A DNA stretch of 54,655 bases, from positions 1-54,655 of the forward strand of contig CAYUVA010000032.1 in NCBI GenBank assembly GCA_964448115.1. The letters are read 5' to 3'. Every line of letters starts with the position of its first letter. The first letter of the stretch is position 1. Made by a program: the position numbers and the translations under genes. The stretch comes from an uncultured bacterium (GTDB taxonomy: Bacteria; CAYUVA01). This document shows, in pieces, positions 1 to 54,655 of this stretch. The notes under the pieces are model-generated. The model was given only the letters and a program-made list of their open reading frames with translations. It made no database searches and had not been told where the DNA came from.

Positions 1-34
1 AGGCGATTTCTAACAGCATCACAATGCGAATTAA

Positions 35-53
35 ATCAATTCTTCAGAGCTGG
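35..53. repeat. 19-bp repeat ATCAATTCTTCAGAGCTGG, perfect inverted copy at 54606-54624
   Basis: Direct comparison of the two window ends; flanking sequences diverge. Confidence 0.85.
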
Positions 54-69
54 CTGAGAATAATTATTC

Positions 70-1512
70 TCAACGATTTCGCCTAAGAAGGCTGCCTAGT
101 CTCTTTGAGTAGATCTGAACAAAATCGAGCATCAATTTGAATATGTATATTTTTCTAGGGATGAGTATTATTAGTCTGAGCACTCGTAGTGGATTGCTAT
201 AGAAGCGAATATAGGCTTTTCTCTGGATGCGCTTTATGTCGATGCCGGTCAGTATTTGATAAAAACTTGCCTGGGCATAATAGTAGCAGCGGTGCGTCTG
301 ATTGGCATATTGCGGGCTGAGTTTTATGGCTTCCTCATATAACCTGGTGCCAGGCTGTGGAACCACCTCGAAGAAGCTTGCCATCTGCAACCTTGAGTTT
401 ACGGCAAAATCGATGGTGCTTCTCATCTCCTCAAGGCTCTCGTCAGGAAATCCGAGCATAAAATAGCCCTTTGTAATCATTCCCTGTCTTTGCGAGTATT
501 CGATCGCCCATTTTATTTTATCCAGGTCGATATTCTTTCCTATCTTTTTTTGCAACCTCTGCGAGGCTGTCTCTACTGCGTACATGACCTTGTATGTTCC
601 AGCAGCCCTCAACAGCTCTATGGTCTCGGCATCGAGAATGTCCCCTCGCAGCCCATTGGGAAAAGCGAGGTGGATCTTCCAGCCCTTGTCGATGATCGCT
701 CGGCAGATATCCTTTGTTCTTTTCCTGTCCAGGTTGAAGATATCATCGAAGAAGTGAAACTCATCGATGCCATATTTCTCGATAAGTATCTCCATCTCCA
801 GTATAACATTGGCAACGCTGCGCTTGCGATAGCCTTTTCCGAATATTTGATGGCAATATGTACAGCTATAAGGACAGGCGCGGGTAGTGAATAACGGCAT
901 ATATCGCCTGCCAGCCTGCATATTCATCATGTTTCTGGTTCCAAGGCTGTTGTAAGCCTTGATATCGACGAGGTCCCAGGCGGGAAAAGGGATGGAATCG
1001 AGATCCTCTACATACCTTCCAGGCGGATTTACCTTGATCTCATTATTTTTTCTGTAGGCAATCCCATCCAGGCTATCGAAAGCGTTACGCTGCTGGAATA
1101 AAGATATAAACACGGGGAGCGTCCGCTCTGCCTCGCCGATAAACGCATAATCTATTGCAGCGCATTCAAATGGATCTCTTGGACTGAATGTAGGATATGG
1201 ACCGCCGGCTATTATGGCAGCCGAGGGGATCTGCTTCTTGCATAACATCGCTAGTTGGTGCAGGTAATCTCGTTCATAAGTAAGGGAACTGAATCCGATT
1301 ATATCGGGCTTGAAATCCTTTATTTGTTCGATATTCGTCTTAAGTCGCCAGTTTCGGCTGCCTTTCCTAGTGAGCCGGGTATCTAAAATGCCGACCTCCC
1401 AGCCTTTAGCATGCTTTCGTATCATGGAGGCGAGATACATGATGCCAAGCGGGGGAGTTACAGCCAGGTTGACCGCATTCTCGTAGGTTCTAACCAGCAG
1501 TATTCGGTTCAT
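70..1512 (-). CDS. Cobalamin-binding radical SAM protein (class B methyltransferase-like)
   Basis: N-terminal B12-binding region (PPLGIMYLAS...PDIIGFS...IAGGPYPT), CxxxCxxC motif RACPYSCTYC, FFDDIF, FMLGFPDE. Confidence 0.88.
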   Translation of the reverse strand: MNRILLVRTYENAVNLAVTPPLGIMYLASMIRKHAKGWEVGILDTRLTRKGSRNWRLKTNIEQIKDFKPDIIGFSSLTYERDYLHQLAMLCKKQIPSAAIIAGGPYPTFSPRDPFECAAIDYAFIGEAERTLPVFISLFQQRNAFDSLDGIAYRKNNEIKVNPPGRYVEDLDSIPFPAWDLVDIKAYNSLGTRNMMNMQAGRRYMPLFTTRACPYSCTYCHQIFGKGYRKRSVANVILEMEILIEKYGIDEFHFFDDIFNLDRKRTKDICRAIIDKGWKIHLAFPNGLRGDILDAETIELLRAAGTYKVMYAVETASQRLQKKIGKNIDLDKIKWAIEYSQRQGMITKGYFMLGFPDESLEEMRSTIDFAVNSRLQMASFFEVVPQPGTRLYEEAIKLSPQYANQTHRCYYYAQASFYQILTGIDIKRIQRKAYIRFYSNPLRVLRLIILIPRKIYIFKLMLDFVQIYSKRLGSLLRRNR

Positions 1513-2114
1513 ATACCTATATCACAGGGTACTTTTTTTTTCTCCATGAGGGAGACGATGAATGGGAGCGGCTGGCAAAGTTCGATTATGTTGAAATACT
1601 CGCTGACTAGTCGGTGAAAACTCGAGGGCGTATAGTGATTTATATGCCCTGGAGTATTTCCCCATCGCCAAAGATAAGCCCCTCGAACTATATTCATCAT
1701 TCTCCACAGCGGCTCCTTGGGCACGGTGACCAGGGCGTATCTTCGGCTTACCCGGGCAAGTTCGGCAAGCGCGTTTTGGGGCTTCGGTAGGTGTTCCAAT
1801 ACTTGGGCGAGGATCACCATGTCGTAGGAGTCATCATGAAAAGGTAATGAAGCAGCGTCTGAGGCTAGAAATGGGATCTTGATCTCGTCTCGCTTGATTA
1901 TATGTGCATCGATATCGCAGGCATGAAGTTGAGCATCCGGGAACCACCACATAAGTCGCTGGAGCACATGACCTTCGCCACAGCCTACCTCCAGTATAGA
2001 GGAAAACGATGCCTTGCGCAGGCATCGTTCCATTGATTTTAAGTATCCGCTGACCAGCAGCCTAACCATCGGGTTCCTGGTGGCATATTTGTTATAGAAA
2101 TGCCCGGACATCAC
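1509..2114 (-). CDS. Class I SAM-dependent methyltransferase
   Basis: ILEVGCGEG motif I, DAASLPF, VLEHL; 4-nt overlaps with both neighbours. Confidence 0.85.
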   Translation of the reverse strand: MMSGHFYNKYATRNPMVRLLVSGYLKSMERCLRKASFSSILEVGCGEGHVLQRLMWWFPDAQLHACDIDAHIIKRDEIKIPFLASDAASLPFHDDSYDMVILAQVLEHLPKPQNALAELARVSRRYALVTVPKEPLWRMMNIVRGAYLWRWGNTPGHINHYTPSSFHRLVSEYFNIIELCQPLPFIVSLMEKKKVPCDIGI

Positions 2115-3058
2115 ATCTTCTCTGCTGGTTTTTTAGCATATATGGTAATTATATCTCCTAGCTTTATCTTTAGCGCCATATCTTGCAAGCCCATCTGGTC
2201 GATCATTCGCTGTGCCACCTGATAGATCCTGTTGCTGTATGGCTTTATGCGAGGTATCAAGAAGCGCATCCCGGCTACCTTGGTCGCCTTTTCTATTATC
2301 AAAAGCTCGAAGCCGGCATCGGTAAGATATCTAATGGCGGTTTCCCTGGTAAAGTGATAGGTATGCATATCCTTGAAGAACCACCAGCGCCTGCCTAGCA
2401 GGCGAGGGAAAAAGCTGTCCATGATCGGGATGTCGATTAGGATTATCCCTGCTGGCTTGAGCAGAGCATAACAGCGGGTGATGAGTTCCTTCGCATCTGG
2501 CACATGCTCCAGCACCTGGAAGGCGGTTATGCAATCGAGGCTCCCCGCTGCTAGTTCAGAGTCCTCCAGGAACCCAGGCAACACCTCTAATCCAAGCTTC
2601 TCCCTGGCGAATCGCCGCGCCCAATCCGATGGCTCGATACCCATAACCTCGAAACCTTGCTTTCTTGCCTCATCGAGAAAGAAGCCAGCAAAACAGCCGA
2701 TATCTAGCAATCTGCCGGGTTTGATAAATGTACTGACCCGCCTGAGATACATCTGGGCTGTTCTTCTTTTGTTGGCTTCCTCCTCGATATATAGGTGATC
2801 TTCAACTTTGGCATAGATATCCTTTATTATGTCAGTCTTGAGTCGTGGTGTCGTATATCTCAAGCCGCAGCGATTGCACTGTACCACCTGCCATAAGGCA
2901 GCATTCTCCACCACGGTAGGGCTGAAGGTGCCAGCAAGGACCGAGATGTTATCAAGCCTTGAATAATCACCCTTAAACAGTACCGTGTAGTCATCTGCCG
3001 AGCAGTAATTGCATGGCACATGCTCCAGAATGTCCGAGTTTACTGCGCTACCCTTCAT
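2111..3058 (-). CDS. Class I SAM-dependent methyltransferase with N-terminal Zn-binding region
   Basis: CNYC...CNRC, LLDIGCFAG, VLEHVPD. Confidence 0.85.
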   Translation of the reverse strand: MKGSAVNSDILEHVPCNYCSADDYTVLFKGDYSRLDNISVLAGTFSPTVVENAALWQVVQCNRCGLRYTTPRLKTDIIKDIYAKVEDHLYIEEEANKRRTAQMYLRRVSTFIKPGRLLDIGCFAGFFLDEARKQGFEVMGIEPSDWARRFAREKLGLEVLPGFLEDSELAAGSLDCITAFQVLEHVPDAKELITRCYALLKPAGIILIDIPIMDSFFPRLLGRRWWFFKDMHTYHFTRETAIRYLTDAGFELLIIEKATKVAGMRFLIPRIKPYSNRIYQVAQRMIDQMGLQDMALKIKLGDIITIYAKKPAEKM

Positions 3059-4365
3059 TTACCTATTATATTATGACAAAGGGCATCGGCAAGGGCAATC
3101 GAGTTGTTCACCCCGCGATCCTCCGGATAGATCATCGAGGCATCGGTGAGGAAAAAATCATCGATCGGCGTAGCAAAAGGGATGATCCTCTTATGATGCC
3201 CCAGGGTGCAGATAGGCTGCGCATAATCATCCTTAAAGAGCCAGGATTTGATCACCATGTTTTCATTGAAGTTAGGGAAAATCGCCCTGAGCGGTTCATA
3301 TAACCCTTGAAGGTACTGTTCCTCGTTCATCAGCAGTCGTTCATCATCCTGATGCAGGTATTGGGGAAGATAGACTATGCTGCCTATATCATCTCTAATT
3401 GGATTGAGGTTAGTATATTCGATGACGCCCAAAAAAGGCATCTTATCATATACATTAACCCAGAACTTGTCTCCCAGTGGTCGGTCGAGATGCAATAGCG
3501 CACATGCCACTGAGAGGTATGGCTGTTTTTTAAGCATCGCCTTGTATTCCCTGGGTAGAAAGGGTGCCATTTCAAGTGTCCTGGGGATGCCGGCGGTCGC
3601 GATCACAATATCATAGCTATTAAGATCCTGCCTTTGTTTTCCAGCCTCATCGAGGTTGATCTCAAAGATCCCCTTGCTAGAGTTAATCTTGGTTACAGCA
3701 CAGCCGGTTCTTATCTCACCACCCTTATCGATGATCCTGTCAGCAAGTGCATCGATAAGTATCTTGCTTCCCCCCTCGATGTAGCCGAGCTGCTCTTTGC
3801 CCAGGAACCAGCGCCTGGACTTGGCTCTGCGCTGCGTCCTGCCATATATCCACGCTGCCGAGATCTCGGTGTAGAAATCCTTGAACTTCTTGGTCAAAAG
3901 CGGCTCCCAGATGTAGTGATAAGCCCGTTTGCCGCTAAGCCTCTCTAGCCATCTATAGGCAGGGATATGATCCAGCTTGCGGTAGTTGCTGATCGTCTTG
4001 ATTCTCAGCATGTTGAATGCAAAGCGGAATTTATCCATCGTTCCTAAAGGCGAAAACTTGAAGATATCCCCCGGCTCGGAGAATGGATAGATCCTGCCTT
4101 GGATATAATAGTCCATCTTGGAGTGCACCCATCGTAGCCTATCATGCAATCCAAGCTCCTTAAGCAGCGATAACAGGTGCCTATCATTCATGCAGATAAA
4201 GTGATAATAGCGCTCCAGCCATACCTGGTCATAGTAAAACGAGCGTGCCAAGCCACCTAATTCCGGTTGCGTCTCCAGGACATGCACCTTGTATCCTGCC
4301 TTGACAAGTCTGTAGGCGGCGGTCAAGCCGGTGATGCCACCGCCGATGATGGCAACTTCCTTCAA
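3055..4365 (-). CDS. FAD/NAD(P)-dependent oxidoreductase (flavin amine oxidase/protoporphyrinogen oxidase-like superfamily)
   Basis: IIGGGITGL dinucleotide-binding motif, E...LGGLA, C-terminal IYPEDRG; paralog of 25178-26494. Confidence 0.82.
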   Translation of the reverse strand: MKEVAIIGGGITGLTAAYRLVKAGYKVHVLETQPELGGLARSFYYDQVWLERYYHFICMNDRHLLSLLKELGLHDRLRWVHSKMDYYIQGRIYPFSEPGDIFKFSPLGTMDKFRFAFNMLRIKTISNYRKLDHIPAYRWLERLSGKRAYHYIWEPLLTKKFKDFYTEISAAWIYGRTQRRAKSRRWFLGKEQLGYIEGGSKILIDALADRIIDKGGEIRTGCAVTKINSSKGIFEINLDEAGKQRQDLNSYDIVIATAGIPRTLEMAPFLPREYKAMLKKQPYLSVACALLHLDRPLGDKFWVNVYDKMPFLGVIEYTNLNPIRDDIGSIVYLPQYLHQDDERLLMNEEQYLQGLYEPLRAIFPNFNENMVIKSWLFKDDYAQPICTLGHHKRIIPFATPIDDFFLTDASMIYPEDRGVNNSIALADALCHNIIGK

Positions 4366-4366
4366 T

Positions 4367-7210
4367 CTAGTTCTCGCTTTTGGGGGTGTTTGTTGCAGGT
4401 TCCATGATTTCCTTGAGTTGATCCATATAGTCGTTTGCCGCTGATGAGAAGGGATCTATCTTCAACGCCTCCTCGAAGAAGTTCTTTGCAACCATGAGAT
4501 CCCCTTGTTTAACCGCTATGACTCCGAGGTTGATCAATGACCGGATCTCTAGGGGATTGCGCTTTAGATCGAGCTTGAAATTGTGCTTGGCGCGGTCGAG
4601 ATCACCCAAGTTGAAACGACATATCCCGTTATTAAAGTAGATATCCCGTGTGGGGGTTATGGATAGGCTCTTATCGAGGCATTTTGCTGCATAAGAAAAA
4701 TCACCGGCATTCATCGACTTTACGCCGAGATTCATATAAGCGGTCGCTGCCTTGAGAGCATCACCAGAGGTGATGGCTGGCAAAGTATGCTTTGGTGTGA
4801 TTGCCAGGTATTGCCGGTTCTCAATCCAAGTGTCCCTGAATATGCTATGCGGGCTGCTGTATTCAATAATCGGATGATCGTCGCTGTTGATCGATGCCAG
4901 GGACAGATCAAGGTCAGCAAGGGCGAGGGTAAGGCGATTTACTATACCCTCATAATCAACCATCCCTATTCGTTTAAGATCATCTGCTATCTTGTGCTTT
5001 TTTATCCGCTCGGTTATGCGATCGAGGTCTAAGACCGGCAAGGCACCACCTGGTTGGTCGCTTTTCTGCCCTACCAAAAGGATATCCCCTACGCTCCCCT
5101 CGAATATGTAGCAGTGGGGGAATACCTCCTTGAAGGTGCGCAAGATGCAGCGCAGATCCCGCATGCTCAGGTAATAAAGATGCACCCACTGGCAGATGTA
5201 TCCGCCTTGATTCAGTCTTTGGTCAAAGAGCCTATATTGTTCTATTGTGAAAAGATTTGAGACGCCGCTGATCCACGGATTGGAAGGCTCAGATATAATA
5301 ACATCATAAGATGTTTGGGTTGCGTTCAGGTAAGTCCGGGCATCATCGACCACCAGGCGCATTCTACTATCATCGAGCGCGCGGTTGTTTACATGGCTGA
5401 AAAGCCTTGCCGCCTCGACCACGCCGGGGTCTATCTCCGCGCAGGTAAGCTGCTCGATGGGATGTGTAAATGCAGAGCCACAGGTTACCCCGGTGCCTAA
5501 GCCGAGCACGAAAACACTCTTAGGCTGCGGATGGAATAATAAGGGCAACTGAGCTAAAAGCACCTGGGTAACCATGTCCTCGCCATCGGAGCCATCGGTC
5601 TTGCCATTTATTCGCAGGCTGCGCACATCGCCTCGTTGCAAGATGCTAACCACCGAATAGGGGCTTTCATGGTAAAAAATAACCTTGCTGTTCGGGCTGA
5701 AGCCCTCGATCAAGCTATCCGCATAAACATAGGCGCCGCTGCTCATGACCATCTTGTCCCAGGGCGCGACCTTGATATAAAAAAAAGCCAAAAGCAGGGC
5801 AAGCAACAAGCTGGTGAGAACGGTTCGCAATCCCCGCTTCGGGGAGTACTTGATCATCAAAAAGAATCCGTAGAGGGCATAGATGCCAGAGATAAACAGC
5901 AAAGAGCCACGAATGCCAAGCAGCCGGATGCCTACGAATGCACCGAATAATGCCCCTGCTATCGCAGCCACCGTGTTGAGCGAGTAGATGATACCCACCC
6001 CCTTGCCGGTTCGAGACTCGGTATCAACATATATCATTCCGACCAGAGGAAAGGCTGCCCCCATCAACAAGGTCGCCGGAAGCATGATCAAGATGCACAG
6101 GAGAAGTTCGATTACCAGGATAACACCAAAGGAGCCGGCAAACAAACCATAAAGCTCAATGAATAGAAGCGGTAATCTCCCCAGCATGAGAACCGAGAAC
6201 AATACAGCCATGCCGCACATCAAGTTGATCGTACCTAGAACGACCATCGGGTTATTGCGTGGCAATGCCCAATCTATGCGCATCCGGGCTAATACCAGGC
6301 TTCCCAAGCCGATGCCTAGAAGGAAAGTTACTAACATCAAGGTAATCGCATAGACCGTTGAGCCGATCACCAGGTGCAATCCCTTTGTCCAGATCACCTC
6401 CAGGTAAAAGGATGCAAACCCACTTAGTATAAAAGCTATCAAAGCCAATCTACGAGCGCTCTTATCCAATCCGAGATCAATGGGATCAATCTCTGGCATA
6501 TCAGCCTTCTCTTGCATCAAGCCATGACTTTTTTGGCTGGAGAATGATAACAAGATTATGGCAGCGATAATCACATTAACAATCGCTGTAGCCAACAAAG
6601 CCCCTATCATGCCCCAAAGATAGATAAGCAAAAGCCCGGTAAGCGCGGTGCCGGTTACGGCTCCCACAGTATTTATGCCATACAGCCTTCCCAGCTTCTC
6701 CTTGAGCATCTCTTTGCGCCTTGCCAGGTATTTGCAAAGAAGCGGTAAAGTAGCCCCCATGCAGGTGGTAGGAGGTAGCAGAACCAATACAGCAACTATG
6801 AATTTTAGGGCTATTGAGCTGGCTGAACCGCTATTATCATAAGAAGCCAGCGAGAAATAGACCTGATCCAGCAGATCGAGCAACAGCAATGATAAGAGGG
6901 CATATAAGCCAATGATAAGCTCCAGCAAGCCATATAGCCTTACCAACCTTGTTTCATTCCCTAGCTTATCAGCCAATATGCCAGCCAGGTAGCTTCCCAG
7001 CGCCAAGCCAGCCATAAAGGCGGATAAAACCGCACTGACACCATATATGGTGGTGCCCAGTATCAAGCCGAGCTTGCGCATCCAGATCATCTCGTAGCTT
7101 AAGCCACAAGCGCCGGAGAAAAAAAATGCAGCCATGAGCAAGGGCTCTTGATAAATGCCCTGCTTTGGGCAGACTGTCTGCGCCTTAGACCAAACTGGTT
7201 TATTATTCAA
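4367..7210 (-). CDS. Multi-TM membrane protein fused to a spermidine synthase-like (SAM-binding) domain and C-terminal TPRs
   Basis: Two repeated TM blocks (FFFSGACGLSYEMIW / FILSGFASFYLEVIW), LGLGTGVT, EIDP, DDAR, DVIISEPSNPW, TPR-like tail; exact start uncertain. Confidence 0.8.
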   Translation of the reverse strand: MNNKPVWSKAQTVCPKQGIYQEPLLMAAFFFSGACGLSYEMIWMRKLGLILGTTIYGVSAVLSAFMAGLALGSYLAGILADKLGNETRLVRLYGLLELIIGLYALLSLLLLDLLDQVYFSLASYDNSGSASSIALKFIVAVLVLLPPTTCMGATLPLLCKYLARRKEMLKEKLGRLYGINTVGAVTGTALTGLLLIYLWGMIGALLATAIVNVIIAAIILLSFSSQKSHGLMQEKADMPEIDPIDLGLDKSARRLALIAFILSGFASFYLEVIWTKGLHLVIGSTVYAITLMLVTFLLGIGLGSLVLARMRIDWALPRNNPMVVLGTINLMCGMAVLFSVLMLGRLPLLFIELYGLFAGSFGVILVIELLLCILIMLPATLLMGAAFPLVGMIYVDTESRTGKGVGIIYSLNTVAAIAGALFGAFVGIRLLGIRGSLLFISGIYALYGFFLMIKYSPKRGLRTVLTSLLLALLLAFFYIKVAPWDKMVMSSGAYVYADSLIEGFSPNSKVIFYHESPYSVVSILQRGDVRSLRINGKTDGSDGEDMVTQVLLAQLPLLFHPQPKSVFVLGLGTGVTCGSAFTHPIEQLTCAEIDPGVVEAARLFSHVNNRALDDSRMRLVVDDARTYLNATQTSYDVIISEPSNPWISGVSNLFTIEQYRLFDQRLNQGGYICQWVHLYYLSMRDLRCILRTFKEVFPHCYIFEGSVGDILLVGQKSDQPGGALPVLDLDRITERIKKHKIADDLKRIGMVDYEGIVNRLTLALADLDLSLASINSDDHPIIEYSSPHSIFRDTWIENRQYLAITPKHTLPAITSGDALKAATAYMNLGVKSMNAGDFSYAAKCLDKSLSITPTRDIYFNNGICRFNLGDLDRAKHNFKLDLKRNPLEIRSLINLGVIAVKQGDLMVAKNFFEEALKIDPFSSAANDYMDQLKEIMEPATNTPKSEN

Positions 7211-7238
7211 TGCAACCCCAATGTGGCTATGTGATGAT

Positions 7239-8357
7239 CTATGGTAGTTCCCGGCTTATAGAGTCGAGGGCATTCAATAGAAGCTCGGGATACTGTTTTA
7301 TCTTGCGTGTAAATACCTTGGTTTGCGCCTTGGCTGCTACATCGAAAAGGTAAATGGTAACTATATACATATCCCCTATACTACCTATATTGCCGGTGAT
7401 TATATAATCGACATTGAGCCTTCTTCCCAGCTCGGTCAAACAATCGCTGGAGGTGCAGCTCGACTGGTAACTCTCCTGTAGCTCCTCCAGCGCTTTTATG
7501 TAATCCCCTTGGACAACGACCTGCAGGTTGCCCGCCTTGAAGATCGAGGTACGAAGGTACTTGGAGAGATCCAGGACCTCCATGAGGTTCAAGGCTGATG
7601 AGGAAAGATCCAGCACTATCACCCTGGGAAGCTCTTGGTTAGGCTTTTTAGTGGCTGATTCGGACTCACCTGGCTGCGGTGTTGGAATTTCTTCGAGAAC
7701 CAACTTATCCTTCTCGATAAGTTCCCTTGCCTCATCGGTGCCAATCCCTTGTTCTATATAAGCTCTTAAGGGTTTTGCCAGGGGGCTGTCCGGGGCTAAC
7801 TCGATGAATCTTTTATAGTGAAAGACGGCGTTATCTCTATCGCGGCGATACTTTTCGTAGATCTCGCCGGCGTTGTAATGTGCAACTTTATTATTCGGGT
7901 CGGCAATCAGCACCGCCCGATACTGTGCCAGTGCTTTCTCGTAGTCCCCGCGCTTCATGTAGCAGTACGCCAGGTTGTTCCGGCAGGGCAGATCGTCTGG
8001 AGAACGCATGAGCACATCCTCCAACTGCCTTTGTGCGTTCTGATACAATCCACGCCTTATGAACGCCTCGGCAAGCTTCTTGCGGTAGTCATTGTTCTCC
8101 GGGTCGTGATATACTGCCTGTTGCAGGTATTTCAGCGCTTGGGTCGTATTATTCATCTCCAGGTAGGCGGTTCCGACCATGTAATTTGCAGGAGCATCTT
8201 CGGGATTGTTTGCCGCATATCTCTCAAGGCACTTTACGGTCTTCTCCCAGTCCCTTTGTTGGTAGGCAGCGGTGCCCTGTTTGTAGTGAGCGGCACAGCC
8301 TAAGAGTAAAGTAGTCAACAAAACCAGGAGTGATGCCTTTAAGATCAGTTCTCTCAT
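7239..8357 (-). CDS. TPR-repeat lipoprotein with C-terminal CsgG/TolB-N-like domain
   Basis: Lipobox LLLGC, about five TPR units, C-terminal CTSSDCLTELGRRLNVDYIITGNIG; ATG at 8357 preferred over TTG at 8366. Confidence 0.72.
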   Translation of the reverse strand: MRELILKASLLVLLTTLLLGCAAHYKQGTAAYQQRDWEKTVKCLERYAANNPEDAPANYMVGTAYLEMNNTTQALKYLQQAVYHDPENNDYRKKLAEAFIRRGLYQNAQRQLEDVLMRSPDDLPCRNNLAYCYMKRGDYEKALAQYRAVLIADPNNKVAHYNAGEIYEKYRRDRDNAVFHYKRFIELAPDSPLAKPLRAYIEQGIGTDEARELIEKDKLVLEEIPTPQPGESESATKKPNQELPRVIVLDLSSSALNLMEVLDLSKYLRTSIFKAGNLQVVVQGDYIKALEELQESYQSSCTSSDCLTELGRRLNVDYIITGNIGSIGDMYIVTIYLFDVAAKAQTKVFTRKIKQYPELLLNALDSISRELP

Positions 8358-8412
8358 AGCCTGCAATATATTAGTCCAAGCTCAGGAGAAGTCAACACGC
8401 CTGCCAGCCAAA

Positions 8413-9654
8413 TCAGACCTTGAGCAGACGCTTGATTCGGTTCATTCCACGACGAACCATCCTGAAGATCCTCTGCGCCAGGATGGTATTATTAAAGGCT
8501 TCGATGCCGCTATCGAGCAAGTACTCCCTCAATCCCTCCCGGATCCGTTGATTCTCGATAATCTCGTTGGCGGGGCATCTCTGGCAGAATCCGGGCAACT
8601 TCCCCGATATTAGCGCGCTTCTTATACCAGTCAGGTAATCCCCCAGCCATACCTGGTCGAGCGTCTTATCCCTTATATTCTCCTGGCGGAATTCATCATA
8701 GCTGGTGCAGCAAGGTCCTACAAAGCCATCAGCATTTATCTGTATATGATGAAACGGCTCGTAGCATGGGATGCGCAAAAATGGATGATTATCCGCTTCC
8801 TGTCGCGTGCGTCTGCTCATGAACTCATCTAGATCGGATTGAAGCTCGACCAGTTCCCTTTGTTGTTGATAATCCTTGAGGTTGGTCTTTAGACCAAGCG
8901 AATCGGCGAGCTTCTCATACTCGCTTATACGCTGTTGAAACTCTTTATTTGCCTTGGCATCCATTATCAGATCCATGGCGAATCGATTGGCTCGAAGCGG
9001 ATTTATATTGAGTTCGCTGGCACCGGTCTTCGCTGCCATGAGGATCATCTCATCGATCCGGTCATAATTAGCCTTGCTGAGTACCATCCAGATCTGGGTC
9101 TCCGGTAGCGAGGTGCCGGCAGCTTGCTTGGCTTCCTTGAAAAGCTGCAATCCCTTTATCGCCAAGTCAAAAGCGCCCTCGACTCCCCGAAGCTGGTCGC
9201 TGCTATTAGCATCTGGAGCATCGATGGAGAACTGAACCCGCTCCCAGCCGACCCTGGTCAAATCAGAAGCCATCCTCTCATCGAAAAGCGTTCCATTGGT
9301 GATGATCGAGCCGTTCATGCCAAGCTGGCAGATCTTTAGCATCATGGCATGGGTGAGCTTCTTGCGCACCAGAGGCTCGCCACCACCGATTATCACCCAG
9401 TACCTGACGCCGTGCTCTGCTCCCTCATCGATGAGCCTGAGCCAGCGTTCATCGCTAAGCTCATCAGGGGGGGGGAGATCCATTATCTCTCGCTCTCTCA
9501 GGTAACAAAAGCGACAATTAAGATTGCACTTGATAGTCGGGTGGATCGATATCGAGTAGCAGGGGGCAGTCGCCCCTTCACTCCATCGCAACAGCCTTTT
9601 TATGCGCTCATCCAAGATACCTTGTCCTGTTTCTTCAACTTCTCTGCTGGGCAA
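8413..9654 (-). CDS. Radical SAM protein with SPASM/Twitch domain
   Basis: CNLNCRFC, GGGEPL, FSIDA, C-terminal CYEP...GPCC...CQRC; start overlaps the mfd 3' end. Confidence 0.85.
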   Translation of the reverse strand: MPSREVEETGQGILDERIKRLLRWSEGATAPCYSISIHPTIKCNLNCRFCYLREREIMDLPPPDELSDERWLRLIDEGAEHGVRYWVIIGGGEPLVRKKLTHAMMLKICQLGMNGSIITNGTLFDERMASDLTRVGWERVQFSIDAPDANSSDQLRGVEGAFDLAIKGLQLFKEAKQAAGTSLPETQIWMVLSKANYDRIDEMILMAAKTGASELNINPLRANRFAMDLIMDAKANKEFQQRISEYEKLADSLGLKTNLKDYQQQRELVELQSDLDEFMSRRTRQEADNHPFLRIPCYEPFHHIQINADGFVGPCCTSYDEFRQENIRDKTLDQVWLGDYLTGIRSALISGKLPGFCQRCPANEIIENQRIREGLREYLLDSGIEAFNNTILAQRIFRMVRRGMNRIKRLLKV

Positions 9655-12600
9655 ACTCCTGCCCGATTGCGCTCAGTCCTGACAGCACCTGTTGCAGGTA
9701 ATCAAAGGGGTTCGATTCCGTCTTCTCGGTAACGCTAATCTGCATAGTAGTTGTCTTTTCATCCCAAGATATATTCGGCGACCTACCAATGACCCTGAGA
9801 AACGAGCGTGGCTCTATGGGAGCATCCGGCTTGAATGTTAGATGGATAGCACCTTTTTTAACCTCGACCTTGTCGATGCCGAGGCGCAAACAGCTAAGCC
9901 TGAGCGCCATCTTTTCGATTAACATCTCGGCTTGCTTGGGGAGTTTACCAAAGCGATCGCTCAGCTCCTGTCTTATCTCCACAAGCTCTAGCTTGCTTTT
10001 TGCATTGGCAAGCCGTTGATAGACCAGGATGCGTAGATTGGTATCCGGTATGTATTCAGCAGGTATCTTCGCTTCCTGTTTAAGCCTCATGGTAACCTCG
10101 AAATCTTCCTGCACATGCTCCCCTTTAAGCTCGGCAACGGTATCTTTCAGCAGCTTGCAGTACATATCGAAACCGACCGCCTGAATATGACCATGCTGTT
10201 CTGGACCCAATAGATTGCCAGCCCCGCGTATCTCCAGGTCATGGGCTGCCAGCTTGAACCCGCTGCCAAGCTCCCTTAGCTCCCTGAGCACGGTCAGCCG
10301 TTTCCTTGCCACATCGGAGACCAGTTGATGGGAGGGAACCAGCAGGTATGCGTGAGCCTGGTAGCGATCCCTGCCCACTCTACCCCTAAGCTGGTAAAGC
10401 TGCGCCAAGCCGAAGCGATCCGCTCTATTGATGATTATGGTGTTGACCGTGGGGATATCCAAGCCGTTCTCGATAATAGTAGTGGAGACCAGGATATCGT
10501 ATTTGCCGCGAGCAAAGTCATACATGATCCTCTCCAGCTTGGATTCGGACATCTGTCCATGCCCGATCACTATCTTCGCCTCCGGCACCAGCCGCTGGAG
10601 GAAGGAAGCCATCTTATCGATGGTATCGATGCGGTTATGCACGAAGTAAACCTGTCCCCCGCGATCCAGCTCATAGCGCATAGCATCACGGATCACATTC
10701 TCCTGGAACTTGCATATATGGGTCTTTATAGCCCGCCTGTTGAGCGGTGGCGTATTTATCATGCTTATCTCGCGGATGCCGCTTATGGACATGTATAGAG
10801 TGCGGGGGATGGGAGTGGCGGTCAGGGTGAGTACATCGACCTTTTTTCTCATCTCCTTGAGCCTCTCCTTTTGCACCACGCCGAACCGCTGCTCCTCATC
10901 GATGATTAGTAATCCGAGGTCTCGAAAATCGATCTTGGAGCCGAGCAACTTATGGGTGCCTATGATGATATCTATATCACCGGTCTTGAGCTTCTTTTCT
11001 ATGTCCCTGCATTCAGCGGCGCTTCTGAAGCGGCTGATCATATCTATCTTTACCGGGAAGTTCTTGAATCTTGCCCTGAATGTCTCCAGGTGCTGCTGAG
11101 CTAGCACGGTGGTGGGGCATAATAGGGCAACCTGTTTGCCTTCTATGACCGCTTTGAAGGCAGCTCGCATGGCGACCTCGGTCTTGCCGTAGCCGACATC
11201 TCCGCACACGAGCCGATCCATTATCCTTGGCGATTCCATGTCCTTTTTGATTTCTGCCACCGCCCTTAGCTGATCCTCGGTCTCCTCGTACTCGAAATCA
11301 GCCTCGAACTCCGCCTGCCAGTGAGTGTCAGGAGCGAATGGATACCCGGTCAGCGCTTCCCGCTCGGAGTACAGCTTGAGCAGCTCCTCTGCCATCTCGC
11401 GCACCGATTCCTTCACCCTCTCCTTTACCCTCTGCCAGCGAGTACCGCCGAGACGATCCAAAGTAACCTTGCAGGCGTCACCCCCCCTATATTTCTGAAC
11501 AAGATGCAGGTTATCCAGGGGAAGGTACAATTTATCGTTGCCAGCATACTCCAGCAGGATGAACTCTCCACCAGTGCCGTTAGTGGCCAGATGAACCAGA
11601 CCCTTGTATAAGCCGATGCCATGCTCGGAGTGCACGATATAATCTCCTACCTTGAGATCCCTCAGCGAGCTGATGAAGCGCACAACCCGAGGAGGCGACT
11701 TAGGCTGTTTTATCTTCTCTCGAAAAAGCTCGTAGGAGCTAAGCAGCAAAAGATCCCCCTCAGGCAAGACCAGACCGCTGGAGAGGTTGCCGGTGGCGAT
11801 ATGAAGCTGACCCAGGTGGCTACTTTTTTGTTGCTTAGGCTTATAATCGCCTTGTTCATCGAGATAGAACAACTCATCGAGTTCAAATTCGGTAAGCGCC
11901 CTGAGCAGGCTTCTAACCATGTTTTCATTGGGTAGTAATAGAACCAGGTGCCGGTAGTAGGCTAGAAGCTCCTTCATCTCGTTGGCCAGGTTCTCTATCT
12001 TGCCTTTATATAGAGGCGGATTCTCTATCTGAAGTTCAAAGCAATCATCCTCAGCTAGATGCTCGAGGATGAGATGGTTCAAAGAGACCTGCTGGAACCT
12101 GCTCATTAGCTCATCGGCTTGTCCAGGCGACAGAAAAAGCTCCTCGAAGGGGCATTGAAAACGGTCTTGAGCGCTGGTCTCATAATCCCTTCGAAGGCTC
12201 TGATAGATAGGCTGGAAGCGTTCCCTTGCGGTCTCCTCCTCGACCATGACGATCAAGGTTTCAGGGGACAGGTAGTCGAAGATGCTCTGCAGCTTGTCGT
12301 AGAATAAGGGCAGCAGATACTCGAACTGAAGCGCCCTCTGTTCGGTCAATAGATCATCGAACAGCTTCATCGCCTTGTCATCTGGGATCATGCCATCCTG
12401 GGAAAGTTGCTCCAGCCTGTTTCGAGCGTGCTCGATGATCCTGGGATGGGGATGCGCTGGTGCTGCCGGGTAGATCTTTGCCCCCTTGAGCGATCCAACC
12501 GTGCGCTGGGTATAGGGATCGAACTGCCGCATGGTCTCGATTATGTCGCCCGTGTACTCGATGCGCAAGGGCAATGGATTGTCCGGCGAGTAAACATCGA

Positions 12601-13195
12601 TAACCCCGCCACGCACCGCGTACTCCCCATAGGAATCGACCACCTCGACCCGATGATAGCCAAACTGTACAAGTTTAGTTGTCAGTTGCTCATAGGGCAC
12701 AAGGCTGCTGCCTGTGGATATCTCCATGCTGAAGTCCTGGAATATGCTGCGCGGGGGCACCAGCCTGATCACCGAATCTATCGAGCCTACCGCAATGACG
12801 CCCCTTTGATCGAAGAAAAGACGCAGGGCTTTAAGCAGTTCATGCTGCTGGTGGTCGCCAGGGAATTCCTCCTCCCAGGCGCTTACATCAAGTGGTTTAA
12901 GCGGTAGGATACCTTGCGGTCTCTTTGCATCATCATCCGAAGATAGCAAATAGAGGGTCTGTAGATCCCCGACCAGCGACTCTGCCTTTTGCCTAGAGGG
13001 TGTGATAACCAACAGGCTCCGCCTGGTCTGCTCATAGAGACTCGCCAGCATCATGGCAACGCTGCTGCCCCATAAGCCGCTAACGCTTACCCTAGGTGCC
13101 CCATTGAAGATGGCGCTTATGATATCAGGGTGCTGCCTTTGCCTGGCAAAGGTAGATAATAACAGCTCTTTGATGTTCACCTCCGGCATATTCAC
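9635..13195 (-). CDS. mfd: Transcription-repair coupling factor Mfd
   Basis: UvrB-like N-terminus, RID (HGIGLYKGL), CGDVGYGKTEVA, DEEQRFG, TATPIPRT, QLRGRVGR, TRCF C-terminus. Confidence 0.97.
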   Translation of the reverse strand: MNMPEVNIKELLLSTFARQRQHPDIISAIFNGAPRVSVSGLWGSSVAMMLASLYEQTRRSLLVITPSRQKAESLVGDLQTLYLLSSDDDAKRPQGILPLKPLDVSAWEEEFPGDHQQHELLKALRLFFDQRGVIAVGSIDSVIRLVPPRSIFQDFSMEISTGSSLVPYEQLTTKLVQFGYHRVEVVDSYGEYAVRGGVIDVYSPDNPLPLRIEYTGDIIETMRQFDPYTQRTVGSLKGAKIYPAAPAHPHPRIIEHARNRLEQLSQDGMIPDDKAMKLFDDLLTEQRALQFEYLLPLFYDKLQSIFDYLSPETLIVMVEEETARERFQPIYQSLRRDYETSAQDRFQCPFEELFLSPGQADELMSRFQQVSLNHLILEHLAEDDCFELQIENPPLYKGKIENLANEMKELLAYYRHLVLLLPNENMVRSLLRALTEFELDELFYLDEQGDYKPKQQKSSHLGQLHIATGNLSSGLVLPEGDLLLLSSYELFREKIKQPKSPPRVVRFISSLRDLKVGDYIVHSEHGIGLYKGLVHLATNGTGGEFILLEYAGNDKLYLPLDNLHLVQKYRGGDACKVTLDRLGGTRWQRVKERVKESVREMAEELLKLYSEREALTGYPFAPDTHWQAEFEADFEYEETEDQLRAVAEIKKDMESPRIMDRLVCGDVGYGKTEVAMRAAFKAVIEGKQVALLCPTTVLAQQHLETFRARFKNFPVKIDMISRFRSAAECRDIEKKLKTGDIDIIIGTHKLLGSKIDFRDLGLLIIDEEQRFGVVQKERLKEMRKKVDVLTLTATPIPRTLYMSISGIREISMINTPPLNRRAIKTHICKFQENVIRDAMRYELDRGGQVYFVHNRIDTIDKMASFLQRLVPEAKIVIGHGQMSESKLERIMYDFARGKYDILVSTTIIENGLDIPTVNTIIINRADRFGLAQLYQLRGRVGRDRYQAHAYLLVPSHQLVSDVARKRLTVLRELRELGSGFKLAAHDLEIRGAGNLLGPEQHGHIQAVGFDMYCKLLKDTVAELKGEHVQEDFEVTMRLKQEAKIPAEYIPDTNLRILVYQRLANAKSKLELVEIRQELSDRFGKLPKQAEMLIEKMALRLSCLRLGIDKVEVKKGAIHLTFKPDAPIEPRSFLRVIGRSPNISWDEKTTTMQISVTEKTESNPFDYLQQVLSGLSAIGQEFAQQRS

Positions 13196-13680
13196 TTCCC
13201 AGGCACCCTGCTGTCCTTTATCTTTTCTATTATCTGGGTTGTTGACCGGGTATCTACCACCGGGATGACCACTGTCTTGCCCCCGTAAGACTCCACGAAC
13301 TCCCTTCCGATCACCTCATCCAGCGCCCAATCCCCCCCTTTGACTAGGACATCCGGCGCAAGAAGGGTAATAATCTTCAAGGGGGTATCCTCCTCGAAGG
13401 AGCAAGCAAAATCGACCATCTTCAGGGCAGCGATTAGCTCAGCCCGTTCTGCAAGCGGAGTGATCGGCCTGCCGGCTCCCTTGATACGTTTAACCGATTG
13501 ATCGTCGTTCAGTGCGACCACCAGGATATCGCCTAGCTTCTTCGCCTCGGCGAGGTACCTGGCGTGTCCTATGTGTAGAAAGTCGAAACAGCCATTGGTA
13601 AAGACGATCTTTTTCCCTTGGCATTTTAACCCCTCGATGATAGCTCGAAGCTCCTGGTTATCTTTGATAAAGATGCCCAT
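13192..13680 (-). CDS. rfaE2: D-glycero-beta-D-manno-heptose 1-phosphate adenylyltransferase
   Basis: FTNGCFDFLHIGH, KGAGRP, LVKGGDW, STTQII. Confidence 0.92.
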   Translation of the reverse strand: MGIFIKDNQELRAIIEGLKCQGKKIVFTNGCFDFLHIGHARYLAEAKKLGDILVVALNDDQSVKRIKGAGRPITPLAERAELIAALKMVDFACSFEEDTPLKIITLLAPDVLVKGGDWALDEVIGREFVESYGGKTVVIPVVDTRSTTQIIEKIKDSRVPGK

Positions 13681-13709
13681 ACTTGCGCCTTGTGGGTGTT
13701 TGCAGCATT

Positions 13710-13979
13710 TTAATCCTTGAAGAGATCATCGATCGACATCTTCCCCTTGGGTGCCTTCTTTGAGTACTCTTGTGGCATGCAATAGCTGCAGGGAGTGAAA
13801 CCGGCTGCGTAAGCCTCCTGCAAGCTCTCGAAGGATCTCTCCCTATCTCTATCGATGATCCTGTCGATATTGCAGCTACCCTGTTCGTTATCCAGGTCAT
13901 GTACCACCTTCTCGCTGCCGAAGGTATATGCATCGCCGATATATCGAGTCTTATATGAACGGTATTTCCACATCGGCAT
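13710..13979 (-). CDS. Small hypothetical protein with Ada-like metal-binding motif
   Basis: SD AAGGAG precedes ATG at 13979; VH...C...F.S..EA..AGFTPCSYC pattern. Confidence 0.6.
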   Translation of the reverse strand: MPMWKYRSYKTRYIGDAYTFGSEKVVHDLDNEQGSCNIDRIIDRDRERSFESLQEAYAAGFTPCSYCMPQEYSKKAPKGKMSIDDLFKD

Positions 13980-13984
13980 AGTTC

Positions 13985-14509
13985 TTACTCCTTTCTTTGT
14001 CCAAATCGATTCCAATGAATCTTTTTAGGGTCATAATAAGTTTTTGGTTCCCTGCTTTCTGCTGGATATCCGCAGGAGACCAGACAGAGCACTCCCAGGT
14101 TTTTTGGGATATTGAGAAGTTGTTTTATTTCCTGCTCGCAGTCCTTCCCATTGTAGGTTGAATCGATGACCGCACACCAGACTCCGCCTAGCCCCATTGC
14201 ATGAATTGCCAGCAGCATATTTTCAGTCAGGGCGCTGGTATCTTGCACCCAGCGTTTGCGGGACTTATCGCCGCAGATAGCAAAAGAGCAGGCAGCATCG
14301 GCGGTCATGGATACAGCAGGTCTTACCGCTCCCAGCCGCTTGAGCATCTGGCGCTCGGTAACCACGATTATTTCCCAGGGTTGATAATTATTCGCTGATG
14401 GCGCTGCCATTGCTGCCTTCAGGATGGTCTCGATCTGTTGAGCATCGAGTGGTCGATCGGTGAACTTCCTGATGCTTCGTCTGCCATAAACCACATCAAA
14501 AAAGTCCAT
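13985..14509 (-). CDS. Nitroreductase family protein
   Basis: RRSIRKF, APSANNYQPW, ENMLLAIHAMGLGGVW; SD AAAGGAGG before ATG at 14509. Confidence 0.92.
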   Translation of the reverse strand: MDFFDVVYGRRSIRKFTDRPLDAQQIETILKAAMAAPSANNYQPWEIIVVTERQMLKRLGAVRPAVSMTADAACSFAICGDKSRKRWVQDTSALTENMLLAIHAMGLGGVWCAVIDSTYNGKDCEQEIKQLLNIPKNLGVLCLVSCGYPAESREPKTYYDPKKIHWNRFGQRKE

Positions 14510-14906
14510 AAATATATGTCCTCCTTTCACAACTTAAGATTATAACAAACATTCGGATGCAATCCAGTTCCCTTATCTGACACGGGCGTATGTGAGGATA
14601 TGGCATAGGTAATGACTATTCTTTATTTCTCAGAGGCATATCGTTCCAAGAATAGTCCCGACTTCCCCCTGGCAGGCGGGACGGACACTTTATCTTTGTG
14701 CACTAGTGCCTTTGTGCTTCAATACGCCTTTATCACGGTATCACTTTCCTCTTTGGGTTCTTTGCGTCTTTGCGTGATCAACTCTTTCTTTTATGGTTCT
14801 TTGCGCGAGATCTGCGGCGTATGGCGCAGATTATTTAAGGCGGACCCCCCCGAAAGCCGAGTTATAAGCAATATCAAATAATATTATAATATCCAAATCT
14901 TCAATT

Positions 14907-15027
14907 ATATCAATGAGTTATCCCATCTGCGTGCCATTATGGCACGATATTTGGGGGGCAAAATTGGAGGCATGAGGATCCTCGGAAGAAATTTTCAAAA
15001 ACATTCTTCTTTAATATCAATGAGTTA
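14907..15027 (+). promoter_or_regulatory. Two identical 14-bp direct repeats ATATCAATGAGTTA (14907-14920, 15014-15027) matching the IHF consensus WATCAANNNNTTR
   Basis: Repeat seen directly; the IHF assignment is a consensus match only. Confidence 0.45.
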
Positions 15028-15132
15028 ATCTAAATAGATCAATTAGCACCCCTCGATATGGGGTTTTAAACTTGAGTCCGTTGATGTAGATTTGGAGAAA
15101 AACGACCTAAAAAATCAAATATTTAAGTCATA

Positions 15133-15148
15133 TGTTCCATGTGGAACA
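15133..15148. promoter_or_regulatory. parS-like ParB-binding palindrome TGTTCCATGTGGAACA
   Basis: 16-bp near-perfect palindrome, one mismatch from the common parS variant TGTTCCACGTGGAACA, in an AT-rich intergenic region. Confidence 0.68.
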
Positions 15149-15464
15149 TTAATCTTATTTTTGACAAAGCCTTTATTTGCAAGATCGAGCTTTTAAAAAT
15201 AGCAGTGGCACTTGGATCCTCAAATTTTACCCCTAGATTTATTGGCTCCAAGGGGTGGTTCATATGCCCTAACTAGAGAATTATCTTTATCAAATTGGTT
15301 ACCATAGGAATTCTGATTGAATAATTGAATCATTATGCTTAAGGTTTGAGTATTTGTTAAATATTTGTCCGCTAACGCACTAGGAATTCATTTCTTCCTT
15401 TGTGCCTAAGTGCCTTGGTGGTTAAAAAATGTTCAAATCTCACAGCTCACCGCTCAAGCCATCC

Positions 15465-18400
15465 CTATTGGCTGACCGACAGGTATGGCCATAGCGAGCT
15501 ATATAAGCCTTCACTATCCAGCGCATCTATGCCGAAGATATAACTGGCTCCAGAGGTGGAATTGCGAGCAGCAACGAAGATCTCGATGCCATAAATCCCG
15601 TCTCCTGCCTGAAAGTCCCCGCTTTTTCCATCATCCTTGAGGTAGATGCCGGTCGGCTTCTGCTCGTAGAATACCTCCACCCGCAGGATGTCGTTATCGG
15701 ACAGGAAGGCTACCAGGTTGAGTTTTCCGCCCTGTGAGCTGAAGCTGGTATCCATGTATCCGCCGATTAGTATCCTTGGTGGCTTGCCGGGAGGCAATTC
15801 GGTAGCTGTTGGGGTTGCAGTGTAAGTCTCGGAGGGCGTTGCGGTCGGTGTTGCAGAGATATCGGGAGTTATGGTGGGAGTCATGGTGGTTGTTGGTGTA
15901 CGAGTCGGCGTGGCTGAGATGAATATGGTCGCTGTCGGGGTTACCGTCGGTGTAGATGAGGGAATCGGCGTGGGGGTCTGCTGGGGATCATACTGCGAAT
16001 AGACAGCCACATCATCTATGTAGAAGCCCTCTGCTGTGTCCCAGTTGTCCGAGTAGAAGCGAAACCTGATGCGAACCGCTCCGCTGTAGTTGGACAGATC
16101 GTACCTCTCCTCGAACCAACCGCTGGCCAGCCCGGTTATTGGTAGAGCACCGCCTGAGCCAATAAAGTCGAGCGTCTGCCATCCACCAGAGCCAGTGGTT
16201 AGCTCAACATAAAGACCATCGCCACCGTACATCGGCACCGAGAACCATCGCCAGAAGGACAAGGTCGAGTTCGGTGCCAGTATAAACTCCGGGGTGATCA
16301 GCGAGGCATTCGTGTTATTGCTGTACTGACGGTTGAATTCACTGCCACAATAGAAGCTATGATCTGGGGAGTGTGAACGATAGGAGGTCTTATGCCAGTT
16401 GTCATTTATCCCATTGTGCACCCATTCAACTCCCATGCCTTCATAGTCATCGTAGAAGCCGGTTGCTCCCACCACCAGCCTGGTCGCCTTTGAGCTATAG
16501 TAGTGCTGCCCACTTACCGTCATTAGCATGAGCGGGAAATGCCCAGCGGGCAAATCAGCCGAGATATCCAGGACTATTGGATGGAGAGTAATCCCCATCT
16601 CGCCGGGCAGGATAGCAGCCAGATCGCTGCTGGCACTTGATATATCGATATACTGGTCGATGGTGCTCACCGTGAGCATCAGGTCTTGTGCGCTCCCGCT
16701 TCCCTTGTTCTTGAAGACGAATGTAAGCTCGACCGTCTCGCCAGGATCGGGAATGTTATCGCCATCGCCGCCATTCGAGTCATCCACTATATACTCCTGG
16801 TAGCTCAAGATTGGCGCATTTACCGAGTGATTAAGCGGATGCTCGAAGGTGCCCTGGTCGGGGGCGTCTAGGTATAAGCTTAAAGGTATCGGGTATCCAT
16901 CCGGGAGGTAGTCGCCGATATTAAAGCTGAACCCTTCTGTTGGCATGACGCGACAGCCAGCGCATACAGCGCCATAGTTGACCGTGTCTTGGATAATGGT
17001 GATATTGGTGTCGCTACAGGTCAGGATACCGCTTACCTCGCTGGCCGATTCAAGCCCATAGTTTTTCACCTCTACAAAAAGCCCAACAGTTTCACCAGGA
17101 TTGATGAGACCATCCCCGTCATTATCTTGGATGATTTGCTGCATGATCCCCAGGTAAACCTCACTTGATATGACCTCGATAGTATCCTCATAGGGCTTGA
17201 AGTCAAAAGCAGCAACGGTCAATTCCATCTGTCCTGCGGTAAGGGGCGATATAGACAATATAACCTTGCCGGCAGTGTCTGTATGTGCATATTTATAAAC
17301 CTCTTCGCTTTTTTGGACACATACCCTTGCATCCTTTAGGGGAGTGTTATCATAGCTCACCACCAAGGTAATATTCTGATCCCCGGTAGGTATCTGGGTT
17401 GGATGATGTACCTCAAGCGTTCTGGGCAGCCTTGTCCATAGGGGCATTTCAGGGTCGCCCAGAAGATTTATCTGATACACATTCCATCGATAGACATTCG
17501 CCTCCCGCGAATAGGGGACGAAGTGGGATTTCATTGCACTGACCACCGCGCCCAGGTTCTGGATATGATTATTGAAAAGAACCGAGAAGAAGCGCTGGTC
17601 AAAGCGATCCGAGTAGCCGTATAAAGGATTGCCCGGCGATCCCCAGCCATACCTTGAGTTGCCGATGAATGCGACTCCGCCGCCGTTGGCGTTGTTCAGG
17701 TAGTGCTCTGCGATGCAATCGTAATCAAAGGCTGCCGGCCAGCAGCCGATGGTGAATAGCACTCCCAGCTTATCGCCGTTGTTCAATGAATCCATGTCCG
17801 AACGATAGAGCATCCCGGCGCCCACGCCCATCTGATCGTAGAAGCAATGCCCGCAGTGGTTGATGATGTTCATCCCCTGGTTTATCGCGTTGCGTACTGT
17901 GGTAGGGCTTTCGTTGCCCAGGCTATGATAGAGCTTATTTATTGGATCGAAGCGGGGAGGAACGAACAAAAAATCAATGTAGTTCTTGCTTTCTGCAGAA
18001 TCCGTGTAAGGATCATCCCAGAGGATATCAGCTAAAAACAGCATCTTGAGCTGATAGGCATCCTGATTAGCCTTCTCGTAGGCGATGACCTTTTGGACAA
18101 AGTTGCTCGCTTCAAGGGAGCCTTCCACTGGCGCCCTGCCGATATGGGCATCTGGGTACATGTCGATAAAGTCGAAGATCTCGCCATAGATCCCATTGCT
18201 GTTGGCGTCCCAGTTACCTTGAATATCTGCAAAGTAAAGGTCTGCGCTCAGCTCGTTCTCATCGTCATAGTATCCCGCCTCGCAGTCCATGGCGAAGGTT
18301 TCCCGCTCCGGGATGATGTTGGTATCTCCGCCGAGCAGTACCCACTCCGTTCCCCAGTCGTTTATGGCATCGGCGATAAAAAGCCGTATCTTGGTGGCAA

Positions 18401-19247
18401 GGTCGAAGCCATAGTAGTTGTTGGCGATCCACTCGGTGTCAACGACCTGCGCTGGTACTCCCTTCTTGGTCTTCCAGGCTGCGAGCGGCTCGAATTCATC
18501 GACCAAAGAGGGCGAGGTGATGATCACATACTTGACATCGCGCGGGGGGAGGTTGTTCACAGAGGAGATAATGTCCACTAAATCTAGTATCTCAGGGCGA
18601 ACCAGCATCGTATTATCGATGATCCTGCTAAAGGAGCGGGCTGGTTCGGGGAGGCGGCTTCTATCCGAGCCAAGACGAATGGTTACCTTAAGCCTGATCT
18701 TATCGGCTTGAAGCAGGCGTTTTTCCTTGGGAAGGTATCTAAGTGGATAAACTATGAATTCATGGAAGCTCGCATCCCTCAAAGTTCCCTTGCCTGCGTA
18801 TTTTACTGGCTCAAACGGATAGACCTCGCTTTGATCATAGAATAGTGGCAATGGTTGGGTAAACTCGATTTTTCTTGTGCTTCCAGCAGGCACATAGAGT
18901 ATCTGCGGCTTCTGAGCGGGGAATACATGGTACTTTCCGGGCAGTTCGCGCCACCGGATGCTTTCGATGCTGTAGTCTATAAGCTCGGCGTTTGCCGGTA
19001 CTGGTAGGCGAATGACCCTGGTGGGCAGTTGGGGAGCGCCGACCTGGCTGGAGAGATCCCATACTTGATCGCTGGCAACTGGAATGACCATGTCAAAGCC
19101 ATGCACCCTGGCGATGGTGAACTGTTGGCTTGTGTTGTCGATGGTAAGATCGACCTGCTGTTCATCGGCAGCGAATACGAAACTCGACAGACAAAGAACA
19201 AGTAATTTCGGAATAAGAAAGCTGCAAAGACGGTTGGCTCGAATCAT
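15465..19247 (-). CDS. Secreted C25-family (gingipain-like) cysteine peptidase with propeptide, Ig-like domains, Thr/Pro linker and C-terminal domain
   Basis: Signal peptide; VGAPQLP propeptide; WVLLGGD, IGRAP, His motif NHCGHC and Cys motif TIGCWP, NLLGDP; TPT-rich linker; LKDDG..GD..AGDGIY. Confidence 0.88.
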   Translation of the reverse strand: MIRANRLCSFLIPKLLVLCLSSFVFAADEQQVDLTIDNTSQQFTIARVHGFDMVIPVASDQVWDLSSQVGAPQLPTRVIRLPVPANAELIDYSIESIRWRELPGKYHVFPAQKPQILYVPAGSTRKIEFTQPLPLFYDQSEVYPFEPVKYAGKGTLRDASFHEFIVYPLRYLPKEKRLLQADKIRLKVTIRLGSDRSRLPEPARSFSRIIDNTMLVRPEILDLVDIISSVNNLPPRDVKYVIITSPSLVDEFEPLAAWKTKKGVPAQVVDTEWIANNYYGFDLATKIRLFIADAINDWGTEWVLLGGDTNIIPERETFAMDCEAGYYDDENELSADLYFADIQGNWDANSNGIYGEIFDFIDMYPDAHIGRAPVEGSLEASNFVQKVIAYEKANQDAYQLKMLFLADILWDDPYTDSAESKNYIDFLFVPPRFDPINKLYHSLGNESPTTVRNAINQGMNIINHCGHCFYDQMGVGAGMLYRSDMDSLNNGDKLGVLFTIGCWPAAFDYDCIAEHYLNNANGGGVAFIGNSRYGWGSPGNPLYGYSDRFDQRFFSVLFNNHIQNLGAVVSAMKSHFVPYSREANVYRWNVYQINLLGDPEMPLWTRLPRTLEVHHPTQIPTGDQNITLVVSYDNTPLKDARVCVQKSEEVYKYAHTDTAGKVILSISPLTAGQMELTVAAFDFKPYEDTIEVISSEVYLGIMQQIIQDNDGDGLINPGETVGLFVEVKNYGLESASEVSGILTCSDTNITIIQDTVNYGAVCAGCRVMPTEGFSFNIGDYLPDGYPIPLSLYLDAPDQGTFEHPLNHSVNAPILSYQEYIVDDSNGGDGDNIPDPGETVELTFVFKNKGSGSAQDLMLTVSTIDQYIDISSASSDLAAILPGEMGITLHPIVLDISADLPAGHFPLMLMTVSGQHYYSSKATRLVVGATGFYDDYEGMGVEWVHNGINDNWHKTSYRSHSPDHSFYCGSEFNRQYSNNTNASLITPEFILAPNSTLSFWRWFSVPMYGGDGLYVELTTGSGGWQTLDFIGSGGALPITGLASGWFEERYDLSNYSGAVRIRFRFYSDNWDTAEGFYIDDVAVYSQYDPQQTPTPIPSSTPTVTPTATIFISATPTRTPTTTMTPTITPDISATPTATPSETYTATPTATELPPGKPPRILIGGYMDTSFSSQGGKLNLVAFLSDNDILRVEVFYEQKPTGIYLKDDGKSGDFQAGDGIYGIEIFVAARNSTSGASYIFGIDALDSEGLYSSLWPYLSVSQ

Positions 19248-19490
19248 TTATTCCTGCCAGATAATGTTCGATTCAATCAGAGCCTATTCTTCCCAGTAGT
19301 CTCTCCTGGAATGCATCAATAACATCTCTACTAATAAAGATAATACTTTGCTCCTTGCTTGTAAAGGGCAAGTTGACGTAGAGCAGGGCTTATTTTATCA
19401 GATAAAGTGTGAATTTGGAAAAACTATTAGTCTATATATTAAAGTAAGAAATCGAAAAACTAGGATTAAATTAGGAGCATGAGGCATTCT

Positions 19491-21134
19491 TTAATCCAAT
19501 CGGCGATAGATCTCAATGACGGGATGGGTGTACTTCCAATCATGAGGAGCATAGCCCTCGTTCACCTCGATGCCGAAGAGGGCAGGTGGATTATCGAAGC
19601 GAGCTACAAGCTCATAATCCCTGGAGTTCCTGATCGCCTCCAGGAAGGCATATTTCCCTGGAAATAACTCACTTGCCCTATAATAGTGCCTGTATTCGGC
19701 ATCTGTCATGATTATAAATTGCGGCTTGATGCGTTTAAGCAGCGAAAGGTTGTAATCTAGCATCACATAATCGTAAAGCCCCAATTCACGGTAATCCTGC
19801 CATAGTAAGGGCGGCGCATAGAAATAGACCTCGCCGAGCATTCCTAAGGTGGCTGAGCGGGGGATATTCGACTCCATCCACTCGTTTGCCAACTCCCTGG
19901 GATCATCTGATGCAAGCATTGCTAGGCTTGAAAAGCAATATATCACAACCGCAAGCCCTAATAACCCGAAGCACAATATGCCAGGCAGATTATACCTGTC
20001 GCCCCTTTTGAAGATTCGAGCTGTAAGTATAATCAGCAGCGGTATTATAGGTATCAGGTAGCGAGCAAAGGCGAAACGACCTATCCCAAGAAACAGAAAG
20101 TAGGGTATGATTACAAATAATAATAGCTTATCCTCCCTCTTGAGCCGCCAGAGAGCGCCTGATACCCCAGCAAGTACAGCGACGAATAGTGGCATCCCCA
20201 AACAATGGGTCATAACCGGATGCAAATAGTGCATCCATAGGTTGTGAATGCCGATGGTATCGAGCACCGGCTGCCTTTGCCCGTAGATTACAAAAAGTAT
20301 GCTTCTTGCAAAATCGCTCCCGTGGGTGAACATGCTCGGATTGCACGCAGCAAAGGTTAGCAAACAAAGCAGTACTGGGATCAATATCAGATGCTTGATG
20401 ATGGAAAATCCTACACGATGCCCCTTCATCTTGCTCCAAAGGACATAAACATAGGCAGCGCCGAAGATGAGCATGTTAATCTTGGTGGCAATTGCAGCCC
20501 CTAGTGCGATGAAAGCCAGGTTGACATGGAATAGCCTATCCGAATCCATGAAGCGATGCAGCAGAAATAAGAAGATCAAACCGAAGAATGTTGCCGTTTG
20601 CCCAGCCTTGATAAAACGCGCTTGCACGACAAGCTCAGGGGTAAAGGCAGCCAGCACCCCAGCGAAGATTCCACTTATCTTACCATATAATGATGCCCCT
20701 AGAATAACGGTCATAGCCACCAGCAGAACGCTGAAAAAGACAGCGGTGAGACGGCAGGAAAGGTAGATGGAAGCCAACTCACAAGGATGCTCTCGATAGT
20801 AGTCTTCATCATCTACAAACCGGTGCCCTTGTAGTGTTTTACCGATCATGGCGCCGGCTGCGAATAGATAGACAGCCAGGTTGCCACCCACATTATAGGC
20901 GCCAGGGTTCAATGACTGGCTCTCGTGCATGTTTAAAAAGGCCTTTAGATAGGTTGCCTCGTCGGGATTGTATGTGGAAGCGAGCCGATGGTGCCTTATC
21001 ATCGGCAAGCCCCAATCGAGGCGATATGCCCTCAGGACAAAAGAGACAAGAATTATCGAGACCAGGCATAGAAGAAATATCTGCTTTCTGGGAGTCATAC
21101 TCCCCGTTCTATTGTTGCCTGAGGGCATTATCAT
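19491..21134 (-). CDS. GT-C fold membrane glycosyltransferase (ArnT/PMT, GT39-like)
   Basis: First TM followed by YNPDE, many TM helices, AIATK, RYLIPIIP, soluble C-terminal domain. Confidence 0.75.
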   Translation of the reverse strand: MIMPSGNNRTGSMTPRKQIFLLCLVSIILVSFVLRAYRLDWGLPMIRHHRLASTYNPDEATYLKAFLNMHESQSLNPGAYNVGGNLAVYLFAAGAMIGKTLQGHRFVDDEDYYREHPCELASIYLSCRLTAVFFSVLLVAMTVILGASLYGKISGIFAGVLAAFTPELVVQARFIKAGQTATFFGLIFLFLLHRFMDSDRLFHVNLAFIALGAAIATKINMLIFGAAYVYVLWSKMKGHRVGFSIIKHLILIPVLLCLLTFAACNPSMFTHGSDFARSILFVIYGQRQPVLDTIGIHNLWMHYLHPVMTHCLGMPLFVAVLAGVSGALWRLKREDKLLLFVIIPYFLFLGIGRFAFARYLIPIIPLLIILTARIFKRGDRYNLPGILCFGLLGLAVVIYCFSSLAMLASDDPRELANEWMESNIPRSATLGMLGEVYFYAPPLLWQDYRELGLYDYVMLDYNLSLLKRIKPQFIIMTDAEYRHYYRASELFPGKYAFLEAIRNSRDYELVARFDNPPALFGIEVNEGYAPHDWKYTHPVIEIYRRLD

Positions 21135-21183
21135 AGCTAGCGCTCGCTATCTAGCAAAGAAAAAACCAGGGAACCGGGAAAAC

Positions 21184-21519
21184 TTACTTCTTCCAGTACT
21201 CCTCCATCTGCTGGCGATATCTCTCCTTGTGCTGGTAAAGGGTGGGCACCTGTTCGGGTATATAGACCAGACCGAAGTCGTTCTTGTAGTACTTGCCTTC
21301 ATAAATTTTCTGCAATCCGAGTTCGGCTGCCATCCGGTCGATCTCTTCGGTGGCATAGGTTCCCGGCTCCACCTCTGCAACGCTTGGGGGGAAGGAGTAT
21401 TGAAGGTCTGGCTTTGGCTCCTCTTCTTCTATGGCAGTTTTCTTGCAGCCAGCCAGTATGCAAGCCGAGATGGCGATGAATACGGGGATGATTATATATT
21501 TTGTTTTATATCCGCTCAT
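21184..21519 (-). CDS. Small hypothetical lipoprotein
   Basis: Signal peptide with lipobox ILAGC; ATGA overlap with the upstream gene. Confidence 0.65.
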   Translation of the reverse strand: MSGYKTKYIIIPVFIAISACILAGCKKTAIEEEEPKPDLQYSFPPSVAEVEPGTYATEEIDRMAAELGLQKIYEGKYYKNDFGLVYIPEQVPTLYQHKERYRQQMEEYWKK

Positions 21520-23552
21520 AATGGGCGATTGTATTGATTTCTCATTAACAGTTCAACCTCATGGTGCATCTTTCCCATCTTTTCTAATATTTTCTTCACC
21601 GAGTCCTCATCGGCAGGCAGTAGATCTTTGGGGACAAACATCTCTTTATAAGTGATCCTCCCTAGGAACAAGTTCCAATATTTCCTGTAATACAAGCCAT
21701 CCGGCTCGAATCGAAGCTCTGTTGAGCCTCTACCGAGTAATCCCTCAAGTAAAGAATAAGGCTCGACCGCATCCACGAACTGGAGCGGGTCATCTATCAG
21801 CCGTTCCTGGTAGCTTTTTCTACCGTAATCAGCCAAGATATCCATAGCAAAGCTCCAGGTCGATGGATTATCAGCCAGCGAGACGAGGTAAGCGATTAAA
21901 TCTAAAGAGCTATTTATATTATTGAGGCTCAGACCTGGGATGCTTCCATCGGTTATTCCCATTGTCAATTCATAAGCCTGGCTTCTATCCGAAGGCACTC
22001 CATGAGTTCTGCCGGGCGCTCCGATGTATTGTATAACATGGATATCCTTTAGTTGCCTGCGCTCAAGCATGTAGCGCACAAAGCTCCATAATTGCATCTG
22101 CTCGAAGTAGTGCAGACCACTCAGATCGCTTTGCTGCCCAAATAATAGACTCGAGTCATAGCATGTAGGAATGAATAAAATATGCGTCCATCGCTGGTAG
22201 CTCTCGGCGAATAATAACCGGGTGATCCAAGAGGTGAAATTAGTTCTATGCAGATAGTAGTGATCTAGCTTATCATTGAAATAGAAGTAATTAAGATTCT
22301 GTACGAGGTCATAAAGATCTCCGCAGCGAGCATCATCTGATATGAGAAAAATATAGAAATCATCCTGGTCATGAGGTTTCTGAAGCCTCTCAAAGATGAA
22401 CCTGAAGTCATCATAGACCCATTTCTCGCAGGCTAAAGGGAATCGAATGATAAAAAAGAATTGCACCAGTAGGTATATTCCCAAGATTAACCCGGGCAAC
22501 TTGGGCAGCCATTTTCTCTTGCTTGGATTCATCCATAAATGCAAGGCATAGATTGCCATTGCAACCGCCATGACCAAGCCCATGCTAGGGATATAGGCTC
22601 TCTGGAATCGATGCATGTCTTGATTATCTAGGAAGCAGAAAGGGATCAAGACCGCCGGAATGTGCATCAGACCGAATAATAAAAGTGCCAGAAGGTCTCT
22701 TTGTTTGTTGATATATAAAATAAAAATCCCGAGCATCAAGATCATGCTGAGAACTAAAGCAGCCCAAGCCCGTTGGTCCATCTGATTCCATAGCTCGAGG
22801 CGAGCGAAAAAAAGAGCACAGCTTGTTTGATATAAATATACGAGCTTGACTCCAAGACCAGTTAATAATTCAAGGATGCTTCGCTCGCCGCCTTGCATGG
22901 ATATCTTGGCTATGCGATAAAGTAAGGCTATCAAACTAAGCAGCATTGCAGATATGTAAATGAGCACTACCTTGTTAAATCGATATCTATGCCTGAATAA
23001 GTAAAGCCAGGCGGGGATCAGCACACCTAGCATGATCCCGATCTCTTTTGACAGAATAGCAGCCCATAGGGCGACAATGGATATGCTCAGCCAGGATTTG
23101 GAATTATGTAATGCGCCCTTAGATAGCGAATATAGGGATAATACGATGAAGAACCCAGAAAATACCTCATAGGATGTATAGACCAATCGAACATTATCAT
23201 TATCCACCAACAATAGCACAATTAAAACAACTACTCCCCAGCTAATCCACGATGAGTCGGTCATAATGTGAACCAATTTTCCCAGATAGACCGAGGTTAT
23301 TAAAAATACAAGCAGAATGACTAGCCGATACAGGTAAAACCTATTGCCAAAAAAATAGATCATCGCATGAAAAATAAAATAAACCACTGGCACTCGGCTG
23401 GGATCTTCCACCATGAAGTGCTCATCGCAGGTAGCACCGATGGTGAGGTAATTATGAAGATGAAACAGCGCTGCCAAGAGAAGTATAAATGTTAGGACCG
23501 AGAAGACCTTTGGAGATGAATCCCATCCAAGTAATTTTAAGATTACAGGCAA
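21516..23552 (-). CDS. Polytopic membrane protein, probable GT-C glycosyltransferase
   Basis: DE after the first TM, LSKE motif, RAYIPS, about 11 TMs and a soluble C-terminus. Confidence 0.55.
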   Translation of the reverse strand: MPVILKLLGWDSSPKVFSVLTFILLLAALFHLHNYLTIGATCDEHFMVEDPSRVPVVYFIFHAMIYFFGNRFYLYRLVILLVFLITSVYLGKLVHIMTDSSWISWGVVVLIVLLLVDNDNVRLVYTSYEVFSGFFIVLSLYSLSKGALHNSKSWLSISIVALWAAILSKEIGIMLGVLIPAWLYLFRHRYRFNKVVLIYISAMLLSLIALLYRIAKISMQGGERSILELLTGLGVKLVYLYQTSCALFFARLELWNQMDQRAWAALVLSMILMLGIFILYINKQRDLLALLLFGLMHIPAVLIPFCFLDNQDMHRFQRAYIPSMGLVMAVAMAIYALHLWMNPSKRKWLPKLPGLILGIYLLVQFFFIIRFPLACEKWVYDDFRFIFERLQKPHDQDDFYIFLISDDARCGDLYDLVQNLNYFYFNDKLDHYYLHRTNFTSWITRLLFAESYQRWTHILFIPTCYDSSLLFGQQSDLSGLHYFEQMQLWSFVRYMLERRQLKDIHVIQYIGAPGRTHGVPSDRSQAYELTMGITDGSIPGLSLNNINSSLDLIAYLVSLADNPSTWSFAMDILADYGRKSYQERLIDDPLQFVDAVEPYSLLEGLLGRGSTELRFEPDGLYYRKYWNLFLGRITYKEMFVPKDLLPADEDSVKKILEKMGKMHHEVELLMRNQYNRPL

Positions 23553-23592
23553 TTATTCACATCCGCTTCACTAAGAGAGTTGCTGGCTCATC

Positions 23593-24981
23593 TCACCTTC
23601 GCTTGGGCAGTTTTATCCCCAGTCGCTTGCATTTCTTGTGCAGAAGGCTTCTGTCTATACCAAGCCTTTCAGCAGCGCTGGTTACATGGTAGTCGGTCTG
23701 AAGGAGCGCCTCTAAGATCAGGCTTTTCTCATAGTTGTTCAGGCGCTCGGAAAGGCTCGATGGTTTGCCGCTTTCAGGTTGGATTAGGGTTTTTTGTGCA
23801 TACCCTCCTGGCTTCAGGTGCTCAAGAACATCTTGTTTTGTAATCCTGTCCGTGCCCAAGAAACAAACTATCCGCTCTATGGTGTTCTTAAGTTCCCGCA
23901 CATTTCCCGCCCAGGTGTGTTGCATTAGCACCTGTAATGCTTCGGGGCTGATCTCAGGTATCTTTCTACGATTCTCCTTGCAATACCTTTGCAGGAAATG
24001 TTCACATAAAAGCTCGATATCTTCTGTCCGTTCCCTTAGTGGGGGGACATGGAAGGTGAATACTCCTAGCCGGTAATAAAGGTCATCCCGGAAGCTTTTT
24101 TCTTGAACCATGCGGTCGATATCCTTGTTGGTGGCTGCAATTATGCGCACATCGAGGCTGATCTTCCGATTGCTTGCCAGGGGGGTGATGCAGTGATCCT
24201 CAATTGCATTCAGTATCTTGGCTTGCATGGACAGCTCCATGTCTCCGATCTCGTCCAAAAGTAAGGTCCCACCGTTGGCTTGCTCGAATTTACCTGCATG
24301 AGAGCGGGCTGCATCGGTAAAAGCGCCCTTGTCATACCCGAAGAGCTCGCTTTCGATCAGGGTCTTGGGCACCGCCGAGCAGTTGAAATCGATAAAGGGA
24401 CCGTCCTTTCTCGCGCTCTGAAGGTGTATCTGGCGAGCGACCAGCTCCTTGCCGACCCCGGTCTCGCCAGTGATAAGCACATTACCCTTCGATTTGGCTA
24501 CCTTGTGAATATTTCTCCTTATCTCAACGATTGCTTCAGATTTCCCGATGATATCAAATTGCTCCTTGACCTGCTTCTGGAGCCTGTTGTGGTGATCTAT
24601 CAACCTGTGGTGCTCAAGTGTATTGCGGACGGTTACTATCACCTTCTGAGGGGAGACCGGTTTCTCCAGGAAATCATAAGCGCCGTGCTTTAATGCCTGC
24701 TTAGCGTTATCCAATGTTCCATAGGCACTTATCATGACTACTGGCGTGGTGATCCCTTGACTCCTTATTATTTCCAGTATCTCCAATCCCTTTGGTTCAT
24801 CATCGAACTTTATATCCAGGAGGATGAGATCAGGCTTCTGAGCGTAGATTGCATTGAGCGCGCCCTCAAAATCATAAGCGACCATCGGCTCATAGTTCTC
24901 CCTTTTAAGCTCTTGTTTCAGCGGCGCGCTGAAGTCTATCTCATCATCGACGATGAGTATCTTTGGCTTACCGGCTACCAT
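23593..24981 (-). CDS. Sigma-54-dependent response regulator (NtrC/NtrX family)
   Basis: Receiver domain (ILIVDDE, LLDI), Walker A GETGVGKE, GAFTDA, LLDEIG, GNVREL, Fis-type HTH. Confidence 0.93.
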   Translation of the reverse strand: MVAGKPKILIVDDEIDFSAPLKQELKRENYEPMVAYDFEGALNAIYAQKPDLILLDIKFDDEPKGLEILEIIRSQGITTPVVMISAYGTLDNAKQALKHGAYDFLEKPVSPQKVIVTVRNTLEHHRLIDHHNRLQKQVKEQFDIIGKSEAIVEIRRNIHKVAKSKGNVLITGETGVGKELVARQIHLQSARKDGPFIDFNCSAVPKTLIESELFGYDKGAFTDAARSHAGKFEQANGGTLLLDEIGDMELSMQAKILNAIEDHCITPLASNRKISLDVRIIAATNKDIDRMVQEKSFRDDLYYRLGVFTFHVPPLRERTEDIELLCEHFLQRYCKENRRKIPEISPEALQVLMQHTWAGNVRELKNTIERIVCFLGTDRITKQDVLEHLKPGGYAQKTLIQPESGKPSSLSERLNNYEKSLILEALLQTDYHVTSAAERLGIDRSLLHKKCKRLGIKLPKRR

Positions 24982-25177
24982 TATCGATCCTGGAAATTGA
25001 TTTTATTCACCTACTTCTGCAATGTATGATACTACATTTTCACTTTTGATTGAAGAAGCTATGCCAGGCTGTTAATTTGCTTAACCTTCTGGTTACCAGT
25101 GTCTAAAACTGCTGTGCGCTTGGAAAAAAGATGTTATAATATACCCTTGATTCGATAGCCTTAGAAAGGATAGAGCA

Positions 25178-26494
25178 ATGAAGGTCGCTATAGTAGGTGG
25201 AGGCATTGGAGGGCTTGCTGCTGGGCATGAGCTTTGCAAGCTGGGACATCAGGTTACCCTGTTCGAGTCAACCGGCAGGCTAGGAGGTCTGGCTACGGCG
25301 ATAGAGATAGCCGGCTCTTTGCTCGAAGGCACCTATCATCATATCTTTAAAAGCGATGTCCCCATTCAGGATCTCATCCGCGAGCTTGGGCTTGAGGATA
25401 GGATGGTCTGGCTCACCAGTCCCATGGGGTTCTTCTCGGATGGCAAGATCTATAATTTTGCTACCCCGCTTGACCTGCTGCGCTACAAGCCTCTATCGTT
25501 AGTCGATCGCCTGAAGTTCGGCTTTAGCGCCCTTTACTTCCAACGGCTCAAAGACTGGAGCAAACTTGAGAACTACACGGTGGAGCAATGGGTGGAGAGA
25601 TACCTGGGAAGCAAGATCTACGAAAAGATATGGAAACCCTTGCTTTGCTCGAAATTCGGCAATAGCTACGACAAGATATCGGCTGCCTGGCTATGGGGAA
25701 GGATAAATCCACGCTCCAAGTCGAGAAGCAAAGGCGGAACCAAGGAGGAGCTTGGCTATATGCTGGGAAGTTTCCAGGTGCTGTTCGATAAGCTCGGGAA
25801 AAGCATAGAAGAAGCCGGGGGCAAGGTTCATCTAAGAGAGACGGTGCGTGAAATATCAACCCAGAATGCAGATCCAAAAAAGTACCGCATCCGCACCAGC
25901 AAACACCAGGTGGAAGGCTTCGACCAGGTGCTTATCACCATCGCTCCACCCTTGGTCCCAGACCTGGTCAAGGAATTTCCCGATGTTTACAAGCATAAGC
26001 TGATGGAGTTCGATTACATGGGCGCTGTCCTCTTAATCATGGCTTTACCTAGACAGATGAGCAACATATACTGGATGAACATCTCCGATCCGCAGATCAG
26101 CTTCGGGGGACTGATCGAACAGACGAACTTCATAGATAAAAAGTATTACAACAATAAGCATATTCTTTATGCCTTCAATTACCTGCCCCAGGGGCACGAT
26201 TATTTTAGCTTAAGCGAAGGTGAATTACTCAAGGAGCACCTTCCTTCGTTGCATAAGGTTTACGGGAGATTCGATCCCTCTGAGGTGTTGGAACTCAAGA
26301 AATTCCAGGTTAACTATGCGACCCCGATATATACACAGTATTACTCGCAGAAAAGATTACTTCCTGATACGCCGCTGCCGGGTATCTATCTAGCCAACAT
26401 AACCCAGATATACCCCGAGGACAGGAACATGAACAATACCATCGTGCGGGCGCTGGAGGCGGTCAAGCTGATGCACATCAGGCGTCCGAAATAG
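25178..26494 (+). CDS. FAD/NAD(P)-dependent oxidoreductase
   Basis: IVGGGIGGL, LGGLA, YHHIF, IYPEDR; SD AAGGA; paralog of 3055-4365. Confidence 0.82.
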   Translation: MKVAIVGGGIGGLAAGHELCKLGHQVTLFESTGRLGGLATAIEIAGSLLEGTYHHIFKSDVPIQDLIRELGLEDRMVWLTSPMGFFSDGKIYNFATPLDLLRYKPLSLVDRLKFGFSALYFQRLKDWSKLENYTVEQWVERYLGSKIYEKIWKPLLCSKFGNSYDKISAAWLWGRINPRSKSRSKGGTKEELGYMLGSFQVLFDKLGKSIEEAGGKVHLRETVREISTQNADPKKYRIRTSKHQVEGFDQVLITIAPPLVPDLVKEFPDVYKHKLMEFDYMGAVLLIMALPRQMSNIYWMNISDPQISFGGLIEQTNFIDKKYYNNKHILYAFNYLPQGHDYFSLSEGELLKEHLPSLHKVYGRFDPSEVLELKKFQVNYATPIYTQYYSQKRLLPDTPLPGIYLANITQIYPEDRNMNNTIVRALEAVKLMHIRRPK

Positions 26495-26513
26495 TGATAT
26501 ACCAAGCACTAAC

Positions 26514-27131
26514 ATGGTAATCAGCCAATCTTGTGATAAAGCCAGGTCGAGATATCAACAATGGGGCAAGGTACTATCCCATCTGACCAATCCACTTGTG
26601 CTCGGTCCGCCTGCAATGGCAGTTATTGCCTGCAAGGAAGGCGATGTCGAACGCCTGGGAGCAATCCCTTTTCTGCTAGCCTTGCTGGTGATGTCGATTA
26701 TCCCCTTGCTCTATGTGGTGATAATGGTTCGTCTGGGATTGTTTGTTGATTTCTTCGTAACCGATCGCAGTCAGCGGGTTTACTTCATCCCGGTAATAAT
26801 TGTTTGTTTTATGCTCGGTGGATTGATGCTCAGGTGGTTTGGCGCCTCGGCGCTTATCTGGATATCATTCTTGAGCGCGGCGGTTACGATGATATTAGTT
26901 TTCATCATCAATCAATGGTGGAAGATAAGCCTTCATACCACGGGAGTAACCACGATCTGCATCATCTATCTTTATAGCCTGGGGGCACTGGGAACTTTAT
27001 TTATCATTATGCTTCCGATCACGATCTGGGCAAGGCTGGTATTGCGAGAACATACATTTATGCAATTGCTCGGCGGCATGGTGCTTGGCGGACTGGCAAC
27101 ACACATGCAGTTTTGTTTGTATTTCCACTAA
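26514..27131 (+). CDS. PAP2-like membrane protein
   Basis: Multiple TMs, WKISLH and WARLVLREHT motifs. Confidence 0.6.
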   Translation: MVISQSCDKARSRYQQWGKVLSHLTNPLVLGPPAMAVIACKEGDVERLGAIPFLLALLVMSIIPLLYVVIMVRLGLFVDFFVTDRSQRVYFIPVIIVCFMLGGLMLRWFGASALIWISFLSAAVTMILVFIINQWWKISLHTTGVTTICIIYLYSLGALGTLFIIMLPITIWARLVLREHTFMQLLGGMVLGGLATHMQFCLYFH

Positions 27132-27378
27132 AAAAATAGTCGATCATTTACAATACCGTGTCCCTATCAATACCGGAGTCGGAGCTGGCTTATCATACGC
27201 AGAAGTTGGCTTAGGAGATTGGGTGGTTGGTGTATGTCCTGGTGTTTGGCCGGTGTAAGAACTACGGTTAAGATAGCTATTGCGACCTGATCTACTTATC
27301 TCTTCAGCTTAGCAGTAGTACCTGCGAATCAAGGTTCGAGGCGAATTAAGTGAAAAGTACTGCCCTTAAGGCTATAGA

Positions 27379-27627
27379 TCATCCGCCAGCCAGCGGGGGA
27401 AGTAGAACCACCTCGTCCCCGTCATTCAAGCGTGTGTGCACACCTTTACCCAGCATCACATTCTTTCCGTTAACGAAGACCTTGCTGGTGCGCAAGGGCA
27501 TCTCGATCTGCTTGCCATATCTTTGTTTGAGTATATCGAACAGACCCTTGACGGTTGTGGAGTCGAGCTGAAGCTCCTTTTCCCCTGTAACCTCTCTCAG
27601 CTTGGTAAATAGCTTCACTTTAACCAT
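27379..27627 (-). CDS. moaD: MoaD/ThiS family ubiquitin-like sulfur carrier
   Basis: VKVKLF..LRE...L.DGDEV.LLPPLAGG with C-terminal GG; SD GGAGGAG before ATG at 27627; downstream of aor. Confidence 0.85.
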   Translation of the reverse strand: MVKVKLFTKLREVTGEKELQLDSTTVKGLFDILKQRYGKQIEMPLRTSKVFVNGKNVMLGKGVHTRLNDGDEVVLLPPLAGG

Positions 27628-27684
27628 TGTATCTCCTCCAATTCCCGATGAATTGGGACTATCGGTTGTTGAATTCAAGGTTGC

Positions 27685-29601
27685 TTAGCCTTTCAGGTCA
27701 TCCATTCCAAGCGCCTTTAGCTTGCCTGGAGTCGGCACGCCATTTTTATCCCAGCCCCTAACCTTGTAATAGACCGGCAGCATCTCATCGAGCGGAACCC
27801 TGGAGCGCGGGTTATCTGCAATCTGTCGTTCCTTTAGCTGCCGTTGAGGGAGCGTATCATCCTTGGCGCTTAATCCCTCGCGCAGGCTGAAGAGTCGCTC
27901 CATGTTGTAAACCCTGTCTCCACAGTCAAGGAAACGACCGGTAGGCATCTTCATGCCGGTCAGCTTCTCTATGGCCATAGAGTGGTGGATCATCGGTAGA
28001 TGCAGGGGTAGCTTGCCCAAGGGGAGGTAGCGCTGGTAGTCGAGTATGAAACGAGAGCCTATCATCACATCAGAAAAGAGCTTTGCTAGCCTGCTATGCG
28101 GGGGTATGGCTCGGTTGGCATTACCGGGAACGATGGCGTAAGTGGTAAAAAGACAGCTTCCCGCCGAGGATACCGCATCAAATAGGTTCTGTTGAAACAC
28201 GACTAATGCGGGTTTTCCCTTTGGGGTTAAAGGATCTATGGTTACAGGTCCTAGCGCCTCGAAGAATACGAGGTAACCGCCATTGAGATGGCAGCCCCCG
28301 CGGTTTGAGGTCGCATATCCGAGTGCATGACCTACTGCTCCTCTTGGCTCATAGACCGCATACTCCAATCCCTTGCACTGGTTGGTATATTCCATGCCGC
28401 CGTATTTCTCAGCCAGGCGTCTGCTCCCTTGCCCGATGTCTGCCCCAAGACCGCGCTTGTAGGCTATTTCCTCGAGCAGTTCATCGATGCCATCCTCGGA
28501 GCCGAACTTGAGCTTGCTTTTCAACTTGCCCTTCTCGGTAAGCTCCATGGCAAAGGCAATGGTGCTGCCGCAGGATATGGTATCTATGCCGTAAAGGTCG
28601 CACAGGTAGTTCCATCGTATAATATTGGGTAGGCTGCGGTTTTCTATATTGGGACCGAACATGCCGACCGTCTCGAACTCCGGACCCTTTATTTCCTTCC
28701 CCTCGAACATAACCCTGCGCTCACAGCGCATATTGCAGGTTGTACAACCAGCCCACTTGGTGAGGTACTTTTCAGCAAGTGTTTCTCCGCTCACCTCATC
28801 GGCATGCTCCCAGTGCCCGTCCTTGAAGTTGCGATGGCAGAGTGTATTAGTCGCGTTGCAGCCATTAACCAGTCCAGATGTGCCGTATTTATGCAACTGT
28901 TCGCCGGTAATAGGGTGTTTATTAAGGTATTTGCCCCACCTAATGATAGCCTGTTTAAAGCCCTCGGGATCGTGCTTCTCGACCTTTTTATTTCCATTGG
29001 TGATAATAGCCTTGAGATTTTTCGATCCCATGACCGCACCGACACCTGTTCTCCCAAGGGCACGCTCGCCGGATAGGATGCAGGCTATTGGCACCAGGTT
29101 CTCTCCTGCCGGTCCAATGACAACTTTACCCCATTTCTTGGGCAGAAGCTCTTGTGTTTGCTCGGTGTTCTTTCCCCAAAGCTCCTGAGCATCCTTGATC
29201 TCTACTTTTTCATCGGTGATCTCGATATAGACCGGCTTATCCGCCTTGCCACGCAGCATGATACCATCATAACCTGCCTTCTTAAGATATATTCCGAAGT
29301 CGCCGCCGCAGTTGGAGCTTGAATATATGCCGGTTAAGGGGCTTTTGGTCGAGGCGTTGAAGCGGCTGCTCGAAGGCGCTCCGCTGCCGTTCAAGGGACC
29401 GGTGTTGAGGATAAGGATATTATCTTCACTCAGCGGATCCACCCCCGGTTTCAAGTTATCATACAGGATCTTCGCTGCCAGTCCCTTGTTTCCAATGAAT
29501 CTCTCCAGATCCCGGTCATCGATATCATAGTGCTTGATCTCGCCAGTGGAAAGATCTATGTCTAAAAAATCACCCATGTAACCCTTGTATTTAGTACCCA
29601 T
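27685..29601 (-). CDS. aor: Aldehyde:ferredoxin oxidoreductase (tungsten/molybdopterin family)
   Basis: KSPLTG, IGPAGEN, GRTGVGAVMGSKNLKA, C..C...C cluster motif, GPEFET, DTIS.G, YY.VRGWD. Confidence 0.92.
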   Translation of the reverse strand: MGTKYKGYMGDFLDIDLSTGEIKHYDIDDRDLERFIGNKGLAAKILYDNLKPGVDPLSEDNILILNTGPLNGSGAPSSSRFNASTKSPLTGIYSSSNCGGDFGIYLKKAGYDGIMLRGKADKPVYIEITDEKVEIKDAQELWGKNTEQTQELLPKKWGKVVIGPAGENLVPIACILSGERALGRTGVGAVMGSKNLKAIITNGNKKVEKHDPEGFKQAIIRWGKYLNKHPITGEQLHKYGTSGLVNGCNATNTLCHRNFKDGHWEHADEVSGETLAEKYLTKWAGCTTCNMRCERRVMFEGKEIKGPEFETVGMFGPNIENRSLPNIIRWNYLCDLYGIDTISCGSTIAFAMELTEKGKLKSKLKFGSEDGIDELLEEIAYKRGLGADIGQGSRRLAEKYGGMEYTNQCKGLEYAVYEPRGAVGHALGYATSNRGGCHLNGGYLVFFEALGPVTIDPLTPKGKPALVVFQQNLFDAVSSAGSCLFTTYAIVPGNANRAIPPHSRLAKLFSDVMIGSRFILDYQRYLPLGKLPLHLPMIHHSMAIEKLTGMKMPTGRFLDCGDRVYNMERLFSLREGLSAKDDTLPQRQLKERQIADNPRSRVPLDEMLPVYYKVRGWDKNGVPTPGKLKALGMDDLKG

Positions 29602-29727
29602 GTTCTCCCCTTTGCTATTGACTATCGTATTAACACAAATATAGCATAAGCGATCATCGATTGGAAATGCAAGGCTATTTTTTTGCTAATTTGAAACGAT
29701 ACTAGCTAATGGTAAAATATCAATGTT

Positions 29728-30552
29728 ATGCCAGAGCTTCCCGAGATAGAGAACATCGTAAGATATCTCGATCCACTGCTTTACGATCGCAAGATCCTCA
29801 AGATTACGGTCAATCGTCCTGACATGATAAGGCAAGGCGCTGGATTGCTGATTGATCTGCCTCAAAGGCGCATCGAGTCGGTTAGGCGAAGAGGAAAGTA
29901 TGTGCTTATCAAGATCAGCGATGATACCTGGCTTATCTTCCATCTCGGGATGTCCGGACAGTTGACCCTGGATAAATTCGGACATCCGCCCAAAAAACAT
30001 ACCCATTTCGTGGTTTTGCTAGAGCCTGGCGACCTGGAGCTTCGACTTAGAGACCCACGCAGATTCGGGGGCATATATTTGTGTAAGGGATACAAGATAG
30101 ATGATCTGCAGCCATTAAGTAAACTGGGTTCGGAGCCCCTTAGCCTCTCCACCGAGCAGTTCCATGAACTCATAAACAAAAGCAATCGACAACTAAAGGC
30201 TCTATTGATGGACCAGGGAATAATAGCTGGGCTGGGGAATATCTATGTCAATGAGGCGTTACATCGCTGCCGATTACATCCACGCACCAGGTCGAGACGA
30301 TTGAATCACGAAAAGTCAGCGGCTCTGTTAGAAGCCATAAAAGAGGTCTTGAAAGAGTCGATAGCTTCGGGGGGATCATCTATTGCAGACTACATCAAGC
30401 CAGACGGGAGCCTGGGTGGATTCCAGGATAACTGGCGAGCACACAGCCGGGAGGGAAAGCCTTGTCCTGTATGTGGGCATATCATCGTGAAAACAAGATA
30501 TCATGGGCGAGGAACCTATATCTGCGAGCATTGCCAGAAGAAGGATGAATGA
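29728..30552 (+). CDS. mutM: Formamidopyrimidine-DNA glycosylase
   Basis: N-terminal PELPE, RRGKY, HLGMSG, DPRRFG, GLGNIY, C-terminal zinc finger. Confidence 0.96.
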   Translation: MPELPEIENIVRYLDPLLYDRKILKITVNRPDMIRQGAGLLIDLPQRRIESVRRRGKYVLIKISDDTWLIFHLGMSGQLTLDKFGHPPKKHTHFVVLLEPGDLELRLRDPRRFGGIYLCKGYKIDDLQPLSKLGSEPLSLSTEQFHELINKSNRQLKALLMDQGIIAGLGNIYVNEALHRCRLHPRTRSRRLNHEKSAALLEAIKEVLKESIASGGSSIADYIKPDGSLGGFQDNWRAHSREGKPCPVCGHIIVKTRYHGRGTYICEHCQKKDE

Positions 30553-31417
30553 AAATATAAATAAAAAAGGAAAGCTCTATGTAGTCGCCACCCCTATCGG
30601 CAATATGCAGGATATCACCCAAAGAGCCATCGATGTCTTGTCAAGGGTCGATCTTATTGCAGCCGAAGACACGCGAATATGCAAGAAGATGCTCAGCATC
30701 CTGGGGATAAGCGCCGAGGTGATCAGCTTCTTCGAGCATAACCAGCTTTCCCGCATCGATTACATCATGGATAGGCTTAAGATGGGTAAAGATGTTGCCC
30801 TGACCTGTGATGCGGGAACACCAGGCATCAGCGACCCCGGCTATTTATTAGCACGAGAGGCGAGGCTGGAAGGCTTTGAGATCATCCCAATCCCCGGCGC
30901 ATCAAGCATCACTGCCGCCCTTAGCGTCAGTGGCATTGACTGCAATCGATTCTCATTTTTAGGCTTCTTACCGGTAAAAAAGAAACAGAGGGAGGCAATA
31001 TACCAGCAGGTCGCTGAAAGCCAGCTCCCGACAGTACTTTTCATACCCCCACACGATTTTGCCAAGACCATCGAGGAGCTTGACGAGTATATGGAATCAC
31101 AGCGAGAGGTCTTCTACGCGCGAGAGTTGACCAAGCTGCACGAGGAGACAAGGCTCTCAAGCTTTGAGGAGCTTAAGGAGCTTACTAGAAAACCACCAAA
31201 AGGAGAGATAATCATAATAATTAGCGGCTGCCAGTCGGATAAAGAAACCAAGAGGGATAAACTGTTGCACCTAAGCACTGCCGAGCACCTGGTCAGCTTG
31301 AAAAAAAGGGAAAATCTGTCTATGAAGGAGGCTGTCAAACGGGTTGCTACTGCACGGGGATTACCCAGGAATGAGGTTTACCAGATCGCACTAAGCCTGG
31401 AGAGAAAGGATGACTAG
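30545..31417 (+). CDS. rsmI: 16S rRNA (cytidine1402-2'-O)-methyltransferase
   Basis: LYVVATPIGN, AAEDTR, DAGTPGISDPG, RELTKLHEE; ATG at 30545 preferred. Confidence 0.94.
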   Translation: MNENINKKGKLYVVATPIGNMQDITQRAIDVLSRVDLIAAEDTRICKKMLSILGISAEVISFFEHNQLSRIDYIMDRLKMGKDVALTCDAGTPGISDPGYLLAREARLEGFEIIPIPGASSITAALSVSGIDCNRFSFLGFLPVKKKQREAIYQQVAESQLPTVLFIPPHDFAKTIEELDEYMESQREVFYARELTKLHEETRLSSFEELKELTRKPPKGEIIIIISGCQSDKETKRDKLLHLSTAEHLVSLKKRENLSMKEAVKRVATARGLPRNEVYQIALSLERKDD

Positions 31418-32543
31418 CAAGGTTTATTATGCAGATGCAAGGGTTCGTAAATGGGATTACAAGTTCAGCCTCCCTGGTAAGTTGGATGCGCTGCTATATG
31501 AATATGACCTAAGCCGGCTTATGGAAAAAGGCGAATGGGTGGCGGTCAAGCTCCATTACGGCTCGGATGGCGCCTTTCGCACCATAAGACCGATCTTTAT
31601 CCGCAAGGTGATCGATGAGATCAAGCGTCTGGGTGGCAAGCCATTTCTGACCGATACTGTGCGTATAAAAGGACTTGAATACCTCGCGGTAGCGACAGAA
31701 AACGGCATAAATCAACTAAGCTGTGGAGCGCCATTGGTGCTAGCCGATGGGCTTTATGGCATGGACCAGGTCATGGTGCCGGTGCCTGGCGGGGTAGAGA
31801 TGCTAGAAGCCTCGGTTGCACGAGCTGTGGCTGAGACACCTTGCATGATAGTGCTTTCGCACTTCAAGGGTCATATCCAGTCCGGCTTCGGGGGAGCAAT
31901 CAAGAACATAGCAATGGGTTGCATCAGTGGAAGATGCGCCAAGGGCAAGCAACATAGAAGCGATCGCGGCGCCATGCATCAACTGCATGATGTTCACCTG
32001 ACATGGAACCAGGATCTCTGCGACTTCTGCGAGCAGTGTATCAATGTCTGCCCCTTGGAGTGCATTCGTTTCGAGTATGACAAGCTGATCATCGATGATG
32101 ATGATTGTTGGGCATGTGGGCGCTGCATGCGCGCTTGTCCGACCCAGGCATTGACCGCACCGTTTTCCTATGAGAAATTTCAGCGCTCCATGGCTGAAGG
32201 CGCCGCTGCCGTGCTATCGACCTTCAAGCCTGGAAAGGTCGGGTATCTTAATTTTATTATCGAGGTGCAGCCGGAGTGCGATTGTATGCCCGGCGCTGAT
32301 ACCCCGGTCGTGCAGGACCAGGGCATACTTGTGTCTGATGACCCGGTGGCAATCGACCAGGCATCGTGCGACCTGGTGAACAAGGCACCCCCCTTGCCAC
32401 AATCGCTAGCAGAGGACTTGGGAGTCAAGCCGGGAGATAAAATACTCGAAGAAATCAACAAACCAGTCGGTGAGCTTCAATTGATCGAGTCGGAGAAACT
32501 CGGCTTGGGAACCCGCAGTTACGAGCTGACCAGGATCGGCTGA
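31410..32543 (+). CDS. DUF362-family protein with two 4Fe-4S ferredoxin motifs
   Basis: VAVKLHYG, SHFKGH..GFGGAIKN, CDFCEQCINVCP and CWACGRCMRACP, ECDC, DPVAIDQAS. Confidence 0.85.
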   Translation: MTSKVYYADARVRKWDYKFSLPGKLDALLYEYDLSRLMEKGEWVAVKLHYGSDGAFRTIRPIFIRKVIDEIKRLGGKPFLTDTVRIKGLEYLAVATENGINQLSCGAPLVLADGLYGMDQVMVPVPGGVEMLEASVARAVAETPCMIVLSHFKGHIQSGFGGAIKNIAMGCISGRCAKGKQHRSDRGAMHQLHDVHLTWNQDLCDFCEQCINVCPLECIRFEYDKLIIDDDDCWACGRCMRACPTQALTAPFSYEKFQRSMAEGAAAVLSTFKPGKVGYLNFIIEVQPECDCMPGADTPVVQDQGILVSDDPVAIDQASCDLVNKAPPLPQSLAEDLGVKPGDKILEEINKPVGELQLIESEKLGLGTRSYELTRIG

Positions 32544-32707
32544 TCCTCCCTAAGGACTAAAGTCTAGAGTCTGGGGGCAAAAATGTCATTACTTGTGAGC
32601 CTTGCGCAAGCCAGTGGCTAACGAGGCATAAAACAAGCAATTGACTTGATATTTCCGGCTCCTTTATTCCTATTTGATAAAAGGGTCATTCTCTATAATG
32701 ATATTCC

Positions 32708-35700
32708 ATGGATATGCTAACAAGGGATAACAGCATAGCAGGTTGTATTTATACTTTTTATATGCCGATTCAAATGGCACTTTTATTCATCATCTGTTCG
32801 CAGTGCTGGTGCTGGGTGGCGGATGACGGGTATGGCAACGAGAGTTTGAATGCAGGTTACATCTGCAAATCGCAATTTGTTCCCGGCGAGATCCTGATCA
32901 AGCTAAAGCCTGGCAGGTACATGCTAAGCGACGAGGATAGGCTCTATATCGATGGATGCGATGTTAGCGAGATCATCTGGCACGATGAGATAAAGCTTAT
33001 CAAGCCAATCGCCCCGAGACAGTTGGCTGATAAAGTCCCCCCATTAAGGGATGTTCTCAAGATGGTCGCTCCAAAGCTCAGCAAAGCCCAACTGCTCGAG
33101 TGCTGTGATATTTTATCTTCAAACCCTGGCGTAAAGTACGCTGCTCCAAACAAGATCTATTACTTCGACTTCACTCCCGATGATCCGTTGTTCAAGGAGC
33201 AATATTCGCTCAGGAACACCGGGCAAGGTGGTGGCATCACCGGCGCCGATATCGATGCGCTTCGAGCCTGGGATCTACAGCAAGGGGCTGGGGATGTCAT
33301 CGTCGGAGTGATCGACACCGGTATAGATCTCGATCATCCCGACCTTTGGCAGAAGATCTGGGTGAACCGCTTCGAGGTAGCCTTCAACGGCATAGATGAT
33401 GACAACAATGGCTTCATAGATGACATTGTGGGCTGGGACTTTGCCAACGAGGATCCTTACCCGGTAGATGACTTCGGTCATGGAACCCATGTAGCAGGCA
33501 TCATCGGTGCGGTGGGGAATAATGGCGAGGGCATTGCTGGGGTCGATTTCAACTGTCGGCTCATGGCGGTCAAGATCGGCAGTATCTACGGTCTTCACGA
33601 GGACGATGCCGCGTTGGGACTAGCCTATGCAGCCGCGATGGGGGCTAAAATCCTCAACAATAGCTGGGGGGGCTACATCCCATCAGAGCTTATCAACCAG
33701 GTCATCCAGTATGTTGAGCATCTTGGATGCCTGGTGGTAGCGGCGGCGGGCAATGATGACACCGACTGGCCTCACTATCCCGGTTACCTGGAGCAGGTGC
33801 TCTGTGTTGCATCGGTAGATAGCCGCCAGCAACGTTCAATCTGGCGCCTGCCGTTCGCATCGAGCTACGGAGACTGGGTCGATATCAACGCATTCGGCAG
33901 CGAGATAATAAGCTGCTTTCCAGATAATGGCTATGCAAAAAAGAGCGGCACCTCGATGGCTACGCCGATGGTTAGCGGCGTGGCGGCATTGACGCTCGCC
34001 TCCTATCCGAACCTCCCCGCCCGGCAGCTCAAGGCAAGGTTGATCGCCACCGCGGACAATATCGATACTTATGACCCCGACTTTGCCAATAAGCTAGGAG
34101 CAGGCAGGGTGAATGCTTATCGGGCGATCAGCGAAAGACCTCATCCAATGCTCATCATAGGCCAGGTTGACTGCCATGACCATAAGGGCAACCAGGACGG
34201 GAGGCTGGAGCCTTCGGAGAAGGCAGCCATCAGGCTGTCGCTTCAGAATGTCTGGGTGGATTCGCCAGCCTGCACGGCAACCATTCATACCGATAATCGC
34301 TTCGTCAAGGTAACCAAAAGGGGAGTAAACCTTGCCCCGCTATCCCAAGATAATCTGGTCGAAATGCAGGATTTCTTCGAGATCGAACTAAGCGCTATAT
34401 GCCCGATAGATCAAAGGGTACAGTTCGATGTTAACTTCAGCTACCAGGGCGATTATCCGATGACAAGGGATCACTTTTTCTTGACCCTTTTCAGCCCGAT
34501 TATGCCTGAGAGGGGGTTCCCGTTCACGATAGCTGAAAATATCACAACCGATCCTTGTTTTGCCGATCTTGACGGAGACGAGGAGCTGGAGATCATCTTT
34601 GGAACCGGCCAGGGGAGGCTCTATGCGTTGGATCATCATGGCGAGCCGGTGCACGGCTTTCCCATAAAGCCGTGCAATGGGATTCTAGCCAATCCGGCCG
34701 CCGCTGATATCGACAACGATAGCAATATCGAGATAGTTGTCTCCACGGTTAGTCAAGGTGTCATGGTTATCGACCATAAGGGCAACCTGCTCCCCAACTG
34801 GCCGGCTAGCAGCGGTGGACATGGTTCGCCATCAGCCCCTGCTCTGGCTGACATAGATGGCGATGGTTGCCTCGATATCATCGATACCGCCTGGGATGGG
34901 GTGATCAATGCCTGGGATCACAAGGCAAGACCGCTGCCAGGCTTTCCAATCCGACTGGAGAATTCAGGGGGCATGAACACCTCGCCAGGGGTGGGGGACC
35001 TGGATGGAGATGGCTTAATGGATATCATCGTTCCCACCAAGTCAGGCAGCCTGCATGTCATCGATGCTTATGGCAGGCAACTCAACGGATTTCCGCTTGA
35101 TCTCGGTATCGGTTTGACTTCCGCTCCAGCGGCGGGTGATATGGATAAAGACGGTGACCTTGAGATAGTCCTCGGCGGTCAGGACGGCAAGCTTTACATA
35201 ATAAATCACGATGGCTCATTTATGCATCCCTACCCGGTGGAGACTCTTGGTTCCTTTACATCATCGCCAGCGCTGGGAGACCTCGATGCCGATGGGATGC
35301 TCGATGTGGTCATCGGCTCCGAGGATGGATTCCTGTATGCCTTCAACTGGCGGGGAGAAGCGCTGGACGGCTTCCCGGTCAACTTCAAGCAGGGCATAGT
35401 ATCATCGCCGCTTATTGCAGATGTCAACGGAAATGGCTTCCTGGAGGTGATTATTACCATTGGCAATCATCTTTTCATCCTGGATTGCACCGGCAAATCG
35501 ATTGCCGGCAGCCCATTGAATCTTCACCAGCCATCTACTGCAACGCCGGCGATTGCCGATATGGATGGCGATGGGAGGCTGGAGATCGGGATAACGGTCA
35601 ACAACCGCAAGTTATCCCTGTTCGACCTGTTCAGCCTGCCAAGAGCCAAGCAGGTGCCCTGGGGCGCGTATCATAAGGATAACCTGCGCTGCGGATTCAT

Positions 35701-36439
35701 CGATGATGGGCGCAGTCAGAGACCAAAGATCCTAATGGGAGGTGCGCTAGTCGAATCGACCGATCAGAAAAAAGGAGAGGTAAAGGTCCGCCTTATCGCA
35801 CTGGTCAGGGATGCGGATAACGATGTCAATGTTGTAAAGGTTTACTTCAAGGGAGAGCTGATCGCCGAGATGAACAAAGAAAAGGCTATCCCCGACCAGC
35901 ACAACCATGACCTATGGTTCAGCGAACAGGTAACCTTGGATGATGAATCGATACTCACTTATCATCCAGAGATGATCGCCCGCGATGAAAAGGGAAACCG
36001 CAGCCATTGCTACCCATATCTAACCATCACTCCCTGGGATAAGCCGGATAGTTACAATGATGATACAGCTTCAAGCTGGGAGGCTAATTATCTAAACACC
36101 CAGGCAGGCACCATCTTAGCGCCAAGGATTATCATCGCCGGCTTTTGGGATGCAGGATTTACCACCCTAAGCAGCGGATACCTTCGTATATATGCCCTGG
36201 TGCTATTTGGCGATGAAGTTACCGGTGGTGAGGTCGAGCTATTCTGCCTCGGCTTGCCGACTGGCATAAAGCTCGAAAGGATAGCCTCCCTCCCCATTGA
36301 GGGCGCGGAACTGCAATTTTACGAGTACAAGGCATACATAACCCCCCAGATGGTTGCCAAGGGGAGCTATCAATTCATGCTCATCGCCTCTGATGAAAGC
36401 GGCTCAAGAAGCGCGCCCTGGCCTTACATTCAGCGATGA
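32708..36439 (+). CDS. Secreted S8 (subtilisin-like) serine peptidase with FG-GAP/VCBS repeats and two C-terminal domains
   Basis: Catalytic triad VIDTG, GHGTHVAG, SGTSMATP; repeated PA.(A/G)D.D.DG..(E/D)I units; start uncertain. Confidence 0.9.
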   Translation: MDMLTRDNSIAGCIYTFYMPIQMALLFIICSQCWCWVADDGYGNESLNAGYICKSQFVPGEILIKLKPGRYMLSDEDRLYIDGCDVSEIIWHDEIKLIKPIAPRQLADKVPPLRDVLKMVAPKLSKAQLLECCDILSSNPGVKYAAPNKIYYFDFTPDDPLFKEQYSLRNTGQGGGITGADIDALRAWDLQQGAGDVIVGVIDTGIDLDHPDLWQKIWVNRFEVAFNGIDDDNNGFIDDIVGWDFANEDPYPVDDFGHGTHVAGIIGAVGNNGEGIAGVDFNCRLMAVKIGSIYGLHEDDAALGLAYAAAMGAKILNNSWGGYIPSELINQVIQYVEHLGCLVVAAAGNDDTDWPHYPGYLEQVLCVASVDSRQQRSIWRLPFASSYGDWVDINAFGSEIISCFPDNGYAKKSGTSMATPMVSGVAALTLASYPNLPARQLKARLIATADNIDTYDPDFANKLGAGRVNAYRAISERPHPMLIIGQVDCHDHKGNQDGRLEPSEKAAIRLSLQNVWVDSPACTATIHTDNRFVKVTKRGVNLAPLSQDNLVEMQDFFEIELSAICPIDQRVQFDVNFSYQGDYPMTRDHFFLTLFSPIMPERGFPFTIAENITTDPCFADLDGDEELEIIFGTGQGRLYALDHHGEPVHGFPIKPCNGILANPAAADIDNDSNIEIVVSTVSQGVMVIDHKGNLLPNWPASSGGHGSPSAPALADIDGDGCLDIIDTAWDGVINAWDHKARPLPGFPIRLENSGGMNTSPGVGDLDGDGLMDIIVPTKSGSLHVIDAYGRQLNGFPLDLGIGLTSAPAAGDMDKDGDLEIVLGGQDGKLYIINHDGSFMHPYPVETLGSFTSSPALGDLDADGMLDVVIGSEDGFLYAFNWRGEALDGFPVNFKQGIVSSPLIADVNGNGFLEVIITIGNHLFILDCTGKSIAGSPLNLHQPSTATPAIADMDGDGRLEIGITVNNRKLSLFDLFSLPRAKQVPWGAYHKDNLRCGFIDDGRSQRPKILMGGALVESTDQKKGEVKVRLIALVRDADNDVNVVKVYFKGELIAEMNKEKAIPDQHNHDLWFSEQVTLDDESILTYHPEMIARDEKGNRSHCYPYLTITPWDKPDSYNDDTASSWEANYLNTQAGTILAPRIIIAGFWDAGFTTLSSGYLRIYALVLFGDEVTGGEVELFCLGLPTGIKLERIASLPIEGAELQFYEYKAYITPQMVAKGSYQFMLIASDESGSRSAPWPYIQR

Positions 36440-36474
36440 AGATGCTATTATCCTGATCGGGGTGCTAGCGAGCA

Positions 36475-37971
36475 TTGAATAACAATATAAAGAAAGACCT
36501 GCATGGACGAGGAGAGCAACCTATCTCCGACCAGGCGGTCAAGCTCGGCAAGGAGGCGCTTGTCAACCTGTTTGCCATCTCGGCGAGCACCTTCATTGCC
36601 CGAATATTCACCTTCGTAGCCAATGTTTACATAGTCAGGCATTTCTCACAGGTTGACTACGGCTTGTACTCCTTTGCCCGGGCTATCGGCATGTACCTGG
36701 TCATCATATCAGCCTTCGGCTTGCCGGGGGTGATGCTTCGGGAGATCGTCAAGGCACGGCACAAGGCTAGCGAGATCATTAGCAGCGCATTTATCATAAG
36801 GATAACCCTGTCCATCATCCTAGCTGGGTTGTGCATCATCAGCTTGCAGGTCTTTCAAGGCGATGAGTATAAAAGGCTGCTTTACAACCTGGTCTTCATA
36901 GCCACCTTGGTTCTTGGCTTAAACATCTTCGAGCCGGTGTTCGATGCCTTCAACAAGCAGCGATACGATTCGATCATCGTCTGCATCCAGTCGTTTCTAT
37001 ATACAGGCATGGTTTTTCTTGTATTTTATGTTCTCGATGTGCGGTCGATAATATGGCTGCCGGTGATAAATATATTGCTAGGCATCACTATTCTTGTTCT
37101 AGGCTTGGCATTCTTCAACCTGAAAGTTCAGCCTTTGAAGCCCCGATTTTCCCCATCGGAGATCAAGCGCCTTTTTAGGCTTTCTTTACCTATATTTCTT
37201 GCCCGCGGGCTGGTGCAGTTATACGAGAATATCGATATCGTGCTGATTGGCATCCTGGTAAGCAAGGTGGATGTTTCCATCTACCAGGCTTCGTATAATG
37301 TCTATGGCTTCACCCTTATCGTGATCACCATGCTGCAAAGGATATTCACCCCGCTTATCACCGAGGCGCTCGGGGATGAAGATCGATTGCCCAAGCGGAT
37401 CGTCTTCTTTATCAAGACCAAGGCGATGATTGGGATACCGCTGACCATTGGCGGCTTCATGCTCGCCGACGAGATCATGCTATTTCTATACCAGCAACGA
37501 TATCTGCCTAGCGCCGCGCCGCTAAGGCTGCTCATCCTGCAATGCACAATAGTTGGAGTCGGCAATATCTATGGCATGTTGCTGTTTGCCATGACCAAGC
37601 AACGGGAATATACGTTGAGCATCGCTGCCGGCAGCGTGGTCAATGTAGCCTTGAACCTGATACTGATACCGACTTACAGTTACATGGGAGCGGCACTTGC
37701 CACAATAATAGCCCAGACAGTGGTGGTAGTCATTAGCAGGGGTTATCTTTCTGGTGAGCTTAAGGTACCGCTCCTTGCAAACATGGGACGCATAGTGGCT
37801 GCCAACCTGGTGATGCTAGGCGCACTGATCTTTATGCAGCACCTCACGCTTCACCTGTTGGTGAAGATCGCATTGGCAGCGGTTATTTACCTTGTTTTCC
37901 TGGTCATATTCAAATCAGCAAGTAGAGAGGAAACAGCGAGATTGTTGGCTAGCATGGGCATAAAAAAATGA
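36475..37971 (+). CDS. Wzx-type oligosaccharide flippase
   Basis: About 14 TMs, DYGLYS, NLILIP.YSYMGAALAT. Confidence 0.85.
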   Translation: MNNNIKKDLHGRGEQPISDQAVKLGKEALVNLFAISASTFIARIFTFVANVYIVRHFSQVDYGLYSFARAIGMYLVIISAFGLPGVMLREIVKARHKASEIISSAFIIRITLSIILAGLCIISLQVFQGDEYKRLLYNLVFIATLVLGLNIFEPVFDAFNKQRYDSIIVCIQSFLYTGMVFLVFYVLDVRSIIWLPVINILLGITILVLGLAFFNLKVQPLKPRFSPSEIKRLFRLSLPIFLARGLVQLYENIDIVLIGILVSKVDVSIYQASYNVYGFTLIVITMLQRIFTPLITEALGDEDRLPKRIVFFIKTKAMIGIPLTIGGFMLADEIMLFLYQQRYLPSAAPLRLLILQCTIVGVGNIYGMLLFAMTKQREYTLSIAAGSVVNVALNLILIPTYSYMGAALATIIAQTVVVVISRGYLSGELKVPLLANMGRIVAANLVMLGALIFMQHLTLHLLVKIALAAVIYLVFLVIFKSASREETARLLASMGIKK

Positions 37972-39431
37972 AAGATATCCTGGTCATCTCGGAGCACCTC
38001 GAATTCTTCGATGCCTTATTCAAGGCACTGAAAGGGGAATATTTACCCTACTTCATAGCCCTTACTCCTATTCACGCGAAACAGATAGCCGGACTTGGTT
38101 ACCAGTCGATCGACATCAGTGAGTATTTGGCTGAAAACTCCTTACAAGAGAATGAAACTTATATTAACGATTCCAGGGTCGCCCAACAGCTACTCTTCGA
38201 CCGAAGAATCCTCGAGCTTAGGGGATACGGGGACCGTGAGGCAGACCTGGTCAAGCTATTTTTTTGCTATCAACAAGCATTTGCAGAGATCTTCAAGAGA
38301 TTCCGCATCGACGGGCTGGCAACCTGGAACAAGGCTTATGCGGTCGCCAGGGCTGCCCACGAGAGCGCAAGACAGCAGGGGATACCCACAATTGTCTTGG
38401 AGCGCGGGCTGTTTAGACCATACACGATCACAATGGATCCAAAGGGCGTCAACTATGAGAATTCGGTGCCTCGAGAAGCAGATTTCTACAGGAAGCTCGA
38501 TCAAGACGAGCTAGAAGAAAGGAAAAGGCTCTTCAACGGTTTCATCAAGTTGCTTGAGAAAAAACACGAGTTTATCCCCAAGCAAGATCCGCCCTCGGCA
38601 AGCGGAATCCCTATCTTTATGAAAAACCTGACCATGCTGGCAAAAAAGAGAGCCTATTTTTATCTGCACCGGAAAAAGAGGCTCGACCTGGTCTATTTCC
38701 TCCAGGTGCAAACCACGGGCAACTACATTAAAACAAAGGCTAGGAGCATCGCATCAAGAAGGCTCAAAATAAAAAGAAAAACCGAATCACAGCCACAAGG
38801 GTTGTCCAAGCCCTACATATTCATCCCCTTCCAGGTGCACGATGACACCCAGATGCTCTGCTTTTCGCCTAATATCAGCAACATGGGAGAGCTGGTGCGC
38901 AGGGTCAAGGAGGGATTTCTTGGATACAAGGCATTGATTACCCGATCCAAGGCTAAAACTAGTGATCTGTCCCTGCTCGATGCCAGGCTGGTCTTCAAGG
39001 AACACCCCGCTGACAAGGGCAGGATAGACTACCGCGAGTTAAGGTACATCTACCAGGACGATCCCCTGGTAAACATCATATCCACCGGAGATACACAAAG
39101 GCTAATAAGGGAAGCCCAACTGGTCATCACCATCAACTCGACGGTGGGTCTGGAGGCACTACAGGCAGGCAAGAAAGTGATAACACTGGGACAAGCGTTC
39201 TTCAATATAGATGGTATCGTCCACCACTGCCCGGAGCCATCGCATCTGCCGAGAATCATACATGAAGCCATTCAAACGCCGATAGACCGGGATCTAAGGG
39301 TAAACTTCCTCGACTACCTCAAGTTCATCTATCAGGTGCCCGGCTCGTTCATAGCGCCAGATGAGCAGACCCTGAGCCTGGTCGCTGAACGATTCAAGGA
39401 GATGATGGGAGAAAATAGACATGAGGCTTGA
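37968..39431 (+). CDS. KpsS/Capsule_synth-like protein
   Basis: LERGLFRP.TITMDPKGVN, PFQVHDDTQ, FKEHP, TINSTVGLEAL, LGQAFF. Confidence 0.75.
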   Translation: MKDILVISEHLEFFDALFKALKGEYLPYFIALTPIHAKQIAGLGYQSIDISEYLAENSLQENETYINDSRVAQQLLFDRRILELRGYGDREADLVKLFFCYQQAFAEIFKRFRIDGLATWNKAYAVARAAHESARQQGIPTIVLERGLFRPYTITMDPKGVNYENSVPREADFYRKLDQDELEERKRLFNGFIKLLEKKHEFIPKQDPPSASGIPIFMKNLTMLAKKRAYFYLHRKKRLDLVYFLQVQTTGNYIKTKARSIASRRLKIKRKTESQPQGLSKPYIFIPFQVHDDTQMLCFSPNISNMGELVRRVKEGFLGYKALITRSKAKTSDLSLLDARLVFKEHPADKGRIDYRELRYIYQDDPLVNIISTGDTQRLIREAQLVITINSTVGLEALQAGKKVITLGQAFFNIDGIVHHCPEPSHLPRIIHEAIQTPIDRDLRVNFLDYLKFIYQVPGSFIAPDEQTLSLVAERFKEMMGENRHEA

Positions 39432-39588
39432 GGCTTGAGATCCAAGGGCGGACATCCACTCCAAGCCACGAAGGGGTCAAACAAATCCTATGTCATGAGA
39501 AACGAAGTCCCGATTTCGTTTCGAGATTGCATAAGATGCTGGAATTCGGTTGCTTAAATGATTACCATTATACTAGAGTCTAAAGACT

Positions 39589-41931
39589 ATGCTAAAGACC
39601 ATAGACCGCTACATACTGAAGGAGATCATCCCCTTGTTCATTATCGGTGTGGTCATGTTCACCTTCTTCTTGCTGACCCAGTCGATAATCAAGTCTTTAG
39701 ATCTGTTCATAAACCGTGGCGTCGGCTTGGGGGCTATCTTGCATTTCCAATTATTGGCATTACCTTGGATACTTGTATTGACCATTCCGATGAGCGTCCT
39801 GCTGAGCATCCTTTTAGCCTTCAGCAGGTTCAGCTCCGACAGCGAGATCATCGCCTTCAAGGCTAACGGGATAAGCCTGCTAAGACTCTACAAGCCGGTG
39901 CTTGCCTTTGGTTTGGCAACCTGGCTGATCACCCTATTCATCTTTATGTATTTGCTACCTAGCAGCAACCATAGTTTACGCAAGTTTAGGGTCGCACTGG
40001 TTCGCAGCCGAGCAAATGTTGGCATCAAGCCTTATGTCTTCAACCAGGAATTTCAGGACATTGTTCTATATGTCGATGGCATGAGCCATGATAGCATCAC
40101 GCTCAAGAATATCTTTCTTTACGATGAGCGGGATGCTCAAAATCCAAAGGTCATAGTAGCACGGGAGGCTGAGAAGTTCTTCAACACCGAGACCAACAAG
40201 GTAACCATGCGACTTAGAGACGGCGCCATTCACCTTATCCCCGCCGATAGCGAAAATAAGTACATCATTGATCGCTTCCAGCTCAATGAGATAAACCTCA
40301 CCGATGCAATACTTAGGGATATCGATGTGCCCAAGGGGGACAGGGACAAGACGGTAGGAGAGCTGCTTCAAACCATAAAGGAACGCGCCGCCAAGGGATT
40401 CAACACGAATCCGCAGTGGGTGGAGCTGCACAAGAAGTTCTCCATACCCTTTGCCTGCCTCGTCTTTACCTTGGTAGGGCTTCCCTTGGGGATTACTAGC
40501 CGGCGCGGAGGCAAAAGCAGCGGATTTGCTCTAAGCATGTTGCTTTACTCCGTGTATTACTTTTTCCTGACCGGTGGTGAGGGAGTCGGGGATTCGGGCA
40601 AGATACCGCCAGCGATCGCTATCTGGTCGCCGAATATTTTTCTTGGCTTGATCGGGCTGTATATCTTCGTAAAGATTGCCAAAGAAAAACCATTCAAATG
40701 GGTTAACTATATTATTTATCGCATAACATCGGTTGGAGCTAAAATTAAAATATTGATAAATAAAACATATAGTAGCTTTCATGCCAACGAGCGACATAGG
40801 GAGCATGATCACCTTGCGATAAGCTCCCGCAAGGCTGGCTTCTTTCCCAACATAATAGATCGTTATGTAAGCAGAGAGTTTCTGAAGCTATTTGCTGCCA
40901 CCTTGTTTATTTATTTTATACTGGCAATGATTATCCACTTCTCTGAGAAGGTCGATGATTTCCAGGAACACGGCGCATCGATCCTTGATGCCATCAAGTA
41001 TCTTGTTTACAAGGTGCTATATTTCACTTCCTTTGCTATCCATTATTCAGTGCTGTTAGCCAGTCTTTTGGCCCTAGGCTCTTTTAATAAGAACAACGAG
41101 CTGACTGCAATCAAGACCAGCGGCGTCAGCTTATACAGAACCGTGTTACCAATAATCATGCTTGCCGGATTGATCGGCGGTCTTTATTTTGCCTTCAACG
41201 AGAAGATCATCCCCATAACCCAGGAACGAGCATCTTACATCCTGGATACCAAGATCAAGGGTAAGCCTCCGCGCAGCTTCTTCGCCCAGAATAGACGATG
41301 GTTCAAGGGAAAAGGAAACAAGATCTTTTACTATCTTTCATTCAATCCGACCAAGAAGATGATGAGCGGATTCTCATTCTTTGAGTTCTATCCTGATATG
41401 ACGATCAAGAAACGCGTTGAAGCGAATAATCTTATCTGGGAGCAAGATAATTGGTACTTCCTGGATGGAAGAGAGATAAAGTTCGACAAAAACGGAGCAA
41501 TAATCGAGGATTCAACATTTGATAAAAAGCCCTGCCATATCGAGGAAACCCCAAGAGACTTCAACCAGGAGAGAAAGGAGTCCGAGGAGATGAATTATCG
41601 CGAGTTGAAGGAATATATCCAAGTCCTTACCGAGAGCGGATACGATGCGACTCCCTTCGTTGTTGATCTGCACCAGAAGATCTCCTTTTGCTTCCTCAGC
41701 CTTATCCTAGCCATCACCGCAGTACCATTTGCCACTCGACACAACCGGCTGAGCAATCCACTGGTGGGAGTCGGGATAAGCTTAGGCATCGCTATCGTCT
41801 ATTTCATCATCTACCGATTGCTGATAGAGTACGGCCATGGCGGATTGATCTCACCGACAATCGCAGCCTGGGGGGCAAATGTATTGTTCTTGGCAATCGG
41901 CTTGGTGCTTTTCTTCAAAACGCCTACCTAG
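39589..41931 (+). CDS. lptFG: Fused LPS export ABC transporter permease LptF-LptG
   Basis: Two tandem YjgP/YjgQ units (IDRYI...DSEIIAFKANGIS and IIDRYV...NNELTAIKTSGVS). Confidence 0.88.
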   Translation: MLKTIDRYILKEIIPLFIIGVVMFTFFLLTQSIIKSLDLFINRGVGLGAILHFQLLALPWILVLTIPMSVLLSILLAFSRFSSDSEIIAFKANGISLLRLYKPVLAFGLATWLITLFIFMYLLPSSNHSLRKFRVALVRSRANVGIKPYVFNQEFQDIVLYVDGMSHDSITLKNIFLYDERDAQNPKVIVAREAEKFFNTETNKVTMRLRDGAIHLIPADSENKYIIDRFQLNEINLTDAILRDIDVPKGDRDKTVGELLQTIKERAAKGFNTNPQWVELHKKFSIPFACLVFTLVGLPLGITSRRGGKSSGFALSMLLYSVYYFFLTGGEGVGDSGKIPPAIAIWSPNIFLGLIGLYIFVKIAKEKPFKWVNYIIYRITSVGAKIKILINKTYSSFHANERHREHDHLAISSRKAGFFPNIIDRYVSREFLKLFAATLFIYFILAMIIHFSEKVDDFQEHGASILDAIKYLVYKVLYFTSFAIHYSVLLASLLALGSFNKNNELTAIKTSGVSLYRTVLPIIMLAGLIGGLYFAFNEKIIPITQERASYILDTKIKGKPPRSFFAQNRRWFKGKGNKIFYYLSFNPTKKMMSGFSFFEFYPDMTIKKRVEANNLIWEQDNWYFLDGREIKFDKNGAIIEDSTFDKKPCHIEETPRDFNQERKESEEMNYRELKEYIQVLTESGYDATPFVVDLHQKISFCFLSLILAITAVPFATRHNRLSNPLVGVGISLGIAIVYFIIYRLLIEYGHGGLISPTIAAWGANVLFLAIGLVLFFKTPT

Positions 41932-42014
41932 GCAACAAGGACCTTGACCGTAGGCAGAAAAGAGATATCCTTGATGCTCGTTAAGGAACAACCTCAGAAT
42001 AAACGGCGGGTAAA

Positions 42015-43334
42015 ATGATAAAAGAGATACTACTGGAGAAGATCGAAAAAGGCGGGGCTAGGGCTGGAGTCATCGGGCTGGGATATGTAGGATTGCCGCT
42101 GCTTTCATGCATCCTACAATCCGGCTTCTCAGCCACCGGCTTCGATATAGACCCGGAAAAAGTCAGGTCGCTAAATCAAGCAACCCCTTACCTGAAAAAT
42201 ATAGATATCAGCGCCATTACAAAGGGCTTGAAGCAAAATCGAGTAATCATTACCAGCGACTTTGATCTGCTAACCGATGTCGATATCATCTGCATCTGCG
42301 TCCCCACGCCCCTGAACCATCGCCAGGAGCCGGATATGACTTATGTTGAGCAGACCATGCAGGCGATCTTAGCAAGGCTTCGCAAGGGACAGGCTGTGAC
42401 CCTTCAAAGCACTACCTATCCAGGCACCACCGAGGAATTGTGCCTTGGTATCCTAAGTCAAAGCGGGCTTGAGGTCGGATGCGACTACTTCTTGGGATTC
42501 TCACCGGAGCGTGAAGACCCCGGCAACAAGAGCTTCTCTACCAGCAACATCCCTCGGATAATAAGCGGAGTTACCAACAATTGCCTGGAGGTAATCGAGA
42601 GTTTCTACAGGCGCATCGTTTCTTCGGTAGTCCCGGTCTCCTCACCTCGCACAGCCGAGATGGCAAAGCTCTTGGAGAACATCTATCGCAGCGTGAACAT
42701 TGCCCTGGTCAACGAGATGAAGTTGATCTGCGACCGGATGGGTGTCGATATCTGGGAGGTAATCGAGGCTGCCTCAAGCAAACCGTTCGGGTTCACTCCC
42801 TTTTATCCGGGTCCCGGCTGGGGGGGACACTGCATCCCCATCGACCCATTCTATCTCTCTTGGGCTGCAAAGGAATATGGCGTGCAGACTCGCTTCATCG
42901 AGCTTGCCGGCGAGGTCAATACAAGTATGCCTCTTTTCGTGTTCGAGAAGGTTATGCGAGCACTTAATATTTCGGGTAAAAGCCTGAAAGGAAGCAGGCT
43001 GCTGATCATCGGCATCGCCTATAAGAGGGATATCGATGATATGAGGGAGTCGCCGGCGCTTCGCATCATCAGCCTGCTACAAGAATACGGTTGCAAGGTC
43101 GATTACCACGATGATTACCTACCCGTGATGCCAAAACTTAGGGATTTTGACCTCAAGATGCGATCTGTGGAATTGAGCGTAGAATCGTTGCGACAATACG
43201 ATGGCGTAGTCATCACCACCGATCATACTTACATTGACTACCAGAAAGTGGTTGATAATGCACGCTTCGTGGTAGATACTCGGAACGCCTGCCGCAACTG
43301 CCAGGATCCCATGGGCAAGGTCATCAAGGCGTAA
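42015..43334 (+). CDS. Nucleotide-sugar dehydrogenase (UDP-GlcNAc/UDP-ManNAc 6-dehydrogenase family)
   Basis: GLGYVGLP, CVPTP, STTYPGTT, SPEREDPG, GGHCIPIDP, DMRESP. Confidence 0.92.
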   Translation: MIKEILLEKIEKGGARAGVIGLGYVGLPLLSCILQSGFSATGFDIDPEKVRSLNQATPYLKNIDISAITKGLKQNRVIITSDFDLLTDVDIICICVPTPLNHRQEPDMTYVEQTMQAILARLRKGQAVTLQSTTYPGTTEELCLGILSQSGLEVGCDYFLGFSPEREDPGNKSFSTSNIPRIISGVTNNCLEVIESFYRRIVSSVVPVSSPRTAEMAKLLENIYRSVNIALVNEMKLICDRMGVDIWEVIEAASSKPFGFTPFYPGPGWGGHCIPIDPFYLSWAAKEYGVQTRFIELAGEVNTSMPLFVFEKVMRALNISGKSLKGSRLLIIGIAYKRDIDDMRESPALRIISLLQEYGCKVDYHDDYLPVMPKLRDFDLKMRSVELSVESLRQYDGVVITTDHTYIDYQKVVDNARFVVDTRNACRNCQDPMGKVIKA

Positions 43335-43340
43335 GATGTG

Positions 43341-43371
43341 AAAAAGAAAAGACACACCCCGCTGGGCGGGG
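43341..43371 (-). terminator. Probable intrinsic terminator downstream of pruA
   Basis: Stem CCCCGC/GCGGGG (43357-43371) followed on the minus strand by a T-rich tract; between convergent genes. Confidence 0.45.
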
Positions 43372-43445
43372 GCAGGGGGAGGGTCTAGTCAAGTGGTGTA
43401 ATCCTTAATGTAATGAGGAGATACCGTGATAGCCTAAGAATAGCT

Positions 43446-45080
43446 TTATTCTTCTTCCATGAACGGGTATCTATAGTCGCGTGGTGGATTGAAGTTCTCC
43501 TTTATGGCTCGCGGTGTTACCCAGCGCAGCAGATTCAGATAGCTCCCAGCCTTGTCATTGGTGCCGGAAGCCCTGCTACCGCCAAAGGGCTGTTGCCCGA
43601 CCACTGCTCCGGTAGGCTTGTCGTTGATGTAGAAGTTGCCAGCAGTGTTGACCAGGTGCTCGGTTATCTTGACTATCGCCTTGCGATCCTGGGCGAATAC
43701 CGCGCCAGTCAAGCCATAGGGTGAACCTTTGTCGCAGATCTCAAGCGTCTCATCCAGCTTGGACTCATCATACAAGTATATGGTCAGCACCGGACCGAAG
43801 ATCTCCTCCTTGAGCAGCCTGAATTGGGGATCCTCGGTAATCACCACTGTTGGCTCGATAAAGTATCCGACCGAGTCATCACAGCCTCCACCGAAGATAA
43901 CCTCCCCATCACTGGACGCCTTGGCATAGTCGATGTATTCTTTGATGCTATCAAAGGCATTGCGGTCTATTACCGCCCCCATGAAGATGGTGAAGTCGGT
44001 TATATCCCCCATCTTTACCGTCTTCAGCTCATCGAGCAGCCTTTCCTTGAACTTGCCCCACAGGCTTTTGGGCAAGAAGAGGCGGCTCGCTGCCGAGCAC
44101 TTCTGCCCCTGGTATTCGTAAGCTCCGCGAATGGTGTTGGCCACCAGTGCTTCGAGGTCTGCCGATGCATGTGCAAAGATGAAATCCTTGCCCCCGGTCT
44201 CGCCGACTATGCGTGGATAGCACTTGTAGCGATCGATGTTTTCCCCGATCTTGCGCCACATTCCCTGAAAGACCTCGGTTGAGCCGGTGAAGTGGCAGCC
44301 GGCAAAGTCAGGATGGGAAATTGCCGGGTCTCCGACCTGTCCTCCAGAGCCTGGCACCATGTTGATTACGCCATCGGGCAGCCCGGCTTCTCTGAGGATC
44401 TGCATGAAGTAGTATGCGAAGTAAACCGCCGAGGATGCCGGTTTCCAGATAACTACATTGCCCATCATTGCTGGCGAGGTCGGAAGGTTGCCGGCTATGG
44501 ATGCGAAATTGAAGGGGGTTACAGCGAAGATGAATCCCTCAAGCGGGCGATGCTCCAGGTAATTCCAGGTGCCGGTTACGCTAATCGGCGGTTGCTCGCT
44601 GTAGATTTGCCCCATGTAGTATGGATTGAAACGCAGAAAATCTATCAATTCACACGCAGAGTCGATCTCCGCCTGGTGCACAGTTTTGCTTTGTCCAAGC
44701 ATACAGGCTGCATTGGCGACGAATCTATACTTGGTTGCCAGCAGCTCACCCGCCTTCAGGAAGATGGAGGCGCGGTGATGCCAGGGCATGGCAGCCCATT
44801 CCTTGGCTACCCGCATGGCAGCCTCGGCAGCCATATTCACCTGCTCCGCGCCAGCCTTGTGATAGACACCGAGCTGGTGCCTGTGGTTATGGGGCATAAC
44901 GCACTTGCCGAGGTTGCCGGTGGTAACCTCCCTGCCGCCGATGTAAAGCGGGATCTCAACTTGTTTTGAGGATAGCTCCCTCAGAGCGCTTTTTAGCTTC
45001 TTCTTTTCGCTCGAGCCGGGTAGATAGCCGAATATCGGTTCATTCTTCGGCTCTGGAACCTTGAATAAAGCCTCGTTCAT
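43446..45080 (-). CDS. pruA: L-glutamate gamma-semialdehyde (P5C) dehydrogenase
   Basis: QAEIDSACELIDFLRFN, PFNF, FTGST, GETGGKDF, EYQGQKCSA, EEIFGP, QPFGGSRASGTNDKAG. Confidence 0.95.
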   Translation of the reverse strand: MNEALFKVPEPKNEPIFGYLPGSSEKKKLKSALRELSSKQVEIPLYIGGREVTTGNLGKCVMPHNHRHQLGVYHKAGAEQVNMAAEAAMRVAKEWAAMPWHHRASIFLKAGELLATKYRFVANAACMLGQSKTVHQAEIDSACELIDFLRFNPYYMGQIYSEQPPISVTGTWNYLEHRPLEGFIFAVTPFNFASIAGNLPTSPAMMGNVVIWKPASSAVYFAYYFMQILREAGLPDGVINMVPGSGGQVGDPAISHPDFAGCHFTGSTEVFQGMWRKIGENIDRYKCYPRIVGETGGKDFIFAHASADLEALVANTIRGAYEYQGQKCSAASRLFLPKSLWGKFKERLLDELKTVKMGDITDFTIFMGAVIDRNAFDSIKEYIDYAKASSDGEVIFGGGCDDSVGYFIEPTVVITEDPQFRLLKEEIFGPVLTIYLYDESKLDETLEICDKGSPYGLTGAVFAQDRKAIVKITEHLVNTAGNFYINDKPTGAVVGQQPFGGSRASGTNDKAGSYLNLLRWVTPRAIKENFNPPRDYRYPFMEEE

Positions 45081-45309
45081 TTCTTTATTCCTCCCAGGTT
45101 TTTATGTTTCCAATTCATTAGTCGCGGGATACGATCCCAGATGAAAGCATTGCTTAATATATCATATTCCCAACATATTTGCATACACCTCAACACGCAC
45201 AGGTATATCGACTCAAGTACGAATTATCGAGATCTCTTTCAATAATTGCAGGGATCTTTTTAATTGCCTCTGATACCTGCAAGCCTATCGATTTATACCA
45301 GGGGTATAG

Positions 45310-47406
45310 TCAGTACAGGATTACCCTTCCGAGTTGGTAGATTATGGTAGTCAACACGAAGCCGATGAAAGTAAGCCCACCCCACTGCAATATAGCCCAC
45401 CTGAATCCGCCAGACTCATAGCGTGTAATTGCAAATGTTGCCATGCAGGGAGTGGCAATGAGGGCAAATATCAAAATGCAAAAGCCAACCAACGGATTAT
45501 AAGTATTACGAAGCGTCTCACGAAGCCCTTTGCCAGATCTTTCATCGGTTTCGCCTAACGAAAAGACGATACCAAACTGTGCCACGAAGACCTCCTTGGC
45601 AGCAAATGAGCCCAAAAAAGCAGTGCCCAAGCGCCAATCAAATCCCATCAATGATATGATCGGCTCTATCGCTTTTCCTATGCGCCCGGCAAAGGAATAG
45701 GTCAACGATTCGGTAGCCCTGGCTTTTTCCAACTCGGTTTCACTGAGATAATTGGCAGCACTATCAACCTCGAACTCTGTTTTCTGCGGATAGGAGCTTA
45801 GGAACCATAATATGATGCTTATTCCAAGAATGATAGTACCCGCCTTTTTCAGGTACATCCAGGCGCGCTGCCAGGCGTGATGAAACAATCCCTGCCAGGT
45901 GGGAAACCTATATGGCGGAAGCTCCATTACGAACGGTGCATCATCGCCGACTAACACGGTTTTTCGCAGTATTTTTATGATAACTACCGCGGCTGCAATC
46001 CCTACTAGGTATATTAAGTACATCATCGGCGCATGGAGTTTTGGCGGGAAAAAGGCTGGAATGATAAGCAGGTAGATGGGCAGCCTCGCTCCGCAACTGA
46101 CCAGCGGCAGCGCTAGCATCACCGCCAGACGATCACGGCGATTCTCCAGGGAGCGAGTTGCCATTATTGCTGGCACCGTACAGCCGAACCCGATGAGCAT
46201 TGGAATGAAACTCTTACCATGCAGTCCTATCTTGTGCATGAATTTGTCCATGATAAAGGCAGCGCGTGCCATATAGCCTGTATCTTCAAGGATGGAGATA
46301 CCTAAAAATAACAGCATGATATTGGGGAGAAAGACCAGAACCCCACCTACTCCACCGATAATACCGTCAACGATAAGCGAATGAAGCCAAGAAAGCTCGC
46401 TAAAGCGCCAGCCTAGGCTTATCGCACCAGCGAGCCAGGCGAAGAAGTCCTCGATCCATCCCATGGGGATATTGCCGATGGTAAAGACGATCCAAAACAA
46501 AAGATACATGGCGCCAAAGAAAATAGGAAATGCTGCGAAGCGATTGAGAAGTACTTTATCTATCCGCTCTGTAAGGTTTACTCTATCGCTCTTGGGAATC
46601 CTCTTGGTGCATTCGCGGATCAAACCATTGGCGAAGCCGAACCTAGCATCGGCGATGAGCAACGCAGGATCAACATTATGAATTCGTCTTATGTATTGCT
46701 CCCTTTTTTGCACCTCATCAAGCAATATTTCGCCTTTATCGGTTCTCTTGGCTAAATTGATAAACTCCTCGTCTCCCTCCAGTATCTTTGTCGCTATATA
46801 TCGTGCGTTGTAGTTGCTGGTCATCTTATCGGGTACAAGTTTGCTCAATACGGAGATCGCCTCTTCGATCTCGGCAGGGAAAAAGTAACATCTGGGGCGG
46901 CTTCGATTCTCCACGGCGTGAAGAATCGCCTCTTTGAGCTTGGGGATGCCGATTCCTCTATGTCCGATGGTGGTTACTGCCTGAGCCTGGCAACGAGCAG
47001 AGATGCATTCAGTGTCCAGGGTTTCGCCACGCTGCTCAAGCTCATCTATCATATTGAAGACCAGCACCAGATTCGCCCCCAGAGCCATGAGTTGGCAGGT
47101 GAGATAAAGGTTACGCTCCATGTTAGAGGAATCGATTATATCGAGCACAACATCAGGTTTTTCCTCGACTATATATCGGCGGGCAATCCTTTCCTCCTCA
47201 GAGTAGGCAGTGAGGCTGTAAGTGCCGGGGAGATCCACCATCTTTAAGCGATATTCTCCCCATTTCACCATGGAGCTTTTGATCTCCACGGTAACCCCTG
47301 GATAATTGCCTACATGCTGGGTTGCGCCTGCTAAAGCATTGAAGATGCAGGTTTTGCCAGCGTTCGGATTACCAGCTACTGCAACATGGATGATTTTATC
47401 TTTCAT
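45310..47406 (-). CDS. feoB: Ferrous iron transport protein B
   Basis: GNPNAGKT, VGNYPGVTVE, DLPGTYSL, GFGCTVPA, SCGARLP, MELPPYR. Confidence 0.96.
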   Translation of the reverse strand: MKDKIIHVAVAGNPNAGKTCIFNALAGATQHVGNYPGVTVEIKSSMVKWGEYRLKMVDLPGTYSLTAYSEEERIARRYIVEEKPDVVLDIIDSSNMERNLYLTCQLMALGANLVLVFNMIDELEQRGETLDTECISARCQAQAVTTIGHRGIGIPKLKEAILHAVENRSRPRCYFFPAEIEEAISVLSKLVPDKMTSNYNARYIATKILEGDEEFINLAKRTDKGEILLDEVQKREQYIRRIHNVDPALLIADARFGFANGLIRECTKRIPKSDRVNLTERIDKVLLNRFAAFPIFFGAMYLLFWIVFTIGNIPMGWIEDFFAWLAGAISLGWRFSELSWLHSLIVDGIIGGVGGVLVFLPNIMLLFLGISILEDTGYMARAAFIMDKFMHKIGLHGKSFIPMLIGFGCTVPAIMATRSLENRRDRLAVMLALPLVSCGARLPIYLLIIPAFFPPKLHAPMMYLIYLVGIAAAVVIIKILRKTVLVGDDAPFVMELPPYRFPTWQGLFHHAWQRAWMYLKKAGTIILGISIILWFLSSYPQKTEFEVDSAANYLSETELEKARATESLTYSFAGRIGKAIEPIISLMGFDWRLGTAFLGSFAAKEVFVAQFGIVFSLGETDERSGKGLRETLRNTYNPLVGFCILIFALIATPCMATFAITRYESGGFRWAILQWGGLTFIGFVLTTIIYQLGRVILY

Positions 47407-47464
47407 ATTATTATCCTAACAGGCATTATACTAAGTATCTTGAGTTGCGCGGTCACTTGGCTTG

Positions 47465-48232
47465 TCATTTTATCCCGATAGCCTCTGCCTCTTCTTTGCG
47501 CAGCGTCAAGTAATATCCCTTGACCTTTACCTTTATCGGATCTCCAAAGGGAGCTGTTTGATCCATCTTAATTATAACATCGGGCAATATGCCCATATCG
47601 ATAAGTCTTTGGCGTATGGATCCTTTTGCATGAATGGCGAATACTCTTCCCTCTTCACCGGGCTTTAAGTCAAGCAGTGTTCTTTTATATTGTCTCCCCA
47701 GCTTCCTTCTCCACCGATGCCTTCCATCTCGCAGAGTACAGGGGTCTTCTTCAATGCAGACATGGTTGAAGGAGACATCCTCGTGGCTATGCGCAGCCTG
47801 GAACCATTTTGTAAACCTATTGAGCAGAGTAAGCTCGCCCCTGGGGCAAGACCTAATGAACTCAGTGAAACTAACCATGCGATCAAGGGTCTCAAGGCTC
47901 AAGTGGTGTTCTATAGCACAGGCATCCTCCTCGGCTATTTCACCGGGAACTAGAAGTATATCAGTCAAGAAGCGGGTGAGAAACTCATGCCTCAGCACCA
48001 TCCTTCTTGCCTGCTGTTCACCCTCAGCAGTAAACTCGATATATTCTCTAGCCTTGTAGTTGATAAGCCCTTCCTCGGCAAGCCGTTTCATAGCACCGTT
48101 CACGCTTGCCATACTTACGCCCTTCTCTTTGGCTATATCCTTGACTCGGGCGACCTTCTTTTCAGCTATTAGCCTGAAGATGATCTCCAGATAATCCCAG
48201 AGGCTTTCGGTTATCGAACTTGAGGCTTCCAT
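47465..48232 (-). CDS. DtxR/MntR-family metal-dependent repressor with C-terminal FeoA domain
   Basis: DYLE.I, ARVKDIA, RHE.L..FL, ACAIEHH; C-terminal RLIDMGI.P...APFGDP; SD AAGGAG before ATG at 48232. Confidence 0.88.
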   Translation of the reverse strand: MEASSSITESLWDYLEIIFRLIAEKKVARVKDIAKEKGVSMASVNGAMKRLAEEGLINYKAREYIEFTAEGEQQARRMVLRHEFLTRFLTDILLVPGEIAEEDACAIEHHLSLETLDRMVSFTEFIRSCPRGELTLLNRFTKWFQAAHSHEDVSFNHVCIEEDPCTLRDGRHRWRRKLGRQYKRTLLDLKPGEEGRVFAIHAKGSIRQRLIDMGILPDVIIKMDQTAPFGDPIKVKVKGYYLTLRKEEAEAIGIK

Positions 48233-48245
48233 GTTTCTCTCCTTG

Positions 48246-48286
48246 TTAGGCGAGACTAATTTAGTACGCATAATCTATTTTGTCAA
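48246..48286 (-). promoter_or_regulatory. Sigma-70 promoter (TTGACA-17-TAAATT) overlapped by a TTAG-N6-CTAA palindrome, candidate DtxR-family operator
   Basis: -35 at 48286-48281 and -10 at 48263-48258 on the minus strand; palindrome TTAGGCGAGACTAA at 48246-48259. Confidence 0.55.
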
Positions 48287-48347
48287 GGGGAATTATTTGC
48301 AAAAGTTGTCCTATGTTGATAATAGCTTAGTGTTTTAATCTAAAACA

Positions 48348-48923
48348 ATGGTCAAAAAAGAAATACTCCTATTGATCTTCCTCGCTGTTGCACTAGGTCT
48401 TGCTATGGCTATTTTCTTGCCCCAGACCATCCAATACACGGCAGCTCCCCAAATGAGGAGAGAAATGAATAGACAATTATCCTCAAGCGATGCAGAGCCC
48501 CAAAAACCCCATGCTGATGTCATGGAGATGATCGAGCAAAACAGGGACAATGCGGAGATGCTAATCCAGATCGGCAATATCCTTTTTGATCGCCATAAAT
48601 ATGAATCTGCCAGGATAGCCTACCAGGCTGCGCTTGAACATAAACCGAATGATCCTGATCTTCTTACTGACCTGGGCATCTGTTATCGAAACTTGGGGGA
48701 TCCTGAAAAAGGGGTGGAGATGATGAGGCTAGCTGCACAAGCCGATCCCAGACACGCATTGTCGCGACTGAACCTGGGCATCATACTTCAAGGGGATTTG
48801 AATGACAGTATCGGCGCTTTGGCTTACTACAAGGAGTTTCTCGCCATTGCACCGCAGCACTCGCACGCAGAGATGGTCAGACAGCGCATCGCCGAGATAG
48901 AAAGAATTATCGAAGGGAAATAG
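48348..48923 (+). CDS. Membrane-anchored TPR protein
   Basis: N-terminal hydrophobic helix followed by three TPRs (LTDLGICYR, LNLGII). Confidence 0.78.
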   Translation: MVKKEILLLIFLAVALGLAMAIFLPQTIQYTAAPQMRREMNRQLSSSDAEPQKPHADVMEMIEQNRDNAEMLIQIGNILFDRHKYESARIAYQAALEHKPNDPDLLTDLGICYRNLGDPEKGVEMMRLAAQADPRHALSRLNLGIILQGDLNDSIGALAYYKEFLAIAPQHSHAEMVRQRIAEIERIIEGK

Positions 48924-48972
48924 TTCTTTCATGAAATGAAGGGTATTAATCTAAGGACAAAAGAAATTACTT

Positions 48973-49902
48973 ATGAATTGGTGGTTTCGAGGGCTTGGTG
49001 TAGTCCTTTTTGTAATTATTCTGCTCAAACTCGATCTTACAGAGCTGCTTGACCTATACAGGTTGCTTGATATTGAGATCATCTCTTTCACTTTTTTGTT
49101 GGTCTTACTGGTCATCGCCTTGAAGGCTTGGCGATGGGCTTATCTCCTTGAGTTGCAGGGGATTAAGCTAGATTATATGACAGCCTTGCTCATCTATCTT
49201 GATGCCATCTATGTGGGGATAATTACACCGGGCAGGATCGGTGAGGCGGTCAAGGCTATCTACCTGAAGGAATCTAAGCAGGTTAGCTATCACAAAGGTT
49301 TTGTGAGCATTATATACGACCGAGGCTGGGACTTATTGAGCTTGTTCTTTTGCCTTTGGCTGGGGAGCATACTTATTGCACCAGTAGTCTCAGGTCTCTT
49401 GGCTATTGGCTCAAGCGCGCTTATGATGCCGATTCTTGCTATCCTTTTAGTCCCTAGATTACGCAGAGGATTTTTGAAAATCGTAATTAGACGCACTCCT
49501 TTCTCCGCCAAGCTGAGGTTAGAGGACCTGGTAGGTGAGATGTCGAAGATATGGTCGATAAAGCAGCTTATCCCTTTCGGATTGAGCCTGCTGGCATACC
49601 TGCTCACCTTCTGTATCGCTTATGTGCTACAGGCTATGCTTGGATACGATTTAGATTTTATTTTCGTCGCTGCGATTATCGCCCTTACCAATTTCTTCTC
49701 GCTGATACCGGTAACCATCTCGGGCATCGGACTGCGCGAGGCAGCATTAATCTGGTTCCTTGGCTACAAGGCGATCTCTGCGGAGAAGGCAGTCGCCTTG
49801 TCCATGCTAGTCTTTTTGACCTGCTATGTCGTGGTCTGGCTACTGGGAGCGATTGCCTGGCAGATCAAGCCGATTACCATGCTAAAAAAATCTGCTGAAT
49901 AA
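48973..49902 (+). CDS. Lysylphosphatidylglycerol synthase TM-domain (UPF0104/flippase-like) protein
   Basis: KAWRW, TPGRIGE.VKA.YL, DR..D, PVTISGIGLRE. Confidence 0.82.
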   Translation: MNWWFRGLGVVLFVIILLKLDLTELLDLYRLLDIEIISFTFLLVLLVIALKAWRWAYLLELQGIKLDYMTALLIYLDAIYVGIITPGRIGEAVKAIYLKESKQVSYHKGFVSIIYDRGWDLLSLFFCLWLGSILIAPVVSGLLAIGSSALMMPILAILLVPRLRRGFLKIVIRRTPFSAKLRLEDLVGEMSKIWSIKQLIPFGLSLLAYLLTFCIAYVLQAMLGYDLDFIFVAAIIALTNFFSLIPVTISGIGLREAALIWFLGYKAISAEKAVALSMLVFLTCYVVVWLLGAIAWQIKPITMLKKSAE

Positions 49903-49934
49903 TTGGAAAGGCGGGTTTGGAGCTTCATAAAAGC

Positions 49935-49967
49935 GTAGGGGCAATTCAATTCTTTGAATTGCCCCTA
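49935..49967. repeat. GTAG-type REP-like palindrome / bidirectional hairpin between convergent genes
   Basis: 14-bp perfect stem TAGGGGCAATTCAA / TTGAATTGCCCCTA with a 4-nt loop, starting with GTAG. Confidence 0.6.
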
Positions 49968-50013
49968 TTTATTGTCAACCCTCTAACAAGGAGTACTATT
50001 TGGGTTGGTTTTC

Positions 50014-51408
50014 CTACATGCTTTCAAGCTCAAAGGGATCGGTCGTGTAGGGTGTGATCCTCTCCATTACAATGCGCAGGTTGGTCTCTCCCATGCGCTT
50101 GATAACAGCGATGATCCTGCCATCCCGCTTCTCGAAGCTAGCCGGATAGTTGATATCCACTATGGTATAGCCTGCGGGGATGGCGACCTCGATGCGGCTG
50201 AATGTAGTCGTGCGCTCGAAGACCAGTTGATTAAGCTCGTTCAGATAATATGAGCCTTCGTGATAGTAGATCATATCCAGCCAATAACGATCAAGCTCAC
50301 GGCGAAAATCTGGCTGATCGCTGCGCACCATTACCGTAGGATATTCGTTGTTTGAGAACTCCGCTGTAAGCTCCAACTCCTCCATGGTGTCAAAGGCATC
50401 GAATGCCCGAACCTTGGTATCTGGAGTGGAGGCTCTGACTGCGAAATTGGACACCGGCCACATGGTGGTTACATAGAACAGCCCCAGCTCATCGGATAGA
50501 TCATAATGAACCAGCGGCATCTGCTCCACTAGATCCTGCTCCACCTTAGACATCACTGCACGCAGATGATCCAGGTTTGCCTTACTGTTAAACTCTACCC
50601 CGATATCGTGAGCCATCTCATCCAGATAACCGGGGATAGGTGCAGCAGAGGCTAGCGCAACTGATTCTGCTGATAAGCGAAGATCGCCCTCTTCAAGAGC
50701 CTTGAAGCCGATCTTATCGACCACCATGTCTCCCTCGCCGATGCCGATTCCACGGCAGTCCTGTTGATTATCGCTGAAGATATTGCTGTCCATGTAAGGC
50801 TCAGCTCCTGCGCCAGCCATGACCCCAAACCTGTTGCCGCTAAAGATATTATTCACTATCGATGGACCGGTTGGCCACCAAGTCCAGACGCCGGTCTCAT
50901 TGTTCATAAGATTATTGTGAGCGATCAAGGGCATGGAGCTATTGCAGGCGATTGCACCCAGTCCGCCGTTATTCTTGAAGATATTGTTCAGAATAACCGC
51001 GCCGGATCCGCTGACATGAACACCGATGTGACGGTTATCCTCGATAATGTTGTTGAAGACGCCAGTCAAGGAGTGCCTGGTGTCAACACCGATAACACCG
51101 TTTCTTATTGTAAAGCCGATAATCATAGCGTTATTGGCGCCGGTAACAACCGTTCCCTCGCCGTTACCATCTAGTATGGTCGCTCCAGCACCCTCACCCA
51201 TCAAGATAACGCCCTCAGCGAGCTTGATGTGCTCATGATAGATGCCGGCTGGCACGCGCACAATCTCCCCAGGATAGGCGGCATCGATCGCCTTTTGAAT
51301 GGAGAATACCTCTTGAGTGATAGCCTGCTGCCCCGCGCCAGCCAGGCAGAAAAGGCTCATTAACACTGCAATGGTTAAAGTCGAGATGGTTGTTGATCTC
51401 ATTGTCAT
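50014..51408 (-). CDS. Secreted right-handed parallel beta-helix protein (NosD/pectate lyase-like) with unknown C-terminal domain
   Basis: Signal peptide, SIQKAIDAA.PG..V.V.AG.Y.E, repeated NN.I..N motifs; SD GAGGAGG. Confidence 0.75.
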   Translation of the reverse strand: MTMRSTTISTLTIAVLMSLFCLAGAGQQAITQEVFSIQKAIDAAYPGEIVRVPAGIYHEHIKLAEGVILMGEGAGATILDGNGEGTVVTGANNAMIIGFTIRNGVIGVDTRHSLTGVFNNIIEDNRHIGVHVSGSGAVILNNIFKNNGGLGAIACNSSMPLIAHNNLMNNETGVWTWWPTGPSIVNNIFSGNRFGVMAGAGAEPYMDSNIFSDNQQDCRGIGIGEGDMVVDKIGFKALEEGDLRLSAESVALASAAPIPGYLDEMAHDIGVEFNSKANLDHLRAVMSKVEQDLVEQMPLVHYDLSDELGLFYVTTMWPVSNFAVRASTPDTKVRAFDAFDTMEELELTAEFSNNEYPTVMVRSDQPDFRRELDRYWLDMIYYHEGSYYLNELNQLVFERTTTFSRIEVAIPAGYTIVDINYPASFEKRDGRIIAVIKRMGETNLRIVMERITPYTTDPFELESM

Positions 51409-51451
51409 GTCCCTCCTCGAATGTTACACAACCTTTCTGTAGTTATATCAT

Positions 51452-51480
51452 AATATAAGACCTAATCGATCTTATGTCAA
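51452..51480 (-). promoter_or_regulatory. Sigma-70 promoter TTGACA-17-TATATT for the beta-helix gene
   Basis: Perfect -35, 17-nt spacer and near-consensus -10 in the 77-bp gap after the E1 gene. Confidence 0.5.
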
Positions 51481-51485
51481 GTCCT

Positions 51486-52658
51486 TCATGTTAAAATACT
51501 CATCTCCTCGATATCTCCGCTTAGCTCGAAGTGATAGAATCTCTTGTCAGCGATCCTGGCTGTGTAGATATCCAATAGCGGTAAACCGACATCGCCCAGG
51601 CTTGTTTCCAACCCACCTTCGCTACCATCCAGATTATTGATCAGCACTATGTCCTTAACCTTGCCGCAGCTTGAGCAGGTTATCGATAGATCATCGAAAT
51701 GCTTCATAGAACGCATGGGAAGCTCGGTTGTACCGCAATTCGGGCAGTTAAGCTCATAGACGATCTCATGGTTAAGCTCCAAGATCGCCTTTCTACCCAG
51801 CTTTTTCTTCCCGATGCGAACAAGATCGCCAAGAGTCAGGTCTTTTGATTTTAGTGGTAACTCATCGATTTCATCCCAGGATTCATGGCTGAGGCAGTCC
51901 GGCTTGATGCTGTAATCAACCAGGTAGCTTTGGAAGTTCAGACCATTGATGAAGTAGCCACTTCCATTAAGTGCATGTAAACCCTTGGGATCATGGATTA
52001 TCTTTATTGCCTCTTGTACTTGCAGACCGCCAACTATTGAGCTTATGGTCGGAGTAGTCGGTACTGCTGTATCAGGGAGCCTTTGTTTTAACAACTGGCA
52101 GGATCTGCGCTCTTTGATCGCCTCGTAGTCCTCGTCGGTAAGTGTGCACTCATAGCATGGATACCTAGGTGGTATGAAACCTCTAACTACGCCCTCGAAG
52201 ATGCTGATCCCTCCATCCACCCAAGGCGTTTGCACCTTGTAACAGCACCTATTGATAAACAGCCTCGCCTCTCGATTATCAAGCGCACCGATAACCACAT
52301 CCATGCGTCTTATGACTCCAAGACCGATCTCGTACAGCACATTGCCATCAATGGCTTGGATGCTGATATCATTATTAAGCTCGGTAGCTCTTTGCGCAGC
52401 GACATGCGCCTTTGACTTGCCGACATCTTGTTCTCTAAACAGCACTGAGCGGGTAAGGTTGGTAGCCTCAACCTTGTCGAAGTCTATCACCAGGATTCTT
52501 CCTGCGCCCAGCAAAGCCAGATTCTTGAGTATCTCGTTGCCCAGCGCTCCGGCTCCCACGACCAGAAACCGTGCATTGATTATTTTATCCTGATTCCACC
52601 AGGAAATTATGCGAAGGCGGGAGTACTTATCTGCTAAAATCCTCTTAGGAGAACTCAT
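51486..52658 (-). CDS. E1-like ubiquitin/Ubl-activating enzyme (ThiF/MoeB/E1 superfamily) with extended C-terminus
   Basis: YSR arginine finger, VVGAGALG, D.D.VE.TNL.R, LDNREAR, CYEC followed by RRSC (candidate catalytic Cys), additional CPNC/CSSC. Confidence 0.88.
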   Translation of the reverse strand: MSSPKRILADKYSRLRIISWWNQDKIINARFLVVGAGALGNEILKNLALLGAGRILVIDFDKVEATNLTRSVLFREQDVGKSKAHVAAQRATELNNDISIQAIDGNVLYEIGLGVIRRMDVVIGALDNREARLFINRCCYKVQTPWVDGGISIFEGVVRGFIPPRYPCYECTLTDEDYEAIKERRSCQLLKQRLPDTAVPTTPTISSIVGGLQVQEAIKIIHDPKGLHALNGSGYFINGLNFQSYLVDYSIKPDCLSHESWDEIDELPLKSKDLTLGDLVRIGKKKLGRKAILELNHEIVYELNCPNCGTTELPMRSMKHFDDLSITCSSCGKVKDIVLINNLDGSEGGLETSLGDVGLPLLDIYTARIADKRFYHFELSGDIEEMSILT

Positions 52659-53188
52659 ATATACTTCTTGCGGTAGCTATCCTTTTTCTTCCAGAAGATA
52701 TGATATATGTACCATCTCTTTTCAGTGATATCTCTTTTGTCAAGTGGGAACATCTTCTTGTTATGCTTTGCCCAGTTTGCCGCCTCTATGTTAGCAGGAC
52801 TTTCCAGGTTATAGTTCTTATATTGCAATACCTCCCCTAAGCGAAGGATATAGTTAGCCATATCCTCCGAGGCTCTGAAGGCTGAGCTGAAGGCGCAGAA
52901 CTTGCTGCTGTTGGGATAGATGTTCGGGTGATAATGAGGGCTTAGGATCGTGCAGGTAGGTCCAACATCGAAATAATTATATCCTAAGTGGATAACACAG
53001 ATAACCTTCTTTACCTCGATGAAGTTGCCGTCCTTAAGCCCTATACCGTTGACCTTGTAGATTACAAGGTACTCATCCGGGGGATCTTTCTTGTTTGGAT
53101 ATACCTTTATCCAACGGGTCTTGCGAAAGGTCTTCTTTATCTGTTGATATTCGGCTCTCAGCCTTCTTAATAAGATTGCCGATGTCAT
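52655..53188 (-). CDS. E2-like ubiquitin-conjugating (UBC fold) protein
   Basis: RRL..E first helix, YHPNIY followed by Cys (HPNIYPNSSKFC), NLESPANIEAA. Confidence 0.82.
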   Translation of the reverse strand: MTSAILLRRLRAEYQQIKKTFRKTRWIKVYPNKKDPPDEYLVIYKVNGIGLKDGNFIEVKKVICVIHLGYNYFDVGPTCTILSPHYHPNIYPNSSKFCAFSSAFRASEDMANYILRLGEVLQYKNYNLESPANIEAANWAKHNKKMFPLDKRDITEKRWYIYHIFWKKKDSYRKKYI

Positions 53189-53190
53189 TG

Positions 53191-54552
53191 TTACTTATTC
53201 TGCGTATATAAGCGTTCCTTTGGCGGAAGGTAAATCTCACTTCCAATCCTTATTTTATTTGGATCCTCCAGACCGTTGTACTCAGCAACTAGTTTTGTGA
53301 ACTCCCAGGTCGAATTGCCATAATAATTCAGGCAGATCTCGGTGAGTGTATCCCCCGGCGCGATTATTATCACCATCTCGTCTCCCTTTGGATAAAATCG
53401 AGTGGCTTCGGGGATAGCAGTAGGAGTAGGCTGGAGTTCCTCTTCTTTTTTTTTAGTCTCGTCAAGAAGTGTTTGGATCATAACCTGCTGGATATTAATC
53501 AGTTTTTGTATCTCCTTCAAGTCATTTATTCCAGGCATTTGTTTCAGGCGCTCCAGGTAAAGCTGTTGTGCTTGGGTAGTAGTTTCCTTTACCTGGCGTA
53601 CTGCCTGATCCACCTCTGTGTTCCTCTTATTCTGTTGCTGTATGTTATAGCGCTGGATCATTAACAAAGCGATTAGATTGATCAGCAGGAATACGAAAAT
53701 TATCAAAGCTACCTTGATGCTATTCTTGAGCAGCTTTTTACCTTTTATATGATAATACTGTTTCTCCTCTTGGAGCAACATCTGCTTGAAGAACTGCTTG
53801 AACTCACGATCCAGGGTGCTGGTGATAGTTGTAATAATCTCATTTCGCACCTCAGCCCTGGTTTCGTATTCAGCGATAAGCTCGTAATTCTTGTTCTCCT
53901 CGATGAACTTGGAGGTATCCAGTCCATAAAGGCTGCTCTTGCGCAGTCCGCAAATATAGACTTGAGTAACCGACTTAACATTGCCATTTCTCTGGTTAAA
54001 TACGCCTACCTCGTTGCGGACAGGATCGACCACGATTGCGACCTGCCATTCCCTGGGAAAGAAATTGCTCTGGATGAATTGATCCGCCTTGGATAGAAAA
54101 ACTCCGAAGTTTGGATGCGAGTGATACCAGCCGAGGATCTGTAGCTCTGGATAGGTCGTATCCCTCTTGTGGTGGATGTGTTCAAGGGCATCGGTAGTGA
54201 ACTTGAAGCTGGCTACACCCTCCTCGCCTTTGCGGGCTGGGATAGTCTTCATTACCTCGATGAACCGCTTACCGCTCTCTTCGTCCTTGCGCAAGAAGCC
54301 TAGAAGAATGCCGCCGACCTCCTGACTCCTGTGCAGCTTTGTATGGTCGTAGATCTCTGAGTAAGCGGTGGTGCTTAGAAAGACCTTGAAATCCTCAGAG
54401 TCAACCCCCACACCTGGAACACCTAGTGGTGCAGCCCATAGGTGGTCGTTCTCAACTGGTTCGAGCTGAACGGTAGCCTCGGTCTCCAGGCTCTTGATCA
54501 GCTTGAAGGTGCACGCTGGAGCCTCTTGTTTTTCATCTTCCATTTCTTCCAT
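53191..54552 (-). CDS. JAB/MPN+ metallo-isopeptidase fused to a TM helix, coiled coil and LysM domain
   Basis: EVGGILLG and GWYHSHPNFGVFLSKAD (HxHx7Sx2D); TM at about aa 281-299; Q/E/K-rich coil; PGDTL..I...YYG...N.L.DPN.I..G..I.LP. Confidence 0.88.
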   Translation of the reverse strand: MEEMEDEKQEAPACTFKLIKSLETEATVQLEPVENDHLWAAPLGVPGVGVDSEDFKVFLSTTAYSEIYDHTKLHRSQEVGGILLGFLRKDEESGKRFIEVMKTIPARKGEEGVASFKFTTDALEHIHHKRDTTYPELQILGWYHSHPNFGVFLSKADQFIQSNFFPREWQVAIVVDPVRNEVGVFNQRNGNVKSVTQVYICGLRKSSLYGLDTSKFIEENKNYELIAEYETRAEVRNEIITTITSTLDREFKQFFKQMLLQEEKQYYHIKGKKLLKNSIKVALIIFVFLLINLIALLMIQRYNIQQQNKRNTEVDQAVRQVKETTTQAQQLYLERLKQMPGINDLKEIQKLINIQQVMIQTLLDETKKKEEELQPTPTAIPEATRFYPKGDEMVIIIAPGDTLTEICLNYYGNSTWEFTKLVAEYNGLEDPNKIRIGSEIYLPPKERLYTQNK

Positions 54553-54605
54553 CGTATGATATTATATAGGAAAACAAATCAAATTGCCATAGTTAATCAA
54601 GAGTT

Positions 54606-54624
54606 CCAGCTCTGAAGAATTGAT
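54606..54624. repeat. 19-bp repeat CCAGCTCTGAAGAATTGAT, inverted copy of 35-53
   Basis: Direct comparison of the two window ends. Confidence 0.85.
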
Positions 54625-54655
54625 CTGAATTGAAATAGCGAATCCATAGGATGAT

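Follow-up and report, generated by a model that had tools for sequence, protein, structure and literature searches.

A bacterial JAB-E2-E1 gene trio as the probable enzyme core of a eukaryote-type Ubl conjugation system split over two loci

Three adjacent genes of an uncultured bacterium, coding for a JAB peptidase, an E2 and an E1, probably supply the core enzymes of a Ubl conjugation and deconjugation system that is eukaryote-type, complete, of the E1-E2-(RING)-JAB-YukD-Ubl class and split over two loci. This reading builds on the genes and their domains, on folds and catalytic residues, on homology to operon parts elsewhere and on the single copies of E2, JAB and Ubl; the thioester cascade and its targets are predicted from sequence.

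The window analysed here is one entire contig (C32 of genome G000, 54,655 nt), and no other genome in the collection searched belongs to the phylum of its host. ORF calling placed the JAB, E2 and E1 genes (453, 177 and 390 aa) on the minus strand, exactly where the preliminary description had put them, with a gap of 2 nt between JAB and E2 (53189-53190) and a 4-nt ATGA overlap between E2 and E1 (52655-52658). That is, the three genes are tightly and translationally coupled (Table 1). Genome-wide, E2, JAB (this gene being the only match) and YukD Ubl each occur once, and ThiF-type genes twice.

Table 1. Features of the trio and its surroundings (positions in the window)
Feature	Position	Strand	Basis
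Right-handed beta-helix protein, 464 aa, downstream, predicted secreted/anchored	50014..51408	-	Beta_helix 7.9e-12, NosD 1.4e-08
ThiF/Uba-type E1, 390 aa, adenylation domain aa 17-243	51486..52658	-	ThiF 3.2e-55
UBC-fold E2, 177 aa, aromatic/basic C-terminal tail	52655..53188	-	UQ_con and AF2 model
E2 active-site stretch, HPN aa 87-89 (52922-52930) to Cys98 (52895-52897)	52895..52930	-	Motif search
Rpn11-like JAB/JAMM peptidase (aa 56-162), TM helix, coiled-coil linker, C-terminal LysM-like domain; 453 aa	53191..54552	-	ORF and profiles
LysM-like domain, aa 396-443	53224..53367	-	Pfam LysM and NCBIfam
Predicted TM helix between JAB and LysM domains, aa 281-299	53656..53712	-	Mean Kyte-Doolittle 3.23 over 19 aa
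JAMM zinc motif H144-S-H146-x7-S154-x2-D157	54082..54123	-	Regex and translation
Promoter-like site upstream of JAB gene, ATGGCA-18-TATAAT, 10/12 matches	54561..54590	-	Consensus match
Start of dispersed repeat that closes the contig	54607..54655	.	Sequence match between contigs

The set had been called eukaryote-like, and the closest solved relatives of its members are eukaryotic: Rad6/UbcH10 for the E2, UBA7/Uba1 for the E1 and Rpn11 for the JAB protein. The E2 scored just under the 27-bit UQ_con cut-off (26.1 bits, 7.1e-06), and 44 of the 46 sequences of its family match this profile; the HPN and the Cys are invariant in all 46. As had been anticipated, the protein models as a UBC fold (AF2 pLDDT 88.3, pTM 0.81). 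A Foldseek search of the PDB with this model returned 323 matches at E<=1e-3, the best 50 of which are all eukaryotic E2s, headed by Ubc2/Rad6, UbcH10 and Ubc13 (E about 1e-06, TM 0.64-0.71). In the alignment with Arabidopsis UBC1 (2aak) the two HPN motifs coincide, and the Cys lies one residue off the catalytic Cys of UBC1. The five closest relatives of the E2 share 53-62% identity with it and are encoded on short contigs.

For the E1, UBA7 (1.9e-30) and Uba1 (about 1e-28) were the best solved relatives, followed by ThiF (2.2e-23) and MoeB (3.3e-17). Its nucleotide-binding motif (G35xG37xxG40) and zinc site (C168xxC171) are followed by the crossover-loop Cys187 (codon 52098-52100), which sits in an RRSC sequence and corresponds to the candidate Cys proposed earlier; all five operon E1s aligned share Cys187, the CxxC and a VPTTPT stretch without variation. 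Beyond the adenylation domain, about 135 residues with a zinc ribbon (C305xxC, C328xxC) form a C-terminal domain that is conserved in 15 related loci. A C-terminal ubiquitin-fold domain (UFD) of the E1 is reportedly a feature of the class as defined by Burroughs, Iyer and Aravind in 2011.

The JAB protein matched the JAB (9.8e-13) and Prok-JAB (6.9e-07) profiles, with PSMD14/Rpn11 (3.5e-09) and the Rpn11-like protein of Caldiarchaeum (6fjv, 2.5e-06) as best solved relatives. The catalytic Glu78 lies upstream of the JAMM motif, at EVGG, and the motif is invariant across a six-sequence JAB alignment. Thus, the catalytic signatures described earlier for all three enzymes are intact. The TM helix and the LysM-like tail of the JAB protein were likewise recovered, the latter with a Pfam score just under the cut-off (5.3e-04, 20.3 versus 20.9 bits) and with NCBIfam matches on the same residues (YneA 1.3e-05, LysM PRK11198 0.0039). 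Five Lys on the N-side of the helix and three Arg/Lys on its C-side constitute a weak positive-inside bias. Together with the hydropathy scan, this suggests that the JAB domain is cytoplasmic and the LysM-like domain periplasmic, where the latter may bind peptidoglycan. The window also encodes LptF/LptG, which points to an outer membrane and hence to a periplasm. A conserved JAB-TM-LysM linkage had been proposed as a subject for survey, and its two halves fared differently. A hydrophobic helix follows the JAMM motif in 34 of 39 JAB homologues, so membrane anchoring is the rule in the clade, whereas a LysM tail is rare (1 of 21 homologues scanned); P0162 is a second JAB-TM-LysM protein. The homologues align within the JAB domain only (query coverage <=46%), and the neighbourhoods compared are those of relatives more distant than the five closest by E2.

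Around the trio, the window encodes Feo iron uptake, LPS and capsule export, lipid modification and DNA repair, in line with the housekeeping rather than defence-island setting reported before. The trio had also been taken for a self-contained unit with one promoter upstream and another before the next gene. Promoter-like sites are indeed present at both places, the second being TTGACA-17-TATATT at 51480-51452 (11/12 matches), but they are consensus matches only, since the 12 such sites of the region compare with 7.3 +/- 2.2 in shuffles; no terminator-like site was found between E1 and the next gene. With 8 nt between the -10 box and the JAB ATG, the transcript may have no leader, or almost none. 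The beta-helix gene downstream thus has a promoter-like site of its own, as well as a terminator-like hairpin (49935-49968); its product carries an N-terminal hydrophobic segment in the hydropathy scan and has no homologue in the related loci compared. On the other side, 103 bp precede the JAB start before the contig breaks off in a dispersed repeat, which is why the window reaches no further upstream of JAB. The 18-mer of this repeat and its continuation occur at either end of C32, terminate C15, open C52 and C62 and also lie within C18 and C46.

The preliminary description had noted that no Ubl gene is adjacent. None is present in the window, which covers 103 bp upstream of JAB, but the genome does encode a single YukD match on contig C29 (L021, 1477-1743, minus strand; 39.9-40.5 bits versus a 27-bit cut-off). 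This Ubl of 88 aa ends in ...EITAG, with Gly as final residue. It is YukD-type rather than a bona fide ubiquitin (PF00240 14.2 bits only) and shares 47% identity with the Ubl of the G049 operon (E 2e-25), 41% with that of G058 and 32% with that of G013, all four ending in (T/V)AG. A homocysteine methyltransferase gene on one side and nadD/rsfS on the other flank the Ubl locus; between such ordinary neighbours, it is not just the piece that C32 lacks upstream. Since the contigs are separate, the pairing of the C29 Ubl with the C32 enzymes is one that we infer from homology and single copy, not from linkage.

Beside the Ubl gene, an orphan 161-aa protein is encoded whose eight Cys/His residues (CxxC..CPx3C..H..CW..C..C) resemble, by eye, those of operon RINGs. 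It may be a diverged RING E3. No protein of the genome exceeded the Prok-RING_1 cut-off. The 161-aa protein itself had no Pfam match better than E 0.07, escaped a custom HMM of six operon RINGs, reached a probability of 2.8% in hhalign and retrieved only itself in a word-based search. Language-model look-alikes came from Prok-RING_1 and zf-RING_2 clusters (0.82-0.87) and are leads only, because they fall below the 0.9 level. As this candidate fails every profile test, the system may have no E3 or use an unrecognised one.

Related operons were sporadic, occurring in three of 60 unrelated genomes, and in all three the Ubl lies within the operon. Their gene orders are Ubl-E1-TM protein-JAB-FHA-Prok-RING_1-E2 (G049), E1-Prok-RING_1-Ubl::E2-Ubl-JAB-FHA-vWA (G058) and E1-Ubl-E2-JAB (G013). 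Metagenomes contributed 24 further loci, and the 15 compared for gene order showed the same ORF layout. In the four scanned by Pfam, this reads JAB-E1-DZR-Prok-RING_1-E2, the E2 being preceded by a fused N-terminal extension that ends in ..QPG; the extension has no Pfam match and is probably a fused Ubl. The trio was initially seen as a possible distinct system, envelope-coupled and serving protein modification or signalling. With the same part list in these genomes and loci, and with prokaryotic E1-E2-RING(E3)-JAB-Ubl 'tri-ligase' conjugation systems already in print (excerpts of PMC3417536 and PMC7159879), this view no longer holds.

The E1-E2-(RING)-JAB-YukD-Ubl class was reportedly predicted in prokaryotes by Burroughs, Iyer and Aravind in 2011 and is, to our knowledge, still a prediction in bacteria. 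Our system shares with it the UBC-type E2 with HPN and Cys, the Rpn11-like JAB, the Gly-ending YukD-like Ubl and an E1 with crossover-loop Cys and extra C-terminal domain; membrane-anchored components are also common in the operons of this class found here. It differs in that the genes occupy two loci (enzymes on C32; Ubl and candidate E3 on C29) instead of one operon and that no protein matches Prok-RING_1. It also combines the JAB with a LysM tail, rare among the homologues scanned, has the aromatic/basic E2 tail in place of a fused Ubl, and lacks FHA, vWA or DZR partners. The operon of Caldiarchaeum subterraneum, with Ub, E1-like, E2-like, small RING and Rpn11-like genes (PMC3082918, PMC5654768 and PMC6043591), follows the same five-part logic as that predicted here. 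The archaeal cognate cascade was reconstituted in vitro (PMC5654768, in excerpt). The E1 here is likewise single-domain, of ThiF size and closest to eukaryotic E1s, and the JAB matches the solved archaeal protein; in contrast, our system comes from a bacterium, has a YukD-type Ubl and a JAB with a predicted membrane anchor, and is not encoded in a single operon.

Antiphage systems of known type fit less well, in agreement with the earlier view that the trio is neither CBASS nor Bil. Bil (BilABCD) also consists of Ubl, E2, JAB and E1, and PADLOC BilD weakly matched our E1 (5.1e-09, 33.3 bits). However, this match covers the adenylation core only, and the E2 matched no PADLOC family. The E2 carries the classical HPN...Cys UBC site and not the CEHH motif given for BilB-type E2s (PMC11354881, in excerpt), the Ubl has one beta-grasp domain where those of Type I Bil mostly have two (PMC11601603, in excerpt), and the E1, which ThiF matches once along its 390 aa, is probably too short for the tandem adenylation domains of BilD. 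Nor is the genomic context one of defence. We therefore rejected a Bil identity. CBASS Cap2/Cap3 likewise has a JAB peptidase and an adenylation core of ThiF type, and PADLOC E1-E2 models matched the E1 (best 9.9e-16, residues 16-181 only). Cap2 is an E1-E2 fusion, whereas E1 and E2 are separate ORFs here and the UBC-type E2 matches no Cap2 model; as noted earlier, CD-NTase and effector are absent, with none among the 13 flanking proteins scanned. A CBASS type II identity was thus rejected as well. Bub operons, too, hold a bacterial set of E1, E2, Ubl and peptidase, in which either Ubl is fused to E2 and JAB to E1, or E2 to E1, with a DUF6527 protease in addition (PMC11601603, in excerpt), with chemistry via oxyester intermediates (PMC11601596, in excerpt). 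Our proteins are not fused and have Cys, not serine, in both catalytic sites of E1 and E2, and on these two grounds a Bub identity was rejected too.

The trio could belong to an antiphage or conflict system in which the Ubl would flag or inactivate proteins of an invader, or else arm an effector, much as Bil and CBASS Cap2/Cap3 do, and in which the JAB would serve for reset or priming. Mobile E1-E2-(E3)-JAB operons are read as selfish or conflict systems by Aravind and co-workers (excerpts of PMC3417536 and PMC7159879), the G049 operon abuts a 913-aa Amidase_2-TIR-KAP NTPase protein, metagenome locus L025 adjoins a Type ISP restriction-modification gene, and the sporadic family and the weak PADLOC matches of E1 and JAB to Cap2, BilD and JAB models point the same way. 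We nevertheless regard this role as unlikely, given that the E2 belongs to no PADLOC family, that the E1 matches are limited to the shared adenylation core, that no defence gene lies among the housekeeping and envelope genes of the window, that the Ubl locus sits between ordinary genes and that the GC content (0.447 in the 52-54 kb bin, window range 0.438-0.531) has no island-like break. A defence role and the proposed conjugation mechanism are mutually compatible.

It is quite improbable that the trio is a stranded remnant, an operon broken by rearrangement at the repeat that conjugates nothing, with the C29 Ubl unrelated or otherwise used. Such a history would agree with the contig end at a multi-copy repeat, reached some 50 bp beyond the promoter-like site on its upstream side, with the lack of a gene recognisable as RING by Prok-RING_1 or the custom HMM and with the position of the Ubl inside the operon in the three other genomes. 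Yet the three ORFs are intact and coupled, all family-invariant catalytic residues and the promoter-like site are kept, and the C29 Ubl has kept 47% identity with an operon Ubl and has its C-terminal Gly ready. A ThiS/MoaD-ThiF/MoeB-like pathway for sulfur carriage or cofactors, with the role of the E1 limited to adenylating or thiocarboxylating a small beta-grasp protein, is hardly credible. The E1 does share the adenylation fold, CxxC zinc site and crossover-loop Cys with ThiF/MoeB, and its best NCBIfam names are ThiF (1.1e-44) and MoeB (3.2e-34), but its scores fall under all curated cut-offs, and far under them for these two (TIGR02356 152.3 versus 275.25; NF006444, MoeB, 118.2 versus 449), so that we rejected equivalog identity. 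Moreover, the other ThiF-type gene of the genome, a separate copy on C8, scores higher for ThiF (237.5 bits), no thiamine or molybdopterin genes are adjacent, and the E1 is coupled to an HPN and Cys E2 and an Rpn11-like JAB, which have no role in sulfur transfer.

For the conjugation system that we favour, the following cycle can be proposed. The C29 Ubl would be made with its C-terminal Gly free. Using ATP, the E1 would adenylate this Gly and then load the Ubl on Cys187, from which it would move to Cys98 of the E2, with Asn89 of the HPN as putative oxyanion-hole residue. Ligation to target lysines would follow, possibly aided by the 161-aa candidate E3, and the JAB would strip the Ubl again, with its catalytic domain at the inner membrane, facing the cytoplasm, and its LysM domain in the periplasm, binding peptidoglycan. 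We propose that a JAB held in the membrane and tied to peptidoglycan in this way would localise deconjugation at the envelope, or make it responsive to the envelope. While the part list of the class was already known, the JAB with its predicted membrane anchor and LysM-like tail, and the split of the system over two loci, mark an apparently new version of it.

The E1, E2 and JAB proteins encoded by the minus-strand trio are of eukaryotic type. When 1.84 billion representatives were searched with a profile built from the E2 plus five close relatives (alignment A1), 1183 proteins scored E<=1e-3 and 484 of them E<=1e-10. Y40, H87, P88, N89, C98, G118 and W139 are invariant in a 46-sequence E2 alignment, and UQ_con was matched by 44 of the 46 sequences; the E2 itself scored 26.1 bits against a Pfam cut-off of 27 (7.1e-06). 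An initial AlphaFold2 model from 6 sequences (pLDDT 71), in which the active-site loop was disordered (below 50), was replaced by a model from the 46-sequence alignment (pLDDT 88.3, pTM 0.81). With the latter, Foldseek returned 323 PDB matches at E<=1e-3, and the best 50 of these 323 were eukaryotic E2s throughout (Ubc2/Rad6, UbcH10, UbcH5, Ubc13, Ube2K; E about 1e-06, TM 0.55-0.71). In a profile search of PDB sequences, HPN aligned with the HPN of Arabidopsis UBC1, and the Cys was placed one residue off the UBC1 catalytic Cys because the E2 loop is one residue longer. Model, structure search and profile alignment together place the 177-aa protein in the UBC fold with its Cys at the active site, as the preliminary description had anticipated. 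The closest solved relatives of the E1 were UBA7 (1.9e-30) and Uba1 (about 1e-28), followed by ThiF (2.2e-23) and MoeB (3.3e-17), and it fell far below each of the curated NCBIfam ThiF/MoeB cut-offs. For the JAB, they were PSMD14/Rpn11 (3.5e-09) and a Caldiarchaeum Rpn11-like protein (2.5e-06).

The C-terminal segment of the E2 (residues 158-177) contains an aromatic/basic helix (residues 160-175), with similar tails in the five close relatives; metagenome E2s carry long Lys-rich, polybasic tails in its place. One may speculate that these tails bind membranes or polyanions.

The three open reading frames were recovered as first described, with a gap of 2 nt between JAB and E2 and an ATGA overlap between E2 and E1, and the catalytic signatures are intact: E78 and H144-x-H146-x7-S154-x2-D157 in the JAB, H87-P88-N89 and C98 in the E2, and GxGxxG at residues 35-40, C168xxC171 and Cys187 in the E1. 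Pfam assigned JAB (9.8e-13) and Prok-JAB (6.9e-07) to the first protein, with LysM at 20.3 bits against a cut-off of 20.9 (5.3e-04) and a single strong hydrophobic helix at residues 281-299; the E1 matched ThiF (3.2e-55), with weak zinc-ribbon matches at residues 300-336. E2 and JAB each occur once in the source genome and ThiF-type genes twice, the second being a separate copy on contig C8 with a higher ThiF score. The promoter-like sites proposed for the trio and the next gene are present as consensus matches only, and the region contains 12 such sites versus 7.3 +/- 2.2 after shuffling. Between the E1 gene and the next gene, no terminator-like site was found. Only 8 nt separate the -10-like TATAAT box from the JAB start codon downstream of it, with no Shine-Dalgarno sequence among them; the JAB mRNA may lack a leader, or translation may in fact begin at a Met further downstream.

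The window comprises all of contig C32, from a genome of 3.98 Mb in 86 contigs (94% complete; three DNA sequencing runs from one sample and one study), and extends only 103 bp beyond the JAB start codon on its upstream side. Its final 49 bases are the start of a dispersed repeat that begins CAGCTCTGAAGAATTGAT and occurs in two sequence variants. It probably represents the end of a mobile element whose many copies break up the assembly. Contig C52 was considered as a continuation and rejected, because C32 and C52 both end in the same repeat in the same orientation, which permits no join.

Features of the trio's contig, of the Ubl locus and of related operons
Feature	Sequence	Position	Strand	Details
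JAB gene	window	53191-54552	-	453 aa
E2 gene	window	52655-53188	-	177 aa
Segment coding for E2 C-terminal helix	window	52655-52717	-	residues 158-177
E1 gene	window	51486-52658	-	390 aa
TATAAT to JAB start codon	window	54553-54566		
DtxR-type iron repressor fused to FeoA	window	47465-48271	-	directly upstream of feoB (45310-47406)
LptF-LptG apparent fusion	window	39589-41931	+	780 aa; LptF_LptG twice, E 9.4e-164
Subtilase with FG-GAP / beta-propeller repeats	window	32708-36439	+	1243 aa
Dispersed repeat	window	1-53, 54607-54655		
Dispersed repeat	C15	end		
Dispersed repeat	C52, C62	starts		
Dispersed repeat	C18	38136		
Dispersed repeat	C46	20400		
YukD-type Ubl gene	L021 (contig C29)	1477-1743	-	88 aa, ending ...EITAG; YukD 40.5 bits, cut-off 27 bits
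Candidate E3 gene	L021 (contig C29)	1781-2266	-	161 aa; 37 nt upstream of Ubl gene; promoter-like site before ORF
Operon of genome G049	L018			YukD Ubl (96 aa), E1, DUF2007/DUF4190 TM protein, JAB, FHA multi-TM protein, Prok-RING_1, E2
Protein directly downstream of G049 operon	L018	5684-8425	-	913 aa; Amidase_2 (peptidoglycan amidase)-TIR-KAP NTPase
Operon of genome G058				E1, TM-Prok-RING_1, YukD::E2 fusion, YukD Ubl, JAB, FHA, vWA
Operon of genome G013				E1, Ubl, E2, JAB

The preliminary description had credited the trio with no adjacent Ubl. The genome does encode one outside the window: a YukD search gave one match over the cut-off, on contig C29, while nothing passed the cut-off of the ubiquitin family PF00240. 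This Ubl is 47% identical to the Ubl of the G049 operon over 89 aa (E 2e-25); its identity to the G058 and G013 Ubls is 41% and 32%, respectively. The four proteins share a (T/V)AG end, to which the G049 protein adds a 7-residue tail; the C29 Ubl ends there without further tail, and therefore no processing is needed. Given its homology to the operon Ubls and the presence of one E2, one JAB and a single YukD match in the genome, we infer from sequence that the trio's E1 takes the C29 Ubl as its substrate. Burroughs, in 2011, reportedly proposed the conjugation of YukD-like Ubls, with a UFD on the E1s of such prokaryotic systems.

The Ubl gene and a neighbouring 161-aa ORF on the same strand lie between a homocysteine S-methyltransferase gene and nadD/rsfS. 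Residues 42-90 of the 161-aa protein contain eight Cys/His (CxxC-x14-CPx3C-x4-H-x7-CW-x5-C-x4-C), which by eye parallel the operon RINGs (CxxC-x12/13-CPxC-x3/4-H-x2-CW-x4/5-C-x4-C) with two longer loops. Prok-RING_1 had no match over the cut-off in the genome, and the protein itself gave sub-threshold PHD/SLX1 RING matches only (E about 0.1). It was not among the matches of an HMM from six operon RING domains to the 24,427 ORFs of the genome, the best being a 47-aa ORF on contig C1 (E 0.031); hhalign against the RING alignment gave a probability of 2.8%, and a word-based homologue search found only the protein itself. A strict Cys/His pattern from the six RING relatives matched 0 ORFs in the genome. 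A relaxed pattern matched only the 161-aa ORF (1 of 24,427; 0 in 20 shuffles) and was discarded as circular, having been written after the protein had been seen. Language-model look-alikes of the zinc-finger part were Prok-RING_1 and archaeal zf-RING_2 clusters at 0.82-0.87, below the 0.9 level, and are leads only. When the E2 (alignment A1) was modelled in complex with the candidate's residues 30-110, the score was 0.31 against a mark of 0.32, with controls at 0.00; it counts neither for nor against an interaction. On balance, we lean slightly towards a diverged RING-like E3.

A word-based search found no close E2 relatives beyond the five, which share 53-62% identity and each lie on a contig 1.3-3.3 kb long. 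Genome contigs yielded no related loci, whether the query was the E2 or alignment A1. The source genome is the sole member of its phylum in a collection of 199,900 species; 60 sampled relatives are kin to it at domain level only, and 3 of these carry the E2. A metagenome scan yielded 24 loci at 25-34% identity; ORFs were mapped in 15 of these, and 28 proteins from 4 of the 15 were scanned with Pfam. Their layout comprises a CarboxypepD_reg TM protein, a JAB of 465-573 aa, an E1, a 3-TM double-zinc-ribbon protein, a TM-anchored Prok-RING_1 of about 100 aa and an N-extended E2. The E2 extension, about 100 aa ending ..QPG, had no Pfam match and may be a fused Ubl. When the downstream beta-helix neighbour of the trio, the JAB tail and the 161-aa protein were compared with the related loci by tblastn, no matches were obtained; the beta-helix gene is therefore unsupported as a conserved partner.

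The envelope-coupled feature was borne out, with a predicted TM helix in the JAB; it is a property of the whole clade, however, and LysM is one tail among many. Past the JAMM motif, 34 of 39 JAB homologues (query excluded) have a hydrophobic helix followed by tails of 18-392 aa, the homologues aligning in the JAB domain only (query coverage 46% at most). Such a segment is absent from P0168, P0176, P0189 and P0194, and the fifth miss, P0190, had no regex JAMM match. Among the 21 of these 39 homologues scanned with Pfam, one ended in LysM (P0162, 376 aa; 20.9 bits, after the TM helix). The same architecture recurs in the JABs from G049 and from the four scanned metagenome loci, where the Prok-RINGs are TM-anchored too. 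In those four loci (L025, L043, L045, L046) the TM-anchored JAB has an ectodomain of about 340 aa, with a weak BACON_2 match in L025.

The trio does not belong to Bil, CBASS or Bub. No PADLOC family was matched by the E2, the JAB matched generic JAB models, and the E1 matched Cap2-type 'E1-E2' models and BilD through the shared adenylation core only. CBASS Cap2 is an E1-E2 fusion, whereas E1 and E2 are separate proteins here; BilB has a CEHH motif according to excerpts of PMC11354881, in contrast to the HPN...Cys of this E2; and none of the Bub fusions described in excerpts of PMC11601603 is present. The proposal of a distinct system nevertheless has to be given up, as the trio is a variant of a class already described computationally by Burroughs, Iyer and Aravind. 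Excerpts of PMC3417536 and PMC7159879 present prokaryotic Ubl-conjugation systems with E1, E2, RING E3 and JAB, the same part list as in the related operons of G049, G058, G013 and the metagenome loci, and complete bacterial operons are also mentioned in an excerpt of PMC5654768. The set described here differs in being split over two loci, in having no recognisable RING and in its LysM-tailed JAB. Our literature search returned experiments on the archaeal Caldiarchaeum system and on the more distant Bil, CBASS and Bub pathways, and none on bacterial operons with UBC-type E2, Uba-type E1, Rpn11-type JAB and YukD.

The best-supported mechanism, which we consider likely, is a classical cascade: the C29 Ubl would be passed from Cys187 of the E1 to Cys98 of the E2 and on to a target lysine, and would be removed from targets by the membrane-tethered JAB. 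A role in defence, compatible with this cascade, appears rather unlikely. The protein following the G049 operon looks like a conflict-system effector and is another link to peptidoglycan. Around the trio itself, the 13 flanking proteins scanned included no defence gene, in agreement with the housekeeping context noted at the outset: Fpg, RsmI, a DUF362 Fe-S protein, an FG-GAP-repeat subtilase, a polysaccharide flippase, a capsule synthesis protein, LptF/LptG, UDP-glucose dehydrogenase, an aldehyde dehydrogenase, FeoB, a DtxR-FeoA fusion, a TPR protein and an LPG-synthase TM protein. The LptF/LptG gene suggests a diderm cell with an LPS-bearing outer membrane. E1 chemistry requires ATP, which should put the JAB domain in the cytoplasm and LysM in the periplasm. 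A further reading, improbable as a whole, takes the trio for a resident housekeeping Ubl pathway of a diderm, not a defence module, whose only deubiquitinase is a transmembrane sensor. The periplasmic LysM would then sense the peptidoglycan state or fix the enzyme at specific places on the wall, gating cytoplasmic removal of the YukD-type tag from envelope-proximal proteins, and the aromatic/basic E2 tail would help to hold the cascade at the membrane.

In bacteria, the nearest cognates of the eukaryotic ubiquitin system are operons that combine a canonical UBC E2 and a Uba-like E1 with an Rpn11-like JAB and a YukD-type Ubl. The instance described here is compact: its five genes are small and unfused, its Ubl comes without need for processing, and it lies in a housekeeping context, in a genome that is alone in its phylum within the collection. 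If the classical cascade works as proposed, it would offer a tractable model for how bacterial ubiquitin-type tagging operates and what it is used for. The LysM-like, putatively cell-wall-binding tail on its deubiquitinase gives a handle on why most JABs of the clade are membrane proteins with variable ectodomains. Should the sensor reading be true, envelope homeostasis would be a physiological function of this ubiquitin-type pathway in a bacterium, and the variable ectodomains on most JABs of the clade would define a family of outside-in 'sensor deubiquitinases'.

Follow-up and report, generated by a model that had tools for sequence, protein, structure and literature searches.

We propose that the window, a 54,655-nucleotide stretch of DNA from an uncultured bacterium, encodes the deconjugating isopeptidase (DUB) of a bacterial ubiquitin-like protein (Ubl) system, as a bitopic protein of 453 residues that is tethered to the cell wall by a terminal LysM domain, and we give this reading a probability of roughly 60%. 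According to this proposal, the protein would sit in the inner membrane with its N terminus inside, so that its Zn-dependent, Rpn11-like JAB domain and a helical linker would be cytoplasmic, and a stalk of about 75 residues, a Pro/Thr linker and the LysM domain would extend into the periplasm, where the LysM domain would bind peptidoglycan. An 88-residue Ubl would be adenylated by the co-transcribed E1 and handed as a thioester to the E2, a RING-like protein encoded beside the Ubl would probably take part in conjugation, and the tag would be removed by the JAB domain, but only at the inner face of the membrane. The LysM domain would serve to tether the enzyme, holding it in place or enriching it with respect to the wall, e.g. 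at positions where glycan strands can be reached. The genome encodes penicillin-binding proteins and Omp85 proteins, and the organism is therefore a diderm with a wall. The features of the locus are as follows.

51486..52658, minus strand: E1 of 390 aa, with a ThiF-type adenylation domain and a zinc ribbon (Pfam ThiF E=3.2e-55)
52655..53188, minus strand: E2, UBC-like, 177 aa (Pfam UQ_con 26.1 bits, cut-off 27)
53191..54552, minus strand: gene of the JAB-TM-stalk-LysM protein, an ORF of 453 aa (Pfam JAB E=9.8e-13, LysM E=5.3e-4)
53197..53397, minus strand: LysM domain, residues 386-452 (Pfam, profile against PDB, AF2 fold)
53398..53433, minus strand: Pro/Thr linker LQPTPTAIPEAT, about residues 374-385 (sequence; AF2 pLDDT <50 at 374-379)
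53434..53655, minus strand: predicted extracytoplasmic Q/E/K-rich helical stalk, residues 300-373 (AF2 helices 273-338 and 345-373)
53656..53712, minus strand: single TM helix, residues 281-299, VALIIFVFLLINLIALLMI (Kyte-Doolittle mean 3.23 over 19 residues)
53758..53916, minus strand: predicted cytoplasmic helical linker, residues 213-265 (AF2 helix 213-265, pLDDT 46-77)
53944..54477, minus strand: Rpn11-like MPN+ (JAB/JAMM) domain, residues 26-203 (AF2 pLDDT mostly >90; Foldseek; sequence match)
54082..54123, minus strand: JAMM zinc and catalytic motif, H144-S-H146 ... S154 ... D157, with E78 upstream at 54319-54321
54561..54590, minus strand: promoter-like site, ATGGCA, 18 nt, TATAAT (10/12 matches), ending 8 nt before the ATG
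54605..54655, no strand: contig-terminal 51-nt repeat, with an identical copy at bases 5-55 of a second contig, C52

The domains of the protein were read much as in an earlier note on this DNA; all the elements listed there are present at these coordinates, on the minus strand, which that note had left unmentioned. The Rpn11-like JAB motif that it had picked out, GWYHSHPNFGVFLSKAD, occupies residues 141-157, and Pfam JAB (PF01398) matches residues 56-162 with 48.4 bits against a cut-off of 22.5 (E=9.8e-13). The AF2 model of the full protein has a mean pLDDT of 80.9, and exceeds 90 across most of residues 51-200, i.e. the JAB domain. In a Foldseek search, the best structural match was the Caldiarchaeum Rpn11 homologue 6fnn_A (target-normalised TM-score 0.80, 27% identity), Rpn11 itself (5u4p_B) was matched at E=2.7e-11, and the probability was 1.00 to Rpn11, CSN5, AMSH and BRCC36; at the level of sequence, PSMD14 was matched at E=3.5e-9. 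Both the E...HxH...S...D motif and the predicted MPN fold of a JAMM/MPN+ metalloisopeptidase are thus found, and E78, H144, H146, S154 and D157 are invariant in all 81 aligned relatives and in all 64 LysM-type relatives. The JAB domain is a predicted hydrolase of Ubl C-terminal (iso)peptide bonds. The MPN+ fold and JAMM motif are common to this protein, the Caldiarchaeum Rpn11 homologue and Rpn11/PSMD14. The Caldiarchaeum and eukaryotic enzymes are soluble or proteasome-lid subunits, whereas the JAB-LysM protein is membrane-anchored, with no proteasome link evident. The Caldiarchaeum subterraneum homologue (PDB 6fnn, 6fjv) was reported in 2018 (Nat Commun, PMC6043591).

C-terminal to the JAB domain, the linker gave no heptad signal over residues 213-265 in the heptad analysis. 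The single TM had been placed correctly: residues 281-299 map exactly to 53656-53712 and are the sole segment passing the Kyte-Doolittle threshold, they are directly preceded by the basic patch KGKKLLK, as the note had it, and they lie within a continuous AF2 helix of residues 273-338. What the note had called a Gln/Glu/Lys coil is a Q/E/K-rich helical stalk in the AF2 model, so the composition and the helix stand; a coiled coil is not supported, as the heptad periodicity is marginal and not significant (proportions of shuffles reaching the observed power 0.062, 0.068 and 0.123). A homodimer prediction for two copies of the full-length protein, made with an alignment, scored 0.01 against a mark of 0.42, which speaks neither for nor against a dimer. 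The PTPT linker was likewise located, as LQPTPTAIPEAT between the stalk and the LysM domain.

The terminal LysM, also named in the note, scores just under the Pfam cut-off (PF01476 on residues 396-443, 20.3 bits against 20.9, E=5.3e-4); despite this, the assignment holds. The orthologous positions of six relatives score 28.7-46.0 bits with the same model, and a profile of seven C-termini (this protein and the six orthologues) matches LytE in the PDB at E=6.7e-20, with 33 chains at E<=0.001. The AF2 unit has the beta-alpha-alpha-beta order at a pLDDT of about 90 (strands 386-389 and 392-396, helices 403-411 and 416-425, strand 439-442), and residues 393-443 are also picked up by the NCBIfam YneA model (E=1.3e-5), although at 25 bits this falls far short of the model cut-off of 60. 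We predict that the domain binds the GlcNAc glycan of peptidoglycan. Proteins of the cytoplasm or of phage baseplates can have LysM domains as well, Kbp and baseplate proteins being among the PDB-profile matches, and peptidoglycan binding by a LysM domain is therefore not guaranteed.

The JAB gene is followed by its E2 after a gap of 2 nt and the E2 and E1 genes overlap by 4 nt, in the order JAB-E2-E1. The three genes are predicted to form one transcription unit, the E2 being canonical (HPN...Cys) and the E1 of ThiF type, and their functional grouping in the earlier note is borne out by this arrangement. All 62 aligned E2s share the residues H87-P88-N89 and C98. Of 80 loci, 73 have a relative of the E1, usually with E near 1e-100, and the cysteines of the E1 include C187, conserved in 71 of 74, a CxxC at 168/171, and C305/C308/C328. 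JAB, E2 and Ubl of the YukD-Ubl/E1/E2/Prok-RING_1/JAB family each occur once in the genome. A catalytic-Cys UBC-type E2 and a ThiF-type E1 are found beside the JAB gene, and a YukD-like Ubl with a C-terminal Gly apart from it. This Ubl, of 88 aa, lies on contig C29 (HMM E=4.3e-28; Pfam YukD E=4.8e-10); a search of the genome with ubiquitin (PF00240) gave sub-threshold matches only, one of them the YukD-like Ubl. As it is on a different contig from JAB-E2-E1, what connects it with the operon is family membership alone, and we infer on this basis that it is the substrate for which the E1, E2 and JAB are specific. Adjoining the Ubl is a Cys-rich ORF of 161 aa, which we tentatively assign as RING-like from its alignment with 30 Prok-RING_1 domains (hhalign probability 87%, E=3.8e-6). 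This protein lacks TM segments and Pfam matches, a word-based homologue search found only itself, its Atlas matches are weak (0.85-0.86), and the AF2 model from the single sequence has a pLDDT of 55.7, with the zinc-finger part below 50, too low to be of use. In the genome, no Prok-RING_1 (PF14446) domain exceeds the cut-off (best 18.4 bits), and searches with the relatives' proteins as queries found no multi-TM FHA, vWA or TM-RING partners beyond generic shared domains; as the genome is 94% complete, such partners may lie in the missing part. The best FHA match, a candidate on contig C10, was rejected as a partner, since it is a soluble 3xFHA-TPR protein and its surroundings are unrelated.

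The architecture recurs. At 80 related genome loci, the partners include an E1 or E2 at 76, a Ubl at 69 and a RING motif at 44, with all four at 39, and the JAB protein has a TM at 58 of these loci and at 65 of 80 metagenome loci. The full JAB-TM-LysM arrangement was found at 6 of the 80 genome loci, where the LysM exceeds the Pfam cut-off, all six with an E1 or E2, and at 19 of the 80 metagenome loci, 14 of these with an E1 or E2 (12 of 14 on contigs of at least 5 kb); the co-occurrence with E1/E2 that the earlier note expected of this architecture is therefore seen. Among the best 150 cluster representatives, 60 are JAB-TM-LysM proteins. A purpose-built LysM HMM, run on all 150, and the JAMM motif match together in 64, and Pfam, run on these 64 only, confirms the LysM in 53. 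JAB-TM-LysM proteins are thus a recurrent subfamily, common in metagenomes. At least two JAB ORFs are present at 27 of the 80 loci; a pairing of MPN+ with MPN- subunits was considered for these and rejected, as the JAMM motif is retained throughout and in some of the pairs the two frames overlap.

The same layout can be read as that of a receptor. A LysM ectodomain that senses peptidoglycan (damage, septation or phage penetration) could, through the TM and the helices beside it, switch the cytoplasmic isopeptidase, and with it net Ubl conjugation, probably via a change of oligomeric state; we consider this unlikely. A ligand-binding domain outside and an enzyme inside is the arrangement of single-pass receptors, the AF2 model places long helices on either side of the TM, the LysM form recurs as a stable subfamily rather than by accident, and 3 of the 64 LysM-type relatives have ectodomains with BON and LysM. 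Furthermore, the LysM label is clustered on the JAB tree, needing 5 changes where shuffled labels need 6.8 on average, with only 5 of 500 shuffles as low, and the LysM form may have a single origin on that tree. On the other hand, the region past the TM is very variable across the family, with LysM in 7 of 81, some relatives tail-anchored and others ending in low-complexity tails; membrane anchoring is the conserved feature, so that an anchoring module fits better than a conserved signalling device, and the stalk, as noted above, lacks significant heptad periodicity. We therefore favour the LysM domain as a wall anchor or localiser over an allosteric sensor. That JAB-TM-LysM proteins as a group are true trans-envelope receptors, in which binding of particular peptidoglycan structures or fragments (of septal, damaged or phage-breached wall) to the LysM domain would alter clustering or conformation and so switch the isopeptidase, seems to us rather improbable.

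Proteins of known type offer partial parallels to this layout. YneA of Bacillus subtilis, a cell-division suppressor (NCBIfam NF010723), combines a TM with a LysM domain, and the 87 positions of its model fit a small protein. As is predicted for the JAB-LysM protein, it crosses the membrane once, with the N terminus inside, and ends outside the cell in a LysM domain; unlike that protein, it has no enzymatic cytoplasmic domain, and the match to its model is confined to the LysM part. Plant LysM receptor kinases of the CERK1/LYK type have LysM outside, an enzyme inside and one TM helix; compared with these, the JAB-LysM protein would have the opposite orientation (type II), belongs to another enzyme class and appears to share no homology outside LysM, and the Pfam LYK LysM models give only weak matches, in relatives. 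In eukaryotes, the membrane-anchored DUBs USP19 and USP30 have their DUB restricted to the membrane surface.

Whether the operon serves defence has also to be weighed. An anti-phage module would tag a phage protein as in Bil, and the JAB, tethered to membrane and wall, would limit self-damage or sit at the point of phage entry; this is, in our estimation, decidedly unlikely. The characterised E1/E2/JAB systems, CBASS type II and Bil, are defence systems (PMC11601596, Chambers preprint), and Aravind and colleagues have proposed a conflict role for such mobile operons (PMC3417536). PADLOC models for JAB and E1-E2 also match, weakly (1.4e-9 and 9.9e-16), and the JAB gene lies about 50 nt from a multi-copy repeat. 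The inner 20-nt part of this 51-nt repeat recurs near five contig ends, the start of the window included; since the repeat sits at the contig end, the upstream neighbour of the JAB gene is not visible. Yet the PADLOC matches cover only generic JAB and adenylation domains, the BilD match (5.1e-9) is limited to residues 28-141, and none of the PADLOC models matches the E2. In addition, the neighbouring genes in the window serve housekeeping or metal uptake or encode a secreted beta-helix protein, the ORFs around the C29 Ubl, named by eye, look like housekeeping genes, and relatives on the JAB tree are mostly grouped by phylum (Chloroflexota, Acidobacteriota and Planctomycetota clades), which fits long residence better than island hopping.

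Gene by gene, the system differs from these defence systems. Bil and Bub operons alike bring together a Ubl with an E1 and an E2, and Bil and type I Bub also have a JAB peptidase (PMC11601596, Chambers preprint). The E1 here has 390 aa and one ThiF domain, unlike the Bil E1 as defined there. Bub has a DUF6527 serine protease, a serine-based E2, and fusions of Ubl with E2 and of JAB (or E2) with E1, whereas here the genes are separate, the E2 has Cys98, and none of the four operon proteins has a DUF6527 match in Pfam. In CBASS type II, Cap2 is a fused E2-E1, accompanied by a CD-NTase and an effector; here E1 and E2 are unfused, and the PADLOC E1-E2 models match the adenylation part only.

A role confined to processing, in which the JAB domain would mainly mature Ubl precursors or split Ubl-E2 fusions with no reversal of conjugation, is very unlikely. 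Some relatives do have Ubls that extend past AG (e.g. ...ITAGGGVCLG and ...ITAGRGSAR), Chloroflexia relatives (L006) have YukD and UQ_con in one frame, and BubAB is cleaved by BubCD (PMC11601596). However, the sole Ubl here ends ...EITAG directly at the stop and so requires no maturation, and the E2 is a separate 177-aa gene; nothing in this genome therefore needs processing.

The deconjugating role that we prefer places the JAB domain in the cytoplasm, as the earlier note had it, and this is the most likely topology, given the charge bias of the LysM subfamily, the absence of signal peptides and the existence of tail-anchored relatives. No N-terminal hydrophobic segment appeared in the Kyte-Doolittle scan of the protein, in line with the signal peptide reported as absent, and an N-terminal hydrophobic stretch occurs in only 1 of 64 LysM-type relatives. 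Next to the TM, there are 5 K and R residues towards the N terminus and 3 towards the C terminus. Among 63 LysM-type relatives, 40 have more of these residues on the JAB side, 12 have fewer there and 11 have the same number on both sides (means 3.41 and 2.16), a bias whose p-value of 2.4e-6 is overstated because the sequences are related. The bias is absent in the broader family (N>C in 19, equal in 14, C>N in 16; n=49), so the positive-inside argument of the note is good within the LysM subfamily only and weak for the family at large. Tail-anchored relatives, with 2-7 residues after the TM, include L014, L069, L070 and L081. The inverse arrangement, with JAB periplasmic and LysM cytoplasmic, or a hydrophobic segment that does not span the membrane, would accord with the missing bias in the wider family and with cytoplasmic LysM proteins such as Kbp, but is scarcely credible for a protein without signal peptide whose very hydrophobic segment (mean 3.23) follows an acidic region of 280 residues, whose subfamily is biased towards N-in, and whose partners E1, E2 and Ubl have no hydrophobic segment on reading of their sequences.

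The system is of the YukD-Ubl/E1/E2/Prok-RING_1/JAB type, and is not Bil, Bub or CBASS. Such neighbourhoods were reportedly predicted by comparative genomics by Burroughs, Iyer and Aravind in Mol Biosyst in 2011, said to be also the source of Pfam PF14446. In common with them, it has a Gly-ending YukD-type Ubl, a single-domain ThiF E1 with a zinc ribbon, an HPN...Cys UBC E2 and an Rpn11-like JAB, and its relatives carry PF14446 (Prok-RING_1) RINGs, FHA with TM and vWA partners, as well as trypsin domains. Unlike them, it is divided between two loci, one with JAB-E2-E1 and the other with the RING-like gene and the Ubl, its RING-like protein lacks a TM and a Pfam match, an FHA-TM or vWA partner was not found in the searches described above, and its JAB carries a LysM ectodomain. 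Literature searches for JAB + LysM + transmembrane and for YukD + JAB + RING returned nothing on this architecture, and no experimental study of any member, among the papers searchable.

Of the bacterial Ubl systems, YukD-type operons come closest in composition to the cascades of eukaryotes and Caldiarchaeum, with their HPN-Cys E2, Rpn11-type DUB and RING E3s. The consistent membrane association (the TM of the JAB protein at 58/80 and 65/80 loci, and the TMs of RING and FHA partners) hints at tagging of membrane or envelope proteins, and in the LysM subfamily there would also be a physical connection with the cell wall. The present gene is one more instance of an architecture common in metagenomes, within a system that is widespread and predicted, and its genome holds a minimal five-gene version in which only the DUB is membrane-bound, a compact set for reconstitution. 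If the trans-envelope receptor reading were true, the internal state of Ubl modification would report the external state of the wall; to our knowledge, a signalling principle of that kind is not known in bacteria.

Upstream of the operon, the promoter-like site that ends 8 nt before the ATG suggests that the JAB-LysM mRNA may be leaderless or nearly so, the site itself being weak, as 12 such sites occur in the region against 7.3 +/- 2.2 in shuffles.

We find that the JAB-TM-LysM protein is real and was rightly described in the earlier note, as the features named there at 53191-54552 are all found on one minus-strand open reading frame, followed by the genes for an E2 and an E1.

Genes and features around the JAB gene (window coordinates)
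54605-54655: 51-nt repeat, identical to bases 5-55 of contig C52 of the source genome
53191..54552, minus strand: JAB-TM-LysM gene, a single open reading frame of 453 aa
52655..53188, minus strand: E2 gene, starting 2 nt past the JAB stop codon
51486..52658, minus strand: E1 gene, with a 4-nt overlap with E2
50014-51408, minus strand: gene after E1, encoding a beta-helix (NosD-like) protein of 464 aa

The JAB domain is an MPN+ domain and, to judge from its residues, presumably an active one. Residues 56-162 match Pfam JAB (PF01398; E=9.8e-13), Prok-JAB also matches (E=6.9e-7), and the motif stretch at residues 141-157 reads GWYHSHPNFGVFLSKAD. The JAMM residues E78, H144, H146, S154 and D157 are unchanged in 81 of 81 aligned relatives. 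The top sequence match among solved structures is PSMD14/Rpn11 (E=3.5e-9), with CSN5, AMSH-LP and BRCC36 as other top matches and a Caldiarchaeum Rpn11 homologue matching at E=2.5e-6. The AlphaFold2 model, built from an alignment with 81 relatives, has a mean pLDDT of 80.9 (mostly above 90 in the JAB domain), and a Foldseek search with this model retrieved Rpn11 (5u4p_B at E=2.7e-11) and, with a target-normalised TM-score of 0.80, the Caldiarchaeum enzyme (6fnn_A). The E2 scores 26.1 against the 27-bit cut-off of UQ_con and carries the canonical H87-P88-N89 and C98, which are unchanged in 62 of 62 aligned relatives; the E1 consists of one ThiF domain (E=3.2e-55) and a zinc ribbon, and its conserved cysteines include C187, kept in 71 of 74. 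A promoter-like site ends 8 nt ahead of the JAB start codon. A second and better one (51480..51452, 11/12 matches) precedes the beta-helix gene and therefore weakly suggests that JAB, E2 and E1 form a three-gene unit. The beta-helix gene also has a terminator-like hairpin (49967..49936), its product has an N-terminus that by eye resembles a signal peptide, no counterpart was found in the 80 related genome loci, and the protein is probably unrelated to the conjugation system. The window is an entire contig, and its end lies only 103 nt ahead of the JAB start codon. The 51-nt repeat there probably belongs to the end of a multi-copy element missing from the assembly, e.g. an IS or MITE; its inner 14-19-nt words are also seen at contigs C15 and C62, 34-41 nt from their ends, at the same distance from the window start (window 35-58), and inside seven other contigs.

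Parts of the protein beyond the JAB domain (residues; minus strand; AlphaFold2 model, except the hydrophobic segment)
213-265: helix after the JAB domain
273-338: long helix with the TM segment inside
281-299 (nt 53656-53712): hydrophobic segment, mean hydropathy 3.23
345-373: stalk helix
374-379: disordered part of the PT stretch
386-452: beta-alpha-alpha-beta unit (LysM), pLDDT about 90

By hydropathy, residues 281-299 are the sole strongly hydrophobic segment. The C-terminus is accepted as the LysM that the earlier note had recognised. The query alone scores slightly below the Pfam LysM threshold (20.3 vs 20.9 bits) and far below the cut-off of the NCBIfam YneA model (25 vs 60 bits, E=1.3e-5), but the equivalent position is clearly LysM in six relatives (28.7-46.0 bits), and a profile from the seven C-termini matches solved LysM domains with E-values down to 6.7e-20. 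The stalk is rich in Q, E and K and helical in the model; however, the 3.5-residue periodicity of its hydrophobicity falls short of significance (0.06-0.12 of shuffles reach the observed value), and therefore the coiled coil proposed for it stays a guess. Homodimer prediction gave no answer either way.

We consider it likely, at about 85%, that the N-terminus and JAB lie in the cytoplasm and the C-terminus outside, in agreement with the earlier note. Its positive-inside argument holds within the LysM subfamily, where K+R are more frequent on the JAB side of the TM in 40 proteins, equal in 11 and fewer in 12 (n=63, refined helix boundaries; means 3.41 vs 2.16; Wilcoxon p 2.4e-6, which is overstated since the sequences share ancestry), but not in the family at large, which has no clear bias (N>C 19, equal 14, C>N 16; n=49). 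The query itself has 5 vs 3. An N-terminal hydrophobic stretch is present in only 1 of 64 LysM relatives, tail-anchored relatives have 2-7 residues beyond the TM, and E1, E2 and Ubl, read by eye, have no hydrophobic segment. Genes for penicillin-binding proteins and Omp85 proteins show that the cell has a wall and a periplasm.

The JAB-TM-LysM architecture is common. Membrane anchoring is the norm of the JAB family, with at least one TM after the JAB in 58/80 genome loci and 65/80 metagenome loci. In the genome set, few JABs carry LysM (7/81 at E<=0.01, the query counted); the six relatives that pass the Pfam cut-off come from Armatimonadota, Ignavibacteriota, Bacillota and one locus (L028) without phylum in its record. 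The co-occurrence with E1/E2 that the earlier note put forward as a check is seen in both sets: E1 or E2 lies in 6/6 of these genome loci and on the same contig in 14 of the 19 metagenome loci (19/80) with a LysM behind the TM, or 12/14 where the contig is at least 5 kb. A complete HMMER search of 1.84 billion cluster representatives returned 5,292 relatives at E<=0.001, and a self-made LysM HMM gave the order JAMM, TM, LysM in 60 of the best 150, a list biased toward LysM by the query's own. Pfam confirms LysM in 53 of 64 representatives examined. Among these 64 (P0041-P0189), three have a BON + LysM ectodomain like Kbp/YgaU, and in one a fused YukD Ubl domain precedes the JAB. On the JAB-domain tree the LysM label needs 5 changes, a number as low in just 5/500 shuffles, and is thus clustered beyond chance; this quick, poorly resolved tree, with the query on a long branch, is compatible with one or several LysM origins.

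The query is a new member of a predicted, uncharacterised system. Scanning one genome per species by pattern gave at least 563 relatives of its JAB, and the best 80 were analysed by open reading frames and HMMs.

Components within the fetched locus (80 genome loci)
E1 or E2: 76/80
E1: 73/80
Ubl ending ...TAG: 69/80
E2: 67/80
RING-type Cys/His motif: 44/80
All four (E1, E2, Ubl, RING motif): 39/80

Neither E1 nor E2 is present in four loci: two from Methanoperedens with short JABs, one contig of 1,960 nt and L014. The domains of partner proteins are Prok-RING_1 (PF14446) together with TM helices, FHA combined with multiple TMs, vWA and trypsin-like domains; a frequent order is Ubl-E1-JAB-(FHA-TM)-(RING-TM)n-E2. 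Burroughs, Iyer and Aravind reportedly predicted such Ubl/E1/E2/RING/JAB neighbourhoods in 2011, and no experimental work on this family was found in the main texts of the literature searched. In the source genome, an HMM trained on the small Ubls at the related loci found exactly one Ubl (E=4.3e-28; next match 0.5), on contig C29.

Ubl locus on contig C29 (coordinates of L087; within C29 about 48231-49020)
8536-9021, minus strand: RING-like ORF, 161 aa, Cys-rich, just upstream of the Ubl
8232-8498, minus strand: Ubl, 88 aa (Ubl HMM, Pfam YukD)

The Ubl is of YukD type (Pfam, E=4.8e-10) and ends in ...EITAG, followed at once by the stop codon. The RING-like ORF, a candidate E3 by sequence, has no Pfam match, no homologues by word search and no TM; its pattern CPxC...C..C...H...CW...C....C aligns to 30 Prok-RING_1 domains (hhalign, probability 87%, E=3.8e-6). 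Their neighbours look by eye like housekeeping ORFs, and the JAB-E2-E1 operon is distant from both. The family is represented in this genome by one JAB and one E2, and contig C8 has a second, weaker E1-like match (7.2e-17). The family merits experiments; this instance adds little apart from its compact gene set split over two loci.

We propose that the ready-made Ubl would be activated by E1 and carried on E2 as a thioester, that the RING-like protein possibly assists its transfer, and that the JAB would take it off again. As no other membrane-bound component of the system was found in this genome, deconjugation would take place only at the membrane's inner face. With its roughly 75 residues, the stalk, together with the PT linker, would be long enough for LysM to reach peptidoglycan. 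In our reading LysM serves as a tether or localiser, since it is the anchor, and not the region beyond the TM, that the family conserves. A defence role of the system is possible, but gene context gives it no support. The earlier note's model, in which LysM senses cell-wall state, appears improbable to us beside a tether. A pure Ubl-maturation role for the JAB is unlikely here, because the Ubl is encoded ready-made (ITAG-stop). Bil, Bub and CBASS type II identities are all rejected by Pfam and PADLOC matches, conserved residues and passages of the sources on these systems (PMC11601596, Chambers preprint): Bil has a tandem-domain E1, in contrast to the single ThiF domain here; Bub has fusions, DUF6527 and serine chemistry; CBASS type II has a fused E2-E1.

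None of the 40 candidate relatives' genomes shares more than the domain with this uncultured diderm, which appears to lack a close relative in the species set used. Archaeal JABs of about 190 aa without TM (L008, L032; Candidatus Methanoperedens) are among the top matches, and E1, E2 and Ubl were all not found within these fetched loci. Two or three JAB ORFs stand side by side in 27/80 loci (L007, L012, L021, L023, L026-L028, L030, L035 and others), and some of these pairs could be artefacts of the ORF caller, arising from overlapping frames; MPN+/MPN- pairing is ruled out, the JAMM motif being kept in all. In L026, L028 and L084, which are LysM loci, the JAB ORF with the LysM is immediately succeeded by another JAB ORF, about 245 aa long. 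Chloroflexia loci such as L006 (6575-7420, plus strand) have a YukD-like Ubl (residues 5-81) and a UBC E2 (157-224) fused in a single ORF, reminiscent of BubAB; in the sister loci L009, L018, L020 and L022 the 88-aa Ubl is a separate gene next to the corresponding E2 ORF.
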